From a virus (Duplodnaviria; Caudoviricetes), in IMG/VR virus record IMGVR_UViG_3300020577_005688, positions 64,001-128,000 of that record: a stretch of DNA of 64,000 nt, one strand, 5' to 3'. Below the pieces are notes generated by a model, which worked only from the letters and a program-made list of their open reading frames with translations, had not been told where the DNA came from and did not search any database. Below are positions 1-64,000 of this stretch, piece after piece. Both the position numbers and the translations under genes were made by a program. Position 1 is the stretch's first letter. Every line of letters begins with the position of its first letter.

Positions 1-297
1 CAACAGCGTATCCCACTTCTCTTTGATTGCGGGGTCCTTCTCATCAATGACAATCTCAGTGATGGGGTACTCAGACATCTTGTGAATGACCGCATTGATG
101 AGCGGATTCACGAGATAGTAGTACCGACACCACCGCAGGAGGGCCTTGAGGGAAGGAGGAAGGTAAGTATGGCCGATGTCGAAGAATGGAGATGGATACC
201 GAACTCCACTCCTCGACATGCCGTCAGCAGTTCTTCCACGGTTCCCAGAGAACCTGGAAGTTCCACCAAATCCAAGAGAGACGTTGTCCATTGACAT
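1..297 (-). CDS. Probable portal protein, N-terminal 99 codons (runs off the left edge; absent from the ORF track)
   Basis: Manual translation from ATG at 297: MSMDNVSLGFGGTSRFSGNRGRTADGMSRSGVRYPSPFFDIGHTYLPPSLKALLRWCRYYYLVNPLINAVIHKMSEYPITEIVIDEKDPAIKEKWDTLL. The start overlaps the upstream stop (TAATG). The Y..NP.I..VI.K..EYP.T pattern resembles portal N-termini. Confidence 0.65.
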   Translation of the reverse strand, partial: MSMDNVSLGFGGTSRFSGNRGRTADGMSRSGVRYPSPFFDIGHTYLPPSLKALLRWCRYYYLVNPLINAVIHKMSEYPITEIVIDEKDPAIKEKWDTLL

Positions 298-1274
298 TAT
301 TGATCTGCCTTCTCTTGTGGGAGTTTCTTAGGCTTGAATCCCGTCACTTTGTTGATGCCCTTACCGACCAACTTACCGGCTTGATCACCAACAACGCTGC
401 CGAGAATAGAACCTGAGATACCACGCTTGGCGGTTGCGAGGTTTCCAATTGTCGAACCTACGAATCGAGAAACTCTTTCTGCTCTTGAAGTCTGACCCGT
501 AGGGTCTTTCTTCAGAGCAGCGACGGCTTGAGGAGCGGTGAATGCGACTGTCATTCCGTGATTTGTCAACTTACCAGCTCGCTGAAGACCCGTAAGGTTA
601 CTCTTTCGAGATACGGCATCCTGGACGTCTGTCTTCATCCTCCCCAACTCTTGGCGTGCGTTTGAGATCGGACTCGTCAGGTCACTCGCCGCTCCCTTGA
701 GATTCCTTCCGATGCCTTTTACGTACTCTTTGGCACCGCCCTCTTCGGACTCTGCGATCTTCTCATGATTACGCTTCTTCCTCTTATGAAGAGCGTAGGC
801 ACCAGCGGCGAGGCCAGTTGCAGCAAGACCAGCAACACCTTTCTTCCAGTGTTTCTTAGCAAAAGAAGGAAGTTTTTGAGTAGATGTCGGTGATGCGTTT
901 GTTTGAGTAGGTGGTGATTTATTAGACGGTTTTTTCTGCGTACTATACTCTTTTCCACCTACTTCTTTGAGTCTTTTTCCTCTAGAAAATTCGTCGTAAC
1001 CATCCCCTACAGCATCTGATACAACTGTTCTACTCTTACGCAAACGTTCTGATTTCGCAATCTCAGGCCTCCGATCGACAAAGGGCCGTTCTTTTCCTTT
1101 GAGAGTATGGCGATATCCTCCAAGAACGTCTCCTTCGAGTCTAGCGCCGCTATCATCACTATTGAGCGAATGCCTCATTAGAACACCTCTCCGAGCATGG
1201 CGTCGAATCCACTCTTCAGAGACGGCAATCTTCTCAAGCTCATCAAGGAATGATCTAACGGTCATGAGGTTCAT
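297..1274 (-). CDS. Basic, Gly/Ala-rich putative internal head/ejection protein with FLDELEKIA leader
   Basis: ATG at 1274 overlaps the upstream TGA (ATGA). Has N-terminal SFLDELEKIA, an internal HEKIA, hydrophobic GVAGLAATGLAAGAYAL and Gly-zipper segments. Lies directly upstream of the portal. Confidence 0.55.
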   Translation of the reverse strand: MNLMTVRSFLDELEKIAVSEEWIRRHARRGVLMRHSLNSDDSGARLEGDVLGGYRHTLKGKERPFVDRRPEIAKSERLRKSRTVVSDAVGDGYDEFSRGKRLKEVGGKEYSTQKKPSNKSPPTQTNASPTSTQKLPSFAKKHWKKGVAGLAATGLAAGAYALHKRKKRNHEKIAESEEGGAKEYVKGIGRNLKGAASDLTSPISNARQELGRMKTDVQDAVSRKSNLTGLQRAGKLTNHGMTVAFTAPQAVAALKKDPTGQTSRAERVSRFVGSTIGNLATAKRGISGSILGSVVGDQAGKLVGKGINKVTGFKPKKLPQEKADQ

Positions 1275-2206
1275 ACAGTTCCTAGCCAAGACTTGAGAGC
1301 AACGAGCTGCTCAGAGAGTTGCCTTCTTCGGATGTTCATGTAGTCACGTGCGATAAGCAGCTTTGCGACTTGAACATCTACCTGTGTCTCTTGGAGATCA
1401 ACTTCTTTCGTTGGATGTTCCTTTACCTCATTCCAACGATGTTCGATGGGATCTGGGTCGAACTGAAGAACGAGTTTTACGTTCTGCCCCTTACCCTCTC
1501 GAACCAAATCTGGGTCTGGTTGAAATGAGAAACCATTCTCTGGGTCGAACCTCTTCGTACACGTGTCACAGATTCCGTCGTGGAAGAGAGCAGAGTCCTC
1601 ACTCCCGCAATCAAGGCACACGTATCTTGGGTGGCTCACCTCAACCTGCACAAAATCAAGAGGAGGTGGAACAAAGAACACATCTTCGTTCAAGACAGAA
1701 GCAGCAATGTACGCCTTCACCTCATCATTGAAAGGCTCTGGGCGAATTGAGTTCATGATGTCCACTCCCGCAAACAACTGGTCGAGGGATGGAGCCTGCA
1801 TGAACTCCCAGCGAGGAATATTGTTGTTCAGAGCCTGAATGACCTTCTCAAACACCTGCCAACTCTCCCAAGGCTTTCCAGTCGTATGAAGCGTCTTGAC
1901 GGCTTGAATCTTGGACCTGGCATGTTCTGAGACTTGAGACGAGAAGACCCTCTGAATCTCTTGGAAGATAGTCGACGTTTCCCAAGAGAACCAGTCAACT
2001 CCAAACGCCTTCAAGAGGGCGAGGTCAATGACTACTGGATGGGTGTCGTGGTGTGTAAAGATGTTCCGAACTGTGAGAGGTGTTTGAACGTCTGGATTAT
2101 CCTTCTTGAGTTCGGATTCCATCGCAGACCCCTCCGACGGTGCAGTTGGCTTCTTTGCCTCTGCACCACGAAGACGCTCAAACAGGTCAAGTTCTGGATT
2201 CTTCAT
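1271..2206 (-). CDS. Hypothetical head-module protein with a Zn-ribbon insert
   Basis: 311 aa ORF abutting both neighbours; contains CLDC...CDTC. Confidence 0.6.
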   Translation of the reverse strand: MKNPELDLFERLRGAEAKKPTAPSEGSAMESELKKDNPDVQTPLTVRNIFTHHDTHPVVIDLALLKAFGVDWFSWETSTIFQEIQRVFSSQVSEHARSKIQAVKTLHTTGKPWESWQVFEKVIQALNNNIPRWEFMQAPSLDQLFAGVDIMNSIRPEPFNDEVKAYIAASVLNEDVFFVPPPLDFVQVEVSHPRYVCLDCGSEDSALFHDGICDTCTKRFDPENGFSFQPDPDLVREGKGQNVKLVLQFDPDPIEHRWNEVKEHPTKEVDLQETQVDVQVAKLLIARDYMNIRRRQLSEQLVALKSWLGTV

Positions 2207-2755
2207 TTATGCCTTCTTGAACGTGTTGGCGATTCGAGCCATGACGCCCATTGCCTGTGGGCGAGCGGCGCTTCGAACAGGCCCAGCAGAAGGCAACGCA
2301 ACCGAGCTCCTCACTGCAGGAGCGGCTCTCTGCACAGGCTGATGCCCAACAGACGTGGAGGGCATGAAGTCGGAGTAGTGGGAGGGATCCTTCTTCATCA
2401 AAGCAGGAGCGGCCTGAGTCTGAGGCTTCCCTGCTGCTCTCTGAGAATCGACGAGCATGTGATTTTTCATCATGGCCGCATTGGATACTGTAGCAGCTTT
2501 CTTAGTGAGGAGCCTCTTCCCAATACCCTTAAGCATATCCTTGTTGTGGATCATCTCCCCAGCAAGGATGGAGCCGGTAAACGCAGCGGACGCGCCGTCC
2601 TTGACTCGCTCGCCTTTGGATTTGTGCTTATCAAAAGCACCCGCACCTTCAATCGCAGTCAGACCTCCGAGACCTGTCATCGACAGTCCAGCAGGCAGCC
2701 CACCGACAGCAATCTTCTCAAGCTCATCAAAGAACGACCCCATGTGGATGCTCAT
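2207..2755 (-). CDS. Putative internal head protein with FFDELEKIA leader
   Basis: Begins MSIHMGSFFDELEKIA, followed by Gly-rich hydrophobic and basic low-complexity sequence. Confidence 0.55.
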   Translation of the reverse strand: MSIHMGSFFDELEKIAVGGLPAGLSMTGLGGLTAIEGAGAFDKHKSKGERVKDGASAAFTGSILAGEMIHNKDMLKGIGKRLLTKKAATVSNAAMMKNHMLVDSQRAAGKPQTQAAPALMKKDPSHYSDFMPSTSVGHQPVQRAAPAVRSSVALPSAGPVRSAARPQAMGVMARIANTFKKA

Positions 2756-2765
2756 TGTCGTGTCC

Positions 2766-4406
2766 TTAGTTTGCGTTCATCGCGTCGAACTTGCCGTTGG
2801 CAAGTCTTGCAAGAATGACCTTTGAGTCATCTGGCATTGACTCAAAGATGGTGATTGGGTCTTTGATGAATGAATTCGTGAACTCGCTTGCGAAGTGCTT
2901 GTGAACGAGAGGTCTACCGTTTCTCGCAAGCCACCTCAACTCTTCCTCGCTCACGTAGTCACCAGTACGACCAGTCCAAGACCAAGCAGCAGCCTGCTTA
3001 CCGAACGTTGCGTAGTAGGGGTCCGCGACCTCTCCACCCCAAACCCAACGCAGTCCGGAAATCTCGTCGGCTTCTGAAAGGAGGGAGGCGAACTCTTCGG
3101 GCTCAATAGATGCCCTCTTTTCACGAAGCTCTGTGTACACAGGAGCGTATTCTGGAGGGGCTACTGCGAGACGATTTGCGAGGTGAGCATCGACGTCGAT
3201 TGCATAGTCTGTCGACCCATACCTTTGAATCGTCTCCGAAAGAGGAAGGCCAAGCTCATTCGCACGAGCTGCGGTCTTCACAGCAAAGATGTGCGCCTCG
3301 ACAGGGTCAATGGTCTTGTAGTTGTCCTCGAAGTACTCGATGGCCTTCTGCACGTCAGCCATTGCGTCGAGGGGGAACCGACCCCCAAGAGCCGTGCGCT
3401 CTGCGGAGGCTCTCTTCACCTGGATTTCAGGAGTCTGGCCAGAAACATTGACAATCGAAGAGCTCTTGATGAGTCTCTTGTGTTCTCGTGCTTGGGCAAT
3501 GTCTCCGAATGGATTGTTCGATTCGATGTCTCGAAGGGCTTTCTTGCCCTCAGCGGTCGCACGTCGGAACCCAGTTGCTAGGTCGCTTCCTTTGGCTCCC
3601 ATCGAGTGGGCCGTTACGCGATGCAGCGCATAGCGTTGCGCCTTTGATGCGTTCTCTGGGTATCCCTTGATGTTGGCAAGCTCCTTGAGCCCCCTAGGAA
3701 GTCCAGCTTCTTTTGGCATCGACCCCGGATTCAGCTTGTGGAAGCTGTCGAGGTTAACGTCTTTCTTCCCGTGGTGTTTCCCGAGAGCGTACCCACCGGC
3801 CCCTCCGACCAAAACTCCCCCTGCCCCGGAAGCAATTGCAAGATGTTTGATGTTCTTCAGCAGCTTCTCCGCTTCAGCCGGAGTGAACGAGGCACTTGCG
3901 GCGGTCTTCATCTGAGATGCCGTAGGAATGACTCGACCAGAATCGGCACCACCTTGAATGCTGGTAAGGTTGGTACGTTGGCTCCACTCAACGTCATCGT
4001 TTGGAGCGGGCTGCTTGGATGGATTGCGGGTCTTCGACATTCCCGTCTTTGCAGCTGTCTTAAGCCAGCCTGGAACTGGGAGCTCGAACTCTTCACACGC
4101 ATCCATCAAGTTGGATGCGGCCGTCTTGACTGCTTCTTGGGGAAGAAGAACTGCGCTCTCATTGAAGTAGAGAATCGAGAGGGCGGTGTTACCTGCGTCA
4201 ACACATGCAAACTTTCGCATGTGAGTGCCGTTGTTTACCATCGTCAGTGCGTATGCTTCATCACGGAGAACTTCCCGTTCCTCTGGAGAAAGGATGTGGG
4301 CTTCCTTTACGATATCGGGCAGGTCTGCGGAGGTGGGGCAGGCCTTCTTGAGCAGAGTCCCAGAGAGGTCGTCGTAGAAGTCAAAAACAACGCCAGCAGT
4401 ACGCAT
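2766..4406 (-). CDS. Putative head protein with many K-x-A sites (possible processed precursor or scaffold-like protein)
   Basis: 546 aa; AAGGAG SD upstream; KEAH, KTAA x4, KEAG, KRAS x2, KQAA. Confidence 0.55.
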   Translation of the reverse strand: MRTAGVVFDFYDDLSGTLLKKACPTSADLPDIVKEAHILSPEEREVLRDEAYALTMVNNGTHMRKFACVDAGNTALSILYFNESAVLLPQEAVKTAASNLMDACEEFELPVPGWLKTAAKTGMSKTRNPSKQPAPNDDVEWSQRTNLTSIQGGADSGRVIPTASQMKTAASASFTPAEAEKLLKNIKHLAIASGAGGVLVGGAGGYALGKHHGKKDVNLDSFHKLNPGSMPKEAGLPRGLKELANIKGYPENASKAQRYALHRVTAHSMGAKGSDLATGFRRATAEGKKALRDIESNNPFGDIAQAREHKRLIKSSSIVNVSGQTPEIQVKRASAERTALGGRFPLDAMADVQKAIEYFEDNYKTIDPVEAHIFAVKTAARANELGLPLSETIQRYGSTDYAIDVDAHLANRLAVAPPEYAPVYTELREKRASIEPEEFASLLSEADEISGLRWVWGGEVADPYYATFGKQAAAWSWTGRTGDYVSEEELRWLARNGRPLVHKHFASEFTNSFIKDPITIFESMPDDSKVILARLANGKFDAMNAN

Positions 4407-4510
4407 TTAGAGCTCCTTTGAGCACTTCAAGGTAGTAACCAACCCTCAGTGTAGGACTTCTAGCACGTTTTGGTCAATTAAAAGGGCCGGTCAAGTATTC
4501 GGAAAATGAC

Positions 4511-4519
4511 GGCATAAGA
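4511..4519 (+). promoter_or_regulatory. GGCATAAGA candidate phage promoter -10 element
   Basis: The motif recurs in intergenic DNA ahead of plus-strand genes at 4511, 58990, 61832 and (variant) 9181. Confidence 0.5.
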
Positions 4520-4556
4520 GTATTGGCGGCAACGCCTTACCAATTGGAGGAATGAA

Positions 4557-5117
4557 TTGGCGTTTTCATACGGAGACCCGACAAGAAGTGTCAATCTTTT
4601 AGGTCCAAAGCCTCCGTGTTGGGGGACATCGAAGTACGACAACGAAGACCGAGAATGCCGTGCCTGTGGGTTTCAGAACACCTGTCGTGACCAGGTGATC
4701 AAGTTGAAGCCAGTTACACCAGCCCCAGTACCAGTGGCGAGTTTCTTCAATCAGTACCAGACTCCGACACCATATGCTGCCCCACAGCCCGCGCCACAAC
4801 CAGCTCAACAATTTGTTCGAGTCACCCCAACACCGGTTCAACCAGCCCAAGTCCAGATGAAGCCTGTTGTTCCAGCAACAGGTCAGGTGCAACCTGCTCA
4901 GTTCAATGACAGGTATGGCCAGTTTCAAGACCCCATGTTCAACTCAATCAAGGCCACTCCAAGTGTCCTGAGGCCTCAGTTTCCAAACGAGAGCTTCCCA
5001 ACACGAGTTGCAAAAAACATGGCCCTCGCAGGTCTGGAATCTGCTATCGGAGAGCTTCTGCTAGGCGTACGTCAGTTCATCTGGGCTCCGAAGCCAGACG
5101 ACGATCAGAACAAGTAG
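4557..5117 (+). CDS. Hypothetical protein, N-terminal Cys cluster plus Pro/Gln-rich linker
   Basis: GGAGG SD before TTG start; PPCWG...ECRACGFQNTC. Confidence 0.65.
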   Translation: MAFSYGDPTRSVNLLGPKPPCWGTSKYDNEDRECRACGFQNTCRDQVIKLKPVTPAPVPVASFFNQYQTPTPYAAPQPAPQPAQQFVRVTPTPVQPAQVQMKPVVPATGQVQPAQFNDRYGQFQDPMFNSIKATPSVLRPQFPNESFPTRVAKNMALAGLESAIGELLLGVRQFIWAPKPDDDQNK

Positions 5118-5125
5118 GAGAGTCA

Positions 5126-6595
5126 ATGATTCTTGAGTTCGCGAAGAAAGAGTCTGACAAGGCATACGTCTCGAACCACCTCTGGCTCCCAAAGTCAGAG
5201 GTGCGTGTCGGGCCGGTGAAGCGAGCTCTCGAATTCACCGTTAGCACGCAAGGCCAACAAGAGACTCTTCGGATGTGGTCCGAAACAAAGACACACATCA
5301 TCTGCCCACGAGAGTTTCTATCACCAAGTGAATACCCAAAGTATTCATTTCCATTCGTAGACATTCGAATGGAGTTCGAGAAGGTCAAGTTCAAAGACTT
5401 GGTCGTTCCTCGAAATGCCGAACAAGAGAGGGCCTGGGCAGCCCTCTCGCAGTTCGATAACGGCATCCTTAATCTTGGATGTGGAAAAGGAAAGACGAAG
5501 CTCGCACTGAAGAAGATTGCTCAACGGGGACTTCCCACTCTGGTCATTGTTCCAGATGGAGGAATCCTCGACCAGTGGCGTCGCTCTATCTACGGCTCTG
5601 GTGAAACACCGCCTGGACTTGAATTCGAGGGAGAACTCGGACTCATCCAAGGCCAGACGTTCGATTGGAAAAGACCAATTACCTTAGCTCTCGTCACTAC
5701 CCTGGCACTCAGGATTCGTGACGGAGCAGTACCTGAGGACATGTTTAGGTACTTCGGTCAAATCGTATATGACGAAGTACACCAAATCGGGGCCCCGATG
5801 TTCAGTCTCACAGCTGCTCCTTTCTATGGAGACAGGATTGGACTGACCGCTACGGTCAAGCGAGAAGACGGTCTTGACCCTATCTATCGCTACCACATCG
5901 GAGAACCGTTCTATTCAGACCTGACTCAAGACCTCATTCCAAAGATCTTCTTCTATCAGACTCCGGTGAAGATCGACATGGCGAAAGCCGCAGATGTCAA
6001 TGGAATGACGAACATCTCAAAGCTGCGTGGAGAGCTCGGAAAAGACCTGACAGGGAACACATTCAGGTATTGGTTGATCAAGAAGGCGTTGGATGATGGG
6101 AGAAAGATCCTGTGTCTCTCTCACTCAAAGGCACAGCTCCGTCTTTTTCATCAGATGTTTCCTGGATCGTCTCTCATCGTATCTGAAACAGACAGGGATG
6201 AGAGGACCGACGCACTCAGAAATAGTCAGATCTGTTTTGCAATCGCAAGACTCGGAGCTGTTGGCGTAGACGACGATAAACTGGATACCCTCTTCTGGCT
6301 CACGCCTTACCGGTCTAAGATTCTCCTCCAACAGTCCATGGGACGAATCCAACGTTTCAGGGAAGGCAAGAGGGATCCACTCATGGTGGTGTTCGAAGAT
6401 TGGTTCATCCCACCATTCAAAAAGCTCTGCGGGGCGGTCAAAAGAACGCTCAGAGAGTGGAACTACGAGTTCTCAGTACTCAAACCTCGTGAAGCAAAAC
6501 TTCCAGAAAAACTCCCTTCGTCGGTACAAGCAATCTACGACGAAGTACTTACCACTTTGAAGGACGAACAAGATGACACAGAAGACACTGAATAA
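5126..6595 (+). CDS. Superfamily 2 DNA helicase (UvsW/ResIII-like)
   Basis: Motif I GCGKGKT, motif II DEVH, motif III TAT, motif VI QSMGRIQR. Confidence 0.9.
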   Translation: MILEFAKKESDKAYVSNHLWLPKSEVRVGPVKRALEFTVSTQGQQETLRMWSETKTHIICPREFLSPSEYPKYSFPFVDIRMEFEKVKFKDLVVPRNAEQERAWAALSQFDNGILNLGCGKGKTKLALKKIAQRGLPTLVIVPDGGILDQWRRSIYGSGETPPGLEFEGELGLIQGQTFDWKRPITLALVTTLALRIRDGAVPEDMFRYFGQIVYDEVHQIGAPMFSLTAAPFYGDRIGLTATVKREDGLDPIYRYHIGEPFYSDLTQDLIPKIFFYQTPVKIDMAKAADVNGMTNISKLRGELGKDLTGNTFRYWLIKKALDDGRKILCLSHSKAQLRLFHQMFPGSSLIVSETDRDERTDALRNSQICFAIARLGAVGVDDDKLDTLFWLTPYRSKILLQQSMGRIQRFREGKRDPLMVVFEDWFIPPFKKLCGAVKRTLREWNYEFSVLKPREAKLPEKLPSSVQAIYDEVLTTLKDEQDDTEDTE

Positions 6596-6986
6596 GACCG
6601 AACTACTCACCTTCTTCACCGAGAAGGGCGTAGAGGTTTCAAAGCTCGTTGTTGTTTACGTTGGACCGGATACTCTCATTGGAGAGACGAATGACCCAAA
6701 CTCAGAGGTGATTGGGTTGAAGAATCCGAAGAGGATTTTCCGTCTCTCGCAGATGCAGAGTGGGGGTCTGGTTCTGAGCTACATGCTTGGAGACTGGGAC
6801 TTCATGGAGACTGGAATCATCAACGTGAGACCACAGGCATGGTACCACTTGCTCTCAGAGCCGGACTCTGTGATCGAAGCAGTTCTCAATCTCTACAGGG
6901 AATTCCTCAACCGAAAGGTGCTCAACAAGGCGGAAGAGGCTGGTCTCGTTCTTCCCACAATTGAGAGCCCGTTCAGAAAGAAGTGA
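6573..6986 (+). CDS. Hypothetical protein
   Basis: 137 aa ORF in the operon with a consistent codon style. Confidence 0.65.
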   Translation: MTQKTLNKTELLTFFTEKGVEVSKLVVVYVGPDTLIGETNDPNSEVIGLKNPKRIFRLSQMQSGGLVLSYMLGDWDFMETGIINVRPQAWYHLLSEPDSVIEAVLNLYREFLNRKVLNKAEEAGLVLPTIESPFRKK

Positions 6987-6989
6987 TGG

Positions 6990-7814
6990 ATGGCGGCTAA
7001 GAAAGCCAAGAAAGAGGAAGTAGTCATCCCAGTTCACGTCCTTCCGGGACAGACCAAGAAAGAAAAGCTTCAGCAACTCTACGAACAGTGGTTCAAGTGT
7101 CAGCGCTGCCAGCTTCATGAGTGCCGACTTGATGGGGATGGGACTCCGATTGAAGACATTGTCTTCTGTTCTGGGAACCCAGACGCCCGAATCATGATCA
7201 TCGGAGAGGCTCCTGGTGAGGAGGAAGCATCTACGCTGCTTCCATTCATTGGAAAGTCTGGGCGGTTGTTGAATCAGATCCTTGCCTCTGTCTCGGCAGA
7301 CCCAGAGGTCAAGCAGGAGTACATGAAGTATCTGAAGACTCGGCACTCGGCAGTCAGCGAGAACAAGTTCCAAGACTTCATGATGGAGTGGAGGGAGAAG
7401 AACTTCCTCATCACGAACATCGTTGGATGCCGCCCTCCAGAGAACCGAACCCCCATTCCTCCAGAAATCAAAGCCTGCAGCGAACGACTGGTAAACATCA
7501 TCTACACAGTCGACCCGATGCTCATCATTGCATCAGGAAAGACTGCAGCTGAGGCATTGCTCTCGAAGAAGATCGAAATCACGATGAAGAGAGGCGAACT
7601 CTTCGAGATGAAGATTCCGGGCAGATTCGGACCGGTGACGTATCCGGTTGTTCTGACCCTGCACCCTTCCTACCTCCTCAGGAAGGCAGATTGGAATGAT
7701 GAGCGTGGTGATTACACGAAGACCGTGCAGGATTTCATGAACGCCATGAAGATTTATGACTTCCTCATGGAGAAGAACTTCGGTACCACACCACCCGAGC
7801 GAGGATTCAAATGA
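6990..7814 (+). CDS. Uracil-DNA glycosylase, family 4 (Fe-S type)
   Basis: CQRCQLH, IIGEAPG, NIVGCRPPENRTP...C, HPSYLLR. Confidence 0.9.
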   Translation: MAAKKAKKEEVVIPVHVLPGQTKKEKLQQLYEQWFKCQRCQLHECRLDGDGTPIEDIVFCSGNPDARIMIIGEAPGEEEASTLLPFIGKSGRLLNQILASVSADPEVKQEYMKYLKTRHSAVSENKFQDFMMEWREKNFLITNIVGCRPPENRTPIPPEIKACSERLVNIIYTVDPMLIIASGKTAAEALLSKKIEITMKRGELFEMKIPGRFGPVTYPVVLTLHPSYLLRKADWNDERGDYTKTVQDFMNAMKIYDFLMEKNFGTTPPERGFK

Positions 7815-8425
7815 GCACGAAGCTGGACCACGAGAAGGCTGTTGATGAGTTTCTTGAGATTGACCAGAAGTACACGACTCTGGAATCTCAATTCATGTCT
7901 GGCGAACTGCTCAGTCGAGTCATGGGAGGAATTGGTTCTATCCCTCCAGACGCGGCAGAGTCTGTTGTTGAGCAATTCAAGGCCATGATTGAGGAGTTCA
8001 AGAATCTCCTCGATGAGCGCAATACCCGTCTCCAGAACGCCAAGAATGCCCTCAGACAGGCTGTACACCTTGCCCCCAGTCAGTGGAGGGGTCGAGATGG
8101 AAAGTCGAGCGTGCTCAACTACGGCTCGTTCAGCGTGTCTTCTGTAACGAGGCGCTGGCTCGATGGAGAGACCTTGAAGATGAATGCAACGTCAAAGGGT
8201 ATCTACGACGACCTGAAGAAGCTGAAAGGGTTCGACAAGGACGGTAAAGAGTACAACCTCATTCAAGAGAAGATCGAGGTTGATTACGAGTCCGTTGTGA
8301 AGTGGTTGGTTGACCACGGACATGTAGACCTCGTTGAGTCCGCGTACGACGAGAGAGAAGTTACCGCTCAAGTCAAGGGACCCAAGCCTCTGGCCTTCTT
8401 CGGAGAGAAGAAAGGGGATTCTTGA
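7811..8425 (+). CDS. Hypothetical protein (coiled-coil N-half)
   Basis: 204 aa; ATGA overlap with the UDG stop. Confidence 0.65.
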   Translation: MSTKLDHEKAVDEFLEIDQKYTTLESQFMSGELLSRVMGGIGSIPPDAAESVVEQFKAMIEEFKNLLDERNTRLQNAKNALRQAVHLAPSQWRGRDGKSSVLNYGSFSVSSVTRRWLDGETLKMNATSKGIYDDLKKLKGFDKDGKEYNLIQEKIEVDYESVVKWLVDHGHVDLVESAYDEREVTAQVKGPKPLAFFGEKKGDS

Positions 8426-8778
8426 AGCTCCCAAAAATCAAGGTCTCCAGGACATTCGGAGACAAGCAAGAAACCATCAGCGAAGTTGCCCAATCAGATA
8501 TCCCAGAGGAATTCATGAGCGAGTTCAAAGCACTTGTTGGAGATGGAAAGGCGCACGTCTCAGTCTCAGCCGACATGTCAATCAAAGACTTCGGAACTGG
8601 TGCTGGTGCGATGATTACTGTCTCCCTCACCTGCGGGCAGGACAGAGATACCATCGAGCAGGCCATCGACTTGGCAGGAGTTGTCGCAAGACAGTACGCC
8701 GCCGAACATCAGAAGCAGGCAGAGGTGGAACTCAATAAGTTGATTGAGTCGAGGAAGAAAGCGCAGACCTTCGGATGA
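8422..8778 (+). CDS. Hypothetical protein
   Basis: 118 aa; start and stop overlap both neighbours. Confidence 0.6.
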   Translation: MKLPKIKVSRTFGDKQETISEVAQSDIPEEFMSEFKALVGDGKAHVSVSADMSIKDFGTGAGAMITVSLTCGQDRDTIEQAIDLAGVVARQYAAEHQKQAEVELNKLIESRKKAQTFG

Positions 8779-9104
8779 TCTCTCGAACTGGAAGGTTGCG
8801 TGCGGACTCTGTTCGAATCACAGAGTTCAATGTTCGAATCTCTCCAGGTCCTGAGGGAGAGAACCTCTACACCTCATTCCAAGGGAAGTATGCTCTGGTC
8901 CACGCGGAGACTGGAACCATCATTGGCTCCGGGAATTTCGACCAGCCTGGAAAGATTGCAGGCGAGCAGCTGCACGCACTGGTGACGATTCTTGAGGAGA
9001 ACTTGTGCGACATGCTGTTCGAGGGACCCCCACCTCAGAGCACCACAACAGATAGTGGCGTTTCTGAAGAAGAGGCACCAGTAGATGATGTTCCCGGTCT
9101 TTGA
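8775..9104 (+). CDS. Hypothetical protein, acidic C-terminus
   Basis: 109 aa; ATGA overlap. Confidence 0.6.
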   Translation: MISRTGRLRADSVRITEFNVRISPGPEGENLYTSFQGKYALVHAETGTIIGSGNFDQPGKIAGEQLHALVTILEENLCDMLFEGPPPQSTTTDSGVSEEEAPVDDVPGL

Positions 9105-9128
9105 TTGACTTCAGAGATTCGGCCACGT

Positions 9129-9237
9129 AGAGCTCTTGCGCCGTTCCTACTCGGAAGCGGGAAAGAGCTCTTCGACTCTCGGGATAAAGAACCTGACTCG
9201 GACTCTGCTTAGAGGGCAGGGTCAGGTTCTTTTCTCT
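9129..9237 (+). promoter_or_regulatory. Two tandem stem-loops upstream of dnaB; the second is terminator-like
   Basis: AGAGCTCTT (9129-37) pairs with AAGAGCTCT (9163-71). AAAGAACCTGAC (9186-97) pairs with GTCAGGTTCTTT (9221-32), followed by a T-rich tract. Confidence 0.55.
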
Positions 9238-9252
9238 TAACTTGGAGGTCAG

Positions 9253-10671
9253 GTGTCCTCAAACATCGAATTTGCACTCATCTCTGCGATCATCGCAAAC
9301 AAGGATTTCCACACTGCAAACAAGCTACAAATCAATGAAGGGTTCTTCGCTTCTCCAGAGACGCGTGAAGTCTATCGCTTTCTGAGGAACACGTACTTCG
9401 ACAGCAGCACGCACGGTCAAGTACCGAGTGCTGAGATGGTGAAGTACCATTTCCCATCTTTCTTCTTCACTCCAACACATGACACGGTAGCCATTCTCGC
9501 GTCACAGCTGAGGCGAGAGAAGGTGCGCACGGAGATCTTGAAGCTGTCACAGGATCTCGGAGTACTTGCTGAGAAGGACCCATTCGAGGCGCTTCAATCC
9601 ATTCGAGCTGAGTCTGCGAAGCTTGCCGCACTGTCTGAAGCAGGAGCGGACCTTCCACTCTCAGGCGCTCACGATGTTCTATTGAATCGATACGAAGCAG
9701 TTCAGACTTCAAACGGTTTGCTGGGTATTCCCTACCCGTGGCAGGCGATGAACGAAGAAACACAGGGAATGCAGCCCAGTCAGTTCATCATTCTGTACGG
9801 TCGACCGAAGTCGATGAAGAGCTGGATTGCAGTTCACGAAGCAGTGCATGCGTACGTTCACTCTCGAAAGCGCGTCCTCTTTTACACGAGAGAGATGAAT
9901 CCGCTCATGGTTGCGCAACGTGTTGCGTGCGCTCTTACGAAGGTGGACTACAAATCGTACAAGAACGGCACGCTACAACCAGAAATCAAGCAGCACGTTT
10001 TCACCATCCTGAAAGAGCTCATCGATGATGAAAAGAGCTTGAACGTGCAAAATGGCCAAGGACCTTGTTTTGTTATTACGACTGACAGGTCAGGAGCCAA
10101 TTCTGGAGGCGGTGGCGGTGTTGGTTGGCTCCAGTCGAAGATTCGAGACCTCAAGCCCGACATCGTCTTTGTAGACGGCATGTACCTGATGATGGACGAC
10201 CGGTCGAGGTCTAGGTCTGTCGACTGGAAGAACATGGCTCACATCTCTCAGGACCTGAAACTCACAGCCCAGGACTTCGATATCCCTGTGGTCGGCGTCA
10301 CTCAAGCAACACGAGCGGCAGACAAGAGCAAGGGAGAGGACCTCACGGAACTGGCATACGCTGACGCGTTCGGTCAAGACGCTGATGCCGTCTTCCGTGT
10401 CTCAAAGAAAGACGTCATCGATGAGAACAATCAGAAGAGAACCGAACTCTATCTGACAGCACCCGGCCTTCGAGAAGGTAAGTTCGATGGAATCATCGTT
10501 CGAGGCGAACCTGCCACGAGCTTTGATTACATCAAGACCATCATCGATATGGAGGCTGAGGATGACGGGAAACATGAGTCTGCATACGGCTCGAAGGGCT
10601 CCAGCAGTCCGTTCAAGAAAGGCGACGTGGGTCCGAAGATTCCACTGAAGACCCTCAAGACAGTTAAATGA
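9253..10671 (+). CDS. dnaB: DnaB-like replicative helicase
   Basis: GIPYPW..MNEETQGM, Walker A variant GRPKSMKS, FYTREM, VFVDGMYLM, LK.TAQDFDIPVVGVTQ, YADAFGQDADAV. Adjacent to the primase. Confidence 0.85.
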   Translation: MSSNIEFALISAIIANKDFHTANKLQINEGFFASPETREVYRFLRNTYFDSSTHGQVPSAEMVKYHFPSFFFTPTHDTVAILASQLRREKVRTEILKLSQDLGVLAEKDPFEALQSIRAESAKLAALSEAGADLPLSGAHDVLLNRYEAVQTSNGLLGIPYPWQAMNEETQGMQPSQFIILYGRPKSMKSWIAVHEAVHAYVHSRKRVLFYTREMNPLMVAQRVACALTKVDYKSYKNGTLQPEIKQHVFTILKELIDDEKSLNVQNGQGPCFVITTDRSGANSGGGGGVGWLQSKIRDLKPDIVFVDGMYLMMDDRSRSRSVDWKNMAHISQDLKLTAQDFDIPVVGVTQATRAADKSKGEDLTELAYADAFGQDADAVFRVSKKDVIDENNQKRTELYLTAPGLREGKFDGIIVRGEPATSFDYIKTIIDMEAEDDGKHESAYGSKGSSSPFKKGDVGPKIPLKTLKTVK

Positions 10672-11756
10672 GAGAGCACATCATTGCTTTGGTGAGCCAG
10701 TACTTGCCTGGCCCCTTCAAGGCAAGTGGCTCGAACATCGTCTGCAAATGTCCGTTCCACAAAGGGGGAAACGAAACCAGTCCCTCCTTTGGCATCAATC
10801 TAGAGAAAGGAGTCTTCAATTGCTTTTCATGCCATGAGTCAGGAGATATCAGAAGGCTCCTCAGACTCATGGGCGCATCGAGAGAGACAATCGATGCCGA
10901 GCTCAAATCCATCCAACCAGAACTGGACAGGGCACGTGAGCTTCACGGAAAAGTCCAAGAGAACTTCTTTCGAGAGAAGGACCCATTCAAGACAGAGTAC
11001 ACTCTGCCCGAGGTCATTCTTGGTGTTTACGATTGGATGCCAACCAAGCTCGCAGAGAAGGGGTTCGACCCAGCACTTCTTCAAGACATGGAGATTGGTT
11101 TCGACAGAATGAACAATCGAATCATGTACCCGATTCGAGATATGTACGGAAACCTTGCTGGGTTCTCAGGTGGAGCAACACTTCCGGAACAGTTCCCGAA
11201 GTACAAGGTGTACCAAGGCGGTTCGAAGAAAGGCTCCCTCTGGTCACCGGCAGATTTTGGAAGTTGGTTCGATGAGCAGCACCCTGGGTATCGGTTCGAG
11301 AATCACCATTTCCTGTGGAATTTCAACAGGGTATTCCCCAGAGCCATCTCGATGTCAGAGGGGGCTGATACGGTGTTCATCGTCGAAGGATTCAAGGCTT
11401 GTCTCTGGATGATTCAAGCTGGCTTCAAGAACACGGTAGCGCTCATGGGGAGTGCTATCTCTGATAGGCAGCAGAGGATGCTGCACCGTCTTGGTGGAGA
11501 CATCGTTCTCTGTCTCGACAACGATGATGCTGGAAGGAAGGCAACCGAACGAATCGGAAATCTCCTCTGGGAGCCAATGTTCGGAAGGGTCTTTGTCATG
11601 CCTTACCCCGAGCAACATCGATTCGAGAAAACTCAGCCTGACGATTACCCGTTTTCTGTGCTACACCAGTTGATGCAGTCCGCTGTTCCGTTCGTACCTA
11701 AACCATCCCCTCGGGGACAAACAAAATACTCTTCGGAGCCAAAACAATGGGAATGA
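10668..11756 (+). CDS. dnaG: DNA primase (CHC2 Zn finger plus TOPRIM)
   Basis: CPFH...CFSC, IVEGFK, LCLDNDDAG. Confidence 0.9.
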   Translation: MREHIIALVSQYLPGPFKASGSNIVCKCPFHKGGNETSPSFGINLEKGVFNCFSCHESGDIRRLLRLMGASRETIDAELKSIQPELDRARELHGKVQENFFREKDPFKTEYTLPEVILGVYDWMPTKLAEKGFDPALLQDMEIGFDRMNNRIMYPIRDMYGNLAGFSGGATLPEQFPKYKVYQGGSKKGSLWSPADFGSWFDEQHPGYRFENHHFLWNFNRVFPRAISMSEGADTVFIVEGFKACLWMIQAGFKNTVALMGSAISDRQQRMLHRLGGDIVLCLDNDDAGRKATERIGNLLWEPMFGRVFVMPYPEQHRFEKTQPDDYPFSVLHQLMQSAVPFVPKPSPRGQTKYSSEPKQWE

Positions 11757-13153
11757 GTGCCTTTCGTCGCAGTGCAATGTCGAACTCGCAGCAAAAGAAG
11801 AGCGGTGGAGGGGGAGGAAACTGGTACGAGGCGTACCGACTTCCGCAGGATGAGGCGACCCCTTTCGTACTCGTGAATGCAGAGTACATCGACCCTAACC
11901 CGTCCGCAGACCGAATCGAAATCGGACCAAACGGGCAACCGCTTCCGGTCAAGAACGCGTTCTACAAGTACCGCGTTCACAACAGGAAAGTCATCATCAA
12001 CGGGAAGGAGCGCTACCTCAGCGAGACGTGCTCGCAAGGTTACGATGCGCACAACCCGAAGCCGTGCGCTGGTTGCACCGCAATGGACTTGGGAGACAAG
12101 TCGGTTGGCATCTCCGACAAGTTCGTCTTCGCACTCGTTCACTTGGTCCCGTATCACCGTCATCCGCAGATGGATTACCAGACGGGGAAGTACAAGACTG
12201 ACAAGGAAGGAAAGCCGTACTTCACCTTCAGTGAGTGCGAAGGACGTACGTGCAACTTCTGCCGTATTCTCTCTGGTCAGCACCCGGTGAAAAGGAAGGA
12301 AGACAAGTACGACTTCCCAGCCTACAACCCCGCAGATGTCTCGACGGAGTTCGGCCACCGAAGGTACATCGAGATTGGAAAGTCCCACCTCTCGAATCTC
12401 GAAGCCTGGGATGTTGCCATCACGAATCAGTGCAGCGCTCACATCACGGACCAAGCTGGAAACGTTCTGGCTCGGTGCGGAAGTCAGCTCACGAGTGAGT
12501 CGTGGAACTGCCCCACGTGCGGCAACGTCGTCATCAACATGGCGAACGACCCGAGAACGGATGAAGAGATTGCTCAAGCGGTCTCGAATCCGTACCCGTG
12601 CTTGAACTGCCAGAAGACCGTGTTCCTGGAAGAAGAGACCAGCTGCGATAGCTGCGCTCAGGCAGGACGAGAGATGTTGCAGCTCGGTCTGTTCGATGTG
12701 GTTCTCTGGGGAAAGAGGCACGGAGAAGGAACGAAGAGCCAGCTCGTGCTCAACAAGTTCCAAACCGTCGATGAATTCCAGAAGACGCTCCCCGCTGGAA
12801 TCTTGGCGCTGTTGCAGGGGAAGACTGTGTTCGACGTCATCAAGGACTTGGGCAAGCCCTACGACTTCGACAAGTTCCTCTCCCCGAGGCCGCTCGACGA
12901 GCAGATGAAGAGGTTGAACCTCAACCTCAACATGTCGGGAACTCAGCAGCAGAGCATCTACGGGGCTCCTCCACAGGCTCAGGGTCCTACTGGATTCATT
13001 CCTCCGTGGCAGGACCAGCCTCAAGGACAGGTTCAGGCACCTCCGCCTCCTCCTGGAGCCTTCGTTGCGTACCCACCTCAGCAGACTCCTCAGCACGCGG
13101 TTCCTGGCCCTCAAGGGTTCCAGGTTCCGATGAAGCCGAACTTCGGTAAGTAA
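11747..13153 (+). CDS. Probable gp32-like single-stranded DNA-binding protein with extra Zn-binding inserts
   Basis: Sits between primase and polymerase. H...C...CAGC core is gp32-like; several further CxxC pairs; strongly biased codons; followed by a terminator. Confidence 0.55.
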   Translation: MGMSAFRRSAMSNSQQKKSGGGGGNWYEAYRLPQDEATPFVLVNAEYIDPNPSADRIEIGPNGQPLPVKNAFYKYRVHNRKVIINGKERYLSETCSQGYDAHNPKPCAGCTAMDLGDKSVGISDKFVFALVHLVPYHRHPQMDYQTGKYKTDKEGKPYFTFSECEGRTCNFCRILSGQHPVKRKEDKYDFPAYNPADVSTEFGHRRYIEIGKSHLSNLEAWDVAITNQCSAHITDQAGNVLARCGSQLTSESWNCPTCGNVVINMANDPRTDEEIAQAVSNPYPCLNCQKTVFLEEETSCDSCAQAGREMLQLGLFDVVLWGKRHGEGTKSQLVLNKFQTVDEFQKTLPAGILALLQGKTVFDVIKDLGKPYDFDKFLSPRPLDEQMKRLNLNLNMSGTQQQSIYGAPPQAQGPTGFIPPWQDQPQGQVQAPPPPPGAFVAYPPQQTPQHAVPGPQGFQVPMKPNFGK

Positions 13154-13164
13154 GAAGTCCAATC

Positions 13165-13198
13165 GAGAGGCCCCTGTCGAAAGATGGGGGCCTCTTTT
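13165..13198 (+). terminator. Intrinsic terminator-like hairpin abutting the polA SD
   Basis: AGAGGCCCC-TGTC-GAAA-GATG-GGGGCCTCT-TTT, then GGAGAA-ATG. Confidence 0.6.
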
Positions 13199-13204
13199 GG
13201 AGAA

Positions 13205-15196
13205 ATGATGAAAGCCTTCGATATCTCCATCCCAAAAGCGGTCTGGGTAGATACTGATGCAGAGGCCGAAAAGTGGTTGGAGTATTTCGTCGAGAGCTCA
13301 AAGACAAACAACCTCGGACTCGACTCTGAGACCACCGGTGTCGAGATTCACAAAGACACCGTCGTTGTTTGGTCTCTCTCAGACGGCAAGGAGCGCATCT
13401 GTCTCCCAGCACGGTACCTTCAGATGTACAGGTATCGTCTTCTTGAGAATCCAAGTGTGACGTTCGACTTGTCGAACTGCAAGTTCGACGCTCACATGTT
13501 CGCCAACTCAGGTGTTGAAATCTACAAGTGCAAAGCATGGCGAGATACGAACGTCATGTCTTGGCTCTTGAATGAGAACAACATCGGCAGACATGGATTG
13601 AAAGAGTGTATCGAAGACCACTTCGGTCGGAAGACACCAACGTTCACAGAGGTATTCGGGAAGACGAAGAAGGCAACGAAGAAGGACCCAGTCGAGTTGA
13701 AGACTGGAGACTTGATTCGAAATGCCTTCAATGATCCTGTTCGGCGTGAAGTTGCGTGCGACTACGCAAGCCTTGACGCGTACAATTCGACCACCCTTCG
13801 AGCGCACTTCGATGTGCTCCTTCAGAAGGCTGGGCTGTACAACCTCTACTACGACGTTGAAGTCCCGTTCCACAAAGTTCTGTGGCTGATGGAGCGTCGA
13901 GGGGTTACGGCAGACTACGGATTCTTGAAGCAGCTCCAAGGTCCGATGGAAGAAGAGATGTTGAAGATTGAGCAAGCCTTTAGCAAAGAGGCTGGGCGTG
14001 TCATCAATCTCAACTCCGTGAATGACGTCCGTTGGTTCTTCATCGACCACCTGCAGAAGAACGTCGTCAAAATGACGAAGGGTGGGAAGACTGGAATCAA
14101 GAAAGCGTCTACGGATGAAGAAGTCCTGAAGCACTGGGCCGAAGAGGAAGGAGATGAGTGGGCTCAGGTTCTAATGACCCATCGTGGGATTTCGAAAATC
14201 CACGGAACGTACGTCACGGGTCTGCAGGAATGGATTGACGGACACTTTCGAATCCACACGACCCTCAATCAGCACGGAACGGTGTCTGGTCGTCTTTCCT
14301 CGAAGGACCCGAACCTCCAGAATATTCCTCGAACGAGTGAAGACGCATTCACGATTCGAGAGGCATTCATTGCAGGATTCAAGAAGCGGCTTGTCGTAGC
14401 TGACTACGCCCAACTTGAAATGAGGTTGATGGCTCACTTCTCTCGTGACGAGAAGATGATCAAAGCCATCTGGGACGGTATTGACCTTCACTGTCTTACG
14501 GTCTCAGAGATGCATGGGATTCCGTACGAAGAGGTCATCGCTGCAGTCAAAGCAGAGAAGAAGCACAAGAGAGGCGTTCTTGGAAGAGACCTCACTCCGC
14601 GAGAGATTGAGCTCCTCTTCATGCGTCAATCTGCGAAGGCAACAGGCTTCGGCATCATCTACGGAATCGCAGGGAAGCGTCTCTCTGTCAGTCTGACACA
14701 GGCGGCAAAAGCAGCGCACATCGATAAGATTGTCACTGAAGAAGAGGGCTACGCACTCATCGATAAGTGGTTCGGCGTTTTCCCTCGGGTCAAGGAGTAC
14801 ATCGACGAGACTCACGACTACATGCTCAAGCATGGATTCGTTCAGACCATCACTGGTCGGTACCGTCGATTTGGTGACGTGAAGGGCATGTCGTTCAAGG
14901 ACAGGAACCGTGCGGAACGCCAAGGAGTGAACTCAATCATTCAGGGAAGTGCGGCTGACATCGCAAAGGTTGTCATGATTCATGCCGAGAATGATGAAGT
15001 ACTTCGTAACCTGAACGCAGACCTTCTCCTGCAGGTTCACGACGAACTCATCTGGGAATGCCCAGACGATGAAGCAACTCTGGAAGCAGTGAAGACACGT
15101 GTGAAGGAGTTGATGGAATCCCCTTTCCAGGAAGCACTCCTCGTGCCGCTTCCTGCTGAAGTTGGACATGGGTACTCATGGGCAACCGCAAAGTAA
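13205..15196 (+). CDS. polA: DNA polymerase family A with 3'-5' exonuclease
   Basis: ExoI LDSETTG, TVSGRLSSKDPNLQNIP, motif A DYAQLEMR, motif B RQSAKATGFGIIYG, motif C VHDE. Start moved to ATG 13205 after the GGAG SD. Confidence 0.95.
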   Translation: MMKAFDISIPKAVWVDTDAEAEKWLEYFVESSKTNNLGLDSETTGVEIHKDTVVVWSLSDGKERICLPARYLQMYRYRLLENPSVTFDLSNCKFDAHMFANSGVEIYKCKAWRDTNVMSWLLNENNIGRHGLKECIEDHFGRKTPTFTEVFGKTKKATKKDPVELKTGDLIRNAFNDPVRREVACDYASLDAYNSTTLRAHFDVLLQKAGLYNLYYDVEVPFHKVLWLMERRGVTADYGFLKQLQGPMEEEMLKIEQAFSKEAGRVINLNSVNDVRWFFIDHLQKNVVKMTKGGKTGIKKASTDEEVLKHWAEEEGDEWAQVLMTHRGISKIHGTYVTGLQEWIDGHFRIHTTLNQHGTVSGRLSSKDPNLQNIPRTSEDAFTIREAFIAGFKKRLVVADYAQLEMRLMAHFSRDEKMIKAIWDGIDLHCLTVSEMHGIPYEEVIAAVKAEKKHKRGVLGRDLTPREIELLFMRQSAKATGFGIIYGIAGKRLSVSLTQAAKAAHIDKIVTEEEGYALIDKWFGVFPRVKEYIDETHDYMLKHGFVQTITGRYRRFGDVKGMSFKDRNRAERQGVNSIIQGSAADIAKVVMIHAENDEVLRNLNADLLLQVHDELIWECPDDEATLEAVKTRVKELMESPFQEALLVPLPAEVGHGYSWATAK

Positions 15197-15201
15197 AAGA
15201 G

Positions 15202-15507
15202 ATGAGCGTCTACCAAGCTGAAGAAAACTGGCCGGTTGTTACGTACTTCAAAGAAGAGATGCTTCGAAAGCTCATCAAGAACAACCACAAGGGAGGATGG
15301 GAAGATGACAGCATGCATGCGCTCATCTCCCGTCTCAAGGACGAGCTTGGAGAGCTTGAGAGCGCTCTTGAGGCTTTCGAGAACCTTCCCATCAATCTGA
15401 AAGAGCAAGAGAGCATCAAGACGGTCTTCAAAGATGCAATCAGAGCGGAGGCGGCTGACGTCGGCAATTTCGCCATGATGATTTTCGACAATACGAAGAA
15501 TCTCTAG
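15202..15507 (+). CDS. MazG-like all-alpha NTP pyrophosphohydrolase
   Basis: RLKDELGEL...EAADVGNFAMMI (ExxE...ExxD). Confidence 0.55.
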   Translation: MSVYQAEENWPVVTYFKEEMLRKLIKNNHKGGWEDDSMHALISRLKDELGELESALEAFENLPINLKEQESIKTVFKDAIRAEAADVGNFAMMIFDNTKNL

Positions 15508-15731
15508 TGCGTTTCCTCAGTGACAACCAACGCCATCTGGTGTGCTATCCATACTCTGTGGAGGGCCTCCACCAGATGGCGAAAGAACTGAATATTGGTC
15601 GATGGTGGTTCCATGCGGGACGACTTGCGCACTACGACATTCCAAAGAAACGAATCGCTGAGATTGCCTCAAAAACGGAAGTCGTCAGTCCAAGGACAAT
15701 CTTGAAGGTCATCAAAGGAGAGGCTCCGTGA
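15507..15731 (+). CDS. DUF4031-like small protein
   Basis: HLV...LHQMAKELNI.RWWFH...HYDI.K.R pattern. Confidence 0.55.
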   Translation: MRFLSDNQRHLVCYPYSVEGLHQMAKELNIGRWWFHAGRLAHYDIPKKRIAEIASKTEVVSPRTILKVIKGEAP

Positions 15732-16036
15732 CCAGAGTCGAGCTTATTGAGAGGGTCTCAATCTCACTGAAGCTCAACGCCGATGTGGTTGGGCGAACTG
15801 TCACCGAGCTTCTCAATGAAATGACCGAAGCATTCAAGCGAGGAGAAGAGGTAAAGTTCGCAGGATACGGAACGTTCAGGGTCAAGACTCTCAAGCCTCG
15901 ATCCTACAAGTTCAAGAAGGAAGCACCGGAGAGAACGATTGTTCGACTGTATGTGGGAAGGAAGTCCAAATGGAAAAGTACGCAGTTGTCCAAGAAGAGC
16001 AACAAAAGCCCGGAGAGAAAGTCGCCTCCCGAGTGA
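15728..16036 (+). CDS. HU/IHF-like DNA-binding protein
   Basis: MTRVELIERVS...AFKRGEEVKFAGYGTFRV matches the HU core. Confidence 0.75.
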   Translation: MTRVELIERVSISLKLNADVVGRTVTELLNEMTEAFKRGEEVKFAGYGTFRVKTLKPRSYKFKKEAPERTIVRLYVGRKSKWKSTQLSKKSNKSPERKSPPE

Positions 16037-16137
16037 CCCACTGCCCACGTTGTAAGGAGGAGCTTGTAGAGAACAACCAGTTCCTTCTGTGGTGTCCGAA
16101 CTGCGGAACCGAGCCCTTCGAAAAGAAGAACAAGTAA
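15970..16137 (+). CDS. 55-aa Zn-ribbon protein (absent from the ORF track)
   Basis: MEKYAVVQEEQQKPGEKVASRVTHCPRCKEELVENNQFLLWCPNCGTEPFEKKNK; GGAAGG upstream; fills the gap before recA. Confidence 0.65.
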   Translation: MEKYAVVQEEQQKPGEKVASRVTHCPRCKEELVENNQFLLWCPNCGTEPFEKKNK

Positions 16138-16156
16138 CCACAACTCGTGAGGCAAA

Positions 16157-17449
16157 ATGGCAGCTAAGAAAAGCTCTGAGGATAAGTCTGTCAAAAAGCA
16201 GAAGGAATCACTGCCACGTGATGAACGAGCAGCCCTTCTGATGGAGATGGTCAACAAGAAGATGAGAGGACGAGCAGTCCTCATGTCAGCGTCAGACTAC
16301 GTTCTGCCGTGGCAGAGGAAGAGAATTCCAACGGGGATTCTGACCCTTGACCTCGAACTGCGTGGAGGCTTCCCGTGTGGAGGCCTGAGTCAGATTGTCG
16401 GACGCAGGAACGCTGGAAAGAGCATGATGGCCTGGCACTGCATCCGCCAGCTTCAGCACTTCATTGGCGACAAGATGATGGTGCTGTTGGCAATGACGGA
16501 AGGAACCGCCGACAGAACTCAGGCTCGGAGACTCGGAGTTCGAATCGACCTCTCAAAGGAAGAGATCGACCATCTCCAACAGAACAGGAAGATTGCGGGC
16601 CTTCCTCCGCTCAAGAAAGAAGAGCTCAACACGTTGTTCCCACCACAAGTGGGAACGATTCACGAGCTCCATGCACTGGCTGTTGAGGACTTCTACGACG
16701 TCATCCTCGAAGCGCTCGCCTCCAATACGTACCACCTCATCGTCATCGACAGCATCGGCAATGCTCTGTCGAATGCTGAGACAGAGAACGAATCTGTCCA
16801 CGACAAGACGTACGGAGGAACCTCTGCCCCCAACACTACCTTCTTGAAGAAGATGACGAATCTTCTGACCATGAAGACTGAATGGGGAGAGGTACGGGAT
16901 ACTGCTCTGATTGGAATCAATCAGGTTCGAGACAACATCAAAGACCCAAATGCTCCATACAAGTCTCCTGGAGGGAACGCGTTGGAGCACGCGAAGCTGG
17001 TAGACCTCTACGTAGAGAGTGGGAAGGCGCTTGGAGACGAAGTTCCTGTTTACACGCCTGAAGGTTGGAAGCAGCGCTTTGTCATGACCGGCAAAGAGGT
17101 CAACTGGAAGATTGTCAAAGGCAAAGCGGGCATGCACGAAGGGGGACGAGGTTCTTTCGTCTTCGACCGCTCAACTGACAACGTTGACTTCTACCTCGAC
17201 TACCTCATGGCAGGAATCACTCATGGTGTGATTGAGACTGCTGGTGCTTGGCTCGGTGTCCGAGACCCGGAGAATCCAGCAGAGTACATCGGTCGTGCGA
17301 ACGGACGAGACGCCTTCATCGAACTCATGAAGAAGGATGCCATCGAGAAAGCACAGGCAGGAGACTCCGCGAGCATCCTCAACCACATCCGAGACCAGTG
17401 CTTCAAGAAGCTTGGAATCGATATCAGGTACGAGGACTTGATTTCATGA
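16157..17449 (+). CDS. recA: RecA/UvsX-like recombinase
   Basis: IPTGILTLDLELRGGFP, Walker A GRRNAGKS, VIDSI, INQVRD, SPGGNALEHA. Confidence 0.9.
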   Translation: MAAKKSSEDKSVKKQKESLPRDERAALLMEMVNKKMRGRAVLMSASDYVLPWQRKRIPTGILTLDLELRGGFPCGGLSQIVGRRNAGKSMMAWHCIRQLQHFIGDKMMVLLAMTEGTADRTQARRLGVRIDLSKEEIDHLQQNRKIAGLPPLKKEELNTLFPPQVGTIHELHALAVEDFYDVILEALASNTYHLIVIDSIGNALSNAETENESVHDKTYGGTSAPNTTFLKKMTNLLTMKTEWGEVRDTALIGINQVRDNIKDPNAPYKSPGGNALEHAKLVDLYVESGKALGDEVPVYTPEGWKQRFVMTGKEVNWKIVKGKAGMHEGGRGSFVFDRSTDNVDFYLDYLMAGITHGVIETAGAWLGVRDPENPAEYIGRANGRDAFIELMKKDAIEKAQAGDSASILNHIRDQCFKKLGIDIRYEDLIS

Positions 17450-17844
17450 GATCGACAAACTTCAAGTCTGCCATCGTCATCACTCCACCTCCAAAAGGGA
17501 GTACCATGACGGCTCTGGCGCACAGTGAGTGGTTGCTCCGTCCATTCATGCTTGGAGCGGGGCTCGCAAAAATCAGTCAGAAGAAAATCAAGATGCTCCT
17601 TCAGCACGACTTGAAGCGAGACGTTTTCGCTATCTCCGTCTCCTTCGGGAAAGAAGAGACAGTCGTCTATCACAAGAATCCCAAGAAGGTCTTTGCTGCT
17701 GCGAGTTCTTGGATTGCCCAACAAACAGCGGCAGAGATTGGAGCGGTGAGAGATGAACCGAAACAAACGAAAGAGCGTCCTTCAGGAGAGACGGGCAGCA
17801 GAGGACATCGGAGGAAGAATTCAACCAGGGTCAGGAGCACCTGA
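17446..17844 (+). CDS. Hypothetical protein
   Basis: ATG at 17446 overlaps the recA TGA; an alternative start at MTALAH has GGGAG upstream. Confidence 0.5.
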   Translation: MRSTNFKSAIVITPPPKGSTMTALAHSEWLLRPFMLGAGLAKISQKKIKMLLQHDLKRDVFAISVSFGKEETVVYHKNPKKVFAAASSWIAQQTAAEIGAVRDEPKQTKERPSGETGSRGHRRKNSTRVRST

Positions 17845-18082
17845 GTTCTACAAGGGGGATGTTCGAAAAGCTGGAGAACTTCGAGTAGAGTGCAAGACGA
17901 CTTCATCAAAGTCATACACTCTCAAGCTCTCTGACTTGGAGAAGATTAAGGCTGAATCCATCATGGGGAACGACGCGGGGTGGGCGTTCCAGATTGAGTT
18001 TCAAGGACCTGTTTCTGGAAGACGGTTCGCCGTCATCGATTGGCAGGAGTACCTCGATTTGAAGAAAGGAAGTAGTCAGTGA
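17753..18082 (+). CDS. PD-(D/E)xK nuclease, Holliday-junction-resolvase-like
   Basis: QERRAA...GRIQPGSGA...KGDV...VECKTT. Confidence 0.75.
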   Translation: MNRNKRKSVLQERRAAEDIGGRIQPGSGAPEFYKGDVRKAGELRVECKTTSSKSYTLKLSDLEKIKAESIMGNDAGWAFQIEFQGPVSGRRFAVIDWQEYLDLKKGSSQ

Positions 18083-18939
18083 CAAAGCCAATCGTCCAGG
18101 CGCATACGATCGATCAGTGGATGGAGATTGACCCGGAGATTCGAGGTCTCATTCTCAAACAAATCAAACTGAAAGACCGTCTCTTCAAGTTCCTAAAGGA
18201 TAGGAACGACTCGAAGGGACCAACTCAAAAACTGGGCGATTGGAACCCGTGTGCGAAGTGTGAGACGAAGGGTTGGGTTCCTGCAGAGCCAAGGCTTCCG
18301 GGAATCCACCCTTCTCAGCTCCCACATCCGTGCATGCTGAAGATCTACTTCGAACTCATCGGAGCTCCGTCATCCGGTTCGTTCGAAGCGAGACTCCAAC
18401 TGATCTTCGACCTCGGTCACGCCGTTCACGACATGTTCCAGTCGTACGGAAAGTCCGGTGCATGGGGTCCTATCTATACCCCCGAAGCGACCATCTCTCA
18501 GACTCTTCAAGAGAAGAGTGAGCAATTGATGATCGAGGGTCATGCAGACGCAGAGAACGTGCTCACCGTCGACATTCCAGGTTCCTCTGTTCTGTATGAA
18601 GTCGGTGTCATCCACGAATACAAGACGATGAACAATCGCAACTTCGAGAAGCTGACTCAACCAAAGCCTGAGCACAAAGTACAGGCAATGGTCTACGCAG
18701 CATGCTTGAACCGACCCGTGGTTGCGTACTTGTACTTCAACAAGGACAACCAGAACCTTGCTGACTTCCCAGTTCAGTTCAACACAGACCTGTGGATTCA
18801 GATCGAGGCAAAGGCGTTGATCATTTTGGACGCATTCAAGAAGAAGGAACCGCCTCCTGGAAGCACTGGGTTCCACTGTCAGCAGTGTCAGTTCGTTCTG
18901 ACCTGTCCTGCATACAAGCAATCTCTGAAGAAGGGGTGA
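18079..18939 (+). CDS. Cas4/RecB-like PD-(D/E)xK exonuclease with Fe-S cysteines
   Basis: HPSQL..PC, GHAVH, GHAD, EYKT, QxxxY, CQQCQF..TC. Confidence 0.8.
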   Translation: MTKPIVQAHTIDQWMEIDPEIRGLILKQIKLKDRLFKFLKDRNDSKGPTQKLGDWNPCAKCETKGWVPAEPRLPGIHPSQLPHPCMLKIYFELIGAPSSGSFEARLQLIFDLGHAVHDMFQSYGKSGAWGPIYTPEATISQTLQEKSEQLMIEGHADAENVLTVDIPGSSVLYEVGVIHEYKTMNNRNFEKLTQPKPEHKVQAMVYAACLNRPVVAYLYFNKDNQNLADFPVQFNTDLWIQIEAKALIILDAFKKKEPPPGSTGFHCQQCQFVLTCPAYKQSLKKG

Positions 18940-18942
18940 AGA

Positions 18943-19521
18943 ATGCCATCTCTCGGTATGGTGAGAATTGCAGAACCGATGGATATGGATACTGGACTCA
19001 AGCAACTGGACGTTGCTGAGGACGTTCAGAGAGCAGTTCTGGAGAAAGGGTATTTGATTCAGAACCGTCCGGGCTCTGGCTTCATCGGAATCTTGCCCGA
19101 CTCCATTACAACCCTCGACGATGACGAACTCGGCGAACTGCTCAACAAACTCAGCGGTTGGGGTGCATACGTTCAATCAGACCTTGTTGCGGCTGAGACC
19201 AAGATGCAGGTCGTGAAGGAGCAGTTGGAGTTCATCCAAAGTCAGATTCGAATTGCTGTGCGAGCTCAAGAAGGAAAGATGACCGCACAGGATAAGACGG
19301 ACATGATGAACACGCACCCAAAGGTGGTTGAGGCAAAGGCAAGGTACATCTACTGCTACAGCTACTACGAGTACGTGAAGGCTATCCGAGACAAAGCCCA
19401 GAAGGACTGGGAGACCGTGTCACGTCGAATCACTCAACGTGGGCAGGGCATCGACCGAGCCAGAAGAGCAGAGAGTGTCGCGAACGTAAGCCCTCAGTTC
19501 ACAAAAGCGTTCCGGAGATAA
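18943..19521 (+). CDS. Helical UvsY-like recombination mediator (tentative)
   Basis: All-helical coiled-coil profile; located in the recA/nuclease cluster. Confidence 0.4.
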   Translation: MPSLGMVRIAEPMDMDTGLKQLDVAEDVQRAVLEKGYLIQNRPGSGFIGILPDSITTLDDDELGELLNKLSGWGAYVQSDLVAAETKMQVVKEQLEFIQSQIRIAVRAQEGKMTAQDKTDMMNTHPKVVEAKARYIYCYSYYEYVKAIRDKAQKDWETVSRRITQRGQGIDRARRAESVANVSPQFTKAFRR

Positions 19522-19524
19522 CAG

Positions 19525-20163
19525 ATGATCGTCTGTATTGAGGGAATCGATGGCTGCGGAAAGTCAACGCAAGCGGCCCTCTTGACCAAGTACCTTGGGG
19601 CGAAGTTCTTCAAGTTCCCAAACAAGGATTCACCAACTGGGAAACTCATCTACGAACACCTCGAACACAGGTGGAACGCAAAGTTCAGTGAAGAGGAAAA
19701 GAGAAGTGTCTTTGAGGAGCACAATCTCAATGCACTTATCTTCCAAGCACTGCAAGTTGCCAATCGAATGGAGCTCGCAGTTGAGTTGAGCAAACTGAAG
19801 AGCAAGAACGTTGTCTTGGACCGGTACTGGCCGAGTGGGTATGCCTACGGTAAGGCAGATGGACTTGATGGACAGTACCTCATCGACCTTCACGAGTACC
19901 TCCCACAGCCTGACTTGTTTCTTCTGCTAGATGTTGACCTCAAGGATAGCTCTGAGAGGCGGCCGGAAAGGCGGGACCGTTACGAGAAGAATCCGGGTCT
20001 CTTGGAGAAGGTCGTAACCAACTATCGAATGCTGTGGCAGACGATGGCTCAGTCTCAGCCCTCGAAGTGGATGGTCATTGATGCTAGGAAGTCAAAAGAG
20101 GAAACGACTTCTGCAATCAACCAAGCCATCGCAGAGTGGCGAATGAGAAACTCGGAGACGTAA
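19525..20163 (+). CDS. tmk: Thymidylate kinase
   Basis: IEGIDGCGKSTQ, FP, LDRY..SG.AYG, PDLFLLLDVD, ..RYE. Confidence 0.93.
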   Translation: MIVCIEGIDGCGKSTQAALLTKYLGAKFFKFPNKDSPTGKLIYEHLEHRWNAKFSEEEKRSVFEEHNLNALIFQALQVANRMELAVELSKLKSKNVVLDRYWPSGYAYGKADGLDGQYLIDLHEYLPQPDLFLLLDVDLKDSSERRPERRDRYEKNPGLLEKVVTNYRMLWQTMAQSQPSKWMVIDARKSKEETTSAINQAIAEWRMRNSET

Positions 20164-20166
20164 ACC

Positions 20167-20433
20167 ATGACTCTTCAACCAGACTGGCTCAAGAGATACT
20201 ACGGAGATTCCTTTGCCGAACTGAATCCTGATGTTGTTACTGAGGGGAATCAGTGGGCTATTGTGAAACTCAATCGAGTTGCGGAACGCGGCTACCGAGG
20301 AATCGGCTATGTCCTGATTAAGAAGAACGGCTCACATGCTTCTTCGAATTACCACATCCTCGGAGAAGGAGTTCAGACGTTCGAGGCAATGCTGAAGATG
20401 AAAGAGAAGTTGAACGAGATTGACTCCCAATAG
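20167..20433 (+). CDS. Hypothetical protein
   Basis: 88 aa ORF with GGAG SD, in the operon. Confidence 0.6.
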   Translation: MTLQPDWLKRYYGDSFAELNPDVVTEGNQWAIVKLNRVAERGYRGIGYVLIKKNGSHASSNYHILGEGVQTFEAMLKMKEKLNEIDSQ

Positions 20434-20441
20434 GAGAGAAC

Positions 20442-21305
20442 GTGGAAAAAGGTCATGTGATTGATGTGCTCGACCACGGGTACGTGAAGTACGTAGACTC
20501 GATGGGCTCAGATGAGAATGTCATCGAAGCAGCTCGAATGAGCACCGGAAGAGGCTTCGAAGGCTGGGAAAAAGATGCCGGGCTTCTCGATTTTCTCTGG
20601 AGAAAGAAACACTCAACTCCGTTCGAGATGGTGGAACTTGCCTTGGAAATTCAGGCACCCATCATGGTCTTCCGAGAGTGGCAACGACACAGAACCCAAA
20701 GCTACAATGAGTTCTCTGCTCGTTACTCACAGATGCCGAACCTTCACTACCTGCCAGACGCAAGTCGTCTGAAGAAGCAGAGCTCAACCAACAAGCAGGG
20801 TACTGGAGACGAAGAGTTCCCCCAAGAGTACATCGACATGACGTTGGAGGAACTTGAGTACGAGCAGAAGCAGACGTACAGCCACTACGAACAGATGTTG
20901 ACTGAGGGTGTGGCGAAGGAGATTGCTCGACTCAATACTCCCGTCAGTCGGTACTCAAAGATGCGGGCCAAGGCCAACCTCAAAAACTGGCTTGGGTTTT
21001 TGAACTTGCGTCTTCGACCAAACGCTCAGTTCGAGATTCGAGTGTTTGCTGAACCTGTTGCTGACATCATCCGGAAGCTCTTCCCAAGGTCATACGACCT
21101 TTTCGAAGAGTACGACCTCTACGGCGTTTCCTTCTCAAGAACGGAGATGGCTGCAATCCGAGATGTCATCAAGACCATCCAGATGTCTCGTCGAGACATG
21201 ATGGAACCATTCGTCACGAGTGCGAAGAAGCACAACATCGATGGACGGAAGTTGCAGGAGTTCATCGAGAAACTCGAAAAGGGTGGACTGGAGATTCTGT
21301 CGTGA
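20442..21305 (+). CDS. thyX: Flavin-dependent thymidylate synthase ThyX
   Basis: HSTPFE, signature RHRTQSYNEFSARY, EIAR, NLKNWLGFLNLR...AQFEIR. Confidence 0.95.
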   Translation: MEKGHVIDVLDHGYVKYVDSMGSDENVIEAARMSTGRGFEGWEKDAGLLDFLWRKKHSTPFEMVELALEIQAPIMVFREWQRHRTQSYNEFSARYSQMPNLHYLPDASRLKKQSSTNKQGTGDEEFPQEYIDMTLEELEYEQKQTYSHYEQMLTEGVAKEIARLNTPVSRYSKMRAKANLKNWLGFLNLRLRPNAQFEIRVFAEPVADIIRKLFPRSYDLFEEYDLYGVSFSRTEMAAIRDVIKTIQMSRRDMMEPFVTSAKKHNIDGRKLQEFIEKLEKGGLEILS

Positions 21306-21760
21306 GTGGGGAGAAGAAGTACAGGCAGTACATGAAGATGGTGTACCCAGTGCTTCCTCCGACCTCGAACAAAATCTACTACCGAGGAACCATCCTCACA
21401 GGCGTATCCAGGGAGTACGCAGAATCTTTCGCTGCCTGGGCTGCGAAGAACCACCTGCATGAGATCAATGAGCTCAATCCAGATGGACTCTTCGCGCTCC
21501 ATCTTCGCTTCTTCTTCAACACTCTCGTGAATGAGACCTACCAAAACGAGAACTTCCCTCCGTCAAAGAGAGCGAAGGAGAGGTATAAGAGGATAGACCT
21601 GACGAACAGGATTAAGCTTCTTGAGGACTGCGTTCGAGATGCAATCGATATCGATGACTCTCGAACATTCGCAGCATCTCAAGAGAAGCATCAAGACCCA
21701 GATAAGGAAAGGGTCGAGATTGAGATTGAGGAGGTCAGCCCAAAGCTGTTCGGGGTCTAG
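21302..21760 (+). CDS. RusA-like endodeoxyribonuclease
   Basis: PPTSN, DLTNRIKLLEDCV...IDDS. Confidence 0.75.
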   Translation: MSGEKKYRQYMKMVYPVLPPTSNKIYYRGTILTGVSREYAESFAAWAAKNHLHEINELNPDGLFALHLRFFFNTLVNETYQNENFPPSKRAKERYKRIDLTNRIKLLEDCVRDAIDIDDSRTFAASQEKHQDPDKERVEIEIEEVSPKLFGV

Positions 21761-21772
21761 TAAAGGACACCT

Positions 21773-22189
21773 TTGAGCGAAGACAAGAAGGTCATTCTTG
21801 GGGAAGTTTCAAAGTACTCGAACTGCCGACCCATCAAAGAAGACCCACACATCATTGAAGCCAAGCACAAGTCCATGTGCCTCATGAGACTCCGTGCTGA
21901 GTGCCACACTTGTCCGAACAGTAAGTTCACTCTTCTTTTCGACGTTCCAGAGAAGCGTTTGGAACAAGTGATGTGCCCTCGTTGGAAAGACGTAAGAGAG
22001 TTGTGGCAGGGAAAGAACCCAGAGTCCTACGTTGTAACGGAGCTTGCGACCTGCAAAGAGAGACCATTCCCATTCTGCGGCTCGTGTCCATCCGTCGAAG
22101 AACTCAACGACCTTGGAATCGACAAGACGAAGGATGGGTGGTTATCGAGATGGAAGCGCTTCAGAGATGAAGATGCATTGGAGGAATGA
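21773..22189 (+). CDS. Cys-rich hypothetical protein
   Basis: C...C...CHTC...C...C...CGSC. Confidence 0.6.
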   Translation: MSEDKKVILGEVSKYSNCRPIKEDPHIIEAKHKSMCLMRLRAECHTCPNSKFTLLFDVPEKRLEQVMCPRWKDVRELWQGKNPESYVVTELATCKERPFPFCGSCPSVEELNDLGIDKTKDGWLSRWKRFRDEDALEE

Positions 22190-22509
22190 TGGACGACTCA
22201 CTCTTGTGGGAGTGCAACGAGACTGAACTCCTGCATCTTGCTTATGAGCAGGGCCTCGGACGGTTGAAAGTGGGCCTCCCAAAGGAGACTCTCTTTCAAA
22301 TCGTCCGTGGTGAAATCAACCCATCACCAGAGCACCTCTCGGAAACGAAGAACACGAGGGAGTTGCTTGAGAAGTTCATCGAGCGCCACTGGGAGAAGAC
22401 CCGTAGCCAACTTCCTGGGTGCAATGGAAAATGTACTTCTTATCCTTGCTCTGATGGACGTCATGGGGCATGTTACGCGCCCAACAAACACCTCGTGAGT
22501 CTCGGATGA
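22186..22509 (+). CDS. Hypothetical protein, HeH-like N-terminus and Cys-rich C-terminus
   Basis: GGAGG SD; NETELLHLA..QGLG...LPKETLFQIV; GCNGKCTSYPC...C. Confidence 0.6.
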   Translation: MMDDSLLWECNETELLHLAYEQGLGRLKVGLPKETLFQIVRGEINPSPEHLSETKNTRELLEKFIERHWEKTRSQLPGCNGKCTSYPCSDGRHGACYAPNKHLVSLG

Positions 22510-22721
22510 GGGGCTACTGTCTTAGCTGTACGCGAATCGCAGACTGTAATGAAACAGATGTAGAGAAGGTGAAGTCAGACTACACGTGCCTCAGGTACGA
22601 GCCAGTCGAAGAAGCGGTGTTTCGTGCGAGAGAGTTCACCATCGCAAAGTACGGAGACTCTCTCGCAATTCAGGCCATGCTGAATCGGCCATTACTCTCC
22701 AAAGGAGAAGATGATGAGTGA
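22506..22721 (+). CDS. Small Cys-rich protein
   Basis: ATGA overlap; MRGYCLSCTRIADC...C. Confidence 0.6.
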   Translation: MRGYCLSCTRIADCNETDVEKVKSDYTCLRYEPVEEAVFRAREFTIAKYGDSLAIQAMLNRPLLSKGEDDE

Positions 22722-23772
22722 GGGCATTAAGCTTCCTCCCGAGACTACGGGTCAAAAGTACTCGGAAAGGGAGCAAGCGTTCAAGAACTGTACGTTCTTT
22801 ACGCTTCGAAAAGTTGCAACGGAAGGTCTGAAGATCGACACGGGTCAGACCATCTACGTAAACGCGGACGGGAAACCGTTCTGCGACTACAACGACACCA
22901 TCCGTGACCGCAATCTCGTTCGACAGAGGATCCTCGACTACGAGCTTGCCCAAGGTTGGATTGTCGATGACCGTGGGGCACAACAAGCTGTTGCTCAAAT
23001 CGTCCAACCCGTTCCTCAACCCGCTGTTCCTGTGCAGGAGACCATGTCAACTGTTCCAACTGTTCCCATCGCTGCTGCAATGATGACCATCAACTCCGCA
23101 CCGGCTCCTACTCCACAGCCTCAACCGCAGCCACCTCCTGCAAGCGATGCCGGAGCTCCCACTGGAAAGAAGCGCCCCGGACCTCGTCTTCCTTCTGCAG
23201 TTGCCCCTCCGACAACGGCAGTCGCACAACCACAACCGCCTCCAGGAGCAATGACGGTTCACGCACCCGTCGTCACTCCCGCCCCTGTTCAGGCAACTGC
23301 CACGATGACACCAACCATCATCGTGCCGGAGCAGACCCAAGTGCAGCCGTTCACTCCTCCCACTGCGATGCCAGCTCCTGTCTCAGTGAGGCCGTTCACT
23401 GTTCCTGCCGCCCCAGTTGCACAGGCTCCAGTGGCCGCCCCAGCCGCTCCTGCGGGTTCCGACAAGAAGCTGGACGCCATCGGAAGTGGTCTCGAAATCA
23501 TCTCAAGGGATGTCGAGTCACACCGGAAGGACTTCTCCCAGTTCGTCAGCAACATGTCGGAGCAGGTCAACACCAACAACAAGAGCATCAAGGCACATGA
23601 TGAGGCCCTGAAGGAAATCCAGAGAAGCCTCGATATTGTGTTGACTGCGATTCACCACATCTACCTCACCATTCCTGGACTCCAGGCTGGGGCAGTTGAG
23701 GCGAAGGCCAACATCGGAACAGCTCCTGAGTTCCGAGAGTACATCGCGAAGTTCACTGTTCCGCGCCCTTAA
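22711..23772 (+). CDS. Pro/Ala/Gln-rich protein with C-terminal coiled coil; probable -1 frameshift extension to 24005
   Basis: AGGAG SD; long disordered linker; ends CGC CCT TAA. Confidence 0.7.
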   Translation: MMSEGIKLPPETTGQKYSEREQAFKNCTFFTLRKVATEGLKIDTGQTIYVNADGKPFCDYNDTIRDRNLVRQRILDYELAQGWIVDDRGAQQAVAQIVQPVPQPAVPVQETMSTVPTVPIAAAMMTINSAPAPTPQPQPQPPPASDAGAPTGKKRPGPRLPSAVAPPTTAVAQPQPPPGAMTVHAPVVTPAPVQATATMTPTIIVPEQTQVQPFTPPTAMPAPVSVRPFTVPAAPVAQAPVAAPAAPAGSDKKLDAIGSGLEIISRDVESHRKDFSQFVSNMSEQVNTNNKSIKAHDEALKEIQRSLDIVLTAIHHIYLTIPGLQAGAVEAKANIGTAPEFREYIAKFTVPRP

Positions 23773-24005
23773 GTGGGACGCAGCAACAGCCTCAGCAGGA
23801 GCCAACAGTTCCTGCTGGACTGCGTCCAAACACTCAACAACCAACAACCTTGTTGGAAGTTGCGGCTGAGGATTTGTGGAAACTGACGAATGCCCAGCTC
23901 ATCGAGTTTGCTGAGATGGCGCTGGGGATTCTCATCAAGCCAGATGAAGAGCGTTCCACCATCATGAGGAAGCTCGTGAACGCAGCATCTGGGATTCGAA
24001 AGTAG
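23766..24005 (+). CDS. Putative -1 frameshift extension (78 aa, HeH/Rho-N-like domain)
   Basis: Open -1 frame CCC TTA AGT...AAG TAG with no SD-supported start of its own; a terminator follows its stop. Confidence 0.55.
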   Translation, partial: PLSGTQQQPQQEPTVPAGLRPNTQQPTTLLEVAAEDLWKLTNAQLIEFAEMALGILIKPDEERSTIMRKLVNAASGIRK

Positions 24006-24007
24006 AG

Positions 24008-24042
24008 GAAAGGGCCTCGGTTCAATGAGGCCCTTTCTTTTT
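24008..24042 (+). terminator. Intrinsic terminator between convergent blocks
   Basis: GAAAGGGCCTC pairs with GAGGCCCTTTC, followed by TTTTT. Confidence 0.8.
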
Positions 24043-24298
24043 AGCTTTCATCCTCATGACCAAAGAGCCATTTCGGAAGACCGGTGTCGTTGATGCCGCG
24101 TACGACAACCTTACGACCAGTGACAGTGTCCTGCAGAAGGATCTCAAGAGGCGTGATATCGACCACGGTCGTCGTGTGGTTCGATAGAACTGTTCTCTCC
24201 ATATGCGTCAACAACTGCTGCGAATCCGCCCAGTAGATGACCAACGTGGCGAGTTTCTCCTGATTCCCAACCCCTAGCAACCGCTCCTTGATTCCCAT
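24041..24298 (-). CDS. Hypothetical protein
   Basis: 85 aa; AAGGAG SD upstream. Confidence 0.6.
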   Translation of the reverse strand: MGIKERLLGVGNQEKLATLVIYWADSQQLLTHMERTVLSNHTTTVVDITPLEILLQDTVTGRKVVVRGINDTGLPKWLFGHEDES

Positions 24299-24349
24299 AG
24301 AAGAACTCCTTCCACAGAGCCAAAGAGCTCTCTGCGATGTCGTACGAGT

Positions 24350-24649
24350 TTAGTATCCAGAGGGAATTCCACCATCAGAAGGACCACAACGAATCCAGGC
24401 CTCCTTCGCATAACGACGAAGTGCTCTTGTGTTTCTTTCAAGAGCACTCCCGGCACTGGAATCGAGACAGTAAGCGAACTCCAGAGGGCAGTTCGCTTCA
24501 CTGTCATTTACCGCTTCGAAGCTCGGAGGCGGCTCCGTCAGACAGTTCTCACGTGGAGGAAGAATTACTTCCTTCCGACACAGTGAACAGCTTACGAAGA
24601 CGAGAGCGGACGACAGCAGGATCGCGACATGACTCAAGGTCTTTCTCAA
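24350..24649 (-). CDS. Putative o-spanin lipoprotein
   Basis: Basic N-terminus, hydrophobic stretch, lipobox-like LVFVSC, Pro/Cys-rich; overlaps the 3' end of the i-spanin in another frame. Confidence 0.6.
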   Translation of the reverse strand: MRKTLSHVAILLSSALVFVSCSLCRKEVILPPRENCLTEPPPSFEAVNDSEANCPLEFAYCLDSSAGSALERNTRALRRYAKEAWIRCGPSDGGIPSGY

Positions 24650-24872
24650 GGGTTTCGATCTCCTTTTTTAGCTCTGAGATCAAACTCTCGCGTCTTCCAA
24701 CCTCTCCGTCAAGTTTTGCCTGGATGTCGCCCTTCTCTTTGATGAGCTCTTTCTTTTCTGTCGTGAGAGAGCCGATCTCAGCCTTCTGAATTTTCACCTT
24801 CGAAACCATGGAGGCAGCAATCACACCTGCAATCGCTGCCAACACGGTCATGCCAAGAGCGAAGTAGAGCAT
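24549..24872 (-). CDS. Putative i-spanin
   Basis: Single N-terminal TM helix followed by a coiled coil with one Cys. Confidence 0.6.
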   Translation of the reverse strand: MLYFALGMTVLAAIAGVIAASMVSKVKIQKAEIGSLTTEKKELIKEKGDIQAKLDGEVGRRESLISELKKEIETLEKDLESCRDPAVVRSRLRKLFTVSEGSNSSST

Positions 24873-25483
24873 TAGGACACCGGCTTTGCCTCTTCAGGCT
24901 TTGGCTCAGCAGCCTTCTTCTCCTTAGCCGCCTTAATCCAATCATTGATGTCCTTCACGAGGCCCCAGAGAGCGGCTGCGGTGAGTGACACAGAAAGGAT
25001 TGGCTTCAGGAGAGCCCACGTAATTTTCTCTCCAGCCAGAAGCGAGAGACCAACTCCAGCACCAGTCGAGGTGAGGAAGTTCATCAACCAACCACCCGGC
25101 TTAGTATCCAAGAGGAACCAAAGAGGCTTATCGAGAGGACTCGTGTCTGGGAGGAAGTCGTGGAGACGCTTTCCGAAGACCTTGAGGAGGGCAACAATCA
25201 AGACGAGAAGAGCGGCTGCAGCTGCAACCCAGTCACCTGCCTTGACTGCATCGACAATCACTTTTACGAATACCATGGGATTGTCGAGAGTAGCTGGATT
25301 GATGACAGGAGCAGTTGGAACTCCGGCATCGACAACAACCCCAGCATCCACGATGTCATCAAGAACAACGGTCACGACACCGGCGTCAATCACGCCACCA
25401 GAGGACTCGATGACAACTCCAGAGTCTTCTGACGCAAAAGAGGCAGTTGAAATAAATGCACTGATAAAAAGATACCTGAACAT
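24872..25483 (-). CDS. Multi-pass membrane protein (holin-like) with signal peptide and DAG repeats
   Basis: About 3 hydrophobic segments, basic C-tail, next to the spanins; IDAG/VDAG x3. Confidence 0.5.
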   Translation of the reverse strand: MFRYLFISAFISTASFASEDSGVVIESSGGVIDAGVVTVVLDDIVDAGVVVDAGVPTAPVINPATLDNPMVFVKVIVDAVKAGDWVAAAAALLVLIVALLKVFGKRLHDFLPDTSPLDKPLWFLLDTKPGGWLMNFLTSTGAGVGLSLLAGEKITWALLKPILSVSLTAAALWGLVKDINDWIKAAKEKKAAEPKPEEAKPVS

Positions 25484-25495
25484 GACAATCTCCTT

Positions 25496-28400
25496 TTATG
25501 GAACGCTGTATGGTGCGGTTGTGGAGGCGATCTTAAAGGATGAGCCTTCGTAAGGGGAGCTATTTGCCTCCCAAGCCCCCGATGACCTCCTAAGAGTGTT
25601 TCCAGACCCCGCAATTTCGAGGGAGGACTCGAATCTCCAGTAGTGGTAAAAGATATCCTCAACAGGCGGTCCGATGAATGACTTGTTGTTTGGAATGATG
25701 CAGTGATTTGAAGAGATCGTAAAGTAGTCGTGATTACCAGAGGCCCCTCTTACACATGCATATCTGAAAGTCCCTCCAATCGCTGGGGCGCTTGCAAGAT
25801 CTTTGATCTCAATTCGATTTCCAACAATGTTAGCCCCATTCATGGATCCGAGAAAGACGATCCCATTTGCCATAGTGGCTACCCCTGAAACAGTGAGGTC
25901 TCCGACGAGGATAGCATTATTGCAAATGTGAAATGAGTTTCCGGTGTTAGATCCGTAATTGAAGAACTGAATTCCTGGGATGTCACGGGCGGTTCTAATT
26001 CGATTACCCTGAATTGAGAACCGCAGAGAGCTAGTATCTCCAGTAAAGTCGATTCCACCGTCGATGACGTTTCCATCCACAACCGCACGTTGGAGGAATA
26101 CAAAAGTCAAACGATTTGAGATCCTACAGGAAGACACTTGAGCATTGTTCGAAGTAATGGAAGTCCCAGAAGAAGAACTCAGAGAACAACCCGAGAGATT
26201 GACCTCACCTGCATTCGAGATCGTGAACTGACCTTCGAAGGAACATCCAGAGATGTTGAGGTAGTTCCCCGCAACTCCGGAAGACCCGAGAAGAGTGGTG
26301 CCGTTGACCTTCGACCCATCCATCACAAGTCGTCTATCGTGGATGCCATCAATCGAGAGGTTACCACCGATGTTGTTTCCAACAAACTGAATGTCTCCTC
26401 GAACTGTTGTGAAGGTAGAGTTCCCCCCAACTTGATTATTAGAGAACGTGAAATTGACGTCAGAGCCAGATGAGCTTGAGACGTTAAAGACACCAGAAGA
26501 AAAGTTCGAGTCTACCAAAGAAGGAACAGTGTACTCAGTAACGAGATACGAAAACGTAGCTCCCTCTGAGTGGTTACCTCTCACGATACCTGGCCCGTAA
26601 TTCGCGCTCAGAGTCTGGGCTCCTCCCGTCCCGTTCCAGTAGAAGCGGTTTCCCTCAACACGACCCCAAATACGGTCAATGAGAGAAGCCGCTCCTACCG
26701 CTGTCGTAGAGACAAATTCATTTCCAAGCCAAGCCATCCCAGTGCTTGAGGAGACTCCTCCACCGTTGTGAACCGGCTTTCCGAATGAAGAGATTCGGTT
26801 ATTCGAAATAGTGCAGTTTGAGTTGTCTCCGAACTGGATGCCCTTCCAAGACTTGGTTCCGAAGATGGACCTAAGGTCAACCGTGTTCGAGTTTACGACT
26901 GCTCCATTGCAACCGGAAAGGTAGATGCCGGTCATGTCCTGATTGGAGGCATCTGTTCCTCCGTCAGTTACAACGAGATTCTCAGAGCAGGTGACAGTGG
27001 ATGCAGACCCAAGTCGAATACCAAATCCAGAGGTGTTTGCCAGATCTGGATTTCCCATGAAGATCTGATTTCCAATGATGGTCAGTTGATCTGTAGTCCC
27101 TCCAAGGTCAGGAGTGATCCCATGGTAAGTTCCAAAAACGCCCCCAGAGATGCTGATAGCGTTTGAGAGAACCTCCACAAAGGTCGCTCCATCTCCAGTC
27201 TGGATGGCCGCGAAGAATCCGCCAGAAGTGTTAGCAGTGGAGTTTGTGAGGGCCGCAATCTGAATACGGTTGTTGGAGATGACAAGGAACGAAGTTGAGA
27301 GGGCGTTTCGAATCCCAACGTAGTACCCACCAGAGAGTGAGTTTCCTTCGATTCTACCACTGTCTCCAATTGGACGAATACCAGAGCCGGAGAACCCGGC
27401 AGCTGCAATGTCCTGCTGACTCAGAGTACAGCCTCGAACGACATTGGCGGTAACAGCGTAGTTGTTGAGAGGAGTGGTTGTGGTGAATGTACTGTTCTCA
27501 ACAACAGAAAGAACACCAAGGCTCAGAGCAACCGGAATGGTTCCAGAGGTCATGGTGAAATTACTCACCAATGTCCTCGCAGACGGGGCATTGACCAGAT
27601 AGCAAACATTGGTCGAGGGAGTCGAACCATTCGCCCAAGTCACATCACGGATAACGATGTGGGACGAGACGTTGGAAGCGATCAGGAATGAGTGACCTCC
27701 AGTCCATGCGGTGCTGCCGCCCCAAGAGCTAAGGAACCTGCAGTTCGACATGTAGAAAGTCGAACCGTTCCAGTTGTTAGGGCCAAGAGCACTGTAAACA
27801 AATCGAGGTGCAGCAGCTCCGGCACCTGCATAGGAGAAGGTCGAGTTCTCAACGCGGACCGTTGGGATTCCAGTGCCTGCCCCTCCAGTACAAGAAGACA
27901 GTCCTCTTGTGATGAAGGAGCAATCCTCGACAATAAGCTCTGAGACTGGCGCTTCGAATACGTCGTGAGCAACGACAGTTTCAAAAGAGCCAGTTGTCTG
28001 GATGAGGTTCTTGAGCTTGATTCTATCGACGGTGTTCCCAAGACCAGAAGAGTTGATAAATGACGACAGTCCGATCGGTGCTCCGAGACGGAGGTCTCGA
28101 ATCTCCAAGAACTTCACGTTGAACTCAAGACCAGTAATCAACGTCCCAAGGTCAATTGACACCTTTTCGTTGATGCCTCGAATGGTCAACCCAACCGTTG
28201 TAAACCTTGCGACTGGGGTGGACCCAGCCCAGGTGTTACTGACGAGGATGACCTCGAAGTGTGGGAAAGACCCACTGAGAGTAGTCGTCTCACCTGCATA
28301 GTTCGCTGAGATGTTTGAGATGAAGCTGGCGACTGCAGGAAGGTTTGCGAACTGACCACCCTCTCCAACAGTCAGAGGGATTGCTTTCTCTGCCCTCATT

Positions 28401-30031
28401 CGAATGTTTGGAATGACATTCGTGATTGCCCCAGCACTCAAATCAACGACCGCGATTTGGTGTCCCTTGTTGGTTGTTGCAACCGAGTCGAGGACGTTCG
28501 CGAATGCGGACACCGATGTTGAGATGGCGTAGTTCGCCGTGGCCTCATCCCAGTAGAGATAGTTACGAGCATTGTTGGTAAATGCTCCTGGGGTGAACGT
28601 TCGAGCTGGGAGAGTGAAAACCTTGCCGTTCCAACGGATCTTGCCTTCCGTAACAGCCACATCAGCACCGGAAGGAGAGGCAAGGAGACCACTGATGGTC
28701 CAGTTCTCTACGAGGTCTTCATCTGAGACAAGTCCCGAAGTGAGAGTCGAAACAGAAGAAGCAAAGTCCGCAGGCTGTAGGTCGCGGAGAGACTTTGGAA
28801 CTGCACAAACAGCAGTGTAGGTTCCATTGACCGGCAGTGGAGGATTTACGACCAGCTGGACCTGCGAACTAAACAGACCGCTGTAGACAGTAATGTTACC
28901 CCACGACTCGACAGGGGACTTTGTGCTGTTGAGCTCGACCAGCGGCTGTACCTCAGTCGTTGGAGTCGCTCCAACAGCCGTAACTTGCGCCGCCGTCATT
29001 GGACGGAGAACGAGTGTGGTGTTGCTGATGACTTGCTCAACAATCCACTTGTCACCGTTGTTAGAAGTCGGAGAAGTGTTCGTCGCACCAGTGATCTCTG
29101 CAAAGTCTCCTGGAACAACATCAGAGAAGTTGGCAGCAGAGCATTGAACAACTCGTCCGTTCTCAATACTGGTGATGACCGCAGATGTAACCTTATCGAT
29201 GGTCGTGTTCAGAACAGAGCCAGAAGAACCTCCACCAGACCAAGCCGTAGCCGCTGCAAAAGGAGGAAGACCTGCTGGAGAGCCACGAACAACACCAACA
29301 ACTCGGCTCTGCGCGAGCTGACCGGAGGAATCGATAATCTGAAAGAACCGTGCGAGTTCTTCTTTTGTCGGGTTCGCTCCAGAGAAGAAAGCTGGACCTC
29401 CAATGAACACTCTCTGAGAAGCGGTCAGCGTCAGGAGTCTTCTATCTGATGTCGTAAAGGAGACCGGCTTCAGAACAACGAAGTCCTTCATGTCATCCGC
29501 AAACAAGACGTCCGTGTTTGCTGAGACTCTTGCGAGAGCTCTATTGAGCGTTTCTGTGTTCAGGTTCTCAGAAGGATTTGGGAATGCAACCCCAAAAGGG
29601 TTACCAAGACGAGCTTCTGGAGAAGACGGAATGTCTCCACCTGTCGCACGAAGCGCCCCAAGAGTGACATTGAATCCGAGAGCAGTGGAGGCAGTACCAC
29701 CTGTCACTTCGACAGAGGATAGAGTGCCGCTCGTTGTGGAACGAATCGCGATGACTCCATCTGCATCGAAGGCAGAACCCGCGCTACCGATGGCAGTATT
29801 GATGTCACTGATGACCGTATTGATTCCATTCCCTGTCAGAGTGACAACGAATGGAGAACCATCAATCGTGACGTTGAGTGTCTGAGCAGCTGCTGCAGCC
29901 GAGAAGTACGGAACAGCGCTCACACCATCGGCGTTTGCCCGACGAACAGAACCACGAAGAACCGCGTTGGTGGTCTTTGAGATGTTCTTTCCAGCAATCT
30001 GCGGCCTACGGAAATAGTCCATTGATGGCAT
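25496..30031 (-). CDS. Tail fibre/tailspike with right-handed beta-helix
   Basis: 1511 aa; C-terminal half has many I.GN.I / I.NN.I parallel beta-helix repeats. Confidence 0.75.
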   Translation of the reverse strand: MPSMDYFRRPQIAGKNISKTTNAVLRGSVRRANADGVSAVPYFSAAAAAQTLNVTIDGSPFVVTLTGNGINTVISDINTAIGSAGSAFDADGVIAIRSTTSGTLSSVEVTGGTASTALGFNVTLGALRATGGDIPSSPEARLGNPFGVAFPNPSENLNTETLNRALARVSANTDVLFADDMKDFVVLKPVSFTTSDRRLLTLTASQRVFIGGPAFFSGANPTKEELARFFQIIDSSGQLAQSRVVGVVRGSPAGLPPFAAATAWSGGGSSGSVLNTTIDKVTSAVITSIENGRVVQCSAANFSDVVPGDFAEITGATNTSPTSNNGDKWIVEQVISNTTLVLRPMTAAQVTAVGATPTTEVQPLVELNSTKSPVESWGNITVYSGLFSSQVQLVVNPPLPVNGTYTAVCAVPKSLRDLQPADFASSVSTLTSGLVSDEDLVENWTISGLLASPSGADVAVTEGKIRWNGKVFTLPARTFTPGAFTNNARNYLYWDEATANYAISTSVSAFANVLDSVATTNKGHQIAVVDLSAGAITNVIPNIRMRAEKAIPLTVGEGGQFANLPAVASFISNISANYAGETTTLSGSFPHFEVILVSNTWAGSTPVARFTTVGLTIRGINEKVSIDLGTLITGLEFNVKFLEIRDLRLGAPIGLSSFINSSGLGNTVDRIKLKNLIQTTGSFETVVAHDVFEAPVSELIVEDCSFITRGLSSCTGGAGTGIPTVRVENSTFSYAGAGAAAPRFVYSALGPNNWNGSTFYMSNCRFLSSWGGSTAWTGGHSFLIASNVSSHIVIRDVTWANGSTPSTNVCYLVNAPSARTLVSNFTMTSGTIPVALSLGVLSVVENSTFTTTTPLNNYAVTANVVRGCTLSQQDIAAAGFSGSGIRPIGDSGRIEGNSLSGGYYVGIRNALSTSFLVISNNRIQIAALTNSTANTSGGFFAAIQTGDGATFVEVLSNAISISGGVFGTYHGITPDLGGTTDQLTIIGNQIFMGNPDLANTSGFGIRLGSASTVTCSENLVVTDGGTDASNQDMTGIYLSGCNGAVVNSNTVDLRSIFGTKSWKGIQFGDNSNCTISNNRISSFGKPVHNGGGVSSSTGMAWLGNEFVSTTAVGAASLIDRIWGRVEGNRFYWNGTGGAQTLSANYGPGIVRGNHSEGATFSYLVTEYTVPSLVDSNFSSGVFNVSSSSGSDVNFTFSNNQVGGNSTFTTVRGDIQFVGNNIGGNLSIDGIHDRRLVMDGSKVNGTTLLGSSGVAGNYLNISGCSFEGQFTISNAGEVNLSGCSLSSSSGTSITSNNAQVSSCRISNRLTFVFLQRAVVDGNVIDGGIDFTGDTSSLRFSIQGNRIRTARDIPGIQFFNYGSNTGNSFHICNNAILVGDLTVSGVATMANGIVFLGSMNGANIVGNRIEIKDLASAPAIGGTFRYACVRGASGNHDYFTISSNHCIIPNNKSFIGPPVEDIFYHYWRFESSLEIAGSGNTLRRSSGAWEANSSPYEGSSFKIASTTAPYSVP

Positions 30032-30041
30032 TTGGATTCCC

Positions 30042-30740
30042 TTAGAAACGGATTTCCCAGTTCACTTCAAACTCAAGAGAGTCCGTCTTACCGATGGGTT
30101 CGAGAGTCTTGTATGCGTTCGGAGATTGCGAACCAGCCGTTGCAATTCCCGTCTGGCGGGTTCCAGGATTGAAGGCAGGAACTGCTGTTGGAGATCCATT
30201 TGTAAACAGACCCATCTCCGTAATGTTCACCTGCGTGCCTGGAGAGAGCGTGATTTCGTTCTCTGCAAACGTTCTGGAGTATCGAACAGTGGTTCGTGAG
30301 GGAGTCAGTGGGAACGTCGGTGGAACGTTCAGAGGTGCCAAGAACTGGCCGGTCTGGTACTCAATAGGAGTGACCAATCGAAGAACACCGACATCCTCGG
30401 TGGTGGCTCCTGTTCCGACACCAATGTAGGCCATTCGGTCGTTTCGAAAAGCGGTTGTAGGACCGGTCTCAATGCTCATCAACAGAGCAAGAAACTCTCG
30501 ACCTGTATTGGTCCAGATGTTGAAGCCCTCTCGAACACTTCCAGGAACCACCTTTCCACGCTCTCGACAGAACGCGTGGATCCATCCCTTAATCTCAACA
30601 ACACTCTTCTCGTTGTCCTGAGGACTGACCCAAGAGCTCCCTGCGATGGTTCTTCCCATTTTGTCGACCAACCTCAGAAAACCCTGGTCAGCGATTCGAA
30701 CGATATCTTTGAACATCAGCGTCTCCGGGAGATGCGCCAT
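30042..30740 (-). CDS. Tail-fibre attachment/collar-type protein (DUF3751-like)
   Basis: TNTGREFLA, YIGVGTG, ITEMGLF pattern. Confidence 0.55.
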   Translation of the reverse strand: MAHLPETLMFKDIVRIADQGFLRLVDKMGRTIAGSSWVSPQDNEKSVVEIKGWIHAFCRERGKVVPGSVREGFNIWTNTGREFLALLMSIETGPTTAFRNDRMAYIGVGTGATTEDVGVLRLVTPIEYQTGQFLAPLNVPPTFPLTPSRTTVRYSRTFAENEITLSPGTQVNITEMGLFTNGSPTAVPAFNPGTRQTGIATAGSQSPNAYKTLEPIGKTDSLEFEVNWEIRF

Positions 30741-33700
30741 GAGACGCTCTCAGACGTCCCAAGTGAAACAACGAGTCGAACATCCGAACCGCCAGGAAGA
30801 GAGGCGATTGGGTATACCCCAGCCCCGTAGCCTACATCTACAGTGCCGTTTGTACCACCAAGAATCAACAAGTCACCAGGAAGAACTCCCAAAGTGGTTG
30901 GAGAGACTGCGGAGGGACCTGAAGCAGGAGCAACAAGCCTCTGCATTGAAAGAGAAACCAGGTTTGATCCACTCGTGCAGGTTGCAAGAGCCTGGGTCTC
31001 TCTCAACTGAGAGTCTGAGAAGTCAGAAGGATTTGTCCTTCCAAGAACATCCCAAGTCAGTCCTGATGGGTTCTTCTTCAAGAGCTTGACGGCATAGGAC
31101 CCCGCCGCGAGAGCTGGCTGTGTGTACCCATGAATCGGAGAAATGAGTGTCACACGGGTGAGAGCCGTATTTTGAACTTGGAGTTCATCCCCAATCTCAC
31201 CGATTGCTTTGATGAGAGGATCCACCGCAGTCAACGTATTCGAACCTGATGAAGTGACAGACAAGGTTCCTGATACTGGGAACGGCCTCTCAATCAAAGA
31301 GGCTCTATAGACCGACCAAGCAACAGTCGAAGTAGCTGTTGGAGTCGGTGATACCCGAACACGGTCCCACGTTGAGATGTTCTGGATGACTTCGAGAATA
31401 GAGTACCGGTCTCCCGTCACTGTGTTGATGAGGAAGTCTCCAACCGCGACCCCATTCGACCGAAGGCCACCTTGAAGGACGACAATCGGATTCCCGGATA
31501 CAAATGCTCCAGAGACTCCGCTATGGATGAGGGAGGTCATCTTCCGCTTGATGAAGAACCTTGCATTCGAGGAAGTCTCGAATCCAAAAGCAGGAGCATC
31601 TGAGAGTGTGATGGTCGTATCTGTTGCGGATGCAACAGTGTACGTCCCTGAATTGATGCCATTTGGAATGGTCACCAAGTCGCCAGCTCTGGTGAGAGGA
31701 CCCTCAAAGTCCTCACCAGTTCGAGGATTGAGAACTCCACCGTTTGGAATCGTCAGAACTCCGGAACCGTCTGTAGTTGAGAGCGTGGACCCAGACCTTC
31801 GAATCCAGAACACTCCCTCATCCCAGACAATCTGTGGAACGGCAGAAGGACTCCTTGAGCTGTAGTTCATTGAAGGAGGCATCGCCAGAGACACATTGTC
31901 AACGAAGTCTCCGCTCCCTACTCCAATCCGGAAGAACGTGGAGTCACGAATCACTACCTCATCAGCAAAGTCAGAGACGGAGGAGATGAAGAAGGCAACG
32001 TAGCTCGGAGTAATCTTCTTCAAGAATCCAGATACCAGACCAATCTCATCCAACGTGAACAGATTGTCATTCACGCGAACCCGAATAGAATGGAACTGCT
32101 GCAGCAATCTCGTCAAAGAGAAGTTTGTCGAGGGCAGTGGGTTCGAGACGTAATCTGATACTTCGACTCCCCTACTGAGAGCTGCAAACCTCTCGACAAT
32201 GTCTCCTACCTTGTACTCAAGGCCCGTAGATGGATTGATATCCAGCCCGGCCAAATCTGAAGCTGGGTCAATTGGATATGTGTAGACTCTCAGAGTACCG
32301 AGCGCTTCTCCGACATTCGAAACGTCTTCAATGAGGAGTCTTCCGAGGATGGGGCTTCCATCGATTCCAAGACGGTAGTCTGTCTCGATTGAACGGATGA
32401 TTCCTCGATGCTCTGAGAACGGAAGGCCAAGAAGGATTTGAGCCCCAAGACGGACCTTCTCCAACGCAGAACCCTTCAAGAACGCGTACATCAAACCCGA
32501 AACTGCTTGTCGGTAATTGATGTTCTCTGAAACTGCTTCGATGTCTTCTCTGGTCAATCCAACCAAGATACCGAAGTTGTTCTCGATGTTCTCGTTGTTA
32601 TCGAAGAAAGTCACCTCTGCCCAGAAACGACTTGGGGCAGGTTCCTTTGCAGTAAAGGTTCCTGGAGTGAATCGAATGAAGTTTCCAGACCTCTTCCTCT
32701 TGATTCGAACCTTGGCAGTCACGAACCCAGTAGGAGGGTAAGTAGGGATAGCTCGGGTTAGCTTGAGTCTGGTTGGGCTTAGAACGGCTTGGACGTAGTA
32801 CGTCCTTGCAAGCGTGATGGGCTCTACAATGACAATCTCATCACCAGGACGGATCCCACGGTCAATGAAGTCACCATCATCGACTTCGAACACATCGGAC
32901 CCAGTCTGGAAGGTCATCTGGCCTTTGAAGGCGAACTGACCATCAACGATGTAGTCGATGTTTTCTCGAAGCGTAATGGGAGGAGCCGGGACCTCGTATT
33001 CCTTTCCGTTCTTCTGCTGGAAGAACTTCCCATCACGCTCTTGAACACGAGCTGGGACGATGAAGTTCTGAAGAACAGGAATGCTGCGAACAGTCTCATC
33101 AATTGGAATCAGACTGTTTCGTACAATGATGCGTGGCTTGATTCTGAAAGTCGGGTTTACCTGAATGTCAGAGTCAGGGGTGAGTCGCTGATTCCAGTAC
33201 TTCCTCTTGAACAGACCAGAATTGATGGTGTCGATGTAGGTAGCGGCATCTCCAGAAAAGGAGACGGTGCCATCGGCATTCAATTTGACGCCATCGATGC
33301 CAAGGTCATTCGCCAGCTTCGTGAAGAAAGAACTTGGAATGGATGGAACTGTTCCGGGAACGACTGTTTCGTTTGAGAAGACGAAACCGAGACGCCCTCT
33401 ATCCACTCCAATGACCTGACAAGGCAAGGAGCAGACCTTCTCCCCATCCATGACGACATCGAAAACAATCAAGTCACCGGGAGACACTCCCTCAGCTTCA
33501 AAGTCTTGAGTCGTAGAAATCAGAGTTGGAGGAGTTCTCCAAGACTGATTGGTAAGTCCGGACTGAAGAAGTGGCCTGTCGACTGTGATGATGACAGTTG
33601 GGACCCTTTGCCGAGAGTCGACAGAGGAGCGAAGGATTGTGTAACACTGGCCACCAATCAAAACGACTCTGCCTGGAGCGACTACACTGACATCTGAGGC

Positions 33701-34951
33701 AGAGTTGAGAGGAATCCCAATTGTGTCGGTCAGGAGCGCATCAGGCTGGTCGATTGAGAAACGAACTGGACGATAGACGTCTGCAGTGTACGTCGCACTC
33801 GTCGTCGCATTCGAGAAGCTTGGGGCGGCCTTCTCAACCGTGACAAACGACCCCGTCTTACTGAGGATTCGATAGAATCCTTTGTTGGGTCCCGCCTTGT
33901 AGTGGATGACGTCACCAGCTTGAACGTTCAGAATTCCAGCTGAGCCGTTACCCATGAAGAGAGGGAGAAGGTAGTCGAGAGGGGAGCCGTACTCAGACAT
34001 GAGCTGAGCGTAGGGCTTTCCTCTTGCTCCATTCACACTCCACAACGTTGCGCCGGTTTCAAAGAGGAAGGCAACGTTTGTATCGACGCGGTCTGCAATC
34101 GGGCTCGATACACCGTCATTCCTTGCAATCTGGTACCCGTTCTTGTTCGTGTTCAACCCAGACAACGAGTAGGAGCGGTTGTTTGCTGGGTCGGAGCTCG
34201 ACAAGAGTCTCAGCGTGTTGCCACCGACGTTCTGAAGAATCGACCCTTCTACTAGCACCAGATCATTCGAACCGAGAATGATGACGGAGCCGTTCAGTCC
34301 CAGGTTCAGGGTCGTTGCATCTGTTCCAGCGTAGTGAGACCCAAAGTAGAAATCGGGACCATTGACCAAGATCTCTCGTTCGGGCTCATACGAGAGCCAC
34401 CTTCTCTGAAAGAAATCTTGAATGTCTCTGATGCTCTTGTTGAAGTCTACTTGGTACAACTTCAAAAGCTCTGCACCTGCGATTTGAATGAGTGCAGACC
34501 AGAGACTCTCGAAGAGTTCCTTGCCCTCTACTCCCTGCCACACATCTCTGATGTAGCTCCAAATCCACTTCCCATCTGGAACAATACCACGAGCATGTGG
34601 AACGAGAATCGAACGAATGCTTGAGACCGCCTGAGACTTGTCAGACGTGAACACCCCATTTGAAACTGTAAGACCAATCACATACTCGCCGACTACGTCA
34701 GGCGAGAATGAGACAACAGAACCATCTGGGTCGACGACCTTGAATCCCTCTCCAATGACTTTCGAGCCAATGGGGACAGAATCAAAGGACCATGTGTAGG
34801 TCAGGAGAGAGCTATCCGGATCCGTGCTCTTACGACCATCAATCTTGACGACAGAGCCAATGACACCGACTTCCGGGTCACAGACAGCGACCGCCTTTGG
34901 GAGACGAATCTCAGGAACTACTGAGGAGGTCTGAAGAGAGGTCAGGCTCAT
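30716..34951 (-). CDS. Large baseplate wedge-type protein with N-terminal PKD-like domain
   Basis: IDGRKSTDPD..LTYTW...GEYVIGLTVSNG; internal GD-repeat beta modules; tail context. Confidence 0.6.
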   Translation of the reverse strand: MSLTSLQTSSVVPEIRLPKAVAVCDPEVGVIGSVVKIDGRKSTDPDSSLLTYTWSFDSVPIGSKVIGEGFKVVDPDGSVVSFSPDVVGEYVIGLTVSNGVFTSDKSQAVSSIRSILVPHARGIVPDGKWIWSYIRDVWQGVEGKELFESLWSALIQIAGAELLKLYQVDFNKSIRDIQDFFQRRWLSYEPEREILVNGPDFYFGSHYAGTDATTLNLGLNGSVIILGSNDLVLVEGSILQNVGGNTLRLLSSSDPANNRSYSLSGLNTNKNGYQIARNDGVSSPIADRVDTNVAFLFETGATLWSVNGARGKPYAQLMSEYGSPLDYLLPLFMGNGSAGILNVQAGDVIHYKAGPNKGFYRILSKTGSFVTVEKAAPSFSNATTSATYTADVYRPVRFSIDQPDALLTDTIGIPLNSASDVSVVAPGRVVLIGGQCYTILRSSVDSRQRVPTVIITVDRPLLQSGLTNQSWRTPPTLISTTQDFEAEGVSPGDLIVFDVVMDGEKVCSLPCQVIGVDRGRLGFVFSNETVVPGTVPSIPSSFFTKLANDLGIDGVKLNADGTVSFSGDAATYIDTINSGLFKRKYWNQRLTPDSDIQVNPTFRIKPRIIVRNSLIPIDETVRSIPVLQNFIVPARVQERDGKFFQQKNGKEYEVPAPPITLRENIDYIVDGQFAFKGQMTFQTGSDVFEVDDGDFIDRGIRPGDEIVIVEPITLARTYYVQAVLSPTRLKLTRAIPTYPPTGFVTAKVRIKRKRSGNFIRFTPGTFTAKEPAPSRFWAEVTFFDNNENIENNFGILVGLTREDIEAVSENINYRQAVSGLMYAFLKGSALEKVRLGAQILLGLPFSEHRGIIRSIETDYRLGIDGSPILGRLLIEDVSNVGEALGTLRVYTYPIDPASDLAGLDINPSTGLEYKVGDIVERFAALSRGVEVSDYVSNPLPSTNFSLTRLLQQFHSIRVRVNDNLFTLDEIGLVSGFLKKITPSYVAFFISSVSDFADEVVIRDSTFFRIGVGSGDFVDNVSLAMPPSMNYSSRSPSAVPQIVWDEGVFWIRRSGSTLSTTDGSGVLTIPNGGVLNPRTGEDFEGPLTRAGDLVTIPNGINSGTYTVASATDTTITLSDAPAFGFETSSNARFFIKRKMTSLIHSGVSGAFVSGNPIVVLQGGLRSNGVAVGDFLINTVTGDRYSILEVIQNISTWDRVRVSPTPTATSTVAWSVYRASLIERPFPVSGTLSVTSSGSNTLTAVDPLIKAIGEIGDELQVQNTALTRVTLISPIHGYTQPALAAGSYAVKLLKKNPSGLTWDVLGRTNPSDFSDSQLRETQALATCTSGSNLVSLSMQRLVAPASGPSAVSPTTLGVLPGDLLILGGTNGTVDVGYGAGVYPIASLPGGSDVRLVVSLGTSESVSWRISRRR

Positions 34952-37650
34952 GGCGACTCGTTGAACTCAGAGAGAATGAACGCCTTTCCACCAAAGGCGT
35001 AACTAGGTACACCAGAGCTGAATTTCTGCCCAACTGCCACCTCATATCCGTTCGAGTGGCCCCATCGGAAGAACTTCCACTTTGTAGTACTTGAGCTCGG
35101 CAAAGTGAAGTGGTTGAAGTGACCGAAGGCAACCCCAGGCGTAGTTACGTCAAGGGGGAGGTCAAAGCCATCGGTTGCGTTTCTCCAAGGAATCGTAATC
35201 AGCGGCTCTGCCATGAACGACCCAGCCCACACACGAATGCTCTGGAAAGCTTGAACCACTACTCGGTATTGATTCAAGACAGTCCAATCGACCTCACTTG
35301 AGAACTTAATGCCGAGTGGAGTCTGGTTGAGGATGTCAGATTCGGAACCAGAGCCAGGCACCACTCCGATCTTCCTTCCACCAATTCCACAATCGAAGAA
35401 GGCCAAACGAAGTCTCTTGTTCCCAAGGAAGATACAAATTCCGGCGTCTACTGAAGTCGAGGGCGCGTTCACTCTTCCAAGGTCGTCGGTGTAGCCAACG
35501 ACTTGCATCTTGAAGTCGATCTGAGCACTTCCAACATCTGTGAGAGATTGGTCCTTCTTATAGAATGCCTTGAAGGAGCTGTTGGAGAATTCACCCTTTG
35601 TAAGAGTGAACTCAGTTGGAGAGGCGGTCTCAATGTTGAGACCTGTTGTGTTGTACGTAAATCGAATCGAAGAAGGAAGCGCCACACTGTCTGGCTTGAG
35701 TGAGTCTTCAGAGTGCCAAGAAAGGAATCGACTCAGGTAGGTCAATGATGAAAGATTGAACTTCGATTCGTATGCGAGAGAAGAAGGATGCCCAAACTCG
35801 ACTCTTCCTGTCGTGGAGCCCGAAAGAGGAAATGATGTCTGGCTTCCGAAGGAGTTTTGAATAGTCAGTGCCAGTTTCCCTGTTCCGATGGCTGTTGAAG
35901 CGAGCACTCCGATTCCAAGGAGGGAGCCTGTCCCAATGGTACGAATGGAGAAGAAAGAGCCTCTATCGACTGCTTCGATTTGCGATGGCCCCGACCCCGT
36001 CCAAACCGCATTCCCATTGAGTGCCGAAACGATTCCGGCGATGTCAGTCGGAGTTGAAGAGAAAGTATGAGAACGCGGGATCCAGGTAGTCCCACCATCT
36101 GTGGACACTTGGGTGTTCAGAGTGGTCCCTGTGAACGAGGTCAAAGGGAATGCTTGGGTAGTAGAGGAGATTTGTGCAGGAGCAGAAGTTGGTGCGGATA
36201 CCACTTCAACGTCATCAATCTCCATCGACACCTTACCGCGTCTTCTATCAAGGAGCACGCGAAGCAGTTTTGGGCTTCGGAAATCATTCTCAAGAGCAGG
36301 AGTGAGGTACCCGGCCGTTGATGTAGCAAGTGCTGTGGAAGTCAGAAGACCCCAATTCCGCTCAGTGACCGTCTCAAGAGGAGCCACTTGGTAGAGGTTC
36401 AGTCCGTCATTGAAACCAAATCCACCACCAACCAAGTCTCCAATTCGAGAAATGCTCTCAGCAGAAACGAAAGCCTCCATCATGACCCCATCGGCACGCT
36501 CTTCAAGACGCGGCTCAGTTCTCTTGAACGTCATGTCGCCACCCGTGCTCTTTGAGAGCGAGAGGTGCTGAGGCTTGAGGAATGTCCCTGGTTGGTAGAA
36601 GAAACTGGAAGCCATTGGAAGACTTCCGGCCTCGAACCATCTTCCGACCTTCACATCTGTCGGCGATACAGAGTCCTTCGCACGGAACTGCAAAGGGAGG
36701 TCTGGAAGTGTCAGGACTTCTGAATCAGAGGTAGCGAGGCCATTTCTGATAGACGAACGAAAGTCTGGGAACAGGCCCCAGTCATCCAATTGAAGAATGT
36801 CTCCAGAGCGACCGATGTTTCCAAAGAACAGGGAAGCGGTCTCAGAAGTTCCCTCCCTTCCATTCGTAAACAACATAGATGGAAACTGACCGAGAGCTCC
36901 GACAAGAATAGAACCCTGGAACACCGGGAGCGTACTGGAGGCGATTCGAGTCCAGAGCTCGGCTCGGAAAGGATTTACGAATGTGTTGAAGCGGATGAAG
37001 AGCTCAAGAACAGAGTCGTTCGCAAGACCCATCCATCCTTGAGAACCTCCAGTAACGGGGTCGAGGTCCTGAGCGATCTCCGTCTGACCAGGTCTTGCTG
37101 TACTGTACGACTGAAGAGGGCCTCCAAATACAATCGAGCCACCGGATCCATTGTCACGCAGAAATGCGTAAGCAGCCGTATTGAAAGTCCCATGCTCAAG
37201 ACCGAAATACATCCCAACCATGTTGGTCAGAGAGCACCAATCTGGATTGTAGGTTGTCCAAGCCGACTTCTTTCGAAACTTGAAGTAGCCAAGAATCGAG
37301 GCACCTTGCTGAATCGGAAACTTCAGCCGGTAGATACCCTCCTCAAAGAGAGAGTTGGTCGTCTTCGTGAGAACGACGCTCCCAGACGAGAGAGACTTCG
37401 TCACTGACCCAGAGACAGGAGCACGGTTCTCTGACGTCGAGAAAGATGTCTCAACACCAATACGCTCTGAAGTGGTATCGTTCTCGGGGAGCACTCCGTG
37501 GTTCTGAATGTTGGAGAACCCAGAATCAACTTGTACGGAAGCCAGTTGAACGTTTTGAGTTTCGGACTTAAGTCCGAGATGAAACAACTGTCCAGGACGG
37601 ACAGGCGAGGAAACATCACCAGGAACTGTGTTCACGAGTCTCAGAGCCAC
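34948..37650 (-). CDS. Virion structural protein, beta-rich (lectin-like domains possible)
   Basis: 900 aa, Ser/Thr/Gly-rich; GAGGA SD before the GTG start. Confidence 0.55.
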   Translation of the reverse strand: MALRLVNTVPGDVSSPVRPGQLFHLGLKSETQNVQLASVQVDSGFSNIQNHGVLPENDTTSERIGVETSFSTSENRAPVSGSVTKSLSSGSVVLTKTTNSLFEEGIYRLKFPIQQGASILGYFKFRKKSAWTTYNPDWCSLTNMVGMYFGLEHGTFNTAAYAFLRDNGSGGSIVFGGPLQSYSTARPGQTEIAQDLDPVTGGSQGWMGLANDSVLELFIRFNTFVNPFRAELWTRIASSTLPVFQGSILVGALGQFPSMLFTNGREGTSETASLFFGNIGRSGDILQLDDWGLFPDFRSSIRNGLATSDSEVLTLPDLPLQFRAKDSVSPTDVKVGRWFEAGSLPMASSFFYQPGTFLKPQHLSLSKSTGGDMTFKRTEPRLEERADGVMMEAFVSAESISRIGDLVGGGFGFNDGLNLYQVAPLETVTERNWGLLTSTALATSTAGYLTPALENDFRSPKLLRVLLDRRRGKVSMEIDDVEVVSAPTSAPAQISSTTQAFPLTSFTGTTLNTQVSTDGGTTWIPRSHTFSSTPTDIAGIVSALNGNAVWTGSGPSQIEAVDRGSFFSIRTIGTGSLLGIGVLASTAIGTGKLALTIQNSFGSQTSFPLSGSTTGRVEFGHPSSLAYESKFNLSSLTYLSRFLSWHSEDSLKPDSVALPSSIRFTYNTTGLNIETASPTEFTLTKGEFSNSSFKAFYKKDQSLTDVGSAQIDFKMQVVGYTDDLGRVNAPSTSVDAGICIFLGNKRLRLAFFDCGIGGRKIGVVPGSGSESDILNQTPLGIKFSSEVDWTVLNQYRVVVQAFQSIRVWAGSFMAEPLITIPWRNATDGFDLPLDVTTPGVAFGHFNHFTLPSSSTTKWKFFRWGHSNGYEVAVGQKFSSGVPSYAFGGKAFILSEFNESP

Positions 37651-37671
37651 GGAATTCCTCAGGAGAGAGCA

Positions 37672-37953
37672 ATGGGTGTTTTCAAGGAAATGAAATCAGA
37701 AGATGTTTGGAAGGCAGTTGAGGGTCATGAGGACGTTATCACTCCTGAGCTCAAAAAGGAGGAGGCCTTCTTTAGGAATCAGGTATGCCCTCTATGTCGA
37801 AGCTCCAATCATCAGTCTTTCGTAAATCCGTCGACACCATTTGCCCCTGGTGCTGTGCTGCCGAGCAAGTTCTTGAGATGTCTTGCTTGCTCGGCAGAGT
37901 TCGACCCTTACAGTCGAATGATTACAAAAGCACCTACTGACGAACGAGGTTGA
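37672..37953 (+). CDS. Zn-ribbon protein, lone plus-strand gene inside the tail module
   Basis: AGGAG SD, ATG 37672; CPLC...CLAC; exactly fills the gap between two minus-strand genes. Confidence 0.65.
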   Translation: MGVFKEMKSEDVWKAVEGHEDVITPELKKEEAFFRNQVCPLCRSSNHQSFVNPSTPFAPGAVLPSKFLRCLACSAEFDPYSRMITKAPTDERG

Positions 37954-40900
37954 TTCGTTCACCAGAAGGAAGAGGGTCCTGGCCAGAGACGTCAGGACCT
38001 GGAATAAAGTATGAGACCCGTGCAGTTCCATCGTAAGGAACCTGAGTCTCAACGCCTCCAAGCTGGTTCGAGCTGAACTCCAACCAGACCCTACGACCCC
38101 AATCGTGGAGAACTGTCACGACGCTCGTTGGGGTAATCGGGTTTCCGCCTCTCTTGGCAATGATGTCTTGAATCTCTGAGACGTCGACGGCAGTCTCGAT
38201 TGGGAGGTTGTCGAGGTATGTGATGACGTCAGAGGCAACGACACTCGGTGCGCTCCCTCCAACATAGGTAGCGTCGTATGAGACGTACGTTGGCAAGAAG
38301 TGACGAACGAGAATGTTTGCCGAACTAATCCGGTCCTGTCCTGAGTTGGCAAACTCCTGGATCCTTCGAACCAAGTCAGACTGCTCGTACGTGACTTGAA
38401 GAGAGGAGCCGACAAGGTTCAAGAAGTTCTCGGCACTGTCTGTACTTCCAGTGGGGAGGATCTGAGGAGAGATCTCGATGAAGCCCTCTTCCTTCATCGA
38501 GTAGGTCAACGTCCTGTCATCTACCTTGTGACGATATCCGACGCTGGAGAAGGACTCAGGAGCAATTTCAAGATAGGAACCGTCCGACAAATTCGAAGAC
38601 TCTTGAGGGTTCAGAGAGACGACTTCTGTATCGAAGAAGACGGTAGGCCCAAAGGTGTTCTGCTCCATCTCAGATGGAGTAACTCGTCGAACGTCTCTTC
38701 TGTAGATGCGGAAAGGCTGCTTCAGTCCCTTCCTCAAGACTGCCCCCAAGGGGATTGCTGCCCTGGAGATGGAGAGGTCTGTGTACGTGATGGAGGAAAG
38801 AGCATGCTCTTTCACAACCGACTCGTACATCCTGAAGGGACGGGCTGCGTAGTTCTCCGTACCGCTCAGCAAAGCGGTCGGTGCAGTTGCAGGAGCCTCT
38901 GTGATGAGGAAGTTCGCATCTGACTCAGTCTTCAGTGTCGGACTTCCAGGGAAGTTTGACGTTCTAGAGATGACGGCAGTACCAAGGACAGGCGCAGAGG
39001 TGATTTGGTACGAGCCTTGGAACGGGTACGGAAGACCGAAGACGGAAATGTACTTATTGACGTACGGAGTGAAGTCAGTTCCTGTCGAGATGAGTACGTT
39101 GTTTGTTCCGTTGTGTCCCCACTGATTCAGGGTTCCCTGGAGAAGAATAGTCGGAGTGGATTCAGTCATTGCTTGGTCGAGAATCAAGTTTCGACCATCC
39201 ACATACTTCACAACACGGTAGCTTCCCTTGTCGGTTCCCTCTTCGATGAAGAAGAGATTCCCAACCATGTCTGCATTGAAGATGTTTCCTGCAGAGGTTG
39301 GGGCAGTTACTTGGTTGGACCCAGCGATAGTCTGAACGACAGACTGTCTTGCGTAGGTGGTTCCGTGGAAGAAAACCTCTTCGTGCGTGGAGAGGATATC
39401 ACCATCCCGTACTCCAAGACTGAAGATGGACACTCTTCCTGGATCTGTGAACGAGACAATGAGACCTTGAGTCAGCGCTCCGGCGACCGTAGCAGAACCT
39501 GGAGCTCCGTTATCGTCTGTGATGATTTCACCGACAACGAATTCTCCCTCAACATTCGCAAGACCGAGCGTACCTGTAAGACCCAGGTCCAGGTCACTGA
39601 GAATTGTCGCTGTTGCGCCGCTCGTTGCGCCAGTGAGTTTCCTACCAACAGTGAAGTTTGCAGTTTGGGTGGAGTAAGTGAGTGCTCCACTCAAATCCAA
39701 GTCACGAGGAAGGTCCTTTGGATCCGTGTCGCTGACCAGTCGAGGAGGGACGATCTCCTGCTGACGATACCGATTGGGGTCAGGTCGAAACTTCACCAAC
39801 TCCCCGGACTCTGTCTTGTAGATGAACTCAGTTGACTGACTGTCTCCTGTTCTCTGCTCAAGAACAGTTGGAGACATCATATATGTTCTGAGAACTCCAC
39901 GAGCCGGGTCTCCCCACTCATAGTCACAGAATGCCAATGAGTCGATTGCGGTTTGGAGTGTTGGAGCAGAAGGAACAGCGGTCACTCCCAGAGTGGTAAG
40001 AGCAGAGTTGAGCTTCGTACCAAGTGAGTTGTGAAGATTCTGGAAGAACGATGGGTAAGAGATGGCTCCCGTGATTGGAAACTCGGTTACCGAGGCACCA
40101 CCGCCCACGTCGTTCAAGAAGTCGAACAACTGGCCATACACATCAACCGGGAACTTCCCGTAGATCTTGATGAAGTAGGTCCAGACTGTACGGGTTGGAG
40201 AAGCAAGCCTGTGCTTGAACTTCACAACTTCTTTGATGAGGTAACTTCCCTTGTTTGGGCCATTCTTGATGGTCAGACACTCACCAGGACGTGGATCGAT
40301 TGGAGGGAAGTTCTCGGCGTCATCTGAGACTTCTGACACAGAGACGAAGTAGCTGGCCGGGTCAAAGGCATCTCCATTCCCTGCCCCATCTCCACGGAAA
40401 TCGAGCTCCGAGTAGGTTGCGTCTGGGAACAGCATCGGGAAGTACCAACCGATTGCTGTGTCGAATCCAAGAGAGTACCTACGGTCTCCGGACGGGGCCG
40501 CTACTGGACCAAGTGACAGGTAAGTGGTCAGAGTGGAAGTAAGGCTTGGCAAAACAAAGCCACTCACCCTCTGAGAACCACCACGAACACGCGCAGAGGT
40601 GAAGGCCTTCGTCGGAACAACTCCAACAGGGTCAGCGAGTGGGATTTGAATTCCAGTAGACTGACTTGAGGAGTCGAGAAGCAGCAGCTCTTTGATACGA
40701 ACAAGAGGACGCTCTACAGGTTCGAGAGCAGAGAAGATCTCATACTCAAGACCTGTGAGAGAGGCAGAGGCAGGTCTATCGAGCAACAGTCCCTGTCCTC
40801 CCAACACAGGATCAAACCCAGTGATGGTGTAGTCTCCAGCAAGGATGCCAGTCTTGACGCGAAGGATGTCACCGACTGCAGCTCCAAAACCAATCACATC

Positions 40901-42589
40901 ATTCGACAGCAACTGGAAGAGGTTCGAACCGATGACTGTTTGAAGATCATTGGCGAGGATTCCTCCGAAGGGGAACTTCGGAATCTTTGGTTCGAAAGGA
41001 TCGACTTTGATCTTTCGAATGATCCGATACCTCAAATTGCTCTGGGAGTTGGCCAGATTTGAAGTGAGATACAGATTGGAGGAAGTGACCTTCATGATGA
41101 CATACACACCAATGTCATCACCTGTCTCAACGCTGAGAAGGTCTCCGGGCAGAATTCCAACTGCTTGGAAATCAATCGAAGGAGTTCCAGGGTCTGCAAC
41201 CTTGTTCTTCTCAGTCGTAAGCCCGAACGTCTGAAGAGTCAGACGTTCAACAAAAGACCCTGAATCTGACAATCCCTCAAAGACAGAAGTCGAAGCAGGC
41301 TGGAGGATTGGGCGAATGTAGAAGTCAGTGTGGCCAAAAACGTGAACCTCTCCAGACGGAACAGAGAAGTTCGATTGACCAATCGAGGGCAGAGAGGAGA
41401 TCTGAACGGTCCCAGGACGTGTGAACCCACCCTCGAACCCGTACCCATCGGCTACAACAACTCCTGAAGGGAACTCTCCAGAGAATCGAACCAAGTACGT
41501 CATCTGAAAGGTAGTTCCGCTCGGAACAGGGCCGACGAGAACTTCCTCAACAGTCAGCCGAACGAGCCGAGTTGTCTGAAGAAGAGCTGGGTAGGTTGCA
41601 GTGTCGAGATACAAGTACAGAACATCTCCAGCTTTAGGAGCTTCCGCCTCTGGTCCCTCAATCGTTCTTGCCTGAACGAGGGCCAGCTTCTTCCAGATCG
41701 TCACACGTCCCGTAATCCACTGGTGTCCAGGAGATGATGCGACGAGAATGTCTCGCTGCATTTCCGGGTCTTCAGAACCGATGACTTGAACCGCTCGAAG
41801 CTCTGTTTGGAACACATCGTTCAAACGAGCGGTTGCTCCTCTTCTTGTGTTGAGGGACCTCTCGTTGAGAGCCTGTCGTGCCTGAGCAACGAAGGTCGTT
41901 GTGTCGACTCTTGCAGAACCATTCCTGAACTTCTGAAGGTTCCCAACTCGAATCACACCAAACAGACCATCAACCCCTGTGAGTTGGTTGACGTCAATGT
42001 TGTAGTCGACTCCCTCGCTCTCTGCCTTCAAAGCAACATCAAAGAAGTACTGAGACCCAGAACGATTGAAGGCCATCTCCTCAGCAGTGATGGAGACTGG
42101 ATTTGTTGGGAAGAAGCCGAGCCCAGAGGCAGTGAAGAAACGGGTCGTAATCTCAACCTGAATATTGGTTGGGTTAGAAAAGTACAAACGACCGGTTCCC
42201 GTCGAGAATGAGCCTGCGTCTCTCTCATCGAAGACGTTTGCAACCAATGCATCAGCGTCATCATCAGAAAGAACAGAGGGGTCTTTGAGTGATTGATTCC
42301 TCTTGATGGACTGCGTCTCTCTCTGGAACGGAGTGAGGAGCAGGATGAGAGGCTTGACGAACGTGTCTCGAATGACGCCTGGATCAGTCGCAATGAGGTC
42401 TGGAAACTCCTGAGCAAACCGGTCGGTGATGAAACTATCGATATCCGTCTCGAACGGATCCGTCCCGAGGTACGTCATCACTGGCTCGATGAATTGAATC
42501 TGAGCCGGTGACCCGGAATCCAAGTCAATCGTTGGATCGAGGGCGCGGAGACGGTCCTCAAGGAAGGTCTTCAAATCGGTAGTGGCCAT
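37934..42589 (-). CDS. Baseplate wedge protein (baseplate J/gp6-like), with large insertions
   Basis: PGVIRDTFVKP...DADALVANVF.ER, LKAESEGVDYN, NG.ARVDT; follows the gp25-like gene. Confidence 0.7.
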   Translation of the reverse strand: MATTDLKTFLEDRLRALDPTIDLDSGSPAQIQFIEPVMTYLGTDPFETDIDSFITDRFAQEFPDLIATDPGVIRDTFVKPLILLLTPFQRETQSIKRNQSLKDPSVLSDDDADALVANVFDERDAGSFSTGTGRLYFSNPTNIQVEITTRFFTASGLGFFPTNPVSITAEEMAFNRSGSQYFFDVALKAESEGVDYNIDVNQLTGVDGLFGVIRVGNLQKFRNGSARVDTTTFVAQARQALNERSLNTRRGATARLNDVFQTELRAVQVIGSEDPEMQRDILVASSPGHQWITGRVTIWKKLALVQARTIEGPEAEAPKAGDVLYLYLDTATYPALLQTTRLVRLTVEEVLVGPVPSGTTFQMTYLVRFSGEFPSGVVVADGYGFEGGFTRPGTVQISSLPSIGQSNFSVPSGEVHVFGHTDFYIRPILQPASTSVFEGLSDSGSFVERLTLQTFGLTTEKNKVADPGTPSIDFQAVGILPGDLLSVETGDDIGVYVIMKVTSSNLYLTSNLANSQSNLRYRIIRKIKVDPFEPKIPKFPFGGILANDLQTVIGSNLFQLLSNDVIGFGAAVGDILRVKTGILAGDYTITGFDPVLGGQGLLLDRPASASLTGLEYEIFSALEPVERPLVRIKELLLLDSSSQSTGIQIPLADPVGVVPTKAFTSARVRGGSQRVSGFVLPSLTSTLTTYLSLGPVAAPSGDRRYSLGFDTAIGWYFPMLFPDATYSELDFRGDGAGNGDAFDPASYFVSVSEVSDDAENFPPIDPRPGECLTIKNGPNKGSYLIKEVVKFKHRLASPTRTVWTYFIKIYGKFPVDVYGQLFDFLNDVGGGASVTEFPITGAISYPSFFQNLHNSLGTKLNSALTTLGVTAVPSAPTLQTAIDSLAFCDYEWGDPARGVLRTYMMSPTVLEQRTGDSQSTEFIYKTESGELVKFRPDPNRYRQQEIVPPRLVSDTDPKDLPRDLDLSGALTYSTQTANFTVGRKLTGATSGATATILSDLDLGLTGTLGLANVEGEFVVGEIITDDNGAPGSATVAGALTQGLIVSFTDPGRVSIFSLGVRDGDILSTHEEVFFHGTTYARQSVVQTIAGSNQVTAPTSAGNIFNADMVGNLFFIEEGTDKGSYRVVKYVDGRNLILDQAMTESTPTILLQGTLNQWGHNGTNNVLISTGTDFTPYVNKYISVFGLPYPFQGSYQITSAPVLGTAVISRTSNFPGSPTLKTESDANFLITEAPATAPTALLSGTENYAARPFRMYESVVKEHALSSITYTDLSISRAAIPLGAVLRKGLKQPFRIYRRDVRRVTPSEMEQNTFGPTVFFDTEVVSLNPQESSNLSDGSYLEIAPESFSSVGYRHKVDDRTLTYSMKEEGFIEISPQILPTGSTDSAENFLNLVGSSLQVTYEQSDLVRRIQEFANSGQDRISSANILVRHFLPTYVSYDATYVGGSAPSVVASDVITYLDNLPIETAVDVSEIQDIIAKRGGNPITPTSVVTVLHDWGRRVWLEFSSNQLGGVETQVPYDGTARVSYFIPGPDVSGQDPLPSGERINLVRQ

Positions 42590-42591
42590 GG

Positions 42592-43239
42592 TTAGCTCAA
42601 GGAGACTTCTGCAGACTGATTGATGAGATTCTTCAGACGCACTGTGGCAGACAGAGTACCAGTTGCGTCATCAAAAGAAAGAGATTCAAGGTCAGAGGAA
42701 AGGAGCTTCTCCTCTGGCGGGATGTTCTTCCTAGAAGCCTGCAATCGAAGAATCTCCGTCTCAGTTCTCTCGATTGCAACAGTGAGGTCAGCAGCTGCTG
42801 ATGAGTGTCTTCTGTCTGTCCTGGAGCCAATGATAGCTGCAGCCCCACCACCGCTCGACGGAGTGAAGACGTCAGAACCTGGAGTGGTCAAGAACACCAT
42901 CATCCAAGCCTGAACAAGTCTATCGATTCCCGAGACGGGTTTGAGCGGTTTCATGAGCTCAAGAACGACAGCCGCGCTCTTGTTCAGGATGGAAACCCCG
43001 GCGTACGCCTTGAAGTCAATCAGGTCCTTCCCGACCTGACTCGAAGGAATTCGAACTACCAATCGAGAGTCAGACGAAACAAAGAACTCATTCGCCGTAA
43101 CGCCGTTGTAGAGAATCTCAGATACAGAGTTCAGCTTTGAACCGACGACGACAATCGAAGGAGGGTTGAACCCACGGATGGGTGCAATGGAGTAGATATC
43201 CAAGAGAGTCTTCGCCTGTACGATTCGAAAGTCTTTCAT
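42592..43239 (-). CDS. Baseplate gp25/gpW-like protein with N-terminal IPT-like domain
   Basis: GIDRLVQ...FLTTPGSDVFTP..GG. Confidence 0.6.
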   Translation of the reverse strand: MKDFRIVQAKTLLDIYSIAPIRGFNPPSIVVVGSKLNSVSEILYNGVTANEFFVSSDSRLVVRIPSSQVGKDLIDFKAYAGVSILNKSAAVVLELMKPLKPVSGIDRLVQAWMMVFLTTPGSDVFTPSSGGGAAAIIGSRTDRRHSSAAADLTVAIERTETEILRLQASRKNIPPEEKLLSSDLESLSFDDATGTLSATVRLKNLINQSAEVSLS

Positions 43240-43553
43240 GTCGATGTACCCGAAGAATCCGTCTCAAAGATGCCAAGCTTCTGAAGCTTCGCTGGGTCTG
43301 TCCCAGCATCTTTCACAGCCTTTACTACGTCCGTGACTTCCTTCTCCAGGGCGTCCAAGGAGTCAATGAAGGAGATACGACTCCCAACACTGCTTCCCTT
43401 TGAATCAAGGAGAGCTCGCTCCTCCCCTTTCTTCAATCGAGCCACCTGCTCCTGAATCATGTGGTCGAGGGTCAAGGAGGCAGAGGCTTTGTTTACCTCA
43501 ACACTTCGAATGAGGCTATAGGCCGAATGAAGAACTCGTCTCAAGTCGCTCAT
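43236..43553 (-). CDS. Hypothetical protein
   Basis: 105 aa with overlapping start and stop. Confidence 0.6.
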   Translation of the reverse strand: MSDLRRVLHSAYSLIRSVEVNKASASLTLDHMIQEQVARLKKGEERALLDSKGSSVGSRISFIDSLDALEKEVTDVVKAVKDAGTDPAKLQKLGIFETDSSGTST

Positions 43554-45703
43554 AGGCCTGTATTCTCCTGTGATGAGGTTCCTTCGACTTCTTCATCCAG
43601 AGCTCGGTTCGGGACCTTGATATCAGACTGAGCGAAGGTAGACGAGGCTTTCAGGAATGAGCCGCCATATGAGGCCGTCTCAAAATCAGAATCCAGAGCC
43701 TCTTGAATCTGACACCTCAAAAACAGATCGAGTGCTTTGTCGAACTTACGCTCCTCCAAGGAAGCAACAATTCCAGAAACAACCTCCCTTTCTGAAGTTG
43801 CCGAGCGAGGGTCGAGAACTGGAACAGCATCGATGAGAGCTAGAAGCGACTGAAGAGAGGTCTCAAGGGATTCGAGAAAACTTAGAGAAACATCTCTCTG
43901 TGACTGAGGAGCGCCTGCTCGAAGGCTTGAGATTGATGAATCCAAGGAATCGAGGTTCACCGCGAAAGGTTGCCGCGCGAACGAGGTTACGAACCCACCC
44001 AGCGCGGCGCTGAAGTTTTGGAAAAGCAGATAAAGCGCACTCTGGATGGTAATCGCGCCTCGCGCGGTTTCGAGAGGGATAGATACCTGGATGCGGTCGT
44101 TGGTAATAGAAACGACGGTAGCCTGGCTATTCGAGAATTCTACCCTATCTCCGATATCGACAATCCCGATCGGATTGATTGGGTCGGTAGAAACTCCAAA
44201 CACTGTCCCAAACAATCTCAAACTATCTGACGCAGCCCTTGAAGTCCCAGTCAGTCCAAGGACTGCAGGAGCTCCAACGGTCAAGAAAGTTCCGACCGAG
44301 GTAGAGAGAGTCGTAAGCGTTACACCCGTCTCAGTGGTCTTTGCAGAGATGAGAGAAGGGAACTGCAATGCAAATCCATCTCGAACCATCTGGGCACTCG
44401 TTGACCCAGAACGACCGACACCACTCAGACCGAGTACAGAGATAGGAACTCTGATTTCGTAGTTTGCAGGAGGTGGTGATGGGTTCGTTACGAGAGTACT
44501 TGTTGCCTCGGAGACCGTCAGAATCGATGCAGTCGGATGACTGATCATGATCCTGTTGGACGCAGAAGAAATGTAGAAGTCTGCCCTCAGTGTCGAGGCA
44601 GGAGCGGGAGCAGCCGCCGCAAGCGAGTTGAAGTTCGAGATGACAGAGGCAAGGGTTACAAAGCCAGATGTAAGAGGACCAATCTTGAACTCAGTCCCAT
44701 CAATCTGACCAACGATGTAGTAGTTTGCAGGAACCGAGAGACCCAGCATGTCGATCGGACTGACAACTGCAGCTCGATTCAAGAAGTCGAAGTTTGACTG
44801 TGGGAAGAATGTCGCCGTCTGTGTGGTGCCGTTTACGTTAACGGAGACGACCGGTGAAGCGCTGAAAACGAACGGACCGCTTACAGATGTTCGAGAAGCA
44901 GCAGCCGGGTCAGACTCAGCTTGAATAGAGTAGCCGGTTGGTGAGTTCGCGCTGACGACAGGAGTTGAGAGGGATGGCAGGTCTCCAATAACCTTGAGAG
45001 CTGACCTATTCGTAATCAGACGAACAGCCATGTCTCTTGAGGCTGGAAGCGAACCAGCTGCCTCAATGTCAGAGATGAGTGACTCGATATCAGCTCGTGC
45101 TCTTGCGGCGGTTGTAAGACCGATGATGGTCGAGAGAGGGGACTCCAGGAAGTTCTCTACGCCAACTGCCAATGCGTAGAGACGATTGATGAGCTCAGTA
45201 TGGACCTCTTTCAGAGATGCAAAGGAGGTCACAATGTCAGAAGCAGCTTCCGTTCCCGGACGTGTGAGCTCTGTCGCTCTCGGCCGCCTCAGGCTCTTTC
45301 CGAGACTCTTCGACAAGAACTCAGAGATGGATGAGTCAAATTTCTTGAACTGATTGCTGCTTACGGAGACTTTGCTAAGTTGCTCGATTTGAAGAAGAGC
45401 TTGGCGTGCTTGGCTCAGTGATGTCGTGTCTTTGACACTGAATACAACGTTACTGAGGTCCCGGATGGCTGTCCGGAGCTCAGAGATGTTTGAGAGCTCT
45501 GTCTGGACTGACTGCCTGAGACCGTTCTTTGCCAGGAGGGCAAACAGAAGAACGGCTCTTGGCTGAAGCATCAAGTTGAGTGCAATGCTTTCGAAGAGCG
45601 CAATAGCTTCTTCTTCAGGAGAAAGAGCTCCTTGTCGACGAGCCTCTGCCACTCTTCTCGATAGAAGAGATGTTGCTTGCTCGGTTGTCGACTTCATCGT
45701 CAT
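43550..45703 (-). CDS. Virion structural protein (helical ends, beta-rich centre)
   Basis: 717 aa in the baseplate cluster. Confidence 0.55.
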   Translation of the reverse strand: MTMKSTTEQATSLLSRRVAEARRQGALSPEEEAIALFESIALNLMLQPRAVLLFALLAKNGLRQSVQTELSNISELRTAIRDLSNVVFSVKDTTSLSQARQALLQIEQLSKVSVSSNQFKKFDSSISEFLSKSLGKSLRRPRATELTRPGTEAASDIVTSFASLKEVHTELINRLYALAVGVENFLESPLSTIIGLTTAARARADIESLISDIEAAGSLPASRDMAVRLITNRSALKVIGDLPSLSTPVVSANSPTGYSIQAESDPAAASRTSVSGPFVFSASPVVSVNVNGTTQTATFFPQSNFDFLNRAAVVSPIDMLGLSVPANYYIVGQIDGTEFKIGPLTSGFVTLASVISNFNSLAAAAPAPASTLRADFYISSASNRIMISHPTASILTVSEATSTLVTNPSPPPANYEIRVPISVLGLSGVGRSGSTSAQMVRDGFALQFPSLISAKTTETGVTLTTLSTSVGTFLTVGAPAVLGLTGTSRAASDSLRLFGTVFGVSTDPINPIGIVDIGDRVEFSNSQATVVSITNDRIQVSIPLETARGAITIQSALYLLFQNFSAALGGFVTSFARQPFAVNLDSLDSSISSLRAGAPQSQRDVSLSFLESLETSLQSLLALIDAVPVLDPRSATSEREVVSGIVASLEERKFDKALDLFLRCQIQEALDSDFETASYGGSFLKASSTFAQSDIKVPNRALDEEVEGTSSQENTGL

Positions 45704-46170
45704 TAGAAGTCCTCATCAAAGTCCGTCGGAATCATCCCACGCCTCTTCCCGATTCTATCTTGCTCATCTCCGAGAGGTCGTCGATCGAGATGCTCCATCT
45801 TCATCACATCTTCTTTGGTCAGACCTGAAGCCCAATCCCTGATTGGGTCTGGATTCAAACCAAGCATTGCACAAATGTTCTCGAAAGAATTGAAGAGAAA
45901 GCTCTTTTCGAAGAGCCATTTGTGAGCATTGTCCGCATACTTACGGAGCGCGAGCCGATTGTCGTTTTTGTATGAGGCAAGGTCAAAGGCCGCTCGAACA
46001 ATGACACGCATCCAGAGCGCTTTCGGACCGGAGTACCTGTCATCAACTCTGGCGTCTCCCCTGACTTTAGGGGAAAGGCACGACTGAGCTGAAAGCCACT
46101 CAACGAAGGCATCTTCGACAAAGACCTCTGCCCTGGTAAGGGCTTTCAACTCTCTCATGATTCCCCTCAA
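45703..46170 (-). CDS. Hypothetical helical protein (possible regulator)
   Basis: LW..VI.RA..D...A.KWLF...SF.NIC..LGL.P..IR; non-structural composition. Confidence 0.5.
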   Translation of the reverse strand: MRGIMRELKALTRAEVFVEDAFVEWLSAQSCLSPKVRGDARVDDRYSGPKALWMRVIVRAAFDLASYKNDNRLALRKYADNAHKWLFEKSFLFNSFENICAMLGLNPDPIRDWASGLTKEDVMKMEHLDRRPLGDEQDRIGKRRGMIPTDFDEDF

Positions 46171-47159
46171 GAAACGGTGACAACCAAAGGAACAAACGTA
46201 ATGGAGTACGCAGGAACTCGTGCTGGGGTCATGTTCGGTCGAACAGAGACGGTCACTTCCAGGGTCCCTGCCTGCTTACCGGTGATGACGACGTTTCCAT
46301 TTGCAGAATCGTAGGACACATCTCCAACATCGGAGTCTGAGTTCGTGAATTCGATGATATGCCCGAGCTCTTTTGAGTAGCCGTAGAAGTTTGAAAAGAG
46401 CAGTTCAAAGCTCACGTTTGCAGTGGCCCCAACAGTCAAGGCAACCGCATTGTACGGAGCATCGACACTATCCCACGTTAGTGTCACGGGCTGAGGATGG
46501 ATGAGGTCGATCAAGTTTACGGAGGACCTGTCTGGGACTGATACGCACCAGGGGACATCCTCCTCACCAGCAAAGGAGATGTAGAACTGACCGAGGCGAA
46601 TCAGGTCAACACTGATGCGGCCGTTTTGGTCTGTCTTCGCTTCAATCGTTTGAGACGCCACCATCTTCCCGTCCAGGACTTTCGGAACTTGAAATCCAGA
46701 GAGGAGAGTCGGGGGAGTTGGTGAGTACGATGAAGCAGGAGTGAGAGAGCCTACGTCTTGAATGGCTGTGATTCTGAGAAGATTGCCAACAAGAGGCAGT
46801 CCTCTGAAATCGACGAACTGCCCAGTACATCGACAGAGACGTGGGTCAGTAGCAACTGGAAGGGTTGTCAGAGTCCCTGAGACGTCGAATACATTTGATT
46901 GGGGAGGCGTGATGGGTTCGATGACTGCGATTCTCTGCGGGTTCGAGAACAAGACTCCAGCCTTGAAGAATCGAACTTCGTAATTTGTCCCAGGAGACAC
47001 ACTCCCAGGAAGAAGGAAGGCAGCCTGTCCGAGAGCGTCAGTAGTCCCACTTGCGACCAAAACAAGAGTCGTCGCATCATAAACATTGACGACGACACCC
47101 TCGATAGGACGTGAGGGCGCTTGGGTGTCCTTGACGAAGATGTCAACACTGATGGCCAT
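46167..47159 (-). CDS. Ig/carboxypeptidase-regulatory-like virion protein
   Basis: PIEGVVVNVYD...GTTDALG; C-terminal Big-like TGKQAGTLEVTVS. Confidence 0.55.
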   Translation of the reverse strand: MAISVDIFVKDTQAPSRPIEGVVVNVYDATTLVLVASGTTDALGQAAFLLPGSVSPGTNYEVRFFKAGVLFSNPQRIAVIEPITPPQSNVFDVSGTLTTLPVATDPRLCRCTGQFVDFRGLPLVGNLLRITAIQDVGSLTPASSYSPTPPTLLSGFQVPKVLDGKMVASQTIEAKTDQNGRISVDLIRLGQFYISFAGEEDVPWCVSVPDRSSVNLIDLIHPQPVTLTWDSVDAPYNAVALTVGATANVSFELLFSNFYGYSKELGHIIEFTNSDSDVGDVSYDSANGNVVITGKQAGTLEVTVSVRPNMTPARVPAYSITFVPLVVTVS

Positions 47160-48088
47160 TAGATGTTCCTTCTAATCAAGTAGGGAGGAACTGACTGGAC
47201 GGTGAACGGGTCAGAGGCCACCGACAGAACCGACAAAAGGTCGAAGCTCGCAGTGTTCGGAACGATAAACTCTCTCACGAAGGAGGTTCCTTCGATTGCC
47301 ACTCGAACCTTCGCGCCCCGAACCAGGGTAAACTGAATGAATCCGTCCACCCCACTCTCAAAGATGAGAGGTTGGTGATTTGTGACAGCGTATCCGCTGA
47401 GAGCTGAGGGTGGTTGGTCGGCAACTACAATGACCTTGGTCTTGACCGGCTGACCGTTCAAACCGATGAAGGTCGTTGAGCAGACAGAGACCTGTCCAGA
47501 GCCAACGAGAGGAACCTCAGAACCGAAGACATAAGAAGAGAACTCGGAGAGAGGGTCTACTCCGTTGGCTGAGAACCTCCACCTGTATCGAGCAGAGGTG
47601 AGTCCTGATACATCCGAGTACAGGTAGGAAAGAGTGGAAGGAGTCAGAGTGATTCTTGGGTCCTTTCCAAACACCTTCACAACGGGGAACCCAAGGTCTG
47701 CCCCATCCGAGTAGGTAACCTCAACGCTCGAAGCACGACCCGTGGAGGAGGAAGAGAGACGAACCTTGTTTGAGACGAGAGTCGCAACGCCAGGAGCGAC
47801 TTCATTGATTCGGTCTACGACCTGCTGCGCAGTCCAGTAATCGACAAGAGGGCTAAACGAGACAGATACCTCTGACCCGCCGTTGATGATGAACTTGAGG
47901 AGCTTCCCGCCCTGTCTAAACGTCGTTTGAGCGGCGAATGACTCCAGGTAGGCCGCCTGAGCAGAAGAGGCCGTGAGTTCCTGGTAAGTGTCCCCACTGT
48001 CAATCGACTGCCACACCTCGATTCGGGTGTAGCCCAAGCCGATGAGGCTATCGTTATTGGCGACCAGAATCGAGAGTTGAACAGTCAT
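47159..48088 (-). CDS. Virion structural protein
   Basis: 309 aa; shares a domain with the tail fibre N-terminus. Confidence 0.55.
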   Translation of the reverse strand: MTVQLSILVANNDSLIGLGYTRIEVWQSIDSGDTYQELTASSAQAAYLESFAAQTTFRQGGKLLKFIINGGSEVSVSFSPLVDYWTAQQVVDRINEVAPGVATLVSNKVRLSSSSTGRASSVEVTYSDGADLGFPVVKVFGKDPRITLTPSTLSYLYSDVSGLTSARYRWRFSANGVDPLSEFSSYVFGSEVPLVGSGQVSVCSTTFIGLNGQPVKTKVIVVADQPPSALSGYAVTNHQPLIFESGVDGFIQFTLVRGAKVRVAIEGTSFVREFIVPNTASFDLLSVLSVASDPFTVQSVPPYLIRRNI

Positions 48089-48095
48089 CGTTTTC

Positions 48096-48290
48096 TCACT
48101 TCTTCAGTTTCGTTGGAGGAACGCTGTCCTTCAACTTCTTTGAAGTTGAAGAGTAGGTCTCATGTACTTCTTTGTTCTTCTCGATCTCTTGGTCGAGTTG
48201 CTCCATGCAGATCTTGAATTCGCCTGTCGATGACCTCTTCTCTTTGGGCTCCTCAACAACAGGCGTTTCCTTCTTTTTGAAGAAAAACAT
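48096..48290 (-). CDS. Small hypothetical protein
   Basis: 64 aa; AAGGA SD. Confidence 0.5.
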   Translation of the reverse strand: MFFFKKKETPVVEEPKEKRSSTGEFKICMEQLDQEIEKNKEVHETYSSTSKKLKDSVPPTKLKK

Positions 48291-48292
48291 AG

Positions 48293-48604
48293 CTATCCTT
48301 TCTTCGACTGCTGGGTGGACGACAGGTACGACCCAAGTCGTTCAAGAAGGATGTTGGTCTCTGCTGTTGTTGAGGTATTCGTCGAGATGACCTTCACGAG
48401 CCGCTCGGAGATCTCCTTCAGGTCATTCACTCGCTTCTCATTGACCTGATTCAGACTCTCTTGCATCTTCGCTCTCTCGGTGTCGGCTGCAGCTTGAATC
48501 TTGTGGCTGTGACGCCAAACGTAGACAATCCCAACAAGAGGGCTCAGCATGATGAGTCCGACCACGCCGTACGACTTCACAATGAGTTGAACGAGCTCTT
48601 CCAT
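48293..48604 (-). CDS. Single-TM membrane protein, BhlA-type holin-like
   Basis: N-terminal TM (YGVVGLIMLSPLVGIVYVW) plus coiled coil. Confidence 0.5.
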   Translation of the reverse strand: MEELVQLIVKSYGVVGLIMLSPLVGIVYVWRHSHKIQAAADTERAKMQESLNQVNEKRVNDLKEISERLVKVISTNTSTTAETNILLERLGSYLSSTQQSKKG

Positions 48605-48810
48605 TATGAATCCCTCAGGTAAGAAGCCAAATCTGCGTTTGCTACAGAGGCAACGACCTTGACCCCAATCTTCTGAATACCCGCTCCGCCAGTTCTTCCA
48701 CTCAGAACAGCTTCAAGGACCTTCACTTCATTCTCTGCTCTCTTCCTCTCAGCAGAGATGTAGTCCTTGGCTGTCTGCTCAAGGTCAGCAAGACGGCTTT
48801 GACGAGACAT
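48604..48810 (-). CDS. Small hypothetical protein
   Basis: 68 aa; GGAG SD. Confidence 0.55.
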   Translation of the reverse strand: MSRQSRLADLEQTAKDYISAERKRAENEVKVLEAVLSGRTGGAGIQKIGVKVVASVANADLASYLRDS

Positions 48811-48813
48811 GGC

Positions 48814-49656
48814 TTACTCCAAATGAGGTTTCATCTTCCGAAAGATGGAAGACTTGAGCTTTGAAACTTTGGAGCTGTCCATCTTGAGCTGCTTTGCAAT
48901 CTCCCCAGGCTTCAGAGAAGGCTTTCCAAAGAGGCCAAAGGTGTACTCGTGAACAGCCCTCTCCTCTGGAGTGAGCTGGTGATAGATGAGATGAATCACT
49001 TCCTGGTCTCTTGAGGATAGGAAGGCAGCCGGAGAGGCATCCATAGAGCCAGAGGCAATCAAGCCCTTTCTCTGGTCCTTGGAGAGGCGCTTAATCTCCT
49101 TCATCGAGAACCCTGTGTGTTCTGCCAGGGTGTGTGCGTCTGGTTCGAAGCCAAGCCTCTCGGTGAGCTCCGCTTTGGCGGAATTGAACTTACCAATCTT
49201 GGCAGCAATCGGTTCTGTAATTCGAGCTACATTCTGATGTGTCTGGATGAACCGATTGGCCTTCTTCAGGTAGTTCTGAACCCAAGTTCCGAGCTGAGTA
49301 CCCTTGTCAGGGTCGTACCTGTGGAGAGCCTCTACCGCTAGTCTCTTGTGTTCAAAGTCGATGGCCGCGTTTGGGATCTCAACATTGTTCTTGTAGATGC
49401 GAGCTCTGTTCTCAATCAGAGGCTGCATCGACTTCAACAACGGCTCAAGATGCTCAGGCTTCTTACCGCCTGTATTCCATGTCTTCCAGAGTTCGAGCTC
49501 GGTGTGCTTCTTCGCACCGAGTTCCTTCTTCTTCTCGTCCTTCGTCTTCTCGAACTTGAAGACAGGAATAGGCTTCGGGCTGGGCACACGATTCGCCGCC
49601 GAGATCTTCTCAAGGACCCACTGAATGGCCTCTGAATTTTCGGTGGCAGAGTTCAT
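48814..49656 (-). CDS. Sigma70-family RNA polymerase sigma factor (FliA/SigF-like domain layout)
   Basis: Region 2 EALHRYDPDKG.QLGTW, region 3 ELTERLGFEPD..TLAEHTG, region 4 LTPEERAV..YTFGL...EIAKQL.MDSSKVSKL. Confidence 0.8.
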   Translation of the reverse strand: MNSATENSEAIQWVLEKISAANRVPSPKPIPVFKFEKTKDEKKKELGAKKHTELELWKTWNTGGKKPEHLEPLLKSMQPLIENRARIYKNNVEIPNAAIDFEHKRLAVEALHRYDPDKGTQLGTWVQNYLKKANRFIQTHQNVARITEPIAAKIGKFNSAKAELTERLGFEPDAHTLAEHTGFSMKEIKRLSKDQRKGLIASGSMDASPAAFLSSRDQEVIHLIYHQLTPEERAVHEYTFGLFGKPSLKPGEIAKQLKMDSSKVSKLKSSIFRKMKPHLE

Positions 49657-49660
49657 GTGA

Positions 49661-50116
49661 TTACTTTGAAGCTCCTGAGAGGATGTTGCTATCTCCAGAA
49701 GGACCTGAGGTGGGTGCTGTCGTTGGCTTCTTCAATGAGATAGCCGGACGAGCCACACTTCCAGACCTTCCGGCTACCTTCAGCAACTCTGGAAATCTCC
49801 TCTGAGCCTCTGTGAGGTGAGCGCCCGACTCGAAGAAGTGGTGAACGTTGTAGGCGATTTTGATTTTCTCAAAACGCTCAAACTCCTGCTCACTGGCGGA
49901 CGCCATCTTCAACAAGTTATCGGCCATCGTCTGAGCACCGGGTGCTTGGACAAAGAGCTTGTTCATCAAGTCCTGGTCACGCTTACGGCTTTGAGGAACG
50001 TTCTCAAACAGCGCATTCGTATCCCTTCGAGTGTCCTCTCGGGTCAAACGAACGTACTTCATGAAGTTCAGTTCTTCTTCGCCGAGGTTACCGACTGCTT
50101 CTTTGTTCTTACTCAT
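49661..50116 (-). CDS. Hypothetical protein with K-x-A motifs
   Basis: LLKMAS, KIKIAY, LLKVAG. Confidence 0.55.
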   Translation of the reverse strand: MSKNKEAVGNLGEEELNFMKYVRLTREDTRRDTNALFENVPQSRKRDQDLMNKLFVQAPGAQTMADNLLKMASASEQEFERFEKIKIAYNVHHFFESGAHLTEAQRRFPELLKVAGRSGSVARPAISLKKPTTAPTSGPSGDSNILSGASK

Positions 50117-50502
50117 TTTGGGCCCACCTTTGGGAGAAGCCCCTTTCGACCAATCTTGGGGGCAAGTTGATGAATGCTCTTTGACTTGCTGGCCATCCCC
50201 AAGAACTGAGATGGGGTCTTTCCAACCAAGGCCGCTGTCTTCTTCAATGACTCTCGATATGCCTTGCGTCTCTTTTCCTTCTCAGTCTGTGCTTTGTGCC
50301 AGCCAAAGCCACCAAGCGCACCTACGAGGGTTCCGACAGTCTTTCTACGAGGGGAGGCTCCCTGAGACGTAGACAGGGAAAGGTCCGCCAGCGTCCTACC
50401 AACGACAGAGCCCGTCAACATCGGAGCCCCGACATCGACTGCCTTCTCGCTGAGCGGCTTCTTCCTCTCAGCTGTCTTGAAGAAGATGGAAAGGGATTCC
50501 AT
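50113..50502 (-). CDS. Basic Gly-zipper protein with K-T-A motifs
   Basis: IFFKTAE, LKKTAA, GTLVGALGGFG. Confidence 0.55.
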   Translation of the reverse strand: MESLSIFFKTAERKKPLSEKAVDVGAPMLTGSVVGRTLADLSLSTSQGASPRRKTVGTLVGALGGFGWHKAQTEKEKRRKAYRESLKKTAALVGKTPSQFLGMASKSKSIHQLAPKIGRKGLLPKVGPK

Positions 50503-50504
50503 GA

Positions 50505-50810
50505 TTACATCCCCTGCTGACGACGGACCTCTCGGCCCATTCTCCAGTCATCCTTGGCCTTCTTGAGCTGGTCTCCGGCAAGAGCGCCAGTCGCAAGGAG
50601 TGCCAGAGCCTTACCCTTGCCCTTGAGCAAGGACTTGCTCTCCCCAGAGCTCATCTTTGACATCGTCGCCTTCTTCACCAACTTCTTCTTGGCCAACAGT
50701 GTGGAAGCCTTGAAGGGGCGAACGCCGCTTCGAGAGAATCCAGCAATCTTCTCCAGCTCATCATTGAAACCACGACGAAGTGCGGTCAGCTCAGTATCTG
50801 TCATGTTCAT
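50505..50810 (-). CDS. Basic small protein with FNDELEKIA leader
   Basis: GAGGA SD before ATG 50810; RGFNDELEKIAG; ALALLATGALAG. Confidence 0.6.
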   Translation of the reverse strand: MNMTDTELTALRRGFNDELEKIAGFSRSGVRPFKASTLLAKKKLVKKATMSKMSSGESKSLLKGKGKALALLATGALAGDQLKKAKDDWRMGREVRRQQGM

Positions 50811-50869
50811 GGGGGTCCTCACGGGTGTCATCCGAATCTACAAGGTCAAACTTCCAGTGCCAATGGAGC

Positions 50870-53800
50870 TTAGCCCCTCAAACCTGGACCTCCTGAAAGG
50901 GCTTCGACGTATGCTCGGACTTGATCCAATTTCTCTTTCCGAACGTCGTATCCAGGAGGGATTGGGGACTTGTCTCCTGTGTTGTTGATTCTTGGGAGCA
51001 ATTTATCCGGTTCTTGGAGAAGTCCTGCGAGCTTACCCTGATCGATAGCCTTTTCGTCAATTGCAAGACTATGGAATCCGGGCTTTCCTTTCGTAACCGT
51101 CGGAACTCCCTTTCCATCGTACGAGATGTCGAGGTCGGAGGTTCCAAAGATGTCTGCCATCGTTGCAATCGGTCGGTAGGTGAACGACCTCACAAACTGA
51201 TCGATGTCTTTTCCTTGAGACCTCACCATCCCGTAAAAGTAGGCGACAACATTCACAGCACGTTCAATCGACAGCTTGGAGATGTTGTCCTGCCTGGTCG
51301 CGAGGGTTGCTTGAATTTCTTCGAACTTTGTCTTTGCATCGAACACATCCCCTTCAGGAGATTCGGAAGCTGAGACGATTTGTTCAGCCAACCCAGAGAA
51401 GGCGAGCTCATCAATGATTGAGGTTGTCCCGAAGAAAGGACGATAGATTTCTTCCCCAATCTTTGCGTTTGCATACTTTGGAGAGAACCAAGTCGGACGA
51501 ATGACTTCTTCAACAGGCACTTGCTGAGTCACAGTAATATTGACGTCCTCGTGTACGATGACAGAGCGAAACACCTGCTTCCCTGCATACGTACCAGTCT
51601 TCACTGTCACAAGGTCTGGTGATACGACCTCGATGCCGACGATGGTCCCAGAGGCACCGAACAGGGCCTTTGACCCGGTCGTGATTGTGATGCCAGGTCC
51701 TTTTGGAATCGAGACAGTCCTCTGAACTCCAGCGATTCGACCATTTGGGTCGACTAGATTGTTATCTTGGGATTCAGTTGTCTGTGAAGTCTGAGGAATC
51801 TCTTTTGTCAAAGTTGTGGAAGGAACTGACGGATTGGCGGAGTTCCTTCGGTACGATGCCTTCGCAGTCGTCTTCTGTGACTTCACTTTAGAGGTCTTCG
51901 CTGTCTTGACCTGTGGGGTCATTCCAACGAGAGCGGCCAACAGGCTGTCTCTGGACGAAGCATTGGCCTGTGCGAGTGCTGAATCAGATGTGATAGCAAC
52001 TCGAATTCGACGAGTCTTCTTTCCAGTGTTCTCGGAGAAGATTCCTACGAACTCATCATCCGACCCAAGGTGACGTCGAGCATGGTGCATCTCGACAGTG
52101 GTTGTTCCACCATTCTGGTCGATGGTGTGACTGACAGCCCCAATCATTCCCAACAACTGGTACGGCGCTCCAAGTAGGCTCTTATCCGTTCCATTCCTTT
52201 GAACCAGGTCGAGGACCTTCTTGTCTGTGGAGTCAATCGTATCCGATTCTTGAACCTGTAGGGCGGTGCGAAGAACAGATTCCTTCGGCATGAACGGCTT
52301 GAGAATGACAACGCCTGGGAATCCGCACACGATGAACGGATTCAACTTCCCGGCAATGGCTACTTTCCTTGGACCGAATCGGTACTTGAAGAAGTGGAAC
52401 AGAGCGGCTCGATTGAGCCAGCTAAGGCGAGCGCCTCTGACTTTATCTCCCTCTGCTCCGGTCTTCTTGTCTACGGTTGCTGTATTTGCAAGCCACTCTG
52501 TTCTTGGAATAATCCCAGTATGCCTCTCATGAGGCATGAGGACTCTATAGCCACCAACTCCGGCTTGTTTTTGGATCTTCTCCATGTCTAGGCCGATGCT
52601 CGGGGCCATCACTACGCCACGACCAAACTGGTCCCTTCCGGTAAGAGTGTCATATGCTTGAGTGAGTGACCTGGTCACCTCACTCAAATACATTCTGTCA
52701 AAAGATACCTGAGTAAAGTGCTCAGGGAAGATGACGTTGCAACGTGGAGCTGGCGCGAAGAAACAGTCCGGGCGGATGATTTGAGAGCGGAGCCTGGCCG
52801 ATGAGGAAGTCGACTGAACACCAGTCTTGAACGTTACCTTTGGCTGATCTGGGGATGCGATTGCATTGAGTGCTTTTTGGATGGAGATGATAGAGTCGTT
52901 CACGGACCTCGTGAAGTTGTTTACAGAAGGATTTTGGTAGGAGAGATCAGCCGCTAGGTTTTGCAGAACATACTTGGCCTGCTCAACAAAAGACGAGATT
53001 GTCTTTGCGATAGAACCCACGGCGTTCAACTTCAGAACAACTCCGCCAAGCTCATCAGACGTCTGCGTTGCAAATCGAATGATTGGAGTCTTGTTAGAGA
53101 AGTCAAAGTCCAACGCACTCAGGCACCTATTCTTGATGGTTGAGAGAGTGGCCGCTGCGGCTTTAACATTCGGATTTTGAGAGAGCTCTGTAGTTGCGTA
53201 TGTCCCCGTCTCGGTTCCCTCGATTGTTGCGTCGTACTTGGCTGCGGGGTTCGGAACAACATCATAGTAAATATACTTACAGAGCAAGTTCAACATGTCT
53301 CTGAAGGTTACTTGTTGACCGATGTTCTGAAGACCATTTCGAAGCCACTCGTTGAATACCGTCCCTGAGAACAGTCTCGATGCGGAGCTGTCGTTCTCTT
53401 CGGCTACAATTTGAGAGAGGAGTCGAGTTCTGAGTTCTGCAACGGTAAAGAAATCATTGACTCCTTTATGATGTGTTGGAACTCCTCCCATTGCTTCCAA
53501 CATGACGATAATGCCACCAGCGAGACCAGACACATTTTGAAGCCCAGGTGTTTTTGGTGTCTGATTCAGCCACTTGGTGATGACATTACCCTGCTGATTG
53601 ACAATGTCATCGAAGAGAGAGGCGTTCGAACCGTAGACTGCTGACTGGTTGTAGAACGCGTTTCCGTTCGGGCCGTACTCAATTGCAGTAGCGTGACAGG
53701 CGTCCCAATAACTGGAGAAATCGAGACATTGCAGAACGAGGCTTCTCTGACTCGAACTCTGTCCAAACGCAAATCCAATGACTTCTCCACAGAAGAGGAG

Positions 53801-54067
53801 ATGGTACTTCAGTCTATCTTCTGTCTCAGGAATTCCCCGTTGCTTAGCGAGTGCAGCTTCTTCTGGAAGGAGAGAGGTCTGGTCCAAGAAGAAGAGATGA
53901 ACCATCGTCCTAGGCTTCAGGTCCATACCTTCATCAAGAGGGATGACTTGAATCGAAGCTGTAGCTGGTGAGTTCGGGGTGATGTTGACGGACGCAGAGA
54001 TTACGGGAACCTCCTGTCCCTCCAAAAACAGTCGAAGCTTGAGCGGCCTTCCAATCCCTTCAGGCAT
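50870..54067 (-). CDS. Baseplate hub-like protein
   Basis: 1065 aa, three genes downstream of the tape measure; N-terminal LRLFLEGQEVPVISASV...LQCLD and a VSHTID motif like gp27/gpD hubs. Confidence 0.55.
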   Translation of the reverse strand: MPEGIGRPLKLRLFLEGQEVPVISASVNITPNSPATASIQVIPLDEGMDLKPRTMVHLFFLDQTSLLPEEAALAKQRGIPETEDRLKYHLLFCGEVIGFAFGQSSSQRSLVLQCLDFSSYWDACHATAIEYGPNGNAFYNQSAVYGSNASLFDDIVNQQGNVITKWLNQTPKTPGLQNVSGLAGGIIVMLEAMGGVPTHHKGVNDFFTVAELRTRLLSQIVAEENDSSASRLFSGTVFNEWLRNGLQNIGQQVTFRDMLNLLCKYIYYDVVPNPAAKYDATIEGTETGTYATTELSQNPNVKAAAATLSTIKNRCLSALDFDFSNKTPIIRFATQTSDELGGVVLKLNAVGSIAKTISSFVEQAKYVLQNLAADLSYQNPSVNNFTRSVNDSIISIQKALNAIASPDQPKVTFKTGVQSTSSSARLRSQIIRPDCFFAPAPRCNVIFPEHFTQVSFDRMYLSEVTRSLTQAYDTLTGRDQFGRGVVMAPSIGLDMEKIQKQAGVGGYRVLMPHERHTGIIPRTEWLANTATVDKKTGAEGDKVRGARLSWLNRAALFHFFKYRFGPRKVAIAGKLNPFIVCGFPGVVILKPFMPKESVLRTALQVQESDTIDSTDKKVLDLVQRNGTDKSLLGAPYQLLGMIGAVSHTIDQNGGTTTVEMHHARRHLGSDDEFVGIFSENTGKKTRRIRVAITSDSALAQANASSRDSLLAALVGMTPQVKTAKTSKVKSQKTTAKASYRRNSANPSVPSTTLTKEIPQTSQTTESQDNNLVDPNGRIAGVQRTVSIPKGPGITITTGSKALFGASGTIVGIEVVSPDLVTVKTGTYAGKQVFRSVIVHEDVNITVTQQVPVEEVIRPTWFSPKYANAKIGEEIYRPFFGTTSIIDELAFSGLAEQIVSASESPEGDVFDAKTKFEEIQATLATRQDNISKLSIERAVNVVAYFYGMVRSQGKDIDQFVRSFTYRPIATMADIFGTSDLDISYDGKGVPTVTKGKPGFHSLAIDEKAIDQGKLAGLLQEPDKLLPRINNTGDKSPIPPGYDVRKEKLDQVRAYVEALSGGPGLRG

Positions 54068-54077
54068 CTATTACTCC

Positions 54078-55391
54078 TTAACCAACGACTGGAACTGGGG
54101 ATACAGCTCTGATTGCCTCAAGAGGGGAGGTGTTCACGACACTGAGAGTTGTGTTTGCTGCTTGAGCCGTTTGCCAGACGGCAGAGCTTCCAACTGGAAT
54201 GAGGCCAACTCCGTTTCGAATGATGAAACTCGAAACAAGAGCTTCGCTCTCTGAAGGAATGCTAAATCCTGCACGAGCCCAGGAGACCCGAGCCTGGTTA
54301 ACCAAGTCTTGGTTTCTCTTTTGAGTGAGAGTTGGGTCCTCGTAGAGAACGTTCGAAACGAATGATGAGCCGTACTGAGAAGACGAGCCAACGAACTCAT
54401 CTACGTTTTGATTGAACTCAGAATAACGAAGAACTCCATACCATGCTTGAGGAGTTTGTTTTGAGCGCACAACATCTGCTGCATCGTAAGCGAATGCACC
54501 AGCAAATCCAACCGGCACTCGAAGAATGTCCCCACGAGCAAGATTCGAGAGAGTCTGAGCGGCTGAGTTGGCGATGTCTTGAGCTCTCTGCCAGGTTTGC
54601 TGTACAGCTTGAAGACCCGCAGTCAGTCCGTCAAAGAGAGAGGGCGGGTTTCTGATCTGTTCCGGGGTCTTCGTGTCTCCAGTTGAGGTGAGAGTCGGAG
54701 TCTGGACAATCTCTCCGATCGCATCCAACTGCTGCCTATCTCCACGTGTGATGTATCTGTCTTCAATTGACGTCCCATCGCCGAGATTGGAGAACGATGA
54801 GTAACCAGTAAGGAACATCGTAAATTGAAAATTGACGAAGTTCTTATCGTTTGAATTCTTCGATGCAGAACTCGCGATGATGTACCCACTGACAAGGGTT
54901 TGATCGAAAGCGATGTATACCCGAGCCTCATTCTCGACACACTTCGTTCCTCGGAGATAGTTCTCATAGTTATCCCACCACTCGGCTTCCCAGTTGAAGT
55001 CGAAGGTGTTGAGGAGAACTCCTCCAAACGTCACCATTCTAGGACGCTCGCCGAAGAGGAAGATGTAAGGCTCTCCGAAGGTCTCTAGAATCTGTTGCTT
55101 CTCCATTCTCTCTTCAGAAACCTGTTGAAGTAGGAAATTGGAGTACACGTCTGTCTGGCGAGCCGTTCGAGATCCCTGAGAACCTGCGGCGTCTGTGAGC
55201 AAGATTGTACGACCATCTCCACGAACTACTCTCATGGTTGCGTAGGTGTCTTCTTTGATGGTAATTCCACGAGTCGGACGTCGGACGCTCTTCGACGTAA
55301 GTCCCGCTCCAGGAGACTTTGCAGTCGAGAGTTGAGAGTCGAATTGCTGACGCTGTCGGTCTGGGATGACTTGAAGGGTTACGAGACTCAC
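54078..55391 (-). CDS. Tail tube initiator/distal tail-type protein
   Basis: ETFGEPYIFLFGERPRMVTFGGVL...FQFTM; located after the tape measure. Confidence 0.5.
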   Translation of the reverse strand: MSLVTLQVIPDRQRQQFDSQLSTAKSPGAGLTSKSVRRPTRGITIKEDTYATMRVVRGDGRTILLTDAAGSQGSRTARQTDVYSNFLLQQVSEERMEKQQILETFGEPYIFLFGERPRMVTFGGVLLNTFDFNWEAEWWDNYENYLRGTKCVENEARVYIAFDQTLVSGYIIASSASKNSNDKNFVNFQFTMFLTGYSSFSNLGDGTSIEDRYITRGDRQQLDAIGEIVQTPTLTSTGDTKTPEQIRNPPSLFDGLTAGLQAVQQTWQRAQDIANSAAQTLSNLARGDILRVPVGFAGAFAYDAADVVRSKQTPQAWYGVLRYSEFNQNVDEFVGSSSQYGSSFVSNVLYEDPTLTQKRNQDLVNQARVSWARAGFSIPSESEALVSSFIIRNGVGLIPVGSSAVWQTAQAANTTLSVVNTSPLEAIRAVSPVPVVG

Positions 55392-55597
55392 AGTTCAATC
55401 CCCAATCGAATGAGATAATCCCTCAGAGACCTCTGAACTCGTCTGTCTGTCAATTCTTTACCAGATTCAATCGACGAAGCTTGGACTCTTGCTTCTGTAT
55501 TGATGACATCATCAATTGTTGGGTTGTTGATGAGTTTGATGATGACAGGCTTTCCTTCGACATTGAAGCGACTCTCGATTTCATCTCGAACACTCAT
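55388..55597 (-). CDS. Small hypothetical protein
   Basis: 69 aa; ATGA overlaps on both sides. Confidence 0.55.
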   Translation of the reverse strand: MSVRDEIESRFNVEGKPVIIKLINNPTIDDVINTEARVQASSIESGKELTDRRVQRSLRDYLIRLGIEL

Positions 55598-58500
55598 GTC
55601 TTTGTCTCCCCTGGGAGTGCTGTCTGTCCTCCCTTACCTGCACTGTCACTCTCTCCAGAACCGCCCCACGGAAACCAACCTTTTTTCTCCGTTGCAAGTT
55701 TAGTATCCAGACTGCGGAGAATCTTATTTTGCTCTGTAAGAGTATCGATGAGCGTGTCATCTTTGCTCTTTGCCTTAGAACCGGAAGCTCCTGCTTGCGT
55801 TGTAGACAGGGCCTTACTTGCACCGGTCTGTTTAGAGAGTTTCTCAATCGCAGACTCAGATAGTTTGCCCCCAGCTTTGAAGTCTGTAGAGAAGACATCA
55901 TTGGTGCTGACGCCGAATTCTTTTGCAACCTCTTCCGCAGAAGAGAAGCTCTTAGAGGATAGTCTCTTTCTACGTTCATCCTCTGCAGCCGCCGCGATTG
56001 CTGTATCCCCACCCGCTTCGATAGCTGCTTCCCTATCTTTCTTACTGAGACCTCTAAAAGACTTAGAGTACTTAGAAAATGCGCCTGAGAATTTCTCAAT
56101 AACTTCGTCTCTCTTTTTCACATCTGAGCCGGCCGCCACTAGTTCAGACCTATAATCTGCCATGGCCTTACCGAATTCTCTCTGAGCATCCCCATTCGGA
56201 CCTTCTGCTGCGTTGTCGATCAAGGTCTGGCCTTGAGACGTCACGTTCTTGAAAAATTCATCTGCAGCAGCCGAGTTAGCATCAGAGGTGTAATTCTCAA
56301 TTGCTTTTTGGGCTGCTGCGACCTTCTTCTCATTACTTGGATCAAATCCTTTTGTCGCTTCAGCCAGACTCTTGACCTCACTCTCTGATAGTTTCTCACC
56401 TGGCTTTAGCTTCGAGTTAATGAGCTTTCTTGCTCCAGAGTAATCTCCGGTCTCAATGGCATCTCTTAGAGCCACAGCGATGCTTGAGTCTTTGATTACC
56501 TCTCCAAACGCTTTGGCATGCTTTGAGGAAGACTTAACAAAAGAAGACGCTCCCTCTCCAAGAACAGTACCAAGCTCTTCAGTTGATGCTTTGAGAGATT
56601 TCTGAATTTCTACGCTCGACCTAGATCCGGCAACCGAACCAATGAGATTACCGGCCCCAGAAGCAGCCGCCATCTGAGCAAAGACATTCTTACCTGTTGG
56701 ATCGTTCGACGCGTCTTGATAAGACCGTAGGAGATCCTTCTCACTATCAGAGAGGTTGTTCGCGCTCATCTGGCCTTCGAGAGTTTCCCTACTGATGTTC
56801 TTGATTCTTGTTGGGTCTCTGAATCCACTCTTCTCTGCCGCAGATTGGACTTTCTTCTCCATTCCTCTTGAGATGATGTCTACCTTTTGAGCTGCACTCT
56901 TTCCTGTCATATCTGACCCGGATAGGACAGATGCGAGAGCTGCCTCTGCGCCCTTTCCTGCTACATTCCCAGATCTGAGTTTTGCGGCCATCGCAGCTTG
57001 CCCAGAAGCGGAGTCAGTTCCGTAGAGGCGAGATGCGAACTCTGCCTCCTGACCCTCAGTCATTCCCCCAGTGAGGCCAGTCGTAAACCTTGCAAGAGCA
57101 GAATCCGAACCTCCAAACTCACGAACAAAAGAACGAGCGCCACTAAGAAGTCCAGCACCTCCAAAGAGAGTGTCTTTACCAACTCTGAGAAGCCTATCTC
57201 CAGTAGATGCTGAGGAGCGGGAAGAGGTCTTCATCAGACCGGCGATGAGTTCCTTCGACTGAGCAGAATTTGAACCTGAGAATGCCTTTGAGATTGCAGA
57301 AGCTCGTTCTTCTGTAAGAGTCGAGACCTCTCTCCCAACCAAGTCGTCAAAGAATGAATCTACACTCTTTGCGATTGAGTTTTGAATCTCCGCGCCTGCT
57401 TGTTCTAGTTTTCCAATCGTTGCGCCGTGGAGCCGTGTCTTGATCTTCTGCATGATTGCAGATGGATCTGTCCGTTCACGCTGGGAGGCCTGCCTCTGCC
57501 TCATCTTGGCAAAAGACGCAGCTTCCGAACCTCCTAGATTTCCTTGCATTCCCTCAGCAATATCAATCTCACCAGCGCTCATATTGGTCAATCGTTGCAT
57601 GACCAAATTCGTGCCGTCATTATCTCCTCGAAGACCGAGAGCGCCCTTCATCATTGTGAAGGCACCACCAGGCCCAATCTGACCAGCGAGGGATGCAACG
57701 AGGTCAGATTGGCGAGCAGTGAATGATTTCTTCTGGGCATCCGTAAGTTGAGAAGCCTTTGCTTTCAGTTCATCGATGCTCAGCTCGCCTGCGTTGAATC
57801 TCTTGGAAAGAGACTCGTCAACACCAATTGCACGACCAGACTCGTCGTACTTCATCATTCCTGCCATCGCGAGACGACCGGCCGAGGTCTGACCAAACCT
57901 CATCATGCCGCCAAACATCTTCTGGGCCAGCGCCATTTGCGCGTCTGCACCTTGAAGGCCTGTTACATCTTCAACTGCCCCTTCACGGAGCCTCCCAGAC
58001 ATCTGAGCCAGGCCGATGCTTTGTGCAATGTTGGTAACTGCTGTTGCACCGAGACCACGGCGAGCCCCAAATGACATTGCCATGTCTGCGCCTGCTTGCT
58101 GCAGACCGGCAACTTGCCCAACCGACGCACCAGTTACTGAGGAAGTAAACTGAGCACTGACCGCGTTCTTGAGCTGGGCTCCTCTGTTGTAGAACCCAGA
58201 GCTCCGACTTGCTGAGAAGAACTGTTCTGCCTCTTCCATCGTCGTGCCGAGAACCTTCGACATGTCTTTGATGGTAGTGAGGGCCTCCCTGAATCGAGAC
58301 TGGAACTCAGAGGCATTCTTTACTCCCTGCATTACTCCAGAGCTCTTCATCCTCGACATTACGCCCTGAAGCTCTTCAAACGACGTCATCAGCTCCGGAA
58401 TGTGCGAGAGAGAACGCGTCATGTCTCCGATTGACTTTGCATCGTCTCTAGAGAATCCAGCCCCAGTTCGAGACGACATGTTGGCAAAGTTGTACTGAGA

Positions 58501-58920
58501 CCCGAGCATCGTATTCATGGAGGCTTGCTGATGAGCGCCCCCCATGACTGCACCAATGCTCGCCTGTCCGAGCATTGCACCAGCCGCGATTGGGAGTCCA
58601 AATCCGGACCCCGCAAGAGCCATCATCCCAAGGCCGCCGCCAATTCCCAAACCTGCATGCATCGCGGCACCACCGGCAGACATGATACCACCAGCAATGG
58701 CATTCCCAGCTCCGTAGCCCATCATTCCAGAGGGGGCGTAGTTGAAGCCGCCGCCACTTCCTCTTGGAGGTCCTCCCATTCCGTACCCTCCCAGACCACC
58801 AGGAGTCGTCGTCATCGACGGTGGAACTGGAACTCCGATGGATTGGGAAAATTGGGCCTGCCCCAAGAACATCTGGTTCTGTTGGGCAAACATTGAAGCG
58901 ATTTCGTAGCTCGTTGGCAT
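55594..58920 (-). CDS. Tape measure protein
   Basis: 1108 aa, Ala/Gly/Ser/Met-rich and helical with hydrophobic Gly-rich segments; first gene of the tail block. Confidence 0.75.
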   Translation of the reverse strand: MPTSYEIASMFAQQNQMFLGQAQFSQSIGVPVPPSMTTTPGGLGGYGMGGPPRGSGGGFNYAPSGMMGYGAGNAIAGGIMSAGGAAMHAGLGIGGGLGMMALAGSGFGLPIAAGAMLGQASIGAVMGGAHQQASMNTMLGSQYNFANMSSRTGAGFSRDDAKSIGDMTRSLSHIPELMTSFEELQGVMSRMKSSGVMQGVKNASEFQSRFREALTTIKDMSKVLGTTMEEAEQFFSASRSSGFYNRGAQLKNAVSAQFTSSVTGASVGQVAGLQQAGADMAMSFGARRGLGATAVTNIAQSIGLAQMSGRLREGAVEDVTGLQGADAQMALAQKMFGGMMRFGQTSAGRLAMAGMMKYDESGRAIGVDESLSKRFNAGELSIDELKAKASQLTDAQKKSFTARQSDLVASLAGQIGPGGAFTMMKGALGLRGDNDGTNLVMQRLTNMSAGEIDIAEGMQGNLGGSEAASFAKMRQRQASQRERTDPSAIMQKIKTRLHGATIGKLEQAGAEIQNSIAKSVDSFFDDLVGREVSTLTEERASAISKAFSGSNSAQSKELIAGLMKTSSRSSASTGDRLLRVGKDTLFGGAGLLSGARSFVREFGGSDSALARFTTGLTGGMTEGQEAEFASRLYGTDSASGQAAMAAKLRSGNVAGKGAEAALASVLSGSDMTGKSAAQKVDIISRGMEKKVQSAAEKSGFRDPTRIKNISRETLEGQMSANNLSDSEKDLLRSYQDASNDPTGKNVFAQMAAASGAGNLIGSVAGSRSSVEIQKSLKASTEELGTVLGEGASSFVKSSSKHAKAFGEVIKDSSIAVALRDAIETGDYSGARKLINSKLKPGEKLSESEVKSLAEATKGFDPSNEKKVAAAQKAIENYTSDANSAAADEFFKNVTSQGQTLIDNAAEGPNGDAQREFGKAMADYRSELVAAGSDVKKRDEVIEKFSGAFSKYSKSFRGLSKKDREAAIEAGGDTAIAAAAEDERRKRLSSKSFSSAEEVAKEFGVSTNDVFSTDFKAGGKLSESAIEKLSKQTGASKALSTTQAGASGSKAKSKDDTLIDTLTEQNKILRSLDTKLATEKKGWFPWGGSGESDSAGKGGQTALPGETKT

Positions 58921-58989
58921 TCACGAAACCTTGGAAAGGGGTCGAGGGAACAGTATCACCTGGACGGTAGCAACTCCAGGGATGGGGAG

Positions 58990-58998
58990 GGCATAAGA
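58990..58998 (+). promoter_or_regulatory. GGCATAAGA candidate phage promoter element
   Basis: Identical to 4511-4519; 37 nt upstream of the ATG at 59036. Confidence 0.5.
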
Positions 58999-59035
58999 CT
59001 ATAGTGCAATCTACCTGTTTCCATAGGGGTTTTTC

Positions 59036-59470
59036 ATGGTTTCTTTGCTCGGTGCCCTAGGCATTGTCTACGGGTCGACTTGGTTCATCAGACAGACTCC
59101 CAAGCTCCTTACAATGACGACGGGATTCCTCTTGGTGAGAGAGAAGGAGAAAACGAAGCATTACGAAAGAATGGCAAGACTCGGGTTCGACATCATCAGA
59201 GACAGGTCCGTCCTCTCCAACCAAGAAGATGAAGTCGAATTCAAGGTGATTGATTTCAGGGCTGGGTCGCTCCACCGCCGACTTCGTTTCTTGGAGAAAG
59301 AAGTGCTGTTTCTCAAAGAAGATGAAATCTTCATCCTCGACAAGGCAATGCGTGAGATAGAGCAAGGAGGAGTCATCCCTGGAGATGAATTCACGAGGCT
59401 TATCTCCATCAGTAAAGAACGCCTTGCCGATGAGGAGTTCATGAAAAGCTTCGAACCAAAACGAAGCTGA
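59036..59470 (+). CDS. Hypothetical protein
   Basis: 144 aa; followed by a terminator. Confidence 0.6.
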   Translation: MVSLLGALGIVYGSTWFIRQTPKLLTMTTGFLLVREKEKTKHYERMARLGFDIIRDRSVLSNQEDEVEFKVIDFRAGSLHRRLRFLEKEVLFLKEDEIFILDKAMREIEQGGVIPGDEFTRLISISKERLADEEFMKSFEPKRS

Positions 59471-59522
59471 GTTTCGGTACAAGTGAAGCTACCAGGCCTC
59501 ACTTGTATCTTTGATGAACGAG

Positions 59523-59544
59523 GAGCGGCAGCCCCGCTCTTTTT
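59523..59544 (+). terminator. Intrinsic terminator
   Basis: GAGCGG-cagcc-CCGCTC-TTTTT. Confidence 0.65.
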
Positions 59545-59579
59545 ACATCGCAGACTTACGAGCCTGCAGCAGTAGAAAG

Positions 59580-59608
59580 TTGTCACGGGTCGACCGCAGC
59601 CCTATAAC
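59580..59608 (+). promoter_or_regulatory. Housekeeping sigma70-type promoter for nrdJ
   Basis: TTGTCA-N17-TATAAC in intergenic DNA just after a terminator. Confidence 0.65.
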
Positions 59609-59784
59609 GCTTGGACGGCCACGCCCTGCAAGGCGTGACTGGTGACTAGGGACATTCATCGTGCCGACACCGCAGCCCAATCAATCAAAGGGCAGAAGTA
59701 CAAACCAACACCCACAGTAAAACCTCAGTAAACGTGTGTCCCGACACGTTTAAGGGGGTTTTGTCGTCTCAAGGAGCTGGGAAT

Positions 59785-61824
59785 ATGAGCAAGAGCCTCT
59801 CACCAGAAACAATCTCGAAGTACGCAGTAAAGTGGGGTCCTATCGGGGAACCCGTCTACAAACGGTCATACAGCAGAGTGAAGGAGGACGGCTCAAAGGA
59901 AACCTACCCTGAGACTGTCGTCCGAGCAGTTGATGGAAATATCGGACTCGTCGATAAGAAGTTCATCGAAGAAGGAGAGCGAGAGAAGCTCATCGAACTT
60001 CTCTTGGAGTTCGCAGCAATCCCAGCAGGCCGTCATCTTTACGCTTCAGGGGTAAAGGGCCGACAGTTCCTGTTCAACTGTCATGCGGCTGGATGGGATG
60101 CAAAGGCTCCCTGGGACCACTTTGGGTTCCTCTTCGACGAACTCATGCAGGGCGGTGGAGTCGGTTCAAATTACTCAAATCGATACATGCAATCATTGCC
60201 ATCGATTGAGAGGTCTGTAGACTTGCACGTCGTCTGCCGCCCGGACCACCCCAACATTGAGGAGTTCCAGGATCTCCTTTGCCGAGTGACGCAGGGTGAC
60301 GTCAACGCACACTCAAACGTGTTCAAGGTCCCGGACACTAGGGAGGGATGGGTCGAGGCCGTCGAGCACATCCTCCGTGCTGCGTGGGGTGAGCACAAGA
60401 ACGGAGAAGCGAGACTCGTCATTGACGTCTCTGACATCCGTCCTCGTGGGGAGTTGCTCAAGACTTCTGGTGGCATCGCGTGCGGTCCGGGTCCACTGGT
60501 CTCGATGCTCCATGACTTCACGAAACACCTCAACGGCTGCATTGGTCGTACTCTCACATCACTCGATGCGATGGTTCTGGACCATGCTCTTGCTTCGTGC
60601 GTGATTGCAGGAGGGAAGCGCCGCTCAAGCCGGATGTCAGTGAAGAACTGGAAGGACAGTGACATCTTCGAGTTCATCAACTGCAAGAGGCAAGACGGAG
60701 CGCACTGGAGCACGAACATCTCTGTTGAGGTCGATGACGATTTCATCATTGCGTACAACATGGGAGATGAGCACGCGAAGTCGGTCATGCGTGCAGTCAT
60801 TCTCGGAAAACGCAGCAACGGAGAGCCAGGTCTCTGGAACCGCAGCTTGGCGATGAAGGATGAGCGCGACCCAGAGTTGATGTTCTGCCCAAACCCATGC
60901 GGAGAGATTGGGCTTCAGATGTGGGAGAACTGCAACCTCGGCCACATCAACCTGCAGTACTACGCCTCGAAGCCAAATCGCGAAGCTGCAGAGGCTTTCC
61001 GTCTCATGACTCGTTGGTTGATTCGCGCCACGTTCGGGGACATCCCACAACCTCGCCAACGTGAAGTCGTGGACCGCAATCGTCGTATTGGCGTCGGCTT
61101 CTTCGGATACCACGGATGGTTGGCTATTCGTGGTCTGAAGTACTCTGAGGCGTATAAGGACGCTTCTGTTCAGAACGCACTCAACCTGTTCAGGACGACT
61201 GTTCAGAACGAAGCTCGTGAGTACTCAGCTGCTCAGGGAATTCCTTGTCCAGTGAAGAACACGACACTCGCACCGACGGGGACGATTGTGCTGATGCCTG
61301 GCGTGTCCGCAAGTGGACAGGCGGTCATTTACAGACACTTCAAGAGGCTGGTCCGCTACGCAGACACGGACCCCGAACTCGAAGTGAAGAGGAAAGAGGG
61401 ATACAAAATCTTCAAGGATGATGATGCTCGCAATACTCAGATTGTCGAGTATTGGTGCGAGGATCCACTTGTCTCCATCCTGAAGGCGAAGGGCCTGGAT
61501 GCTGATGACCTTGTTGAGTGCCAGGACGAGTTGAAGTTGGAGGACTCTCTTGGGACGCAGAAGATGATTCAGTCTTGCTACGCAGACAATGCCATCTCCT
61601 TTACCATCAACATGGGAGAGGACAAGATGCCGACAGAGGATGCAATGGAGAAGGCCTTCTTCGAGGCTCTCCCATTCATCAAAGGAACGACATTCTTCCC
61701 AGAAAAGAGCAGGAAGAACGCCCCATACCAGAAGCTCTCTCGTGCAGAGTGGGACGCGTACACTGGCCGAAAGGAAACCATCCAGGTCGAAGACGAGTGC
61801 AAGACGGGATGCCCAGTGCGTTGA
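59785..61824 (+). CDS. nrdJ: Class II (adenosylcobalamin-dependent) ribonucleotide reductase, monomeric RTPR type
   Basis: PAGR.L, FNC, MQGGGVG, AGGKRRS, NPCGE, RRIGVG, LAPTGT, C-terminal ECKTGCPVR. No beta subunit nearby. AAGGAG SD before ATG 59785. Confidence 0.9.
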   Translation: MSKSLSPETISKYAVKWGPIGEPVYKRSYSRVKEDGSKETYPETVVRAVDGNIGLVDKKFIEEGEREKLIELLLEFAAIPAGRHLYASGVKGRQFLFNCHAAGWDAKAPWDHFGFLFDELMQGGGVGSNYSNRYMQSLPSIERSVDLHVVCRPDHPNIEEFQDLLCRVTQGDVNAHSNVFKVPDTREGWVEAVEHILRAAWGEHKNGEARLVIDVSDIRPRGELLKTSGGIACGPGPLVSMLHDFTKHLNGCIGRTLTSLDAMVLDHALASCVIAGGKRRSSRMSVKNWKDSDIFEFINCKRQDGAHWSTNISVEVDDDFIIAYNMGDEHAKSVMRAVILGKRSNGEPGLWNRSLAMKDERDPELMFCPNPCGEIGLQMWENCNLGHINLQYYASKPNREAAEAFRLMTRWLIRATFGDIPQPRQREVVDRNRRIGVGFFGYHGWLAIRGLKYSEAYKDASVQNALNLFRTTVQNEAREYSAAQGIPCPVKNTTLAPTGTIVLMPGVSASGQAVIYRHFKRLVRYADTDPELEVKRKEGYKIFKDDDARNTQIVEYWCEDPLVSILKAKGLDADDLVECQDELKLEDSLGTQKMIQSCYADNAISFTINMGEDKMPTEDAMEKAFFEALPFIKGTTFFPEKSRKNAPYQKLSRAEWDAYTGRKETIQVEDECKTGCPVR

Positions 61825-61831
61825 AATTTGT

Positions 61832-61840
61832 GGGATAAGA
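61832..61840 (+). promoter_or_regulatory. GGGATAAGA candidate phage promoter element followed by a hairpin
   Basis: Motif copy; the ATGCCAAGGC/GCCTTGGCAT stem lies just before the GGAG SD. Confidence 0.5.
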
Positions 61841-61895
61841 ATTTAGACACGATGCCAAGGCGCAACTTGCCTTGGCATTTGTGTTTGGAGACTCG

Positions 61896-62153
61896 ATGGC
61901 CGCTTCTCAAAATGACATTGAAGGATGGGTTCGAAGCGCTCTCAAGAAAGGATGTACTCACCTTCTCGTCGTGTGTGACGACTTCGACTACGAGGATTAC
62001 CCAGTCGAGGTAATGGAAGGGGAGGACATCAGAACCAAAATGGAGGAGTACAACTTCAAAAACATGCAACGAATCATGGAGGTGTACTCCATGAAAATGC
62101 CAATCGATCTCCAGCTTCTGGAGAGAAAAGCATGGCACCCCGATCACAAGTGA
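61896..62153 (+). CDS. Hypothetical phage protein
   Basis: GGAG SD before ATG 61896; THLLVVCDDFDYEDYPV. Confidence 0.65.
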   Translation: MAASQNDIEGWVRSALKKGCTHLLVVCDDFDYEDYPVEVMEGEDIRTKMEEYNFKNMQRIMEVYSMKMPIDLQLLERKAWHPDHK

Positions 62154-62161
62154 GGACTGAA

Positions 62162-62419
62162 ATGGAACTGATGAGTTCTGAACAGCAGACATTCCGAGGC
62201 GAGATCGCCGTCATGGACGGAACCGGTGACTCGAAGTTCATGTGGGACCCGAAGAACCCTGACGAGGTCGCGGCTGCGAAGGCACAGTTCGATGCGCTGA
62301 AGAAGAAGGGATACATCGCATTCACCGTCGACAAGAAGGGAGATAAGGGGGAGATCATCCGTGAGTTCGATCCAGAGCTCGAAAAGATCATCATGACTCC
62401 TCCGATTGCCGGAGGGTGA
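62162..62419 (+). CDS. Small protein ending in PPIAGG (ubiquitin-like/sulfur-carrier-like C-terminus)
   Basis: 85 aa; GAGGA SD; C-terminus IIMTPPIAGG-stop. Confidence 0.6.
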   Translation: MELMSSEQQTFRGEIAVMDGTGDSKFMWDPKNPDEVAAAKAQFDALKKKGYIAFTVDKKGDKGEIIREFDPELEKIIMTPPIAGG

Positions 62420-62420
62420 C

Positions 62421-63329
62421 ATGAGAAGCTCAGGTGCGGAGAGGTTCAAACCTTCCATCGGAGAGAGGCTCAGACAGTCCTCAGAAGACAAGAAGTTGAG
62501 AGGATCCAGGAGGCCCAAGAAGGAAAAGCCAGAACCACAACCTCCTCAACCTGCGCCAATCGGCCCAACTCTCGTCTCAATCACAACCAACAATCCCGAC
62601 GGATTCTTCAGGCCTGGGGGTGGTATCATCCGAATCAGAACTGCAACAACAGACTGTAACAACACCGTCTGGTATCAGTGGACGCAGACTGGTTGCACTG
62701 GAGATACGTGGGACCAGTGGCAGTCACTTCCCATCACCCTCACCACAACAAGCGCTTCTACTGTGTGGGAGTCTTGGGTCGATACAGGCACTGGACGCGG
62801 GAATCGGCTTCTCAGACCAGATCCACGACCGATTACACGAGCGGCTCCCAGACCCGCAATCGAAGTCATCGAAACTGAAGAGGAGAGAAGGAGACGGAAC
62901 GAGCAGTTCGAGCGCTTCCGCCGTGAGGAAGAAGAGAAGAATCGCAAAATCCGTGAGGCGTACGGACGAGCGATGGATCTCCTGAAGAGTTGCTTGAACA
63001 ATGAACAGCGGGACTCTTTGGAGAAATCGAAGTTCTTCTACGTCACTGCACCGTCTGGTCGTAAGTACAGAATCGATGAAGGGACGCACGGAAATCTCAA
63101 GGTTGTGAACAAAGAAGGAAGAGTCATCGAAAGACTCTGCGTTCAGCCGAATGATGTGCCAGCGGGAGACGCAATGCTGGTACAGAAACTCATGATCGAA
63201 ACTGCAGAAGACGCTCTCCGGAGACATGCCAACATCACGTTGGAGAATGGGCAGATGTTGTACGGAGATCGAGCTCTTCTCGACAACCAGAAGCTCGCAG
63301 ACATCATCCCCATCAGGAGAGCAGGGTGA
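62421..63329 (+). CDS. Hypothetical protein: disordered Trp-repeat N-half, charged helix, Cys-containing C-domain
   Basis: Starts 1 nt after the GG-protein stop; RLCVQP..VP.GD.ML.QKL. Confidence 0.65.
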   Translation: MRSSGAERFKPSIGERLRQSSEDKKLRGSRRPKKEKPEPQPPQPAPIGPTLVSITTNNPDGFFRPGGGIIRIRTATTDCNNTVWYQWTQTGCTGDTWDQWQSLPITLTTTSASTVWESWVDTGTGRGNRLLRPDPRPITRAAPRPAIEVIETEEERRRRNEQFERFRREEEEKNRKIREAYGRAMDLLKSCLNNEQRDSLEKSKFFYVTAPSGRKYRIDEGTHGNLKVVNKEGRVIERLCVQPNDVPAGDAMLVQKLMIETAEDALRRHANITLENGQMLYGDRALLDNQKLADIIPIRRAG

Positions 63330-63541
63330 AGACGTTCGGGATGAAGAAAGCAATCGAAGGAGTCGACAGCGTCGATGTTCCTGTCGGTGAGCAGTGCTTC
63401 AACTGTGAGAAGACGCTCACAGTTGAAGACTGTGGCTTCATTCTCCCGTACCACTTCGTCGAAAATGACGAACACCTGGTACGGGAGGTTTCGTATCACC
63501 GAGCATGTCTCATGAAGAATCTGTTCGGTGAAGATGGGTAG
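63326..63541 (+). CDS. Small Zn-binding-like protein
   Basis: CFNC...HRAC; GTGA overlap. Confidence 0.55.
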   Translation: MKTFGMKKAIEGVDSVDVPVGEQCFNCEKTLTVEDCGFILPYHFVENDEHLVREVSYHRACLMKNLFGEDG

Positions 63542-63595
63542 GGGCTCATGGTAAGCCGCGCAATCTACCTATCTCCACAAATTACATAGACGAAC

Positions 63596-63630
63596 AAAAA
63601 GAGCGTCAGGGGCTGCAACCCCTGACGCTC
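63596..63630. terminator. Terminator between convergent genes (T-tract on the minus strand)
   Basis: AAAAA-GAGCGTCAGGGG-ctgcaa-CCCCTGACGCTC; perfect 12-bp stem. Confidence 0.8.
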
Positions 63631-63668
63631 AAGCCCTTTCCGACGGGGACGCGTTGGAAGGGTAGCGC

Positions 63669-63971
63669 TTACTTCTTCATTCCAGCATGAGGCTTTGGAG
63701 GGCTGAAGTCTGGTGCTGCAGTGACTGGAGGAGCCTCGTTGGCCTGAATTTTAGGCCCCAGAAGAGAGTTCAATTCTCGTTCCCATTCTTTGACTCGTCC
63801 AAGATTGGCCTTCACAGTTTCAAGACATCGGGCGCAGAGGTCAAAGTACGACAACTCGTCGCCCAAGAACTTTGAGGTAAAGTCGGGTTCGGACTTCTCT
63901 CCGACAGCAGGCTTTAGTTCCTCTCGCCCGCACCTATCACACTTAATCATCACGACTTGTTGTCGAGCCAC
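63669..63971 (-). CDS. Zn-finger-like hypothetical protein
   Basis: CDRCG...DLCARC; AAGGAG SD upstream. Confidence 0.6.
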   Translation of the reverse strand: MARQQVVMIKCDRCGREELKPAVGEKSEPDFTSKFLGDELSYFDLCARCLETVKANLGRVKEWERELNSLLGPKIQANEAPPVTAAPDFSPPKPHAGMKK

Positions 63972-64000
63972 TTCATGTCTCCTTGTCGAGCTTTCCGTTA

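Follow-up and report, generated by a model that had tools for sequence, protein, structure and literature searches.

A conserved phage gene pair encoding a small Gly-Gly-terminated protein and a cysteine-bearing partner: a candidate ubiquitin-like module

Near the end of the window (the whole 64-kb stretch of DNA analysed here, part of a 141-kb record of an uncultured phage) lies a short gene whose product ends in PPIAGG, followed directly by a gene for a larger protein with a cysteine in its C-terminal domain. A preliminary description had proposed that the two form a minimal ubiquitin-like system. The locus raises the question of whether the Gly-Gly end and the cysteine belong together and, if so, what the two proteins could do. 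The pair and its boundary were located as follows.

62162-62419, + strand: small-protein gene P0001, 85 aa, ending in PPIAGG and then a stop (translation)
62411-62416, + strand: terminal Gly-Gly codons GGA GGG, also a Shine-Dalgarno-like GGAGGG for the partner gene (sequence)
62421-63329, + strand: partner gene P0002, 302 aa, with its ATG 1 nt past the small-gene stop, translationally coupled
63601-63630: GC-rich hairpin between convergent gene sets, 13-bp stem with 9 GC pairs, T run on the - strand

Translation of P0001 gave a C-terminus of EKIIMTPPIAGG (last ten residues IIMTPPIAGG) followed by TGA at 62417-62419, and the partner ATG at 62421 does begin 1 nt later, as had been described. A GAGGA motif lies 5 nt 5' of the ATG at 62162, so this start was preferred to the ATG at 62132. 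The hairpin at 63601-63630 is likely the terminator of the + strand transcript carrying the pair.

The preliminary description had cautioned that the GGAGGG encoding the two glycines doubles as the Shine-Dalgarno site of the partner, and this holds for this phage. Among 76 distinct small-protein homologues, however, 67 (88%) ended in GG, the remainder being AG (4), GA (1), PG (1), GG with a short extension (2; GGSR and GGALGYD) and one fragment; a terminal Gly was present in 72 of the 75 complete homologues. The GG was written with 13 different codon pairs, and of 36 GG codings in homologues only 10 included GGAG or GAGG. This variety places the constraint at the level of the protein, and a Shine-Dalgarno requirement was rejected as the cause of the GG end, which is thus conserved independently of that use. 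In an alignment of 38 homologues (74–99 aa) G84 and G85 were near-invariant. The tail resembles the E. coli MoaD tail, FPPVTGG.

An AlphaFold2 (AF2) model of P0001 showed the order strand-strand-helix-strand-strand-strand (pLDDT 76; strands 13–18 and 23–28, helix 33–49, strands 52–56, 62–66 and 75–79) with a C-terminal tail at pLDDT 55, in agreement with its earlier description as an alpha/beta protein. Nearly all structural matches were to beta-grasp proteins, but each was weak: Foldseek E values were about 1e-2 (9e-3 or higher) and VIA Z did not exceed 5.4. They included PB1, SUMO, ISG15, Raf-RBD, protein L, TtuB (5gha, Z 3.5–4.2), an archaeal ThiS/MoaD-like protein (1ryj, Z 3.8) and the bacterial ubiquitin-like proteins (Ubls) 8tyx and 8tyz. 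The model and these matches support, at fold level, the ubiquitin-like beta-grasp that had been suggested from the tail. Sequence searches gave no such link: the Pfam ThiS (PF02597) and ubiquitin profiles matched none of 39 small-protein members at E up to 10, and a profile search against PDB sequences found no Ubl-family match. Longer fused forms of the small protein were absent from a word-based search, which is weak evidence.

Conservation of the gene pair, proposed as a check on the preliminary description, proved complete: the partner was the next downstream gene, in the same orientation, in 44 of 44 distinct phage loci, whose other neighbors were unrelated, and a search started from the partner side recovered the same pairing. 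The gap between the two genes was between -8 and +8 nt in 31 of the 41 loci measured, and in one 435-kb phage both genes occupy one reading frame. Recurrence in 44 distinct phage loci shows that the association is not due to chance. No third conserved gene accompanied the pair across these 44 loci. In this phage a ribonucleotide reductase (RNR) gene lies upstream, close relatives carry a DNA ligase gene downstream, and the neighbors differ among phages. The downstream P0003 (63326-63541), with a CxxC...HxxC pattern and a weak Prok-RING_1 match (E 0.077), was considered as a RING-like E3 of the module and rejected, since conservation of the downstream gene does not extend past the closest relative. 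A pattern scan of limited sensitivity found no prophage copies in 185,579 species genomes, and GenBank phages held no close member of the pair. A protein of Agrobacterium phage Atu_ph07 was discarded; its BFVD fold match was weak and that genome gave no profile match. The pair is a self-contained phage module, present in thousands of phage lineages, that is not known to have been described before, and metagenomes hold about 11,800 clusters of the partner at 50% identity.

The partner could be divided into the following parts.

62433-62507, + strand: N-terminal basic helix, residues about 5–29, RFKPSIGERLRQS... (alignment; AF2 helices 6–9 and 13–29)
62658-62780, + strand: Thr/Ser-rich segment with three WxxW motifs (low-confidence model, pLDDT <50)
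62877-63029, + strand: long charged helix and short helix, residues 153–203 (AF2 helices 153–191 and 194–203, pLDDT >90)
63030-63242, + strand: conserved globular domain, residues 204–274; four-strand meander, C240 loop and two helices (AF2)
63138-63140, + strand: codon TGC of invariant Cys240 (180/180 members), part of the predicted contact with the GG tail
63168-63170, + strand: codon GAC of invariant Asp250 (180/180), opening the helix that the model packs against the small protein
63243-63326, + strand: C-terminal extension, residues 275–302, ...KLADIIPIRRAG; close clade only, wrapping the small protein in the model

All of the motifs first reported for this protein, the RLCVQP loop, the charged helix and the three Trp repeats (VWYQW at 83–87, TWDQW at 96–100 and VWESW at 115–119), were located. 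W84, W87, W97, W100, W116 and W119 were each at least 90% conserved in alignment A3, and most of 41 diverse partners examined carry two to four WxxW motifs in a T/S-rich N-region. The N-terminal basic helix is conserved in the larger-phage clade only and is missing from shorter family members. The loop of the globular domain reads C240-V-Q-P-N-D-V-P-x-x-D250 (residues 238–256, RLCVQPNDVPAGDAMLVQK). Across 180 family members Cys240 and Asp250 were present in all, Asn225 and Gln255 in 179 and Asn271 in 178; Cys240 was also invariant in each of alignments A2, A3 and A5, so the proposed invariance of the partner cysteine was upheld. His was invariant at no position: residue 242 was His in 97 and Gln in 78 of the 180, and His223 occurs in the reference partner and its close clade and is absent from divergent members. 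A conserved Cys-His catalytic pair, as in papain-like or deubiquitinase (DUB)-like peptidases, is lacking in this family (n = 180).

The AF2 model of the partner C-domain has a layout of helix, four-strand meander and helix. A wide VIA search with it gave Ubc9 as the best match (Z 4.7, 84 residues aligned, rmsd 3.3), below the Z of 7–8 that this tool typically returns for models without a clear match. RWD domains followed at Z 4.4, 4.1, 3.6 and 3.5, and about 19 of the top 50 were E2, RWD, UEV or bacterial E2 domains, including Ube2W, UEV, FANCL, BubCD (9eav), CdnG-E2 (8hsb) and Cap2 (7to3). Foldseek found no E2/RWD fold with the partner, and a second-look structure search gave Z of at most 3.9. 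The conserved domain of about 100 residues may bear a weak, model-based resemblance to a miniature E2/RWD domain. Its modeled order of elements fits that of canonical E2, RWD and UEV domains: a helix, a four-strand antiparallel meander, a proline turn [H/Q]-P-x-x-x-P (compare HPN and YPxxxP) and two helices; the turn here, Q-P-N-D-V-P, has the P-x-x-x-P spacing. Canonical E2s differ in having about 27 residues, against 7 here, to join strand 4 to the helix, and their Cys lies 7–10 residues after HPN; Cys240 instead closes strand 4, two residues ahead of the [H/Q]-P turn, and no Cys follows that turn. Nor does the domain resemble an RWD in having no catalytic Cys, since its Cys is invariant. 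The Z values lie below the level that shows homology to E2/RWD domains, and there is no profile match.

Family searches returned little else. Neither the pair nor the two small genes beside it had a match in Pfam, PHROGs, NCBIfam or PADLOC, a scan of each member of alignments A1 and A5 with E allowed up to 10 brought up no recurrent family, and the UQ_con, Prok-E2 and ThiS/MoaD sequence profiles showed no link to either protein. PDB sequence profiles gave only coiled-coil noise for the pair (troponin I). Pfam DUF7737 had no match at E up to 1 in five pair-carrying phage records and was not among the first 25 of 53 families matched by members of partner alignment A5. The ESM Atlas returned unnamed clusters only, viral by their sequence features and bacterial by predicted shape.

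Structures of the pair, and whether the GG tail lies near the Cys, had also been put forward as a check. Predicted together, the small protein and the partner scored ipSAE 0.79 in two runs and 0.77 in a third. The score of the pair is one that 58 of 80 solved complexes and 2 of 110 mismatched pairs attain, and the best of three controls reached 0.01. The runs shared at least 93% of contacts, with a partner-chain pLDDT of at least 85. The predicted interface comprised partner residues 240–247, 250–262 and 269–271 and the small-protein tail, residues 79–85. Partner residues 176–193 also contacted the small protein, partner residue 250 contacted small-protein residues 18 and 79, and residues 282–296 of the C-terminal extension lay within the interface. 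This confident prediction suggests 1:1 binding, in which the sheet face of the small protein would rest on the first post-sheet helix of the partner and its tail would run along C240-x-[H/Q]-P...P-x-x-D250, laying the GG end on the Cys240 loop. Such a pose appears to resemble the closed E2~ubiquitin arrangement. Covariation between tail residues and partner loop residues showed no clear pattern.

The preliminary description had seen no E1/ThiF or JAB gene in the window, and this proved correct: ThiF was absent from the 64-kb window and from its 141-kb record, and Prok-JAB was absent from the record. A ThiF-type E1 occurred in 0 of 15 pair-carrying phage records of at least 90% completeness (1 of 37 overall), whilst JAB was lacking in 17 of 18 near-complete pair-carrying genomes and Prok-JAB was found in 1 of 21 records overall. 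In two distant jumbo phages, Rctr197k and LR756511, a ThiF..JAB..DHH cluster lies some 60 kb away from the pair; this cluster was rejected as a general partner because near-complete genomes generally lack both. As controls, 14 bacterial and archaeal genomes were examined, and 12 had ThiF-family genes, which indicates that a host E1 is generally available.

Comparison with known systems showed partial likenesses. BilABCD (PMC10557695) and Bub (PMC11601596) share with the pair a small beta-grasp protein with a reactive C-terminal Gly and a small E2-fold protein (a weak match here) with a single conserved nucleophile. A peptidase and an E1 are always part of Bil and Bub, and in Bil the JAB first processes the Ubl, whereas the pair has neither enzyme (ThiF in 0/15 and JAB in 1/18 near-complete genomes) and no conserved third gene. 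The pair also differs from them in being phage-encoded and outside defence islands, in having its Cys before rather than after the HP turn, and in showing no sequence similarity and no PADLOC match. Like MoaD, ThiS and TtuB, the small protein combines a beta-grasp with a hydrophobic strand leading into PPxxGG, and the adjacent gene encodes the (here predicted) receiver of the tail; in contrast, it has no ThiS/MoaD Pfam match even at E 10, the partner is unlike MoaE, ThiG and TtuA, and these phages encode no E1 or sulfurtransferase. The tail assembly protein I (TAPI) of lambda and T1 (Iyer et al., 2006, PMC1779556) is likewise a Ubl domain encoded by phages, and its C-terminal Gly is conserved. 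TAPI belongs to a tail-assembly cluster, carries a further domain fused at its C-terminus and has the JAB/NlpC protein K as its partner; the pair differs in lying outside a tail cluster, without JAB and with a Cys partner.

The explanation that we tentatively favor, as quite possible though short of probable, is that the pair works as a ubiquitin-like carrier or conjugation system and relies on an E1 borrowed from the host. In this view P0001 would be a ThiS/MoaD/ubiquitin-like beta-grasp whose flexible PPxxGG tail must end in tiny residues, and the partner would be modular, with a variable Thr/Ser/Trp-rich N-region, a long helix and the conserved domain of about 100 residues. A MoeB/ThiF-type E1, invoked from the host because the phages carry none, would adenylate the Gly-Gly carboxylate, and the activated end would pass to Cys240 as a thioester. 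The small protein so held might then be transferred to a target picked by the variable N-region of the partner, or remain as an intermediate bound to its carrier. Papain-type peptidases depend on a catalytic His and E2-type sites do not; the lack of an invariant His in the partner is compatible with the latter. What had been observed at the outset (the GG end, the adjacent gene and its Cys) stands, whilst the interpretation as conjugation is only partly supported. The AG, GA and PG ends, the GGSR and GGALGYD extensions and the in-frame fusion count against the carrier or conjugation reading, and no processing peptidase was found. Also counting against conjugation are the weak E2/RWD Z values, the Cys off its canonical position and the lack of a sequence-profile link.

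Several other readings fit parts of these data. The two proteins might form a non-covalent 1:1 complex in which the Gly-Gly tail is a plug or latch in a narrow, conserved groove of the partner, which it would regulate or inhibit much as an antitoxin or immunity protein does, with Cys240 a structural or masked catalytic residue. The strong predicted interface that buries the tail speaks for this, as do the translational coupling and constant adjacency of the genes, the lack of a third conserved gene and of E1 or JAB, and the in-frame fusion and C-terminal extensions, by which a free GG carboxylate is perhaps not obligatory. A plug would not need an exact GG end in 88% of sequences, nor PPxxGG mimicry of adenylated carriers, and no toxin-like family was matched. 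Weak isolated hints of the colicin D tRNase domain (Foldseek E 0.16–0.3; one partner member against Pfam 'Cytotoxic' at E 0.058) do not rise above chance (TM 0.33–0.36, rmsd about 10 Å), and overall we consider such a complex possible but rather unlikely. If Cys240 instead made the partner a Ubl-specific peptidase, of a DUB-like or self-processing kind, the small protein would serve as substrate, product or bait, and the enzyme could perhaps strip host Bil/Bub-type tags off phage proteins. The GGSR and GGALGYD ends and the in-frame fusion would need trimming, yet these phages have no JAB, and the predicted pose recalls a product complex in that the tail rests on the Cys loop; attachment of a Ubl to phage tail proteins by bacteria does occur (bioRxiv 10.1101/2023.09.04.556158). 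Such an enzyme is nevertheless improbable, with no invariant His or general base (242 alternates between His and Gln), most small proteins already ending at GG with nothing to cleave, and no papain-like, OTU, UCH or JAB fold likeness by Foldseek, VIA or the second look.

We also give little credence to a sulfur carrier of the MoaD-MoaE or TtuB-TtuA kind, in which a host E1 and sulfurtransferase would make a thiocarboxylate and the partner would relay the sulfur, through Cys240 as persulfide or acceptor, to a nucleic acid or metabolite. Its MoaD-like tail, the TtuB and ThiS/MoaD-like entries among the fold matches, the modeled tail beside invariant Cys, Asp and Asn, much as MoaD enters MoaE, and the nucleotide and DNA metabolism genes nearby (RNR here, DNA ligase in close relatives) are consistent with this. 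Against it, the partner does not resemble PP-loop, rhodanese, MoaE or ThiG proteins, the neighbors vary between phages, and the T/S/W-rich variable region would be left unexplained. An anti-defence decoy, posing as a charged E2~Ubl or as a Ubl substrate to trap or mis-load the E1/E2 of Bil, Bub or type II CBASS Cap2, would suit a mobile two-gene cassette in variable early-gene contexts with no activation enzymes of its own, and bacterial E2s (BubCD, CdnG-E2, Cap2) were among the weak fold matches of the partner. The chance of this seems slim, as Bil, Bub and CBASS-II are sporadic whereas the pair is very widespread, PADLOC had no match and an invariant Cys is not obviously needed in a decoy. 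A complete tagging system independent of any E1, with new chemistry at Cys240/Asp250 and host or phage targets reached through the Trp/Thr-rich region, is similarly doubtful; in that case the in-frame and extended precursors may be a clue to the energy supply.

To our knowledge, conjugation of ubiquitin-like proteins in prokaryotes is known only as a tool of the host (Bil, Bub, CBASS type II, sampylation, TtuB), always with a dedicated E1. The partner is one of the larger unannotated protein families. If the pair does conjugate, it would mean that bacterial viruses also tag proteins, perhaps by hijacking a host sulfur-carrier E1; if it does not, it would represent a new use of the Gly-Gly beta-grasp tail.

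The pair lies in an IMG/VR record of 141 kb with an estimated completeness of 75%, the window corresponding to its bases 64001-128000. Its immediate surroundings are as follows:

59734-61824, + strand, class II ribonucleotide reductase
61872-62153, + strand, acidic ORF of 93 aa, directly upstream of the pair
62162-62419, + strand, small protein gene, 85 aa
62421-63329, + strand, partner gene, 302 aa
62658-62780, Thr/Ser-rich WxxW N-region of the partner, as also seen in the partner N-regions of loci L006-L067 from other phage genomes
63326-63541, + strand, ORF of 71 aa with a CxxC...HxxC pattern, overlapping the partner stop by 4 nt
63601-63630, strong hairpin, facing a convergent gene

The small protein ends in EKIIMTPPIAGG-TGA, which is followed by one base and then the partner ATG, and all motifs listed in the preliminary description were found in their places in the translated pair. 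The 93-aa ORF matched no family; its counterparts in loci L001 and L003 are of 85-86 aa, and it is kept only in syntenic jumbo-phage relatives. The 71-aa ORF gave a weak match to Pfam Prok-RING_1 (E 0.077) and was rejected as a member of the module because its conservation reaches no further than the closest relative. Other genes of the window include those for a helicase and a family A DNA polymerase, and a series of very large ORFs (25496-58920, - strand; 1511, 1411, 900, 1551, 717, 1065, 437 and 1108 aa), probably a structural or tail module, without PHROG matches other than a weak one of the 1551-aa ORF to a family of unknown function when seven of the ORFs were scanned. Rich in Gly, Ala and Ser, the 1108-aa ORF looks like a tape-measure protein. 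Copies of GGNATAAG occur upstream of + strand genes (58990-58997 and 61832-61839, +), but this proposed promoter motif is not enriched here (4 copies in the window vs 2.5 expected by chance).

A word-based search returned 38 homologues of the small protein (74-99 aa), all metagenomic, and an IMG/VR scan added 37 loci on contigs of 7-235 kb. Gly-Gly (GG) formed the C-terminus in 67 of 76 distinct sequences; the others ended in AG (4), GA (1) or PG (1), carried a short extension after GG (GGSR and GGALGYD), or were a fragment (1). Thirteen kinds of codon pair encode GG, GGC GGC being the commonest, and GGAG or GAGG falls within them in only 10 of 36 pairs. Because the codon pairs vary, the constraint acts on the protein and not on the partner's ribosome-binding site, and the proposed check for a GG kept independently of Shine-Dalgarno use came out positive.

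The AF2 model of the small protein (pLDDT 76) has the order strand-strand-helix-strand-strand-strand, with a floppy tail. Its structural matches were almost exclusively beta-grasp proteins (PB1, SUMO, ISG15, Raf-RBD, protein L/G, TtuB, Ufm1 and the bacterial ubiquitin-like proteins (Ubls) 8tyx and 8tyz), all of them weak (Foldseek E about 1e-2, VIA Z ≤5.4), and sequence profiles gave no tie to ThiS/MoaD or ubiquitin. We read the small protein as belonging to the ubiquitin superfold, bearing a MoaD-like tail but standing outside every named family.

Partner homologues range from 166 to 530 aa and share the C-terminal domain. When a profile built from 43 diverse examples of this domain was searched, 11,773 clusters (50% identity) scored E ≤1e-3 and 8,308 of these E ≤1e-10; some consist of the domain alone, at 113-152 aa. 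None of the 10 members scanned against Pfam reached any family cut-off. Among 180 aligned members Cys240 (partner numbering) was unchanged in all, as the preliminary description had anticipated, and so was Asp250; Asn225 and Gln255 were each present in 179 and Asn271 in 178, whilst position 242 was occupied by His in 97 members and by Gln in another 78. The shared motif reads C-x-[H/Q]-P-x(3-8)-[V/L]-P-x-x-D. The N-terminal half is variable and poorly modelled; family-wide it is Thr/Ser-rich, almost Lys-free low complexity, with 2-4 WxxW motifs in most members. Pfam DUF7737 found no support in phages carrying the pair.

AF2 modelled partner residues 150-290 mostly at pLDDT >90, as a long helix, a short helix, four antiparallel strands, a seven-residue Pro-rich loop and two helices, with Cys240 closing the fourth strand. 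Foldseek gave no match to this model. Exhaustive VIA search placed Ubc9 at the top (Z 4.7, rmsd 3.3, 84 aligned), followed by RWD domains (Z 4.4 and 4.1), and Ube2W, UEV, FANCL, BubCD, CdnG-E2, Cap2, UBE2J2, UBE2S, UbcH10 and UbcH5 were also among the top 50. About 19 of these 50 rows thus belong to one superfold (E2/RWD), every Z lying under the tool's own informative level, and for that reason we describe the domain as E2/RWD-like in layout. Unlike Cys240, the Cys of a canonical E2 sits at a different position.

Partner residues 140-302 and small-protein residues 9-85, each as an alignment, were then folded together. Three runs gave ipSAE values of 0.79, 0.79 and 0.77, whereas the highest of three controls scored 0.01. 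Of 80 solved complexes 58 attain a score as high as that of the pair, and of 110 mismatched pairs 2 do so, counts that hold only roughly here because we supplied our own alignments. Contacts agreed between runs to at least 93%, and partner-chain pLDDT was at least 85. The predicted interface comprises the tail (79-85), first hairpin and sheet face of the small protein, and partner residues 240-247, 250-262, 269-271, 176-193 and the clade-specific tail 282-296. The GG tail is thereby placed near the Cys, with residues 79-85 against 240-247, and the invariant Cys240, Pro243, Pro247, Asp250 and Asn271 would therefore line the tail site. The prediction supports binding of the two proteins to each other and is silent on chemistry.

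In a scripted survey of all loci, the partner domain followed the small gene, on the same strand, wherever the flank sufficed. When the scan was started from the partner instead, a GG-ended small gene preceded it in each new locus whose upstream sequence was long enough; the expected conservation of the gene pair was thus upheld. Syntenic relatives carry the pair behind the reductase, and equally tight coupling was seen beside DnaB and VWA genes and beside Fic and nucleotidyltransferase genes. The pair is also present in Virus Rctr197k, and in a 595-kb megaphage in which one ORF intervenes. All-against-all clustering of flanking ORFs revealed no third conserved gene in 44 distinct loci.

Several arrangements were unusual. 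In a 435-kb phage with terminal repeats (L058:2422-2493, IMGVR_UViG_3300037313_001869) both genes occupy a single frame, joined as ...PPMQGG-L-MVML... (GGT TTA ATG), and another contig, from a different sample (L060), carries the identical sequence. Removal of one T would restore the usual TAATG overlap; the arrangement represents a natural fusion or else a 1-nt alteration of that overlap. A 436-kb megaphage (L059:2623-5035, IMGVR_UViG_3300032782_000001) has two partner paralogues in tandem after the small gene, and its opposite strand bears a third gene with the partner domain. A 40.7-kb phage contig (L032) carries the whole pair twice (1335-1965 and 4001-4733), about 2.7 kb apart, with one small protein GG-ended and the other AG-ended.

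The apparent lack of E1 and JAB in the window extended to most whole records with the pair. ThiF-family E1 was absent from the 141-kb source record and from 36 of the 37 pair-bearing IMG/VR records, among them all 15 that are ≥90% complete and a 196.8-kb terminally repeated close relative, whilst 12 of 14 control genomes had ThiF-family genes; Prok-JAB was missing in 17 of the 18 near-complete records. Two distant jumbo phages encode ThiF and a JAB-like protein about 60 kb from the pair, in a cluster apart from it that possibly forms an independent phage Ubl or nucleotide system:

L012:3696-9519 (KX853510.1, about 175.7-181.5 kb), ThiF-like E1, several unknown genes, JAB-like protein and DHH/DHHA1 phosphoesterase
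L013:4090-8760 (LR756511.1, about 280-285 kb), cluster of the same type

No account of a phage pair of this kind came up in full-text literature searches. Among published ideas the nearest are the TAPI Ubl of phages, which goes with JAB, and the inactive, RWD-like E2 domains of bacterial Ubl operons (both PMC1779556), together with the Bil system, whose E1 has its own catalytic Cys domain (PMC10557695).

A tiny-residue end on a MoaD-like tail, a partner in which Cys, Asp, Asn and Gln but no His side chains are invariant, and a predicted pose with the tail on that Cys combine to point, tentatively and at somewhat less than an even chance, to a C-terminus that is reactive and offered to a nucleophile, as in E2~Ubl, with energy from a host E1. 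The extended and fused forms of the small protein would be better suited by a non-covalent plug or regulator, which we regard as rather unlikely overall. They would also better suit a partner acting as a Ubl-specific Cys peptidase, but the lack of a conserved His speaks against it, and we judge this improbable. There is similarly little likelihood that the two are a sulfur-carrier pair, and an anti-defence decoy, as raised at the outset, seems very doubtful. If the C-terminus is indeed presented as in E2~Ubl, a host MoeB/ThiF-type E1 would be the simplest energy source for its activation, since the phages are without an adenylase.
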